Below are positions 1 to 44,225 of a stretch of DNA of 44,225 bases, piece after piece; position 1 is the stretch's first letter, and each line of letters starts with the position of its first letter. The notes under the pieces were generated by a model. That model made no database searches and was not told the origin of the DNA. It worked only from the letters and a program-made list of their open reading frames with translations. The position numbers and the translations under genes are program-made. This DNA comes from Ionaspis alba (Eukaryota), in NCBI GenBank assembly GCA_964255285.1, contig CAXUUL010000055.1, forward strand, positions 1 to 44,225. The letters are read 5' to 3'.

Positions 1-1076
1 TGAATACAGTTAGAAGATGCGCATAACGTGCAGTCAGAGAACCTCTTTGCAGGCGTAATAGATCGAAGACAAGGAAGTCAGCAGGTCCCGATAGTTTCTG
101 GCGTTGGTACTGATGCCAGAACACGCTGTATTTCACATGGTATATCAGTATCAAACATGCATATACGTGCATATAATCGCAAGCATCAAAGTTTTTGTGA
201 AGACCGGAGTGCGAATCAGGGCAAATGAAACGAGGAAACTCACCCCCAGAAGCGACGCACACTATAAGCCTCCTTCAACGACCCAAAAGACGGCGGCCAA
301 TCCTTCCGCTCATCTATGCCAAGACCAACGCAAAGGAACGCATAAAAGTTGGTGCCAGCCTGAATCACGCAGTACAGACTGACCCAGAGCCCCAACGTGG
401 TCGCCACTCTGACAATAAGGTCTTCGCCCGAAACCGTGCCGAGACGGCGGAAAAAGGGGACTTTGCGAGCAGAAAAGTTGATGGCGTTCACATCCGCCTG
501 TTGAGGCGCTGAGGTCGCTAGGTCGAGGATCGTGTAGCAGACGAGGATGATCAAGAGCTTATGGAGGAGGAATCGGCGGCGAGAGGGGACGTATTGCGGG
601 TCTTTAGTGGAGAAACGAGGGACGTTTTTCACTTCGTCTGGGGCTCCGATGTTGCGGTAGGAGAAGACTGCTCGGTAGCCGAAGCGTAATCGATCCCCGA
701 CTATTCCACGAGAGGTGGTGTTTCCTTCCTTGCCGTTCGTTCCTCCGTTGGTTGTGGCTTTGGCCGACAAGTCTCGAGGAACTAAGCTTGAGCTTCTGGT
801 CTCAAAGCTCCAATGGCTCAACAGAGCAGTCTCAATGTATTGAAGCAGGCATGTGATGCCGCTGCCTGTAAAGTAACTCGCCCAGAAGATTCGGCCGGTA
901 CGGTCCAGAGCTGTCGGTATCACAATGGCTACACAAGCCACCAGTAACGGCAAAGCAGCGAGACGTACAGGTGAGGAGGGGGTTGTGAAGCCAAGAATGC
1001 AGGCGACTGTGATGGTTTCAAAGAGATAAACAACTGCAGGATGTAGCAGCGGCGAGGTCGCAGAACCTGAAGCCAT
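1..1076 (-). CDS. Membrane-bound O-acyltransferase, wax-synthase/MBOAT_2 (Tri7-like) family; 3' end runs off the window
   Basis: Exon 1 is 1076-244 and intron 243-126 reads GTGAGT...TACAG. Exon 2 runs from 125 to <1. Splicing gives DWPPSFGSLKEAYSVRRFWG-VFWHQ, the family signature. Multiple hydrophobic helices and a VPSRRRFL motif are present. Confidence 0.9.
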
Positions 1077-1814
1077 GGCTTGTTGACGAAAAGCCCAGGA
1101 GAGGGAAAGAAACGGTGATGTGGGTAGTAGTGGAAAGGTGGGGTGAGGGTCATCGACCTTGCTATTGATTGTGGAATATTGAGATTCTCACTTTCTCAAG
1201 TAAAAACCCCCACTGCTCGTGAGGGACGGGCCGCCCTTTGCTTTTGGCTGCCGGCTTCCTTGTTGTCTCAGCGCTTTCGTGCCTCTTGCTTGCATACTGT
1301 ACTTTGGCTCGGACGATCATTTTCCATCTACCGGGTGCGAGTCGACGGGTGAAGCCGACCTGATGTTGGGATTTACGTCCGTACATGTCCACTATCGGTG
1401 TTGGATAACAGATTACCAGGGCCGGAGGCACCCTATCATGTTTCGTGCGGAGAACCCTTCCGGAATAACAATAACCACAAGCTTTTTCTCAGCCGTTCTC
1501 AACAAAAATGTTACCAGAGACCTGGCCCTGCATGGAAAAGAATCCCATAAGATACGCATATGGTTGATCTATTCAGTTTTTCTATACAAGGATAAACGGG
1601 AGTGCATATAGGGTCGCATCCTTCAGCTTCCTTCGCGGGTAGCTTATCGATCCCCCCCGGTTTCTTGAGTTCCCCCAATACCCCGCCAACTCCAGCAAAC
1701 AACAGCCACTAATTTTGAGTTAAAATCAGCCAACACTCGAGGCTTGGTCAAGGAGCCGGGGTGAGCGAAAGACCAACAATCACCGATATGGATCCTTTCC
1801 AGACCTCTAGGGGT

Positions 1815-1846
1815 GATATATGAAGGGGCGATATATGAAGGGGCGA
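1815..1846. repeat. Perfect 15-bp tandem duplication (GATATATGAAGGGGC x2) in the divergent intergenic region
   Basis: Read directly at 1815-1829 and 1830-1844, followed by a partial third unit (GA). Confidence 0.9.
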
Positions 1847-2732
1847 GCTGAAGCACAACGGCCTGCGTCCACGGGCTCGGATTACACGACAGGAATCACG
1901 TCCGTGGCTGTGGGCCTGATGATGACATGCTTGTCGGTGCGTCATGCTTACAAGTGCGACCTTGAGAATCCTGTTGGCTACTGCAATGCAGATCGGTAAG
2001 CTGTGCCCTGCATATCCAGGAACGGAGCGAAATAGCAGCACATACGATCCCTGGCAGGATGCCTGTGGATGGTAGACCTCGACCACAGTGCCGCAACACC
2101 AAGCTAGTAATCATATAGCGAAACAAGGTAAATTTCAAACATAGTTCTAGATCTGGGTGACTACACTCTTCGCTTTTCTGCTTAGGGCACGTTCTGGGGC
2201 TATGCGAGAAGCATCACTAAGCGGACTTGGACGCTTGGGGCGTTCAAGCCCTTTCCCGCAGATCCCTGTGAAGGATATTTTTCTACTTAACTCCAACATC
2301 ATACCATTGCTGTGCCGTACTGTTTGTTTGTCCTCTTTCTTTCCCAGCTGAGCTCTGGCGGACCCATGCCCGTCCGCACTACTCTCATGATGATCTGGAA
2401 TTCTCATACACAGCCTGCTGAGAGGGCTGGTGGCAAGGGTAGATGCCGAATAAAGAGTTTTACCAGGGGTTCTACGTGAAGAGACGGCGTCGCTACCTCT
2501 ACTGGAAGCCAGAATGTGCCTCGCCCTGTGGCAATTGATGGCCGGCTAGGATGAGTTCTCCCCGTGTCAGACTGGACCTCTGGCCCTCGGGGATGGTTGT
2601 GTGACGAGGAGGGGAGGAGGATATTTGAAGTACTTGTTGCTCGGTCCATGGTTTTCAAGTGCTTATCAGTCGTTCTTTGCTATCCACCATTCACTCCAAT
2701 ATATCCAAGTAATCCAGTGTACATTGGCAATC

Positions 2733-4678
2733 ATGGATAACAATACGATGGCATTGATCCCATGGCATAGCCATTTCCATCCTTCTATTATTCCTGAACC
2801 ATTGCCTTTGTATATCGACCATTCCAATCAGGCGCTTCGAGTCTGGCTTGTTTCGGGTCTTTGTAGCTGGGCTTCTGCAGGTGTTCTGACAATCTTATCA
2901 TCGTTCATGGTCACATATCTTGTCACTTTGCTGCGGTGGAATCTTGCACTCCAAGATGACGACACATCAAAGAAGCCACCCATGGTACCTTACTGGATTC
3001 CACTGCTTGGACATGCAATTTCGTTCCTTTGGGATACTGCGGAACTAGCTACATCGATTGTGTAAGTTGAATCCCCAGGCTATTACAGTCCAGCTACTCG
3101 GTGACAAGACTGACATAGTATTTACCAGCGATCGATTTGGGACTTCCGTCCCTGTTCGTCTACGATTGTTCAATGCGGAGCTGTATTTGATCTCGGGAAC
3201 TCAAAATCTCAAACAGGTCTGGAGGAAGTCGCAGTACCTTTCGTCCAAAGTCCAAGTCCTGATTGGCGTTGGTACATTGTTTGGCACGCCAAAGGAAGCT
3301 CTTGATTTCTATGAGGCTGATGACTCCGGAAACAACCACCTGCCCCACCCCGACAGCAATATTCACCCAGAGAACCGCATCCATCACCTCACGCATAAAA
3401 CAACAATCGAACTCCTCGCCGGCAAGCACTTACATTCGCTAGCCAAATCCTTCCAGACCTTGTTTGAGAAACGCGTTTGCAATCTTGAAGTAGGATCTGG
3501 CTGGACTGATATGCCAGATCTTCTGGATTTGCTACAGTCCAACATGTTTTCTGCAGCTGTTGAGGCGATGTGCGGGCCATACCTGCTAGCGGCCAGCCCT
3601 GACTTTGTCCGAGATTTCTGGGCCTTTGACAGCTATACGCCATGGATAATCAAGGGCTATCCCAGGATCTTGAAGCCTACTGCATGGCGAGCGAGAGATA
3701 GATGTCTCGAGGATGTGAAAAGATGGCACACATATGTCAAACAGCACGATACCACCACAGTTGTGGATACAGAGAGTGCTCAGGATCCTTTCTATGGAAC
3801 TGGTCTGATGAGAGCAAGGCAGAGTTACAGCTCAAAGATGAAGCCAATGAATGCCGATGCAGTCAGCAGCGCTGATCTCGGGCTGATCTGGGCGTAAGTT
3901 CTCCTCCGCTCGATTTTCGCACGTGTGGGACTTGGCTAACTTCGACAACAGAACAAATTCTAATACCATTCCGGCTGCTTTCTGGATGCTGGCCAACGTG
4001 GTTCAAGATCCATCTCTTCTTTCCCGAGTTCGCAGCGAGCTTTCCAGCTGTCTTTCTCCTTCATCCCCATCGGACTCCTTGGACTTCGACCTAGCCAGAC
4101 TATGCGATCGACCACTGCTACAATCCATCTACGCGGAGGTTCTCCGTCTCTACACATCTGTCATGATCGTCCGGAGCACAGAATATACAGACGTCACTAT
4201 CGGGAACTGGACCTTCCCCAAAGATAGCATGATCGCAATTTCGAGCCAGATGGCACATATGGACAAGGAAGTCTGGAGCACAGGGTACGAAGCGCGTCAC
4301 CCATTACAAGAATTCTGGGCCGAGAGGTTCCTGGTCTTCAAGCATGACCCAAGTAGCGGACCATCCAACAAACGACCCCAAGATAGCCAGCCTTATCCGG
4401 CCAGCAGGGATGCCGGGGAGGCTAAATTCTCTCTCAGCGGCGTTACAGGCTCATGGATTCCTTATGGTGGTGGCTCGAAGATGTGCCCGGGAAGGCACTT
4501 CGCCAAGCAGGAGATCTTGCTCACGTTCGCCATTCTGTGCAGCGCCTTTGATATAGAGCTGCGCACAAATGCCAAGTCAGGACCCCAGCCAGATATGAGA
4601 TTTTATGGATTGGGAACACTGCCACCTCGGGCAAAGACTCCCTTCCGCATTAGAAGGAGAACAGGGATACTTGTATGA
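2733..4678 (+). CDS. Cytochrome P450 monooxygenase, CYP7/CYP8-like, about 606 aa
   Basis: Exons 2733-3061, 3129-3893 and 3952-4678 (GTAAGT...CAG introns) join in frame. The protein has an N-terminal TM anchor, PPMVPYWIPLLGH, I-helix WATNSNTIPAAFW, EXXR motif (EVLR) and heme motif PYGGGSKMCPGRHFA. Confidence 0.95.
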
Positions 4679-5106
4679 GTTTAGTAGATTGTGTGCAGGA
4701 TCTTTACAGTACTGTCGGTGCAGATAGATCTCATGGCGTTCGCCTGTGTAGTCTAGTATCATTACTCAGAATACTTAGAATAGTTGAACTATTTGATGGC
4801 GAAACTTCAGTGCCAACATGTATAAGCTACGTACAAGGCGAGTGGATGTGGTTCCGTTGCCGCACGAAAAGAGCCCCAGGCTTAGTGGATGTGGGGATTC
4901 CCATAACAAGGGGCTGACACCCCAAAGCCCGCCCCCTCGGCTCGCTAGAATTATGAATGTGTAGCGAAAACGAAAGCTGACCATCATAATCGAGCTGATG
5001 CCCGGTACTCGCTTTTACCGGCCTCTAGCTCGCCCTGGTCTTGCGGGGCATGGCCCTAACTACTGCAAACACCGCCCCCAGCTAAGATTAAGCCTGAAAC
5101 AGTGGA

Positions 5107-5316
5107 CGGTCAACTAATCTAGCTCACTAAATCGCGCGCAGATGAGCTGATGCTTAGCAAGNNNNNNNNNNNNNNNNNNNNNNNNNNNNNNNNNNNNNNN
5201 NNNNNNNNNNNNNNNNNNNNNNNNNNNNNNNNNNNNNNNNNNNNNNNNNNNNNNNNNNNNNCGGTCAACTAATCTAGCTCACTAAATCGCGCGCAGATGA
5301 GCTGATGCTTAGCAAG
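5107..5316. other. Scaffold gap (N 5162-5261) flanked by an identical 55-nt sequence on both sides; assembly overlap artefact
   Basis: 5107-5161 is identical to 5262-5316. Confidence 0.9.
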
Positions 5317-5957
5317 CACCGGAGGGCTGAGCGGCTAAATGAACGAAGGTTTGGTTGGACGAAATGGCTTTCGTCCTGGTCGCCGAACGGTCGATCGTGA
5401 TATGTGAAAAAAATGCTGTACGCCACCAACAGCTCAAGTGCGGCGTTGCACTCCGCATGGAAAGCATGATATTTGATGCATAACAGCAATTGATCGACCC
5501 GTAGCGTTGAATCCCTGCTAAGAGTAAGCATGACGGCCTCGTCCAATTGCAACAGGCTCTGGAAGCCCTGCATACCTCGCCGCAAGAATGGTCAGTCTCA
5601 GGCCTTTCTTTCCAGCTTATCTGCTCAGCCGGTTGCTTGCATGCGGTGAGGGGGTGTTGCCTGTGTATGATGACCCGGGACTATCGATCTAGAGCATCGG
5701 ATGTATTCTTCTTTTTTTTGCCGTTGGTATTGCACCTGCAGCAGGAAAAGCAAGACTGGGATGGTCATGGTGATGCCACCGGTCTTCAGTGATTCCCCCC
5801 ACGTTCTACTATTTTATATTAGATGTTGGCTCTGTCCATTTTCTTCAGTTGTTTCCCTGACCGAGGAATATTTTCCAGAGATCATACCCTTGATCTGATT
5901 GAATTCTTGCCTTCACATCTTTGAATGCTCTGAAGTCCAAATTCGATTCAAGCAGCC

Positions 5958-7266
5958 ATGTCTCAATCCGCACCTTCGGTCAAAGAATTAGCAGTGGCAC
6001 AAAAGACATTCACTGTGAGCCGCGAGATCCTGTTGCTTATACTAAGTGTCCTGCGTGGTCGTAGCTGACCATCGTTCTCTCCAGGGTCTTATGTGGGGTG
6101 GAGTAGCCGTTACTTTCTGCTTCGTTGCCTTTAGAGGCTACGTCCGGCTCAGTCTCTTCCGCCGCCTGTTCGTCGACGACGCCTTGGTGTTCGCATCATG
6201 GCTGATGTTGATGGGAAATGCCATCACCTGGCAGATTGCATCCGGGTCAATGTACACACTCGTGAACGTTGAGAACGGAGTGCAACTCCCACCGCCCGAT
6301 TTTTTCGATCAGCTGAAGTTGTTTTTCCGCTCGCAAATCGCAGTCAATCTACTCATGACATGTGGTCTCTGGGCTATAAAGCTTTCGTTCATGCTTTTCT
6401 TCAGGAAGCTGGGACACAACGTCAGAGGCCAGAAGCCACTGTGGTGGGGTGTCCTGATTGCGATTGTCGCTGCGTTTGCTATTTGTATTGGCGTCTACGA
6501 TTGGCCATGCCTGGTCAGACCTCTTCCTGAGATCATCTGTGAGTACAGCTCTTTACGTTCGATTCTATCGTGTGGGTCGGCTAAAATGCGGCAGCCTACT
6601 GTCCAACTCCCAAAGCTCAATCTTACTCACTCCTGTCTCTACGGATCATAACGGGATGTGATGTCATTACGGACCTTTTGAGTAGGTTAATCCAACGAGT
6701 ATGTCTTATTTTAATTGACTGACCTTTCTAGTCCTGACTATTCCGATCAATCTATTGTGGAAGGTACAGATCAGCAATCGCTACAAGCTGGCCCTTATTG
6801 GGTTGTTCTCTCTTACATTGTTCGTTATGGTCGTGGCCATTATCAGAGTCGTAGTGGCTATCGGTTCCGGCAACGGAGTGGACAGCAGCTGGTTATATAC
6901 ATGGGGTCCGATCGAGCAAGCAACCGGTATGTTATCTTCGAACCCAGAACGTCCTGATCTAAAGCATCGTAATGATCTAACGTGACGTCTCAAACAGCTA
7001 TAATTATAGCATGCCTTGTATCATACAAAGCGCTATTCAACAAGGACTCCCTTCCAAAACATCGTTACACAGGGGGCTCGAGCAAGTATCCACTTCGATA
7101 CAAAACCATGAAGAACTCGACAGTCCACGACACGACAGTGGAAGCGAACAAGAGCTCGTCCTCATCCCTGGGCACCGAAGCTGTACCTCACGACACCATA
7201 CACGTCCGCAGCGAGTATACTGTTGGTACAGACCGAGGTATGGCCCATGGCCCCACGTATGTTTGA
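5958..7266 (+). CDS. PTH11-like / SAT4-family fungal rhodopsin-domain 7TM integral membrane protein without CFEM, about 353 aa
   Basis: Five exons (5958-6014, 6085-6538, 6595-6681, 6732-6926, 6998-7266) with GT-AG introns sum to a whole number of codons. Motifs: RxYVR...DD, WAIKLSFMLFF, DVITDLLILTIP, IEQATAIIIACL. Seven hydrophobic segments. Confidence 0.9.
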
Positions 7267-7490
7267 TAAATTACCATGTTTTTCTTGGAGTTTAAGCGTT
7301 CGGAATTGTCGGAAGCGACAATGAGAAGACATTATGGTCCTATTAGCACTAGAAGCGCAATTGAGCTTTTCCATTTGAATCGCATAAACTATATGAAATA
7401 ACGAGAGCATCTCGAATTTACCTTCGAGGTCACGATCCAGCGATTGCTATTCTTGTAAGAAACAACTCTTGGCAGAAGGCGCCAAATCCA

Positions 7491-8134
7491 ATCCCGGCGG
7501 CTTATCCCGCAGCGCATTAGAGCAGGAACACCCGCTCTTCCCCGGCTGGCTCCCGGCCCTAGATCCCCTAAAGCACAAGCTCCAGCTGTCTAGGCCTTCT
7601 AACTGGCGACCGTCTTGTGCAACTAGTAAACAAAGAGAATAGAAATCCTTCCAATCCTTCCAACGGGATGGATGTGATGGGATTTTCTTGCACTACTTCC
7701 TCTTCCCCGTTATCCCGTAAGATGCCGATGTGATTCCCTCAGTTCTGAATGATGTGATGACCCGTTTGATTGGATCCGGCATTCGAAACAGGATTTCTGG
7801 AGCCTGCTCTGGATTTTGTTGCTAAACAAACGGCTCTCTCAAACCCCCTGAGAGCACGAGACAGCTTTGTCTCTATGACTTTGGAGCTCTCCCCGGATTT
7901 CCTAAGCTGTCACAAGTTTCTCCTTGACACTGCAATTGATGCGTGATTGTCTAAGAAACCCTTCGAGCTACATCCTCAATATCTCAATCACGTCTCTGTA
8001 CTAGCTCTTTACACCAACATGAATCCCATATTGTCATTACAGAATTCATCTGCGTGACTTCCTCTTTTGGAGCACTCATGAGAAGCTTCTCGCCAAGACT
8101 TCATTGTCAAAACTCACTGCCTATTGTTTGTTTA
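7491..8134 (+). promoter_or_regulatory. Putative promoter of the CM1 gene with forkhead-like sites and a repeated ATCCCG motif
   Basis: GTAAACAAA at 7626-7634, TAAACAAA at 7823-7830 and TTGTTTGTTTA at 8124-8134. ATCCCG occurs at 7491, 7504 and 7712, and reversed at 7664. Confidence 0.35.
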
Positions 8135-8169
8135 GATTCAGTCTAGCCTCACTGCAGTAACTTCAAGCC

Positions 8170-11112
8170 ATGACCTCCAGGTCCAGATCACGACACCCCT
8201 CCGACGTGAGACCTTTAGATGAGACATACCAAGTTGCGAATACCGAGATGGCTACCGAAGCATCTAGAAGCTCCGTGCCGACATCAGCTTTATTGCAAGG
8301 TCTCTTGAAAGAAAAGAAAGCCGAGTCACGCCGTCTAAGCAGGAACCTAGAGTTTCACGCGCGTCATGTCAGCGCTCATGGTGAAACTTTTGATCCCACA
8401 CATATACAGAGCTCGCCAACCGGGCCTTCCAACGTTAGGGTGGACAAGCACCGGCAGAATAGACGAACCAGCGCAATGGGAACGAGAAACGTCTCGGCAG
8501 CTAAGGAGATGGGAGTTCGAGAAATGGAAGAAGTCAGATGTCTTCAGATACCACTACTTTACACTTCCATGCTGACCGAAGCTCTAGTATATTACTAAAA
8601 CTGACAAGCAACTTTTCGATCTCAAGCTTGAGCTTTTCCATCGCCGCCAACGTGCCGAATCTCTCGAAAGTCAATTGGAAAAGATGAAGGTTCTGGAGAC
8701 CGAGAACGAGGAAATACAGAAGACAAATGAGGAACTTCTTCGAGAGCTTGAACAACGTGATGCAGCTATAAGGGAGGCAGTGAACATGATTTGTGGGCTT
8801 GAAGAGAAGGTCGATGCATTGGAACTGGCTACGGCATCCAGGAAGTCCTCGACTGCAGCTCCTAAAGCACAAGGCTTGAGTGATTCGCCGGGAGATAACA
8901 CACTAGTACCTCCTTCGTCACCGCCGCAGCTCCCAGCTCCATCAAACACCCCCGAACGAAAAGATACTTCACGAGAACGACATCACGACGCTGTCTATCC
9001 TAGCACGACGTCTTTTGCCCCGTCGCTCGATAATGCAGGACCGTCTATCGAAACATCTTGGAGAAAACCTTCTTTCCTCAGAGAAGCCAACGAAAGCACT
9101 ACTGCATTACGCAGCTTGTATACTAATGACGAGGCTTTCAGCACTCTTTCTCTGCCCCGATCCCGAACACCCTTCTCGAACAACGAAGACCCCGAGAGCT
9201 ATGCGACGGACAATTACCTTTATAGATCACCAGCGCTCAGCGTTTTGAGCAAGAGCAGCTTTCTGAGTGTTTATGGCGAGGCTAGGAACATTACGTCAAG
9301 CCCAGCGCATCTTCCACCTCTTGATGATCATGCAGATGAGGATCGTACTGAGCCAATCTCATCCACACACCACTCGAGGATTCACAATTGGATGGATGAC
9401 AAGGGGACACCTACAAGAAGAGGTCGATCTCCTCAGAAAGTTCCTCCCGTCGATCATATCTCGTCCATTGGACAGATTCTGGGGACACCAATCAAACTAC
9501 AGAAGCGTTCGTTAAGTGCTTCGCATGGCGAGATCGTTGACTACGTATCTCGAAAGCCAGACTCGAAGCAGCACAGCAACTCACACTCTCCTTCCCTTGC
9601 TGGCCCTATTTTTGGTCATGCTGCACTACCTCCTACTCCTGATACATTTCATACGAGCTTGGCCAACGATTCGACCTCCGTCAGTGTCGTTGAGGATCAG
9701 AGTCTTCGTGGTGGTGTGCCCACGCTTGTAAACAGTGATTCCTCACTGATTCTCAGTACACGACCTCATACTGCAGACAGCCAGTTCACTCATAGCATTT
9801 TTACAACGACAGACAATATCGATGGACACATCGACAACCATTCAGAGGATGAATGGCTTTCGACCAGACCAGAATACAGTGATCATGGTGGTGACACAGA
9901 GGCAGAGCCACTTTCAGTTGCCATTCACAGCACTGTAGGAACTCTCACTCCCAGCACACAACCAGCACCGACGCCGTATGGTATGAACATGATGTTCAAC
10001 CGCGATGACTACTTCCCGCCCAACACCATCGGCATGTCCTACACCCACTACCCACCTAAGTATGATTACCGACGCCGTTCCATTCAGCCTCTGATTTCCC
10101 AATCACCTCCACCGTCCCTCACGAGAGCTGACACAGCTCCATTAATTCCGCTACAACGATCGAGTCCTCCAAAACCCAGCTTAGACACCCCTAACCATGA
10201 CCAGCAATCACAATCCTACAGAAACCCACATGCCCAACACTACCAGCTTCTGTCCAACCCAGCAATTGATTCCAAATCGTCGCGCGACGCCCATCTTCCA
10301 CGAGTCTCTAACTTCAAGACCAACACGCTTCCACGCACAAGCTCCTCTCCTGCGCACCTGCGCCCGAACCTCGCCTCCCGTCTCTTCAGACGCTCGAGCA
10401 ATTCGAAAGCCCCAGCCACCACCGCAGTGACAGCAAATCATCGTGCCAGAGCCATCTCGATCACCTCACACTCCACCACAAAAGGAGCACATCAGCTCTC
10501 GGCGCAAAGACCTAGCACCGCGAATCCGACGTCTCCGCCCAAAGCAACGCCACAAGGGCATCCACCACACCGACGACAAGGCCTTCAGCTCCAGGATACC
10601 GCACCAGCAAGCGACGACGGAGTGCTTGCACCGTTGACTAACTACCATGAAGGCACTCAGTCGGAGGACGAAGCAATGTCTATGAGCCAATACCAGGCTT
10701 CATCCAACCAAGGCTCCTTGCAGCATCGTCCAGATCCTGGTCATCGAACCGAGTCGCNNNNNNNNNNNNNNNNNNNNNNNNNNNNNNNNNNNNNNNNNNN
10801 NNNNNNNNNNNNNNNNNNNNNNNNNNNNNNNNNNNNNNNNNNNNNNNNNNNNNNNNNTCCAACCAAGGCTCCTTGCAGCATCGTCCAGATCCTGGTCATC
10901 GAACCGAGTCGCGTATGTCAGGATCGCAGAGTATAGGCGCGGCGAAAGCTCCAACGGGTAGTGGGAGTGTCAAAGGCTCGATAGGTGGTGGGAGTGTCAA
11001 GGGTCCGGTGAGTGAGAATGGAGGGAGAAAGTGGGCGAGGATAGGACTGGGAAGGACGGCGAGTCATGGGTTTAGTAAAGGGTGGGGGTGGGGAAGTCGT
11101 GAGGGTGTTTGA
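8170..11112 (+). CDS. Centrosomin N-terminal motif 1 (CM1/Cnn_1N) protein with a short coiled coil and long disordered tail, about 910 aa
   Basis: Exon 1 is 8170-8532 and intron 8533-8587 is GT...TAG. Splicing gives MGVREMEE-YITKTDKQLFDLKLELFHRRQR (CM1 motif). Collapsing the 55-nt gap overlap keeps the frame open to TGA at 11110-11112. Confidence 0.8.
10703..10912. other. Scaffold gap (N 10758-10857) with identical 55-nt flanks; assembly overlap artefact inside a CDS
   Basis: 10703-10757 is identical to 10858-10912, and merging the copies restores the reading frame. Confidence 0.9.
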
Positions 11113-11341
11113 GAAGGGAGTTTTGTGCTGAGGAATCAAGATGAGAGGGAAGGGTATTGGAAGAGCGAGATCGAAGGATAGAGATGATGGATAGGAATTC
11201 CTCGTAGCGTGTCAACGAAATAGTTCTACGTTTCTTGACACCGATTTCCAATGCTATTATCACCGATTCGTTTCCGATTGACTATATACCCTTTGATAGT
11301 GTCCAAGTTGAATCACCTGCTCAACCTTCTCAGCATCTCTT

Positions 11342-13612
11342 TCATCCACCCGCCATCTCCACCAATCCTGCCCCCAACCCCACAGGTTTCCAAACTCCCT
11401 TATCCTTCTTATCCCTCACGACCAACAAATCCCCCTTCACGAAAAACACAGCACCCCCCTTCCCACTCGAGCTGGCCGTCAATCTAAACAGCGGCAACCC
11501 AGTCGTCTCGTGCGCTTCCCGCAGCGGCATCATCCACAACCCTTGCTCAACCGCCCAATCCTCCACAATATCTTTGAATGTCGTTTCCGGCTGCGGAGGC
11601 GGCTTCGGCGTTGCGCTCTTCGCACCATTAGCACCGACAGCGCCTTTGAGCGGCGTTGACGGTAGCGGCCGCGTGGGACCAGCGGCAGGAGGTGGAAGAT
11701 GGGTGGCGACGCGATCGCCGAGTTCGAGCGCGAGATTGATGGTTTCAAACCCTTTGGTCCACTCTGCAGCGATCATTGGCAGCGCGTTCAGAGATGGGGG
11801 AATCTGCTCCTGCCACCAGGCAAACCATTGCGAGATTTCATCGTAGTTGGGTTCGGAGATTAGCCAGGTGTGTAGGATGGAGTGGAAGAGGGGGAAGAAT
11901 TCGGCGAGGAGGAGTTGTGCCATGGTGGTGCTGCTGAAGAGTGGCGTCCAGGCTAGAACGGCGGTGAAGGGGGTGAGGTCTTGGTCTTGGGGGTCGACGG
12001 TGAAGTGGGTTTGGAGGTGGGTCGCGAGGCGGGGGAGGAGGTGTCGAACCAGGAGGTCGGAGAGGTTGCTGCGGAGGACGGGTTGCCAGGGTGTGAGATA
12101 GGAGGGGATGCCGGTGCTGAGGTCGTGCGTGGTGAGTAGAGAGCGGAACTTGCGTTTGATGTCTACTAGAAGTCCGCTCGAGGCTGTGAAATCTGTGTGA
12201 TGGGCGGGAAGGTGCTGGAGCCAAGGGAATAGCCAGATGTGGGGAGGCGGGGTCTGGTGGGATTTCTTGGATTTCCGCGGTTTCCAGTCAGTGATAGCGC
12301 TTGTGAGGCGAGGAATAAGGAGTTGGTTGATGAGGTTTGAGAGGACGAAAGCCGGGAGGAGGGGTCGCCAGGCAGTTATGAGGGCGATAAGGGGGTCGGG
12401 ATTATGTACGTCCCAGGTATTCGTTATGGCTGTCCGGACGGGTGGGAGCCAAAGGGTGTAAATAAGAGTTTCGTAGTGGGTTGTTGATTTACGGCTCCTG
12501 TTGATACTTTGGTGGCCATTCTGGAGGACGACCGCGTTGCCAGAGGTGACAGATTCGATGCCGAGGACGTGTTGTAGACGTTCGATATAGGTGACGATAA
12601 GGGTTGGGTCCGACAGAGGATCCCAGTCAAGCATTGCTTTCCGAAAGAGAGGGTGAATCGCTGCCACGGCAACTTCCTGCATGCCATACTTATCGAGATC
12701 GTCCCGGAAGCCAATTTCCATTGTTTCCAGCTTGCTCGTGATCTTCTCCCACGCCTCCATGCCCTCATCGATCTCGTTATTCTCGATGGAGATTTGTTGT
12801 AATTGTTCAACCACGCCAATCACCCCTTCTAGCCGACGTATATTCTCGAATTCGGCATCAATTTCTCCGATAAGGTGGCTGCTCTGAAGCTCGAAATACT
12901 TCTTTCGATCTGTAAGATTGCTCCATTCGTCCGCAAAGGCTTCCAAGTCTCTTCGTGCTCTCCGGGCAATCTTCGTAGCTTCCGTCTCGCTAGGAACCAT
13001 ATATTCATTCGGCGTTGACACACCTGAACCCGATGATAGAAGCTTAGTTTCCTTTCCGGTAATGTCGATAATAGATTTAAGAACGTTCGGAACCTGAAGA
13101 CCCTCAGCCTCAGCCTCTATCTCGGCTGTAGTCCTGTATTTTGGCTTTAATCTGGCTCTTAATGCCCCTGGAGTACTAGCTCCACTTCCTCCGTTGGCCA
13201 TACGCTTCTCCTTTTGCTTTTTTCGCCTCTTCCTCTCTTCCTCGGAGGAATCTTCGAAGACCTCTCCTCGAAACGCTGCTTCCCGTTTCTCCTCTTCCTT
13301 CGCCTGCTTCGTCTTCTCCTTCACGGCTCCTAAGCCGACTCCTTGAGGTCGAAGCTGGGTTTCAATCGGCGCAAGTCGTCCTCGACCAGTAGCTCCAAGA
13401 CCCTCTCCCTCCTTGTATCCCATCTTTGCCATCATCCTCGCTGCAAACGAGTTGGGGTTGGCTGCAGATGCGGTCGCATTATTGTTGGTCTTTCTCTTCT
13501 TGTAAGAAGATCCCCCAGAGCCTTCTCCATAATCATCGAGCTTCCGCCGACCCAAAGAGAAACCCATCCCTCCACGAGACATGGGTATTTCCTCCTCGTC
13601 TGTGTCAGACAT
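11342..13612 (-). CDS. SPP382: G-patch spliceosome disassembly factor Spp382/Ntr1/TFIP11, 756 aa, intronless
   Basis: G-patch SFAARMMAKMGYKEGEGLGATGRG...GVGLG near the N-terminus. A GCFC-like helical region follows (LWLPPVRTAITNTWD, PHIWLFPWL, EISQWFAWW), then a C-terminal FKDIVEDWA...TGLPLFRL. Confidence 0.9.
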   Translation of the reverse strand: MSDTDEEEIPMSRGGMGFSLGRRKLDDYGEGSGGSSYKKRKTNNNATASAANPNSFAARMMAKMGYKEGEGLGATGRGRLAPIETQLRPQGVGLGAVKEKTKQAKEEEKREAAFRGEVFEDSSEEERKRRKKQKEKRMANGGSGASTPGALRARLKPKYRTTAEIEAEAEGLQVPNVLKSIIDITGKETKLLSSGSGVSTPNEYMVPSETEATKIARRARRDLEAFADEWSNLTDRKKYFELQSSHLIGEIDAEFENIRRLEGVIGVVEQLQQISIENNEIDEGMEAWEKITSKLETMEIGFRDDLDKYGMQEVAVAAIHPLFRKAMLDWDPLSDPTLIVTYIERLQHVLGIESVTSGNAVVLQNGHQSINRSRKSTTHYETLIYTLWLPPVRTAITNTWDVHNPDPLIALITAWRPLLPAFVLSNLINQLLIPRLTSAITDWKPRKSKKSHQTPPPHIWLFPWLQHLPAHHTDFTASSGLLVDIKRKFRSLLTTHDLSTGIPSYLTPWQPVLRSNLSDLLVRHLLPRLATHLQTHFTVDPQDQDLTPFTAVLAWTPLFSSTTMAQLLLAEFFPLFHSILHTWLISEPNYDEISQWFAWWQEQIPPSLNALPMIAAEWTKGFETINLALELGDRVATHLPPPAAGPTRPLPSTPLKGAVGANGAKSATPKPPPQPETTFKDIVEDWAVEQGLWMMPLREAHETTGLPLFRLTASSSGKGGAVFFVKGDLLVVRDKKDKGVWKPVGLGAGLVEMAGG

Positions 13613-13995
13613 GGTTGTTGATCGTCAGGATTCCGTGGACTTTCCAGGATATGCCCAATTTCGGGACTATAGCACCATAAAGCAGTACCGACGTAATGAC
13701 TTGGCACAACAAGAGTATTGCGCCCCCTTCTCAGCCTGACAGGAGTAAATGTTGTTGTAAAGGCCTTTGATTTGGATCAGATATTGAACTTCTCCCGGCA
13801 TCGGTCAAACCTATCTCCTCGAGGGCAGCTCGGAACGAGCCAGTGCAGGGTGTAATAGACGGATCCCTGCAAAGGTCTATTCATAGCCTTTTCGCCCTAC
13901 GCGATCCGCAACATTGAAGCTCAAACCTCGCGAACTTCAATAAAAAATTGACAGAGCACACGACGCAACGTTCATGCATCACGACCAAAGCCAAG

Positions 13996-16900
13996 ATGCT
14001 CAAGGCGCTTCGGTCGAGGAGTGGGAGTTATGTGTCGGTCGGAAAGGACGATTTTGAGGAATTGGAGCAGAATGCAGTCGATATTGACCAGAACGCCAGC
14101 GACTTCGTATCACGACTTGCTCCTGTCGCAGACACAACACAAAAGTCAGAAAAAATACCAGCTGCCAATATAAGAGATGGACAGATATCAGATCCCTCAG
14201 TTGGACGGAGCTCGGCAGGGATTGTGTCACAGAAAGTCCAGCTGCTCAACACATCTCTGCTGCCTTTCAACGACTCAATCACGTTCGAAGAGACGCTGGC
14301 TAGTGCCTTTGGAGACAACGGGTTCTCGATGTCGTTGGTCGGAGAAAATTTGGGGGAGATAGGATCATCAGAATCCAGAGAGCACGGGTCTGCACAGGCT
14401 TCTATAAATGATACGTACAATATTGAAGAAAAATCGATTGCTGGATCTGAATATGACAAAGTACCAAAGCCTTTTGCGGAGGAGCCATTGGTACGGACAG
14501 TGTCAAGAGAAGGCTCAATACCAATGCGTCATCCAACACCGGACCTTCAAGCACTGCAAGGAGCTTATGTTTCGAACGTTGAACGACTGGAACAGAGTGC
14601 GGAAAGGTTGAGTATGAATTCCGATATTGGGGAAGCACTGAGGAACATGAAGATGGATCAAAAACGTTCGGAGAGTAGAAGATCTTCGATCCTGGCAGCG
14701 GAATCAAATCGCGCTGCGGCAGCGATCCCACCTATGTCTCGTCAATTTTCTTCGGACTCCCACAAGTCAAATTCTATTCTCCGGCTCAACAGTACTGCCC
14801 GCTCAGGCGGGTTTTCTCCTAGCGCCTACGTGCCTTCGCCTGCAGGTTCCCTTCGCTCTCCATCAGGGACACACCATTCCGCTAAGGAACGTTCATCCCT
14901 ACAGAGCCAAACTCGAAAAACCTCACTAAGTAAACATCCCACGCCGCAATCCCTTCTCGAGTACGAAGCTTTCCCAACCGAGTCACAAGTCGCACACAGA
15001 TCTTTCTCATCTACTGTCGAAGAACCGCAGGTACTGCATATTGCCAATCTCGGGGACCAACATACTATCGATGAGCGTCTCAACGGCGAACACTCAAGTG
15101 AGGCACACCAAGAGATCGGTGACTACGAGCAACTACCATACGAAGAAATAGACGATTTCCCAGAGCAGAGTGGCTACGGCGAAAAGTATCAACGAGCTAC
15201 TAATCTGTTCGCGGACTTTGATGGTGTCCACTTTACACCTCATAGCCACAGTCGCACAGTCTCTAAGGAATTGAGCGTACGAAGCAAACGAAGTTCTCTT
15301 GCAGCATCAATAACGTCGAACACACCCAGACTCGAAGAAGCGCCTCCAGGCAAGGTTTACTATCCAGCACCTATACCCAAGGAAATTATGCTTCCAGCAC
15401 GACTCTCTAAGCTTCCTCCTGCCAATGAGCAGACACGACGAGCGACTTACAAGGCCGAGTATGGTGACCGTCGACCACGAGGGCATACCAAATCGTGGCT
15501 ACCTGACGGGCACAATCTCATTGTCCCAGGAGAAGGGACTCAAGGCGCCCGACACAGTCGCGCAGAGATTGACGAAGTTCGAAGAAGAGCGAGTAGATAC
15601 TGGTCACATCCGTCTATAACTCAAGACATTGCCATGATCAACGGCTCTGCCGCTCTAACTTTAGACTCCATACTGGAAGCTTCGGTCCTGGCGCCAGTAA
15701 CTGCCTTTACAGACCACCCATTCGCCGGTCGTGCCGGAGCAGAGATATACGGACCAAGCGAAGCACGAGACAACACTGGTAATAAGTTAGCTAAGCACAA
15801 GGATTATCGAAGGAGCAAAGCACCGGCGGCTAGCTCGAATGAGCGCCGCAACAGCGGAAGCTTCATGGAAGATAGTAGCCGACGCCTGTCTCTTCTAAAT
15901 CCGATTGGAATTTTTAAACGACGACAAAGCGGTACGCACGTGCGAAGTGATGGAATAGATGGCGATGAACAAGAGCACGCAGACTATAGCCATGAAGGCA
16001 CACCCCTAGGAGGTTCCAGTGAGGTTGGATCACAAGATCAGAACGGAGAGCTAGATACAGACGAGGATGAAGTCAATGCTAATGAAGTGGGAGACGAGGA
16101 ACTGTACTCTGGTGCTCCAACGACTCTCTTAGCAGAACTCCAGCTCCGCAAACAGCAGCAAAAGCAGCGTAACCGAACTGCTGCCACTCAAAACGGCATG
16201 TATTCGACGTTGCTCCAAATGGATGCGGTTGCTCAGGTACAGAAGCAAGCTCGCAAACAGAAACAAGTCACTCTAGCTTGGGAAGATCCTGCTATTAAGG
16301 ACGCTGGGGACGACGATGAAGATGTACCTCTGGGAGTACTGTTCCCGGGACGCGAAGCGAACGCGAAGTCTGCTGCACGTTTTGATGAGAATCGACCTCT
16401 CGGACTGATTGCACAACGTGAATTTGAGGATAATGAGACCCTGGCACAAAGAAGAGCAAGATTGCGTGGAGAGATCCGCCCACGTCGATCCATCGTTGCC
16501 GACGAGAAAGCTGGCACGCTCAAAGTTACTCTACCGAGTGAGCAGAAAGTTGTCCTCGATGAGGTCGAAGGAGAGACACTTGGTCAACGACGCCGCCGAC
16601 TTCAGGCTGCTAATCGTGGTTCGAGCTTCACGACTGAAGTCATGAGTCAATTTGTAGGACCAGCAACGCAACAACCCGGAAACGTGGCCGAGGCGGAGGT
16701 GGAAGATCCTAATGAAACTCTAGCGCAAAGAAGAAGCCGTCTGAAGGCGAAGAAAGAAGCCGAAGCACGCAAGAGTACTCAGACCTCGAATCGCCCCGGA
16801 ATGCAAAAGAGACATTCAATGGCAGATTTACTCACCGCGTACCCTGCCGGAAGCCGTACACCATCTGGAGGAAGTGTGCCTCAAGCGTCTGGACGTGGTG

Positions 16901-17274
16901 GCCCACTTCGTCGTCAAACAATGTCACGACTGATTCCCAATGCGCCCACCAACATTCAGTTCTCATCTCCGACCGCCGGGCCCTACCAGAACGTTCAGTA
17001 TGCCTACCCTACCCCCAATTTTGGCATGATGGCATACAACAACAACGCTGGACAGCCAATGGCATATCCTAACCCATTCAACAACAACATCTCTATGGGT
17101 GGAACGCTTCAGACGACTACCAATGGCTATAATGGCTACAATGGCAGATATGCCAATCCTTTGAACAGGCAGAATCGCACCAATCAGAGGCAGTCATCTG
17201 CTACCGCGGCACCCGCCGTGGACCCATCCCAGCTGGCCATGATCGACCGCTGGAGGTCGTCTGTTATGCAATGA
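13996..17274 (+). CDS. Conserved fungal hypothetical protein, largely disordered, with three ETL[AG]QRRxRL repeats, about 1092 aa
   Basis: Long uninterrupted ORF with first ATG at 13996. Conserved-looking islands: HPTPDLQALQGAY, VYYPAPIP, SAALTLDSILEAS..APVTAFTDHP, APTTLLAELQLRK, IDRWRSSV. Confidence 0.8.
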   Translation: MLKALRSRSGSYVSVGKDDFEELEQNAVDIDQNASDFVSRLAPVADTTQKSEKIPAANIRDGQISDPSVGRSSAGIVSQKVQLLNTSLLPFNDSITFEETLASAFGDNGFSMSLVGENLGEIGSSESREHGSAQASINDTYNIEEKSIAGSEYDKVPKPFAEEPLVRTVSREGSIPMRHPTPDLQALQGAYVSNVERLEQSAERLSMNSDIGEALRNMKMDQKRSESRRSSILAAESNRAAAAIPPMSRQFSSDSHKSNSILRLNSTARSGGFSPSAYVPSPAGSLRSPSGTHHSAKERSSLQSQTRKTSLSKHPTPQSLLEYEAFPTESQVAHRSFSSTVEEPQVLHIANLGDQHTIDERLNGEHSSEAHQEIGDYEQLPYEEIDDFPEQSGYGEKYQRATNLFADFDGVHFTPHSHSRTVSKELSVRSKRSSLAASITSNTPRLEEAPPGKVYYPAPIPKEIMLPARLSKLPPANEQTRRATYKAEYGDRRPRGHTKSWLPDGHNLIVPGEGTQGARHSRAEIDEVRRRASRYWSHPSITQDIAMINGSAALTLDSILEASVLAPVTAFTDHPFAGRAGAEIYGPSEARDNTGNKLAKHKDYRRSKAPAASSNERRNSGSFMEDSSRRLSLLNPIGIFKRRQSGTHVRSDGIDGDEQEHADYSHEGTPLGGSSEVGSQDQNGELDTDEDEVNANEVGDEELYSGAPTTLLAELQLRKQQQKQRNRTAATQNGMYSTLLQMDAVAQVQKQARKQKQVTLAWEDPAIKDAGDDDEDVPLGVLFPGREANAKSAARFDENRPLGLIAQREFEDNETLAQRRARLRGEIRPRRSIVADEKAGTLKVTLPSEQKVVLDEVEGETLGQRRRRLQAANRGSSFTTEVMSQFVGPATQQPGNVAEAEVEDPNETLAQRRSRLKAKKEAEARKSTQTSNRPGMQKRHSMADLLTAYPAGSRTPSGGSVPQASGRGGPLRRQTMSRLIPNAPTNIQFSSPTAGPYQNVQYAYPTPNFGMMAYNNNAGQPMAYPNPFNNNISMGGTLQTTTNGYNGYNGRYANPLNRQNRTNQRQSSATAAPAVDPSQLAMIDRWRSSVMQ

Positions 17275-17612
17275 ACATTCAATTCTTTTCTTTCTTGTGA
17301 TGTCATGGTATGGCGCAGAAGTCCTCATGTGCATTTAGCGATGGAGTCTGTTAGGCATATGGTAGGATGCAGCACAGCGAAGGAGTCTTTTTGTAAGATA
17401 GTTTAGCTGTGGACTAAGGGCCAGGAGGCCTTCTCAAAATGCTTTTGAGGCAGATAGAAATTCAGAAATCATGTAGAATACTTCAAACTTGAAAGTTTCG
17501 AAATGTCTCAATGGTGCTTTCATATATACACGCCGAGGCGACTAGGATCTTCTGAGGAAGTGGAAGCGCCGTTGAATCTAGCACGATTCTAGGCCCGTAG
17601 CCCAGTCCATCG

Positions 17613-17663
17613 CCCCACCAAGCGGAGAGGAGCCTCCGTCCTCTTTCACGTGCCTCGGCGGGG
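17613..17663 (+). promoter_or_regulatory. Cluster of CreA/Mig1-type SYGGRG sites, a CGG-N10-CCG inverted repeat and a CACGTG E-box upstream of glycerol kinase
   Basis: CCCCAC at 17613-17618, GCGGAG at 17622-17627 and GCGGGG at 17658-17663. CGGAG...CTCCG spans 17623-17638 and CACGTG is at 17647-17652. Confidence 0.4.
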
Positions 17664-17857
17664 TTTGGGTAGTTACAGTGCTTTTCTAGATGCTACTGAC
17701 TTCTCCTAATCCTCTGGGACAATGCAGGCGATGGCGGGTAATTTGTCTCCTTTCTAAACTCTATGGCAGCGGCAAATCATTACCGCGATCTAGACGGCCC
17801 AGTGTCCACCATCAGAGTCACATTCATAATATTCATGGGCACGAAACCTGTGCGGCA

Positions 17858-19538
17858 ATGAAGCAGCCAGAGGACGTTAAATCTCGCGTCTTTCTTGGAG
17901 CAATTGACGCGGGAACTACTTCGTCAAGATTCTTGATATTCGACAGATCAGGAACGCCTGTGGCGAGTCATCAGATTGAGCTCACAAATCAGCATGCGCA
18001 TCCTGGGTCAGTGGCAGAGATATAGTGGCTGGAGAGCGTACTCCACTAATCTGACTTGCAGATGGCATGAGCATGATCCGCAAGAGCTTGTGGACTCGGT
18101 CCAGACCTGCATCACCAAAGCCACGGATTCATTCGTGGAGTCGGGCAATTCGATCACCGACATCAAAGCCATCGGCATCACTAACCAACGGGAAACGACA
18201 CTGGTATGGGACAGTGAGACCGGAGAGCCTCTTCACAAGGCTATCGTCTGGCCAGACACAAGGACGCAACCTATAGTCCGTGAACTGAAAGCACGTAAAG
18301 GAGCTGACAAGCTGCAAAACATCTGTGGACTTCCACTGTCGACATATCCATCATCTGTGAAGTTGCTGTGGTTGCTTCGAAACTGTGAGAAGACTAAAGA
18401 AGCCTATGAAAAAGGACGACTAGCATTTGGGACTGTTGATACATGGCTCTTGTTCAAGTTCAATGGGGGCAGAGATCGAGATGTATTTGTTACAGATGCC
18501 ACCAACGCATCAAGAACTATGTTCGTCAACTTACGCACTCTAGAATATGATCAACAGATGTTAGACTTCTTTTGTTTGGACACGAAAAAGATCAAGCTCC
18601 CTCAAATTGTCCCTTCTTCTGATGCGAATGCTTTTGGATCAATGGCCTCTGGTTCCCTGAAGGGGATCAAGATCACAGGATGCCTTGGAGACCAGTCGGC
18701 TGCTCTAGTCGGCCAGTGTGCATTCTCTCCTGGCCAAGCTAAGAATACCTACGGCACTGGTTGCTTCCTGCTTTACAACGTTGGCGAGAAGCCCGTGATA
18801 TCAAACCATGGCTTGCTGGCGACCGTTGCATACCACTTTGGAGGAAAACGAAAACCGGTATATGCTTTAGAAGGCAGCATAGCAGTGGCGGGAAGTGCTA
18901 TCCAATTTCTCAAAAACAATTTTGGTTTCTTTGAGTCTTCTCACCAGATCAGTGACTTGGCTTCGACCGTCAAAGACAATGGTGGATGTGTATTTGTTAC
19001 CGCTTTCAGCGGTCTGTTTGCTCCGTACTGGATCGATGACGCCAAGGGCACACTCTTTGGTATCACACAGCATACGCAGAAGGGCCACATAGCAAGAGCA
19101 ACACTTGAAGCGACGTGTTTTCAGACCAAGGCAATCCTCGACGCCATGGAGAAAGACAGCAAGCATAAATTGACAGAGCTCGCTGTGGATGGAGGCATGA
19201 GCAACTCTGATCTCTGCATGCAGGTGTGTATGATCTCCTCCTCTTAAACTCTTTGTTCTCAACCACTTCAGACCCAAGCAGATATAATAGGGATACCCGT
19301 CGACCGACCCGCGATGCGTGAAACAACTGCTCTGGGTGCCGCCATCGCCGCTGGATTTGCCGTGGACGTGTGGGAGGAGTTCGAGGAACTAAAGGAGGTC
19401 AATCAATCAGGCCGCACCATGTTCAAACCAAGTTTATCCAAAGCACAGAGTGCATCGTTGTATAAGAGGTGGGAAAGAGCTGTAGATATGTCCCGAGGAT
19501 GGGTGGATGCCAACGAAGGTGACGATAGTAATGCATAG
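17858..19538 (+). CDS. GUT1: Glycerol kinase (FGGY family), about 525 aa
   Basis: Exons 17858-18006, 18062-19223 and 19272-19538. Motifs: GAIDAGTTSSRF, GITNQRETT, GDQSAALVGQ, KNTYGTGCF, YALEGSIA, FSGLFAPYW, VDGG, ETTALGAA. Confidence 0.96.
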
Positions 19539-21031
19539 AGGCACGGATAAGATTCAGCAAATCGGTCTTACTCCCTTTGTATTTGTACCCGTACTATAGT
19601 CAATACCCCGATCGGATTTCTTTCGGCTTGCGCAGCGATGCTTCAAACTCGATTCACGCTGCTTTGCACGCCCCCTAAGCTCTGCTCGTACTGTTGTGGA
19701 CCTTTGGGTCATACATATTGTATACCAGGAGCTGGATTTGTTCTTTGAGTCAGCCATTTATGCCTCATTGGGAAGAGAAGACGCCAGTACTGGGCCACTT
19801 TGCACACCAGTTCAGGGGATTCAAATAACAGACTAAAGCCCTTCCAAAACCAGCGCGGAAGGCCCGCGAAACTGCTCCTTCGCAGCCTGCCTCATCCACG
19901 TGGCGATAACGTGGTTCTCCCATGCAACAAGATGAGGCCGAGCAGTAAGACTGCCATGGCTAGAGGCTGATAGGGTTACGTCTGATAGGCCTCATCATTG
20001 GAAGCCGAGGGACGGAACCCTATTCCAAAACAGCCCGCCGGGACTACGCCTAAAAGCTATACATCGCCCTTGTCAGGAATCTATCCCAGAACCTTGGCCT
20101 GGGATACAAGTCGGACCGGTGATCGTAGGATCGAACGCAAGCTAACCCGGCATTGATTGGCTTATGGCTCAACCGTCCACCATATGCCGCATGGTTGACC
20201 CACTCATACCCCGTCTCTGCTACCTTAGACATGACCACACGAATGTTCACGGTGAAATGGCTCCTATTCATTGGCCATGGCAGAATGAGAGGACAAGCAT
20301 GATGATGGAGGCTGCTCTCGTGATCTATGGAGGTTCTTAACGATGGTCTCGACCGCGATCCTACAGTCACAACATCGTCATCCCAACCAACTACTCGAAG
20401 GATTCAGCAATTTGTTTGCCACTTATAGACTCAAATGTGTCCCTTTGAAAGCGAGATATCAGCACCAGATCTGACTGCCGTTATTAACTTGGTCTTCAGC
20501 TTCAAACAGGCGGGGATTATTTTGCCTCAACGGAGCTGAAAAACTACTTCGCCAGGGTCTGGTGCCATGAACCAGGACAGTCTGAAGTCCGAAACAAGAG
20601 CCGGTCCTCTTTCCTATAATGGTCTATGATGATAGCTCCGTTGATCGACATGAGCCTCTCAACCTCGACATGGCCTGCCACTCGGCATGGATAGACAGAC
20701 CCCCTCGTCCTTGCGGACGGCTATCCCGTCGCTGGACCTTGTCACCTCAAAGCTTCTTGCCCTCCCATCGCATGATTTGTGCTTGTACTGGCTGTGAGAG
20801 CACACCAGTACTGACCAATTACGCTCACGGACGCAGTCAGCAATCAAACTCTCGATGACAATTCACAGATGGGCGTAACCTCGCCCCCTCTACCCCACGC
20901 TCTGCCCCTCTATTACTCTGCTTTTACTCCCCACCACATCCATTGTTCGTTCTAGATAAGATCTCCAGACATGTGACTCTTTCCCCACATATATCTCATT
21001 CTTTCTCCTCCTTTCCACGGCACATCGCATC

Positions 21032-21445
21032 ATGTGTGACTATACCCAAGTGACATACCAGTGCGGGCATGTTCGCTATCTGGTTAAGGCCTGGTGCACC
21101 CGATACCAGCAAACTCAGCAGAGGTGTCCTCCGAATGTGGTAGCTTGGTAAGACCCTCTCACGTCGCGAGACTCCTCAGTCCCGCGATTTCCAGGACGAT
21201 TCACTAACTCATTCCTGGGCAGGGAGACAAACAATTCTGAAAAATGCGGTATGCCTCCATATACTTCGAATATTTATAGGTCCAAGCATCGAACTTCTAC
21301 TCGTTCATATCCGTACAATTTTACAACGAGAGATGTGGTCAGATTCCATCCAAGAAGCTAACGTGTAATAGGAAGTTGCAAAACCACGCCTCCCGTCGCC
21401 TCTTCGTCCTCCACATCCTCATCAACTTCCTCTAAAAAACCTTGA
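21032..21445 (+). CDS. Three-exon micro-gene encoding a 71-aa Cys/His-rich, putatively zinc-binding protein (not in the ORF track)
   Basis: Exons 21032-21147, 21223-21248 and 21372-21445. Introns read GTAAGA..CACTAAC..CAG and GTATGC..GCTAAC..TAG. The 216 nt translate to MCDYTQVTYQCGHVRYLVKAWCTRYQQTQQRCPPNVVAWETNNSEKCGSCKTTPPVASSSSTSSSTSSKKP*. A CT-rich leader precedes the ATG. Confidence 0.85.
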
Positions 21446-21929
21446 AAAGATAACCACCTACATCGACAAAAAGCATCTTTCACCCCCATCAACACGCAAT
21501 CACCAAGTTACCGAAGCTCAATACCATCGCCGAACACCCACACACAGTCTGCCAACACCCCCGTGATCATTTTCGCCATGGCCTCCAGACACCACGCAAG
21601 CCAGCAAAAATCTTGGGGGGCCCCGGAAGTAGAAGGCGCGAATGGAATTCCCGGAGAAAGTGGTGTAGGTGAGTAATCATTAGTTTCTCCCCAGACCCCA
21701 CTCAATACGAGTACTGAGATACGAGCTTACGCACATGGGTCCCAAGATCAGAGTGGCAACTTTGCCAAGCTCTCCTTTTGCAGAAATTTAGGAGGTTGTT
21801 GATTCGTCGACTTTCCGAGGGCGGTAGCTGACGGACGAGCATATGAAAGAGGGAGGTTGGAAATACCTCTTAATTCGACTGTCTCGATCGGAGATTTCGG
21901 TGAGTCACTAAGGAGGCAAACTGGCCTAT

Positions 21930-22139
21930 GGGCTGGCTTCGCATATTTCATGGCAGGCAGTAGGATATCGAATAGAGATGATTTNNNNNNNNNNNNNNNN
22001 NNNNNNNNNNNNNNNNNNNNNNNNNNNNNNNNNNNNNNNNNNNNNNNNNNNNNNNNNNNNNNNNNNNNNNNNNNNNNNNNNNNNGGGCTGGCTTCGCATA
22101 TTTCATGGCAGGCAGTAGGATATCGAATAGAGATGATTT
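21930..22139. other. Scaffold gap (N 21985-22084) with identical 55-nt flanks; assembly overlap artefact
   Basis: 21930-21984 is identical to 22085-22139. Confidence 0.9.
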
Positions 22140-22689
22140 GTTTATATTTACATCTGAAATATTGTGTCACCTAATCACGACTCTAGTCCTATAGTCTTTA
22201 CTAGAAATGTATGAGCACATTTAATATTGTCCTGACTCATATTAAAATCGTCAACGTGGTATAGCCACCGAGTCCACACCTATCTACCGAGGGCTTCCCT
22301 ACAGCTGAAGATTCTATCCTCCGCGATGGCCGAGCTTGTGGCACCACGTGCTATCTCCGGCTTTTTAACCCGAGCTGCTGGTATTGTAGCCAGACGAGGA
22401 ACAGCAGATGCTCTCTTGAGGGTCCGGACATTTTCATTCACTCTCACTGACGTTGACATGAGACTAGGAGCTTGCTGACTCTCACTTGGAAGGTAGTGGC
22501 ATGCTGTTCCAACGGCGCGAAGCTCAAGGAGCCCAAGTTCAGTTGCCGATGGTAGGACGCGTATAGACATGGCTGCTACCTTGCTGGTAACCTTGATATG
22601 AATAATGCCAAGGATTAAACTGCTTGTTCGCTTTGCGAGACGTCTCGTAAGACCTCGTTTTAGGATCGCTGACCTTGGATTCTTAAACC

Positions 22690-23967
22690 CTACCCAAGGC
22701 CAACCTTCAACCCTTCCATCCTCCTGGTCAGTGTCGGACTGTTCTCTTCCTCTTCCACACCGACCTGAATCTCCATCTTCGGCCGATTCTTGTTCAGACC
22801 TTCGAGGAGCATGCATGCTTTGCAGACCGCCTGGCTAGACAAATAGCTGCATCGAACGCACTGCCCCATTTGCTGTTTTGGCAGCTTCTTTGCTTTCTTG
22901 CCTTTGCTGAACTTGTCGTTACCTTTTATTCTGTCATGTCTTTGGCCACTGAGACTAGACGTCATGTCCACCTCCCTCCCCTGAGCGGCTTCCCCGGCCA
23001 TAAGCTCCCTCTCCATAGCTGCCATCTCTCCTCCAGTCGTCCTCCCATTCGCGCTCCCACAGCCGCCAGCGTCATTCTCCTCTCCCTCTACAACCAGCAC
23101 GTCTTTGCCCACCACGACGGGTCCGTTCCCACTAATCTCGGCCGGCACCAATCTCGCCATATCCTCCCCACTCCTCACAATATCCAAAATCGCACTCGGT
23201 CTCACCCTCTCCAAATTCTTTACCAGCGTCCTCGCACTTCCCCTAAAAGCCTCAGGACTGTAGATACACTCCGTCGTGAAGTAATCCAGACTCTTGTGAT
23301 GCGCATAAAGAACAATCTCCTTCTCATACGCGTACTTGAGCGGCTTACTCCGCTTGATCTCACTCGCCGCACTGGCCGTAACAATACTAGCGGCCCTTGC
23401 GAGTCGTGGCAAATCTCCTCGCAGCAAATTCATCAGCACCGTCTCCGCGATATCGTCCGCGTTGTGTCCTGTCACCACGTGCTTGATACCCAGGCGTGCG
23501 GCGCCCCGGTCTAGAGCTTGTCGTCGAAAGACTCCGCAGTAGGTGCAGTTGCCCTTCTTGCCGATTTGCTCCACCACTTGGTCCATTGTCCAGCCGTAGA
23601 GCTCGTCGTAACCAACGATCTGCAGAGGCATGTCATATTGTACTGCGTTCCTTTTCACGGTTTCCAGACTGTCGTCTCTGTATCCCTTGATTCCTTCATC
23701 GATCGACAATAGCACCAGATCGAGACCATAGTCGTGGCGCTCGTTGAGGGTTTTGAGGACCGAGGCTAGGACGGTGGAGTCTTTGCCTCCTGAGGCGCCG
23801 ATGGCGATTCTTTCCCCTCTTGTGAAAAGCTGGGCGCTGGTAATGGTGTTGTGGATTTCGGTCTCGAAGGTGCTGATGAAGCAGTCTTTGCACAGTTTTT
23901 GGTGGTTTTTGGGTCGGATGATGAGCGCACGGTTCGTGGTGCAGAGTGCGCAGAGTGTTGGAGGCAT
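22690..23967 (-). CDS. NCS6: Cytoplasmic tRNA 2-thiolation protein 1 (Ncs6/Ctu1), 425 aa, intronless
   Basis: N-terminal CxxC...CxxC, PP-loop [49 protein letters not shown], and C-terminal CxxC...CKAC. Confidence 0.96.
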
Positions 23968-26918
23968 ATCGGGGCTCAGCGACGGATAGTTGGGAGTCAG
24001 GCATGGGCTAAAGACAGAAGAGAATCAGTTTGTCGGATTCGTAGTTGTTCAGTTGAACGAGATTCACAATCGATATCCCTGCATGTCTAGGGCTAGAGGC
24101 GGCTGATCGGGCCGTCTTCCTGCCGGGCGGTCTTGGTACGGATAGAAAAGAGCTGCGGTGTTTTGCTTCCAGGACATCTGCCATGATGTTTCAAATGCTT
24201 TGTTTGTGCAATGAGCGTGTGTCATATCAGTCAAAGTCTGCCATCATGTCTCATCAAGGTCTGCATGCACATGCTCTACGCCGGTTACACTGTTCTACTG
24301 ACCTTTTCTAGTAATTTTGGAGTCTAAAACCTGCAAAGTTAGGTCGCGGTGACTCTCAAGCATCTTTTCTATACTGTCCGACGAAGGAGTTGGAGAATTT
24401 AGTCTCTTGTTGCTTTCCGATTCATCGCCTCAATCGAATCTGTATCTTTCGATAGTTCCCACCTTCACATTCGACATCTACTTACCTTACCCCTCCTTTG
24501 TAAACGGCTCTGCAGAGGTTGAGTGTCTCGACTCAAATTTCGGGAGCGACAACCTCCTCCAATCTCGTGCACATAACATCTTCGATCTTCATTTCCAGCT
24601 TCTTGAGAATTCATTTCACGAACCCCACCCCAGATCTGGAATTCGATAGTGCACTATTCTTGGAAGCCCCTTAAAGCTTCTAGCCATAAACTTTGTATGG
24701 AATTCTCTAGAATCCCACATGCAAACGGTTCCACAGGCTCAACGTCTTTCTGGCATATAATGCAGGAGCATGAACCGAGCGTTCGCAATGCAGAGCTATG
24801 ACAAACCGCAACGGTGTTTCAGGGGAGGGGGGAGAAGATGGCATTTGGGTGCAGCGGTTGTGTCTTGCCTCGATTCCATATTGGCCATAGTCGTGCGTCT
24901 GTCAGATTGAAGGCAGCTCGTCAATGAAGCGCTTCTACAATGGCCGCCGACGTCCTGCGCCCTAGTATATGCGTCAGCAGTTCATCAGGGATTATCCCAG
25001 CTTGATATCGGCAGGGTCGACAGGCCCCAGCGGTGACTTCCGATCGGCAATCTCTATCAAGTGCCGGTTGTCGCATCGAGGATACGGGATTAATGGAGCC
25101 GCCCGTTGACTGACAGCGGCCATGGGAGAATTTTCAGCTTCATGTACAAAACTATTGGTCCCGTGTCAATTGATTCCGCAATCAGAATCTGGGGAAGTTG
25201 ACGAAAGCCACATGACGCGTGGCGTCACCCTCGCGGCCGAGGAGATGGTTGAGCCAACAAACCGTCAAGCCTCCCAGTTCAACTTTCCTTGATCGGGCAT
25301 GCTCTCGTATGCCACCCTCGCCAATCGCAGTTGGAAGGAGTGAGTTGGCAAAAGCAAACCAATCTTTCTCGACAGGATGCAATATTTGATGTGGTGGACC
25401 TCTCGACCGAAATCCTGCATAAGTGCTTTGCGATGATGACTTCACAATGGTGTGCCCTCGTCACTGCCTGGAGATAGCAATACCACAGTCCGCACATTTT
25501 GAACTTTTTAATCTTTCGGCGTTATTTCATGATGGCATTCACAATGACATTTCTTGCGTTGAAATTGGTTGTACTCTCCCGCACCCGTCGTGCCGGTGGC
25601 GTTCCTACCCACCAACCGTCGCATAATAACAGAACCAGTCAATCTTTCTAAGGAGCATTCTTTACAGGCTTTTCTCCGATGAAAAAAGCCGTAAAGACAC
25701 CGGAGGCAAAACATCAGGCGACTCGACCAAGCCATGATGGCCATCGGCAGGGAGATGAGTCCGCATTATTGAAAAAAATATACTCCAGAGTATAGCGCAC
25801 CAATGGAAAGCCCTGTCACCTTGGCTGCCAGATGTGGAGGATGTCAACCTCTAGTGGACACGGCTATCGCACAAGTTGGACGAGTTGATCTTCCGCTCGA
25901 CAGGGATTTCGACAAGCCATAGAAGCCATGGATCGATGCTCGGCATGGGTGTCTGGACAGAAACACTGTGTCTTTCTCTGGTTGCGATCCCCTTCTGCCG
26001 TAGGTGCTTGCAGTGCACACACTATCACACTGCTCGCTGACGAGTCCTGTGTCACATCAACTCCACAACCTTTCAAGGATAGTGCAGCTTGCTCGCATGT
26101 GCACACACAATGTCCTGTCATCTCGCCGTTGGGCACACGGAAAGAGCCAGGTCGATCGCGCAAGTACTCGAAGTCAGGTACGATGAAAATCGTGGGCATG
26201 CCCGTTGGTGGGAGATGCTTGCGACTAATCCGGAGCACTTGAATGGGAATGTGCAGAGTTCGGCCTTCCTCGTTGATCCAAGCTATGGAAATGAGCACGC
26301 GGAATGGAAGACGGCCCCTCGATTTCCAGCCTTTCGCCTAGCAGTAAGGTTCTGCCATCCTTGATGTGTGAACCACCATCCCAATCCTTCGCGGCTTGAT
26401 CTTAGCCTCCAACCCCTGAGAAACCAGTCTTGACAGTTCCCGAATCGCTCGAGGACCTCCCTTTAGTTCGTTCAGAGCATTTGCTAATCGAAGACTATCT
26501 CCAACTCTATCAAATCCAACCAGGTCCAGTGGCGCTAGAAGGTGAGCCAGCGTGAAACCAGAGCCCTAGTTCCCCATCCATTGAACTACCACCGATCTTC
26601 ACTAGATCCGACTACCGGTACGCTGAGGCGGTTGACGTAGGTCGCGGCGTCATTTGTTGCTCGCTCTCGAGCATATTCCAATATTTGAATTCAGCGGGTC
26701 CTGTCGTGATCTTCGACGTGCTTGTCTTGACTCGCACCAACGATGTGAAGAGACAAACAAGGTTCCTTGTGGCTGTCAGAGCTCTGATTTCAACGACCTT
26801 GTTGTCTTCTTCCGCAGCCCGTTGCTATATGCTGCGAAGGGCTATTGATCTTGAGTGCTGGATGAGTCTGGCAAGCACAAACAATCGTGGCCCTCGCACT
26901 GGCCGAATGTTCCCAATG

Positions 26919-28177
26919 CTCTGGAACCGTTTCCCCTGTTTCACCCGTGCGAATAGTCCCACCAGTCAGCGCTGTCTTGCTTGCTCCTGATTTCCCTCTA
27001 GATCTGGTCCTAAACTGGCTCTGCGGAGCAGTCGTGAAATACAGTCCTCGTTGTGCAGTCGCTACCCTCGCTGTGCAGCGTTCAAGCACAGGATCAGAGC
27101 CAATTTTAGCCCACCTACAGTACGCAGTCCAGCCTCTCGAGCACTAGAGCAATTGGCATCAAGTCATTTCTATCTGCACAAGCAAGGTCTACCACTGCTC
27201 TGCATTACATCTATTGACATTCAGATACTTTCCTCACTCCATCCCCGCGTGAGCATTGACCATCGATCATAGTCGCACACGGTCGATAGGGAGGTACATA
27301 TCCCCACAGAATTGGCCCTGCCGGAGTCTGCCAGTCAGCTGTCAAAAACGTAGTGGCAGCGGGAATACCGCCAGCTTACACGAGCGCACATTGCAGTTCG
27401 ACAGAGTCAAACAAGGCACGCACTGCGCCTTTACCGGCGACAACCCTACCAGCCTGCATAGTCGAAGGCTCAATAGGCTCCCTTGTAGGCACGAATCATT
27501 TAAGCCGTCTTCGTCAACAGCACAGTAGTTGGTGCAGCCAGTCGTGCTAAGGCAAGCTGCATCCGTCCATTCTGGAAAAGACGGTCCAATAAACAGTCTG
27601 ATTCTCATTCGAATTCCTAGCAACACCCACGGTCGCTACCCGATTTTCGCATATCGTCCTCCAAGCCGACCTAGAACCTTGTAATCATTCAGTCTGCGTA
27701 CGACTGTCTCCTCTCGCAGATACACACACCCACACGTATAGACCCCTACTCCCCCCTTAAGACCCTTTCTCAGCGAATAATCGTCGAGTTCCCTATTCAA
27801 AGCGATTGGTATATCTTAACTCTGGCGGGCCGAACCTTCCTCGAGTCTTCGATCCCGCGTCCAACGAACCCACTCACACCTACTACTTCTCTGGCCATTC
27901 TTCCAACGACAACTGTACGACTTCGCCTATCTTTCCTTCACCGACTCCTTCCACCGTGAAGCTTACTTTCCTTTATCGTTCCCACTGCCGGTCCTCGTGC
28001 TCGATCGAGAGATCCTTCGGGTTGGACAAAGCGAAAGACTGACTCCTTCGTTCTGCAAAATACGAGGCACTGCGCACCTCGTCTCCCCTCCACCACCTAT
28101 CGAGGCTTCTCTAACACCAACCCCCCCCCCAAACGACTGTCTTCCCCGCCTCATCGTCAACCACGATACCATCAACC
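26919..28177 (+). promoter_or_regulatory. Probable long 5' leader of the C2H2 gene, devoid of ATG triplets
   Basis: Manual reading found no + strand ATG between the one at 26916-26918 and the start codon at 28178. About 20 CAT triplets occur in the same span. The region is pyrimidine-rich near the start codon. Confidence 0.6.
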
Positions 28178-30012
<1,835 letters not shown>

Positions 30013-31032
30013 GTGTGTTGCTTCTGCTACTTGGAGACTGCTGTCACGGCGTTGTATGTTGTGGCTGACTACTTCGTTCTTGTTTACTTGTAACCTGAGC
30101 ATAAAATTTGTCTATATGATGCTGCATCTCCTCGGCTCTGCACAGTTTCGCGTCACGAAGACTTCCGATTTATGGCTGTTATTACTTTTACGACTTCTTA
30201 CGACGTGGACGGTGTTTCTTTCTTCTCAAAACCTTTCCTTGTTGCATCTCACTACTCTTCGCCGCCGCTGTCTATGTTGGGGTTTACTTATCTACGGTTC
30301 TTCTTCTCTGGCTGTCAATGTAATGGAAATCCGGCAAAGGTCTTCGATCTCGTCTCGACATTCTGGCGAAGTACACAGGGATTTGGGTCCCAAGGAGTCA
30401 TCTTGGATCGGATCGTCTGATATCCTCTACCTTGTCGGTTCTTAATAGCTACCAATTTGCAGCGTCGCAGTTGTTTTCAATGAGGCGTTGCCCTTGTGGA
30501 GGAGGAAGCCATCACGCATTATGTTCGTTTGGTGGATGGGATTGGGGCATTTTGGAGGGATCGAAGTGGCTTGGTCGTTTGCTTTTGAGAAAGAGATTTA
30601 AAAGCGTTCGGATGGGAAAATCGGGGTGGAAAGGTGTTTTAAGTTGGTGCTGGGTTGGGAAATTGGAGGGCAGTGTTTTTATAGTTAGGATAGGATTGGG
30701 ATTTGGAAATGAATCTGCTTTCAACAAGAAGTGCCTCCTGTCTTGTGAACAGGATGCGGTAAGCTGTGACGTCGCTTTGCCTCTGACGTGATGAAAACGT
30801 CCCTGAGGTCGCATAAATTGGTATGATACATACTACCAGGCTTCCACATTTACCATCACAAAGATTCATTAGAATCAAAGCGGGTTGTAGGTCCACAGGG
30901 ACTCAAAGTTCAATTTCTTAGCATCCTATTGTACATCGACATCTCAGGATAGTGGCCTCCACAACACAACACAACTGGCCTATCCATCGCCCTGATAATC
31001 AACTACACGAGCTCTGTTATGAGGACCCAACT

Positions 31033-31975
31033 TTACGGCCCCAGTTCTAGTAGTTCCGCTATCCTTCTGTTCGACATACTCTCCTTCATGTCAAAGAGCA
31101 ATTCAGCATTCCCAAAACGAGGGCCATAAGGCCACTGTATCGGCAATATCTCTACCCTCTCCAATTTCTTACTGCAATTGGCCACCAGATATTCCAGGCC
31201 ACGCTGCGCGACCTTGACGAGCTCCTTCCATTGCCCCGAATCTCTCCTATCGCGTGGAAAGAAAGGTAGAATTGTGGGCACAGTCGGATACTCGACCAGC
31301 CTGACGACGTGCACATTTGGTAGCGAGGCCAACACACGGAAGTTTGTGATTTCGTAGCCTAGATCGATTGAGATGCGTGCCAGAACTGAGCTATACGAAC
31401 CGATGATGCGGACGAATTTGGTAAAAGCGCTGCGTGTTTCGAAGTGGAAGATGTTGCTGCGGTAATAGATCTTGCTGAAATCGGCACGTATCATGCGGCA
31501 TGTCATGGCGAGGCTGAAGGCCGTACGATGCTCGGTTTTACGTTGCTGGATGTAGTACTTAGTCTCCTTCTCCTGGAAAAGTGCCAGGGATCGAGCATCT
31601 TTGCGGGTGCACGCTTTTAGCGCGGCCGGTTTGGTGCGGCACGTATACTTGACCAGCACTGGTTCGGGGAGGATAGCGGCAAATTCGTAGATCTTCAGTT
31701 GGAGCTCAGAGGGCAGTTGGGTGAAAGGGAAGATGCCTGTTGGTGTGAATGGACTGGGGCTAAGCTCAGTAATAGGAGCATAGTCTTGACGAGTGCTATT
31801 GAGGACGTTAGATAGACTAATACAGGCTTAGAAATTGGGTCAGGTTTCGTGCTTACGGCGACAATTTAGGTCGCTTGCCAATAGGACGTTTCTTGATCCC
31901 AGATTTGCATGCATTAGCAGCAGTGACGATGGGCTTGGGCTTCTTGGTGCCAGCGGTTTTGGTTCTGGGTGCCAT
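31033..31975 (-). CDS. 2EXR/F-box-like (FxxLPxEL..IY motif) hypothetical protein, about 293 aa
   Basis: Exon 1 is 31975-31857 (basic, MAPRTKTAGTKKPK...). Intron 31856-31796 reads GTAAGC..CTAAC..TAG, and exon 2 is 31795-31033. Motifs GIFPFTQLPSELQLKIYEFA and LAMTCRMIRADFSKIYYRSNIFHF. Confidence 0.7.
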
Positions 31976-33215
31976 GACTTCTACCCTTCTGCGTGAACTC
32001 TGCAAAGCTTGTGAGCAACGGTTCGACAGGGAAGATACGATGGAGCGAAGCTGACTGGTAAAGAAGAGATGACTGTGTGAGAGGAAACCGCGACTCGAGT
32101 ACAGTAACCGACTGAGAACGTCCGGCTTTCATATGATCTTCTGAGCTTCAGGATGAAAGTTCTGCCAATAGAGCTAGTTTCGGATGTCAAAGCAGTACGT
32201 TATTTTGGAATCTCAGTACAGCAGTATTGAAGCTGTTCTTCTTCAAAAGACAGGAGACAGTCATAGATAACCGAGAGAACAGCACTGTCACTCCGAGAAG
32301 CTGCAAGACCACAAAATATCGTACAAAGACGTGAAGCTAGAAGAAAAACAGTAAACTATTGAGAGTACAGCAGGAAAGCCATCATTCGAAGTACACGACC
32401 TCACAAACTGATCGTGGTTTGAAGAAGACTGTTTTCGATATTGCAGAAGCGAAGTAGAGCAAGAAATATGCACGCGAGCCGCGAAAAGCACAACCAAGAC
32501 GAACATCTCGGCCGCTTTAATATTGATCCGTCTAGCATGTAGCAAGCTCTGGTTCTGATAGCTCGCTTACCATGGAAATGGCGGCCTAAATAAATTTTTT
32601 TTGGAAGGGTGGGGAATACTGTGCAACTAGGCACCAATGACGGGACTGACCAGTCAAACTGGTGTTTGACATGGTCAAGGGCATTAAAAATGATAATCCA
32701 GAGGATGTAGATGTTTTCAAAGAACATATGGATGTCCTTCGTGGGACGGTTGTCGTCACTGATGGTTGGAAGCCTGGCTTGAGGCTCCACCATGTCTGAT
32801 ATCGCACTAAAGACTTGGCGGTATAAAAATTATGCGATCATGGTTATTTATACATATATTATTCGAGACTGGACAAGAATATCGCACATAGCCGCACATA
32901 TATGTCTTTGGGGAGTTGTTTGTGTTCCAGATTGTACTATTGTGTACAACGCTTTCACGTCATGTGCAGCATATGGTCACATCAAACAGTCCAGCCAGCA
33001 GACACTGATTACCAATGAAGATGTTTCTGGATGCAAATGCTCTGAATTATGATCAATCGAATGCGCCATTGTTCCATGCCGAATGCCCAGACGCCCCGCG
33101 CACCTATGTACACAGCTAGGGGGGATCTCCCATCTCGTATCTACCCATGCCAAAGCTCCAACCTATCCACATAGATATGTTCCCTATTCTGGTACAGTGA
33201 TAGTACTATGGAAAC

Positions 33216-33693
33216 CTATTTCCGCTTGTGAGGTCCGATAATCTTTGGATAGAGTCTCGAGAGATGGTAGTTGATCGAGTTCTTTTTCTGCAGGCCAGGT
33301 TTCTGCACATCATTGGAACATCAGCATCGTTCGGCAAAATCCTATTCCTTTTCCCAATTCCCAATAATCCAGACCGAAAAGAGAGCCAGAAAGACTGTAC
33401 TGACCCTCTCATCCATACATGTTCTTAGTTGTTGTTCCAACGCCGCGCATCCGTCTACGCTGTATCCTGAGGAAGCCCAACATCCTGTGATGCAAGAGCA
33501 TTAGCCAGCAGACCTTCCAGGCAGAGCGTCCAGATGGAGTAAGAAGAGAAACGTGGAAAAGCTCACCAAGCATGGAAGTCATGATGCGCACACAAGGATT
33601 TGTTTCCACTCTGTTTGGCCGGCGAACGCGCAACTTGGGGAGAGGAGGGAGACGAGTAGGCGTAACTGCCGTGGAGGCGCCCTTGGGAGGCAT
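33216..33693 (-). CDS. MRP10: Mitochondrial small-subunit ribosomal protein Mrp10 (mS37), twin CX9C, 97 aa
   Basis: Exons 33693-33567, 33484-33405 and 33302-33216. Translation: RLPPLPKLRVRRPN...NPCVRIMTSMLGCWASSG...CAALEQQLRTCMD...INYHLSRLYPKIIGPHKRK*. Confidence 0.93.
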
Positions 33694-34611
33694 GGCTCTC
33701 AGTAGTTACTCGATGCAGATACGCGTGCTATCGGAGAGACATGCCGTGCTAAGGGATTCAGCTCGATAAATCGCCCACTGACTCTTAGCTCATGTCCTTC
33801 CAGATGTGAAGTCGAGATTTCGAACGCTAACCTTGATAGGCCGCAAAGCTTGGCATTTGCTTCTATAGCCTTACGATGCGGTCGGTGTTCGGTCCGAGGA
33901 CGGCTGCGGAACAGCGACGGACTCTCGGGAGGAAAAAACAGCTCACGACTGCGAGAGTCCAGGCTTTACGGTCATTGGATATCTACTGGGCTGAACCCGA
34001 CAACGTTTCTGAATGATGATGATGACGACTCAGCTTACCCAAATCCCTCCAATCTGCCCCTCTTTGCGAACTTTACTTAGTTGCTGAAGAAATGCTCGTA
34101 ATGATGATGGGAGCAGTCACGCTGCCTTGCCAACGTTTGGTTCTGGGCTTGGGGGCGCTTTATTACTGCCATATGGGCCAACGCGAGGGAATAGGATCGT
34201 GTGGGCACTTATGAAAGAGATATTTTTCGCACATGCGAGGGCGCAACGCCTTGGGAGTTTAAAGTGGAAGGATCACATCCCGAGGTAGTATCGCACAACT
34301 CAGCCGCGTGATTCAAGGAAAGACGAGGTTGGCATTGGACTGCCGCGCCATAAGCATCCTGGTGAATCCCACGAGTTGCGACTTTGTCAACTTCCATTAC
34401 TAAAGTGGTCTATTACATGTAAGCTCATCTGGACATTTATCTCTCACCTCAATCCTGCCCGCACTTGCAATACGTTGTTTGAGCCCCAGAGTTCCTTCCT
34501 AATTTCTACCTGTGTTGTTTGGTGGTCCGGATGAATCTTAAAGCCGGTACGACTGAGTATTACATGCAGGACGTTATGGACCTCCATTGAGGGAGGCGCA
34601 ACCTGTCGAAA

Positions 34612-36486
34612 ATGTTTTTCAGCTTGGGTATACCTGCTCTGGCTGCCGCCAACCATAAGCATGAATTCTCTACTTCACAAGAATTAAACATGGATCAAGA
34701 GCATGGCTTTTCCTATTCGCTACAATACTTACAAACTCGTTTGCAAGCATTGACTACTTTTGGAAATCCCATCACTTCGATTTCTACCTCATGTAACACC
34801 GAAGAAGCAGACCTCACAGCCGTGGAGGCCACGGAAACCCAAGAGGCACAAGCATCTACTACCGCCGAACTTGAAAACACCACCAACACCACCGAGCCTG
34901 TACCTCCAGTCCAGAGAAAACGAAGGTTAACAATTCCCAAGGCGTCGACATCTTTCCAGCTCGCCCATCCACCTCCTGCCACCAAACACAAGCAGCGATT
35001 CAAGGTCAGGCCGAAAGTACTCCTCCAATTGAGGCAGATTACCGAAAACAGAAGTCCAATACCTACACTTGAAGTTTTGCCTTCAGTTGTGTGTGCAACG
35101 CGGCTCGTGAGACGACTCCCAAGGATAATTAATGGCCGCACTGGTCTTGGTCCCGATGACTTGATCGTTGTTAACAGTCAGAACTACGAAGCTTCTGAAA
35201 AAGGAGATAGGAAGGGGGATGAGGGCTCTGATGAAGAGAACAATGATACACGAGAGGTCGTCGCTGCTATATGTACACCCGCCAAAGGCGAATGTCATGA
35301 TCATGCTCGGTGTGAGATATCATTTGCTGAAGGGTCGTCATGGACCGGGAGCAGTCTGAACAACGGGGTCTACGAATTCACATCGACTAATGAAGTCGGC
35401 CTCACCACAACAGCTAGATGGGTCCCAAGAAATGGCAAGCACAAGCGGAAAGGATCCTATTCTCCGGCATCATCTACCGGTAATCTCCACGAGAGGAGAC
35501 TCTCGGAGAAGAGCTTTAAATTTAGCATTCTCAATCCTCATGCTCGACGTCATCCAGTCATTGGTTCCATGGATAGGCATACTATCGATGTTCTGGACCA
35601 ATATGTGATACCCTTGACTCCTGCTGTCACACCAGTACCACCCTCTCCTACTTGCGAGTCTGCCACTACACATCACTCACAACATTCCTATTTCCCTGAT
35701 CTGTCTACCATCCCAGGAGCTGTGCTCGAGACAGATGACCAAATAAGAAAACTCATACTTGTCAGCGGTATTTGGGTTGCTTTCGTCGAAGGCTGGTCAG
35801 ATGCGTTTAAGTACGAAGACGATGCTGGTCTTTCAACCTCATCGGCCAACGGGAATTCACCATCAAAAGGACGAACGTTATCAGGACGGCGAGACAACGG
35901 CAATGGAAGCCGAGCGCCAACTCCGCAAAGTAACGGAAGTGGCAGATCTCGTCACTCTGGTTTCAAACTTCTCCATCGTCCTACCGCTTCATCGGGCCAA
36001 GCTTCCACGAGCCAAACACGCAGCAAACCCCCCAAGAGGGCTCAGTCGGCAGGTCCGAAGTCGCCTGGGGTTGCTTTTGTGCAACGTGCAAAGAAGAACG
36101 CAAATGCTGGTACACAGCGAGCCACGCCAGAAAACTCTTGCGAAAACTTACCCTTGGAGCACACCAGTGTTTCCGGCCAAAGGAATTATGGAGCAGCTAC
36201 TGCCACCACTCCACTTCGTCGCTCGCATTCCAGGAGGTCATCGAACGACGAAGAGAAGTGCTCGTTGCGGGAGGGAGCTTTAGCTTCTGATGCCACTGAT
36301 TCGAATCGGCGGAGATCGGACAGTCAACGAAGCAGGTCAGATGACAGTCATCGTGGGGAGCGGATCGAAGACGACCCCTCAGAGGTAGCTGTGGGAAGGT
36401 CGAAGTCGAGAAGGAAGAAGCCAGGGAAAGTGAACAGGTTCATGGACTTCATCAACAGAAAGACCCATCGAGACCGAAGACAATAA
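34612..36486 (+). CDS. Conserved fungal hypothetical protein, about 600-624 aa; start uncertain (ATG 34612 or 34690)
   Basis: Long ORF with a structured-looking core (FQLAHPPP..RPKVLLQLRQ..PTLEVLPS, ARWV, FKFSILNP..RRHPVIG, LILVSGIWVAFVEGWS) and disordered S/R-rich flanks. Confidence 0.75.
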   Translation: MFFSLGIPALAAANHKHEFSTSQELNMDQEHGFSYSLQYLQTRLQALTTFGNPITSISTSCNTEEADLTAVEATETQEAQASTTAELENTTNTTEPVPPVQRKRRLTIPKASTSFQLAHPPPATKHKQRFKVRPKVLLQLRQITENRSPIPTLEVLPSVVCATRLVRRLPRIINGRTGLGPDDLIVVNSQNYEASEKGDRKGDEGSDEENNDTREVVAAICTPAKGECHDHARCEISFAEGSSWTGSSLNNGVYEFTSTNEVGLTTTARWVPRNGKHKRKGSYSPASSTGNLHERRLSEKSFKFSILNPHARRHPVIGSMDRHTIDVLDQYVIPLTPAVTPVPPSPTCESATTHHSQHSYFPDLSTIPGAVLETDDQIRKLILVSGIWVAFVEGWSDAFKYEDDAGLSTSSANGNSPSKGRTLSGRRDNGNGSRAPTPQSNGSGRSRHSGFKLLHRPTASSGQASTSQTRSKPPKRAQSAGPKSPGVAFVQRAKKNANAGTQRATPENSCENLPLEHTSVSGQRNYGAATATTPLRRSHSRRSSNDEEKCSLREGALASDATDSNRRRSDSQRSRSDDSHRGERIEDDPSEVAVGRSKSRRKKPGKVNRFMDFINRKTHRDRRQ

Positions 36487-36780
36487 CGACTAACGTCTTC
36501 CATTGCTGTACATCTCAACTCGCATCATATGGGACCTGGCGTACGTGTATTTTCTTGGATAGGGCCTGGGTCAAGGACAGCATCACATGGAGCTTACGAG
36601 GATATGTTTCGATTAGCATTTGTATGATAAGGCAACCAAGACTGACGGAGTTCTCGAGTCGCATGGTCAAACGTGGCAGGTAGTGCCCAGAAAGCGTTTG
36701 GCCAATTTGTGATATGTATCTTGTGATGGGGCACATGCATCTCTCGTGTTTCATTGCCCATCGTCTCTGTAGCAAACGGA

Positions 36781-36880
36781 NNNNNNNNNNNNNNNNNNNN
36801 NNNNNNNNNNNNNNNNNNNNNNNNNNNNNNNNNNNNNNNNNNNNNNNNNNNNNNNNNNNNNNNNNNNNNNNNNNNNNNNN
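36781..36880. other. Scaffold gap (100 N) with non-overlapping flanks
   Basis: N run; the flanking sequences differ from each other. Confidence 0.95.
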
Positions 36881-37213
36881 TTACGAATGAGCTTCGGTTG
36901 AGGAGAACTTTCCCTTACCATTTTATCTGATCTGAACGTCGACGCAACGCGCAACGGTTGAGATACAACGTTGAGATTATTTGGATAGATACTACGGATC
37001 GAAATCACTCCGATTTGTCGAGTACACTGCGTCAACAACGCGTAGTGAGTTCTGCTTGGTGAATCGAGACTCACAGACAACGTCTTGGAGAAAGCATTTC
37101 GAAACCGACCAAAGGCGTAACAACAACTTTGTAAATGATGTGTTGATATAGAGTACAATCACAGAAGTTCACCGTACTGGTTGAGACTGAACGAAGTGCT
37201 ATGCAAGAAGGAG

Positions 37214-39773
37214 ATGGCTCAGAACTTCACGAACTTCGACGGCTCTGCGAACCCGAACGCCAATAATACTTACGGGGAGCTCACCAATTCGCTGATCTTC
37301 CCAAATACATTTCAGTTCTCTCCGGGCTTTCAGCAGCCATGGCAGGCATCTCCAGGATGGCAAAACAATGGGCAAGAGAACTACACAATGGGAAATCCAT
37401 TTCAAGGTCAAATGATGGGATCGCAAGGCTACTTCCCTATTCAGCAGGACTATGTCGCTTTTGATGAGGGTGATGATTTCTACAACAATGAGGAGGAAGA
37501 TACTACGACAGGCGACGAAGACAAAGACGCCAAGGAAAAGGATGGACTCCCAAAGCAGATCCCGGGCTCTGCACATCAACAAACCGTCATGTCAGGTGGC
37601 GACCCTTTAGCCTCCACCCCTCCAAGTCGTGCTCAGTCACAGGTTCAAGGCGTGGAACAGCCCAAGGCAAAGGAAACACCATCGAAGACACCGATAGATA
37701 TGGCAGCAGAACTGAGAGCCAGGTTGCTTGCACAGAGAAGAGCTGCTGGCAAGACACCAACACCGGAACCCAAGACCGTGAATAAGACGAGCAATACGGA
37801 TATCTCGAAAGCAGGAGGTGAAAAGCCCAAGGTCACCATCAATACGCCTACGCGTAATCCACCACCAGCAGGTCAGGGTCGAGCTTCTCAGATTGCCGAG
37901 AAAGCATCTGCATTCTTTGATTCAAAGAAAGACGATAAGTCTACTACCAAACCCACTGTCCCATCATCGCATACTTCACATACCAGCGCTGACGTCGACG
38001 CACTACTTGCTGAAGCTAGGGACACTACTCTCGCAAGTGAGAGTATAGCAGAGCCGAATCATGTAGTCAAGCAGAAAACCGAGAACGCAGAAAAGGTCGA
38101 AATGCCGATCAATGGATCTTCACACCCAACACCAGCCGGAAAACAACCGCCCTTGAAGGCTAAGAGCCCGGAGTCCATAACAGTACCAAGTCGCCGACAG
38201 AGTTTTCACAATAGCAAAGCATCTTCTGAGACTTCTGAGCAAGGCGAGATACGCGAAGAGCCTAAGAAAGTTGATCAGGGTTCTACCAAGAATCCACCGG
38301 AACCTGTCATGTCCAAGAAGAGTGAGCATGAGAGCAAGCCAAAAAGCCAGGAAGAGGTCCAAGGCAAAGCCCAAGAGCGGTCCAAAGATCTTAAAAGCCA
38401 AAACTCACAGCCTAAGAAGATCGATACCTCTTTTGCAAATGGTAGACGCCAGGAAGGATCAGCTCCGAATTCTGCGCGGCCAAAATCACCGCCAGCAATG
38501 AAGACTCCAGCTACTTCCAGACCTCAAGAGCCTCGCAATTATCCACCGAGCTCTGATTATAGAGACCTTAGGGATTCTAATGACAGGTACACACCGCGGG
38601 ACAGATATGGTGAATCGGCNNNNNNNNNNNNNNNNNNNNNNNNNNNNNNNNNNNNNNNNNNNNNNNNNNNNNNNNNNNNNNNNNNNNNNNNNNNNNNNNN
38701 NNNNNNNNNNNNNNNNNNNGGACCTCCCCAGTGAAAATAATAAGCCATTGGCAAGTCCAGACACAGCCGAGTACTACAAGGATCTGGATGAATGGCTCGA
38801 TTGGACAGGATATCATGACAAAGAGTACCGTATCAAACAACTAGCTCTTCGAAGAAAGATGATAGAACTCGATCAGATGCGGATGGAGATCGAGCGTGAA
38901 GCGCATGCTGGATTCGAAGCTCGATCGCAGCTCGCTCGTGCACAGTCTGTGAGGCCAGGGGAAGCTTCCACTGTCCGCTCTACTCCCGCTCCACCACGCT
39001 TTCCCAGCTTCACAATGCCACCGCCGCCAGTCCCTTCCAAGGATGAACTAGGCACGCAGATCAAGGATCTCACAACTTCCTCCACACCGGCGCGGTCCGA
39101 AGACGCTCTGCGAACTTTGAAACAAGCCCAAGCATCATCCCCCGCACTAACCCCACAGCTCAAACGCCAGCACTCCGGTGAGGAGCTTGATGAGCGAGGA
39201 GGAGGTTTCTTATCGGGGAAGATTGCGCGTACTGATTCACGAGACTTTAGCTCTGATAAACCGATACAGCAAGGCGGCAACACTCTCAGAAATGTTTCCG
39301 GCTCTCTCGAGAGTCGAATCTCTGTAGATGATGGTTCTCACTATCGTGACTATGCACCACCACGAAGCAGATCACCCGACTATCGACGTCGAAGCCCAAG
39401 CCCCATCTCGCGTCATGCGTCTGGGCCAGACTCTTTCGCCGGCAGACAGTTTTCGCGGGGATCGCGCAACGGCTATTCGCCCAATCGGCGCCCGGACTTC
39501 AGTCGAGACAACTCGCCGTATAATCATGCAGATGGGGGCATTTCGTACGACGATGCTTATGAGGCTAATCCCCGCACTCGGTACCCGGCGCAGCGACATG
39601 ATTTTGATAGCCGCTCGAATACTGGGTACGATCACTATGGCGCTAATGCTCGTGGCGGACCGCAGAATCATAATGTCTATCGTGGCCGTGGGAGGGGAAG
39701 AGGTGGTCGTGGTGGGTATCCTCCATATCGAGGCGCTTATTCCAAGACTTTCGACGATGAAATTCCAAAGTGA
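37214..39773 (+). CDS. Low-complexity putative RNA-processing protein with a DLxEWLxxTGYH coiled segment, RS-like region and RGG tail; interrupted by a scaffold gap
   Basis: The ORF from ATG 37214 is open to the gap and continues after it (DLDEWLDWTGYHDKEYRIKQLALRRKMIELDQMR; RSRSPDYRRRSPSP; RGRGRGRGGRGG) to TGA at 39771-39773. Confidence 0.7.
38620..38719. other. Scaffold gap (100 N) within a CDS; true length unknown
   Basis: N run with no duplicated flanks. The frames on either side differ if 100 nt is taken literally. Confidence 0.95.
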
Positions 39774-40299
39774 GATGTGGGGAATCTGCAATATCCAGCA
39801 ATGGTATAGTGGAAGCAGAGAGCAGTTGGCTTATCTTGGTGGGCTGAGATAATTGGTGAAATAAGCTAGCAAAAGCAATTGGTAATTGTAGCAAAAAGAA
39901 ACTTGTACATTAGCAGATCGAGATAGACACTGAAGCAACACCCGCATACTCAATCATGCAGCGTCTCCTTCAATGTGAGCCACAGAAACTGATTACCCAT
40001 GGATTGTCGCTTCAACCTTCTCTAGATCTCCAGGTCTCCCCACTCCCCCGCCTTTCGACGTGCAGGAGCTTGCAGAGTGAGATATGCGACCCAGCATCGC
40101 TCTCGAAATCCTCGGATCCCTCTCCACAACCTCGTTACTTCTGTAACCCCGCTAGCCGCACTTATCACATCGCCCACCATCTCGAAGCTCGTTGAGGCAC
40201 CCTCTCGACTAGCGGGTCCAATTTAAGGTGTTTACTTTTTCCTGCCGCTCCGATGTTGTCCGACTTCATGCTATAAAGCAACGTGACTGCCTGCCTCTC

Positions 40300-41121
40300 A
40301 TGCGGGTACTCACAAGGCAATTGCACACTTACACCTCCTTCCAAAGAGCTAGAATTAGAGTCTATTGCACCACCCCTACTCGAAGAAAAGCACCCGCCAT
40401 GGCCACCCAAGGTACGCTTCCCTCGCTCCTCCCCTAAATCCTCAACACGTCCCCAACAAACCCAGCTAATCTCCCTTCTCCTCCTCCTCTTCCAGACCAC
40501 TTCGCCCACTGCCTCGAATCCAACAAAAACTGGGCCAAACAGACCCACAGCTCCAAACCCGACCTGCTGCCCAAACTCGCCCAAGGCCAATCTCCCAAAA
40601 TCCTCTGGATCGGCTGCTCCGACTCCCGCATCCCGGAAACCACCATCCTCGGCCTCCAACCCGGTGACGTCTTCGTCCACCGCAATATCGCCAATATCCT
40701 CCACGCGGCCGACCTCAGCTCCCAGGCTGTCATCGAGTATGCCGTCGGCCATCTGAAGGTCCAGGAGATCATCCTTTGTGGCCATACGAGCTGTGGAGGT
40801 GTGGGCGCTGCGCTGGGGAACAGCAGTCTGGGGGTGCTGGATGCGTGGTTGTTGCCGCTTAGGACGCTGAGGATGAAGCTGGCGAAGCAGTTGGGCAGTG
40901 TGAGTGAGGGGGAGAGGGTGGGCTTGTTGGTTAAGGAGAATGTTAAGGATGGGGTCAGTAAGTTGAGGGGGTATGGCGTTGTGCAGAAGGCGATGCAGGA
41001 GAGGGGCGTGAGGGTCCATGGCGTGGTTTATAATTTGAAGAGTGGAGAGTTGGAGGAGGTGGAGACGGCTGATGAGGAGGGGGTTAAGGAGGCTAGGAAG
41101 GAGGCTTTTCATGTTGTTTAG
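40300..41121 (+). CDS. NCE103: Beta-class carbonic anhydrase (Nce103-like); 212 aa from ATG 40399 or 245 aa from upstream in-frame ATG 40300
   Basis: Intron 40412-40495 reads GTACGC..GCTAAT..CAG. Motifs: GQSPKILWIGCSDSRIPE, GDVFVHRNIAN, IEYAVGHLKV, CGHTSCGG (Zn ligands C, H, C), VHGVVYNLKSGEL. Confidence 0.94.
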
Positions 41122-41839
41122 ATGGGTTGCATGGGTTGGGGGATAGTGTAGAGGATTGAGATGCTCCATAAAAGTCTCTGTTCGAATGACTCCTGATAGT
41201 TTTGGATACGACTTCGAAAATCGTATAGTCACACTGCTCGAGTCGTCAAGCCATGTTAATTCGCTGGGGTTATTGCAATGTATTGCTGGGAGGTGAATGT
41301 GAGATCTGCTTGGAACAATGACACTGACATCTGGTATACGTGAAGAGACCTACCACGCGCGGTAACTTGCCTTCCGCCTAGTGCTAGTAGATGGCAAGGC
41401 GTGCTGCATCAGCTCGGGAATCGTGATCAGTATCGTGACTGATCATAAGTACACCGCATGCCGCAGTTTCACAAAAGGCGAGTAAAGCACCACACTACTC
41501 ATTCTCGACAATGGACTTAATCGCGGAGGTAGAGAGACCGCCCTCACCAGCCGAGACAAAACACCATCCTGTTGCTAAGATGAAGCTGCCAGACAAGACG
41601 GAGATCGCTGTGAGTATTGTCCCCAGCTGGCCAAAGTCTACGGTGTCCTGCTAGATCGTGCCTCTCAAGAAGGAATGACGAGGTGGATGTGTTGAAACCA
41701 TACTGAGCTTGCCCTGCAGCGTCACATCCTCGCGATCTTTAGTCCTTGCAAAGTCCTTGGTCATGATAGTACAGTCGCTTCCTTATATTTTACTAAATCT
41801 GTTTCGTGTGACTCATTGCTAAAAGGAGCTGAAATGCTA

Positions 41840-42682
41840 TCAGACCTCAACTTGAGTGCCACCCGAGTTCTCCCCCGATCCTTCTCCACCTAAGCCCGGA
41901 GCCTGCCTGCCCTCTTCTATCGAGCAGCTGCAATTCCTATCTGAACCCAAGCTGCCACAGTCCGAAAGCATACCATTCTCCTCCTCAACCATGGGCATAA
42001 TGCTCAACCTCTTCCAACGACGCTTCCTCCTTAGAGTAACCCTGGGCAATGGTAGTTGCGGCCTGCTCTGGTTCGCCCGAACGATATCCCTCAGTTCCCT
42101 CAACTCGACCAATTCGTCATGAGAAAGCGTCGGTCTCTTCCTTACAGGCAGTCGCTCCCAATCTGATCCCAGGTGCCAGACACTCCACAAGACAACGGCA
42201 GTAAGGCCACAACTCACAAGCCCCCATTCCGACCACGGGAGAGCCCAGAATCCGTGCCGCCATGCATCACCGCTGCAGAATTGAGCAGCTACGATTCCCA
42301 TCGCCTGTACGACGCAGAGTCCCAAACAGATCAATGTCATGAACAGCCCTATCTTGAATCGCAAGGACGCCTTTGCCTTCTGCGCCGAGGCGGGTCCGGG
42401 AACGAGAGGTGGCAGCTTGAGGTCTTGCCCATCGTAGATAAGTTCCAAGGGTTCTGGCAACTGGGAGGCAGTTAAAAGAGGGACGGTGTCGGGGTAGAGA
42501 TGGAGTGAGATGGTGAAGAGGGCACAGGGGACGATGAGGATAGCTGTGATGAGCCAGAGGATGAGAGGGAGAGCGGATGTTGGATTGATGGAGAAGGGGT
42601 GGAAACAGTACCCTGAAGAGGGCAGATTCGTGGCTTGTGGAAGGGTTGTTGGGACTAGGAGAGTTAAGGGTTGCGGTGCCAT
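41840..42682 (-). CDS. Hypothetical membrane protein, 280 aa, about 3 TM helices
   Basis: ATG-initiated intronless ORF with hydrophobic segments LPLILWLITAILIVPCALFTI, IGLFMTLICLGLCVVQAMGIV and WGLVSCGLTAVVLWSVW, and a charged C-terminal tail. Confidence 0.65.
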   Translation of the reverse strand: MAPQPLTLLVPTTLPQATNLPSSGYCFHPFSINPTSALPLILWLITAILIVPCALFTISLHLYPDTVPLLTASQLPEPLELIYDGQDLKLPPLVPGPASAQKAKASLRFKIGLFMTLICLGLCVVQAMGIVAAQFCSGDAWRHGFWALPWSEWGLVSCGLTAVVLWSVWHLGSDWERLPVRKRPTLSHDELVELRELRDIVRANQSRPQLPLPRVTLRRKRRWKRLSIMPMVEEENGMLSDCGSLGSDRNCSCSIEEGRQAPGLGGEGSGENSGGTQVEV

Positions 42683-43686
42683 TGCTCTTGGTGAGGACGA
42701 AGGTAAGTTATGGTCGAGATGTTGAGTATGTATAGAAGTATGTTATGCTGAATCTGGGATATGCTTCAAAATATATGCGAGGTGGTCTGAGATGCAAAAG
42801 AAAAAGAAACGGAAACGGATTCCGGGTGAGGACTTCTCATATATTTGGCACTGACGAGTATGAAATCAGTAGATCAGCTTGTTGAGAAGATTCAACACCG
42901 CACTTTCCCTCGATCAGAAATACACTTTCCTTTGGAGACAAACAATATTTCTAACCTCGTGCAGATGATTGAATCAATGAAAGCAGCGGCCACAACGACC
43001 AGGCTCTCTTTGCATTCCTCGTCCTAATCAGAGTTTCAGTTCATCTGGCGCCGAAGCCAGTCCAGGCCGTGCCCTTCAAGTCCCCAACTTCTAACATCGA
43101 TTGCCATCGAAGTCCACGAAAGCTGGGGATCTGGATCACTTTGTATTTGCTGAACCTTGGAACTCAATTCCGCTTTCGGTTGCAGTGGATCGGCCCGCAA
43201 TGGCAGAAGCTTGATCATGAAATCTATCTCAGTCCAGCCCAGAAAGAATATTCACGCAAGAGTCGAAAGCGATTGCAAGAACAAGTGTGGAGGAAGCACG
43301 TTTTGGGAAGAGCATGACTCAGCTCCTAATAAATATGATTTCGTGGACATGTGCATGAGCAATTCGTGTGGTCTGATGTCACCTCTTCTTTCATTACTGC
43401 CTGAATATGGTTCGGTCTCGAGTTCTCTGACCATACATGGGTTGTGGTTGCTGTCATCGAAATCTTGGTCCAGATTCCTTTACATTTCCTTAGCACATAT
43501 TTCCTGCTCACCTCTGCTGCCTTCCTATAAATATGAGAGTCTAGTCCTTGTCTTCACTTACCTCCCTTTGCCCATCAAGAACCTTTAACCCTTCTCCAAA
43601 TATCCTCAACCGTTTCCAACAACAAACAAAGGCTACTTGAAGCCTCTCAACCATCTTAGCAACCTCACCCTCCCAATTCAGCCACC

Positions 43687-44225
43687 ATGTCATCCACCGC
43701 CTCTTGCCCAGCAACCCACCGCCTCGACGTCACGGCCCAGACCTCCATGATCATCACCCTGCTCTTCCTCCCCCTCCTACCCATGATCTCCCTGACGATC
43801 TTCTACCTCCTGCCGCCAGCAGTCAAAACACGACTTCGAGCCTCACCCATCAGCCGCTCCACTCACTCCGCCGGCTGCTCCACGAAGCTGCAGCACACGA
43901 CTTCACCACCGCACGCCAAGCGCACTTCCGCAGCGTCTGATTCCACGGATCCAGGATCTCTGGCGTCAACAACAGCAGACAGGGTATGTTGGCCAGGACG
44001 ATGGAGTCCTCACCCAAATAGGCGGCCTTGTCTTTCTACCAAGACAAAGCCGGTCGCTAAGCCGTCGAAGCGGAAGATCAGGATGGAGGATGTTCGCTTT
44101 GGGATTGCGACGGTGCTTCTGGCGCTGGACGCCGCTGGGTTGGTGGTTTTGGGATTGACAATCTCGGTATGGGGGACTTGCGGTGAGGTGAAGATGGGAG
44201 CGGAGGTGAGGACTTTTCTGTGGGT
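43687..44225 (+). CDS. Hypothetical membrane protein, 5' part only (open to the window end; not in the ORF track)
   Basis: GCCACCATG start context at 43681-43689 and TATAAA at about 43526. No stop in 179 codons: MSSTASCPATHRLDVTAQTSMIITLLFLPLLPMISLTIFYLLP...VRFGIATVLLALDAAGLVVLGLTISVWGTCG...FLW. Confidence 0.65.
   Translation, partial: MSSTASCPATHRLDVTAQTSMIITLLFLPLLPMISLTIFYLLPPAVKTRLRASPISRSTHSAGCSTKLQHTTSPPHAKRTSAASDSTDPGSLASTTADRVCWPGRWSPHPNRRPCLSTKTKPVAKPSKRKIRMEDVRFGIATVLLALDAAGLVVLGLTISVWGTCGEVKMGAEVRTFLW

Follow-up and report, generated by a model that had tools for sequence, protein, structure and literature searches.

The 44,225-nt stretch of DNA analyzed here (hereafter, the window) contains a micro-gene at positions 21032-21445 that, as read from its sequence, is predicted to be an intact, expressed-type, three-exon protein-coding gene with the junctions given below. 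We are nearly certain that this gene is real and that it is correctly modelled. Its predicted product belongs to an undescribed family in filamentous ascomycetes. The explanation that best accounts for the evidence overall, and which we hold with good confidence, is that this is a three-exon gene of a new family that would specify a small metal-binding (likely zinc) domain acting in the cell.

Gene model in the window

The ATG of the micro-gene is at position 21032 on the plus strand, and the gene is divided as follows.

21032..21147, plus strand: exon 1, 116 nt; codons 1-38 and two bases of codon 39; encodes C2, C11, H13, C22, and C32
21148..21222, plus strand: intron 1, 75 nt, phase 2; donor GTAAGA at 21148, CTAAC at 21204-21208, acceptor CAG at 21220-21222
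21223..21248, plus strand: exon 2 (micro-exon), 26 nt; last base of codon 39, codons 40-47, and first base of codon 48; encodes E40 and C47
21249..21371, plus strand: intron 2, 123 nt, phase 1, in codon 48; donor GTATGC at 21249, CTAAC at 21358-21362, acceptor TAG at 21369-21371
21372..21445, plus strand: exon 3, 74 nt including TGA at 21443-21445; encodes C50 and a Ser/Thr-rich tail

The joined coding sequence comprises 216 nt that specify 71 residues and a stop codon, and the product carries C2, C11, H13, C22, C32, C47, and C50 as well as W21, Y25, and E40. Since intron 2 sits in phase 1 within codon 48, between the two cysteines, the C47-x2-C50 pair is assembled by splicing. The original prediction described a three-exon micro-gene for a 71-aa protein, and each coordinate and signal that it named is present in the sequence, including canonical donors, CTAAC branch points, YAG acceptors, and phases that join exactly. 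The CxxC pair that it described as being built across intron 2 is likewise present in the window and is conserved in relatives. Read-through of intron 1 meets a stop directly after codon 39, and skipping of exon 2 breaks the frame. No longer open reading frame was found at the micro-gene locus on either strand, and no Rfam family matched within positions 19500-22700.

When scored on a family HMM trained on 12 spliced sequences, with the window excluded, the spliced tail of the window gene gained 21.1 bits as compared to 10.9 bits for the best of 10 downstream shuffles. Exon 2 of the window is the most divergent of the set, with this gain being set against at least 25 bits in 76 related loci. 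Position 49 of the window product is Ser, which is found in only one of 48 distinct proteins (Asp is found in 45), while position 39 is Trp and position 29 is Gln.

Homologs, exon structure, and selection

Absence of homologs with conserved Cys/His spacing had been named in the original prediction as grounds for abandoning it; such homologs exist in number. A search of 1.84 billion representative proteins with the 38 residues of exon 1 alone (P0001) returned 233 protein clusters at E ≤ 1e-3, of which 73 reached E ≤ 1e-10 and the best E = 5.6e-18; at least one weak match, the repetitive P0121, looks spurious. Many of the exon 1 matches are prokaryote-style open reading frame calls on fungal contigs. 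Among the 150 matches listed, at least 23 stop one residue past the match because a phase-2 GTAAGT or GTGAGT donor creates a stop codon, and other matches run on into unrelated intron translation. In properly spliced members, the match is followed by another conserved segment, E-[YF]-R-L-[ND]-E-x-C-G-[D]-C-[KR], which corresponds to exon 2 and the start of exon 3 of the window.

A profile search recovered 77 proteins, and all of the named ones are annotated as ‘hypothetical’ or ‘uncharacterized’. These include BELL_0036g00150 (Botrytis elliptica), SPSK_09825 (Sporothrix schenckii), CMQ_4856 (Grosmannia clavigera), B5807_09690 (Epicoccum nigrum), and VTN02DRAFT_5641 (Thermoascus thermophilus). 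Source genera include Sporothrix, Grosmannia, Niveomyces, Mycothermus, Achaetomium, and Cercophora; Hyaloscypha, Botrytis, Monilinia, Lachnellula, and Drepanopeziza; Polychaeton, Epicoccum, Delphinella, Aureobasidium, Boeremia, and Amniculicola; and Thermoascus and Thermomyces. Botrytis cinerea has a family member. We take the named sources to span four classes of filamentous ascomycetes, namely the Eurotiomycetes, Dothideomycetes, Leotiomycetes, and Sordariomycetes. The ESM Atlas returned only Ascomycota ‘hypothetical protein’ clusters (scores of 0.88-0.90) and no usable named cluster. The statement in the original prediction that similar short hypothetical proteins occur in filamentous ascomycetes agrees with where the relatives are found and with how all of the named ones are labeled.

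The contiguous core is present in 21 of the 37 NCBI-named models, and the remaining 16 are mis-spliced, through intron retention, an early stop, or a run-on. That gene callers miss or garble such genes, as had been anticipated, is evident from these 16 models. No literature on the gene or family was found in searches by N-terminal motif, by the locus tags of relatives, or by fungal microprotein and small-ORF topics, and the passages of PMC5640933 consulted do not mention the micro-gene. The window gene is a new member of an unnamed family that is represented in databases only by hypothetical proteins. Gene callers systematically drop or distort micro-genes of fungi when the exons are very short, and the exon pattern described here offers annotators a template with which to recover the gene in other genomes.

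To describe the exon structure of relatives, metagenome contigs were scanned, which yielded 224 stretches confirmed by tblastn, and 80 loci were kept. Exon 1 forms one continuous 38-codon block in all 80 of these loci. For each locus, all GT..AG models 3' of exon 1 were enumerated and ten downstream shuffles were made. A spliced model with the conserved tail, E-[YF]-R-L-D-E-x-C-G-D-C, was identified in 78 of the 80 loci; the other two (L069 and L073) are cut short. The tail gained 25.0-31.6 bits on the HMM in 76 loci and 15.3 bits in two others (L028 and L029), with the top shuffle gain at any locus being 15.1 bits (ten shuffles per locus).

Both introns are placed exactly as in the window (after coding nucleotides 116 and 142, bounding a 26-nt exon 2) in 47 of the 78 loci, which encode 26 distinct proteins. 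Considered separately, intron 1 follows coding nucleotide 116 (phase 2) in 58 of the 78 locus models, is displaced by 9 nt in 17 loci, and is absent from three transcript-like contigs, while intron 2 follows coding nucleotide 142 (phase 1) in 56 of the 78. Nine loci combine an intron 1 slid by 9 nt with an intron 2 placed as in the window, nine have no intron 2 in the first 56 codons, three are fully intron-less, and in the other 10 the second intron lies past the core and is uncertain. A YTRAY motif lies 5-50 nt from the acceptor in 129 of 143 modelled introns. From these sequence comparisons, the three-exon model is the predicted ancestral structure of a widespread family.

Three contigs of 1.1-1.4 kb (L017, L018, and L019) carry the coding sequence without either intron, in an open frame of 82 residues. 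Their exon 1 is 84% identical to that of the window, and a near-identical form of the same gene (L021) contains both introns. Positions 1-223 of L019 align to positions 697-919 of L021 (98.2% identity), positions 223-249 align to 1014-1040 (100% identity), and positions 248-1137 align to 1102-1998 (92% identity); the middle match is the 26-nt exon 2, allowing for overlapping junction bases. L017 and L018 show the same pattern against L021. The three contigs start within ~13 nt of one another, ~100 nt 5' of the ATG, while L021 extends 800 nt further upstream. From their shape, rather than from any record, we infer that the three contigs are assembled transcripts. The original prediction would have been undermined by a lack of spliced reads; for this close relative of the window gene, contigs exist from which exactly the two L021 introns are missing.

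Three further observations were made on these and other relatives. First, L017-L019 continue for ~800-1100 nt past the stop of the 82-codon frame, with no further intron removed relative to L021 and with no downstream open reading frame that is conserved in other lineages, which points to a long 3' untranslated region or to overlap with another transcript. Second, exon 2 of L028 (positions 3474-3510) and the matching site of L029 contain a run of five A where the close relative L027 leads one to expect four. The resulting +1 frameshift removes C47, and a normal intron and an exon 3 encoding G-D-C-K still follow; this is either a pseudogene or a homopolymer error in two assemblies. Third, the ORF-style translations of eight homologs (P0101, P0131, P0138, P0148, P0030, P0079, P0118, and P0120) contain 15-30 unrelated residues inserted after W21-C22; in some lineages, exon 1 thus appears to be split by an additional intron directly past the W21-C22 codons.

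Selection was evaluated on 49 distinct core coding sequences of 156 nt each. Median pN was 0.193 and median pS was 0.909, and synonymous sites are therefore saturated; among the 42 unsaturated pairs, dN/dS had a median of 0.024 and a maximum of 0.167. Variability at the first, second, and third codon positions was 0.16, 0.11, and 0.48, respectively, and codons 39-52 alone gave a pN of 0.24 and a pS of 0.98. The tail models were picked by a protein HMM, which favors conserved peptides, whereas the third-position pattern is a property of the DNA itself. In blastn comparisons of the window to the nearest loci, exon 1 alone aligned (74-79% identity) and the introns and flanks did not. Purifying selection on the core is strong.

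These data bear on two explanations that do not invoke the three-exon gene. The first is that there is no gene, and that the open frame arose by chance or the conservation is that of a non-coding element. The excess of third-position variation over that at positions 1 and 2 argues against this, as do hundreds of protein-level homologs, the conserved intron positions, and the lack of an Rfam match, and we regard it as having almost no chance of being correct. The second is that only exon 1 is used, with intron 1 retained to yield a 39-residue peptide, or that the window copy is a decaying pseudogene. The stop that immediately follows codon 39 upon read-through of intron 1, the divergence of exon 2 in the window, and the +1 frameshift in exon 2 of L028 and L029 are all in keeping with this explanation. 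However, the frame, donors, branch points, and acceptors of the window gene are intact and C47 and C50 have been kept, purifying selection acts on codons 39-52 throughout the family, and the transcript-like contigs of a relative are fully spliced. We consider use of exon 1 alone or decay of the window copy to be highly improbable, and a three-exon gene remains our preferred reading.

Conserved core and putative metal binding

Among 28 clean sequences, C2, C11, C22, C32, C47, and C50 are invariant, and M1, H13, W21, Y25, and E40 are present in at least 90% (alignment A4). The core pattern can be written as M-C-x8-C-x-H-x8-C-x9-C-x14-C-x2-C, with W21, Y25, and E40 also fixed. The Cys and His residues that had been listed as potential ligands from the window alone coincide exactly with the invariant or near-invariant columns. 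When the 48 distinct locus proteins are considered, position 13 is His in 47 and Asp in one, and position 29 is divided between His (25 proteins), Gln (22, among them the group to which the window belongs), and Lys (one).

Named relatives are mostly 52-95 residues in length and the predicted locus proteins mostly 52-82, with tails that vary from 0 to ~30 residues beyond residue 52. The tail is considered dispensable because eight loci, which encode three distinct predicted proteins, yield products that stop at residue 52. Of the Ser-rich tail noted in the original prediction, its presence in the window holds, but these three proteins indicate that it is not a conserved feature of the family.

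The structure was predicted with AlphaFold2, using the open frame of L019 and alignment A4. Residues 1-52 were folded with a pLDDT above 90, and mean pLDDT in 10-residue blocks was 91-95 over residues 1-50, with strands at residues 2-9, 14-20, and 34-42, helices at residues 23-28 and 48-51, and a disordered tail; four of the models scored 72-78 overall and one only 48. The functional unit is predicted to be the first ~52 residues, modelled as a compact module of a beta-hairpin, a short helix, a strand, and a CxxC-capped helix. Prediction of a homodimer with four Zn gave a score of 0.31 relative to a mark of 0.32, which counts neither for nor against such an assembly.

Searches for similar structures or domains returned no significant matches. 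A profile of A4 had no match in the PDB by sequence at E ≤ 10, Foldseek against the PDB gave nothing significant (best E = 0.43, TM ≤ 0.34), and VIA-align against 48,161 chains gave five at Z ≥ 2 (best Z of 2.6), none of them significant. Pfam gave nothing at or near threshold for exon 1 alone or for the surrounding 63-codon open frame, nothing for 10 spliced relatives, and only scattered sub-cut-off matches for the 28 clean members, with no family in more than two of them. The fold searches, being without a significant match, give no positive structural support for a zinc site.

We propose that the six invariant cysteines and H13 would hold this small domain together by binding metal, most likely zinc. 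Metal binding is inferred because the N-terminus is polar and has no signal-peptide-like stretch, because the small, beta-rich fold leaves no room for a hydrophobic core, because the CxxC caps the start of a helix, as in zinc knuckles, and because the only replacement of H13 among the loci is Asp. With regard to the N-terminus, direct reading of the sequence shows the first 13 residues to be polar, with two conserved cysteines and no hydrophobic stretch of the signal-peptide type, and the invariant M1-C2 pair means that the N-terminus of the protein is fixed. Guided by strand order, two sites might be guessed: one formed by C11, H13, C47, and C50, and another formed by C2, C22, and C32 together with H29 where it is present. 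Only seven candidate ligands are conserved. The protein would be intracellular and would serve as a small module for binding or as an adaptor, and not as an enzyme. From sequence and model together, we somewhat favor the prediction that the core is a zinc-stabilised domain, and our confidence in any specific cellular role is low.

Two other explanations accept the gene and assign a different chemistry to its cysteines. In one, the six cysteines form disulfides, and the product would be either an oxidised mini-protein located in the mitochondrial intermembrane space or a peptide secreted by an unconventional route. Six invariant cysteines are an even number that fits three disulfides, the single Cx9C spacing (C22-C32) resembles that of Mia40 substrates, and the conserved metal ligands number seven and not eight. 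Conversely, the N-terminus is polar and has no signal-peptide-like stretch on direct reading, the predicted fold is mainly beta rather than the helix-turn-helix of twin-Cx9C proteins, and the conservation of H13, with replacement only by Asp, fits a metal ligand better than a disulfide scaffold. We judge disulfide bonding to be unlikely.

In the other, the Cys6His set is the site of an iron-sulfur cluster or of some other metal with redox activity, and the protein would be a sensor or carrier. A site made up of several Cys and a single His could ligate a 2Fe-2S or 4Fe-4S cluster, and the level of constraint (dN/dS of 0.024) exceeds what many purely structural zinc knuckles would need. However, no iron-sulfur family was matched in Pfam or in the PDB by sequence, and the spacing of the cysteines is not known from any iron-sulfur motif. 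This we rate as less probable still than disulfide bonding, and a metal-stabilized domain, most likely containing zinc, continues to be the reading that we prefer.

One of the 80 loci (L023, positions 360-1056, with exon 3 from position 611) has an exon 3 that extends in frame by ~145 residues and includes a Myb-like DNA-binding domain (PF00249; 47.7 bits, cut-off of 24.4). It is also the sole locus in which Asp replaces H13. L023 may be a genuine fusion, and so a hint of a nuclear role, or an assembly chimera. A second candidate Myb-like fusion, in the tail of P0055/L058, was rejected, with the Myb match scoring only 12.2 bits (E = 0.2).

Genomic neighborhood and comparison with known domains

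Two genes recognized by Pfam matches flank the micro-gene in the window.

17937..19535, plus strand: FGGY-family carbohydrate kinase gene, upstream of the micro-gene; Pfam FGGY_N 170.5 bits, FGGY_C 134.1 bits
22693-24024, minus strand: PP-loop ATPase gene with a C-terminal zinc ribbon; ATP_bind_3 66.5 bits, zn-ribbon_14 60.3 bits

The span given for the kinase gene covers the two open frames that were examined, and its true start is further upstream. On our own reading, the product is presumably glycerol-kinase-like, and that of the PP-loop gene is presumably a tRNA 2-thiolation protein.

An FGGY gene is found upstream and on the same strand in 28 of the 38 related loci whose upstream sequence extends for 3 kb or more and in 13 of 17 distinct exon 1 types. 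It lies 1.3-3 kb upstream of the micro-gene across exon 1 types that differ by up to ~30% (L001-L016, L027, L032-L034, L038, L043, L048-L050, L052, L065, L068, L070, and L073). Types that resemble named Dothideomycete members are among those with the adjacency, and a group that resembles Leotiomycete members is without it. Microsynteny this old is unusual for filamentous ascomycetes. The kinase adjacency is old, and it is not by itself proof of a functional tie. Among the related loci, no other gene is shared across lineages between the kinase gene and the micro-gene, none is shared downstream of the micro-gene, and the PP-loop gene adjoins the micro-gene in none of the 80. The best upstream 8-mer occurs in 9 of 33 non-redundant 400-nt upstream regions, with a shuffle maximum of 6; this signal is weak and probably reflects shared ancestry.

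Between the micro-gene and the PP-loop gene, the window contains a run of 100 N (21985-22084) that is flanked by identical 55-nt stretches (21930-21984 and 22085-22139). This is probably a scaffold gap with unmerged overlapping edges, such that the true sequence is continuous and contains one copy.

A broader hypothesis, which we put forward tentatively and consider possible rather than probable, is that the ~52-residue core would be an undescribed metal-binding fold specific to filamentous ascomycetes, little changed since the classes diverged and often missing or mis-modelled because of the 26-nt micro-exon. The kinase adjacency might then point to a glycerol or osmotic tie, or the Myb fusion of L023 might point to a nuclear, chromatin- or DNA-directed role. 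The family unites extreme constraint, a four-class range, and a confident predicted fold without a neighbor, with no Pfam model and no literature found. Its 52-residue domain is a clean and cheap target for expression, metal assay, and structure determination. If it is a true new zinc fold with a conserved role, it would fill a blank in the core proteome of filamentous ascomycetes.

Several known Cys-rich families were considered as possible homes for the core and rejected. The Gal4-type Zn2Cys6 binuclear cluster has the spacing C-x2-C-x6-C-x5-12-C-x2-C-x6-8-C; the spacing in the window differs, and there is no Pfam match to PF00172 among the 28 members. Twin Cx9C (CHCH) substrates of Mia40 have two Cx9C motifs on an antiparallel pair of helices, whereas the window has one Cx9C (C22-C32) and one Cx8C, with three strands and two short helices predicted. 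The LITAF-like zinc ribbon (PF10601) gave the best whole-domain Pfam alignment, with residues 4-53 aligned to positions 16-65 of the 70-position model. Its score was 14.8 bits (E = 0.031) relative to a cut-off of 23.8, in two of the 28 members, and the N-terminal CxxC and hydrophobic membrane-dipping stretch of that family are absent from the window.

The zf-CHCC (NDUFS6-type) zinc finger has the spacing C-x8-H-x14-C-x2-C, and the C22-x9-C32-x14-C47-x2-C50 arrangement of the window is nearly the same. The window differs in having Cys and not His as the second ligand and in a first gap that is longer by one residue. The Pfam model was absent from all 28 members even at E ≤ 10; membership was rejected, and the resemblance in spacing is a lead only.

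The highest-ranked Foldseek matches, all non-significant, were to the Zn(Cys)4 domain at the C-terminus of Fur/PerR and to ribosomal protein L32. Like small zinc-ribbon and treble-clef Zn(Cys)4 modules, the core is predicted to have a beta-hairpin and a CxxC at the start of a short helix, and, as in those modules, the domain is too small for a hydrophobic core. It differs from them in having one CxxC, with the other candidate ligands being single residues spread over 32 positions. On the basis of the model, the family looks like a variant of a small Cys-rich metal-binding domain, with a predicted fold that has no neighbor among solved structures. Relative to the window, Sordariomycete members carry an extra P-x-W-E-x-M-I motif past the CxxC, which the window lacks. 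The named relatives share with the window the M-C start, the spacing of six cysteines and one His, W21, Y25, and E40, and the ~52-residue core, and, where their DNA exists, the positions of the introns.
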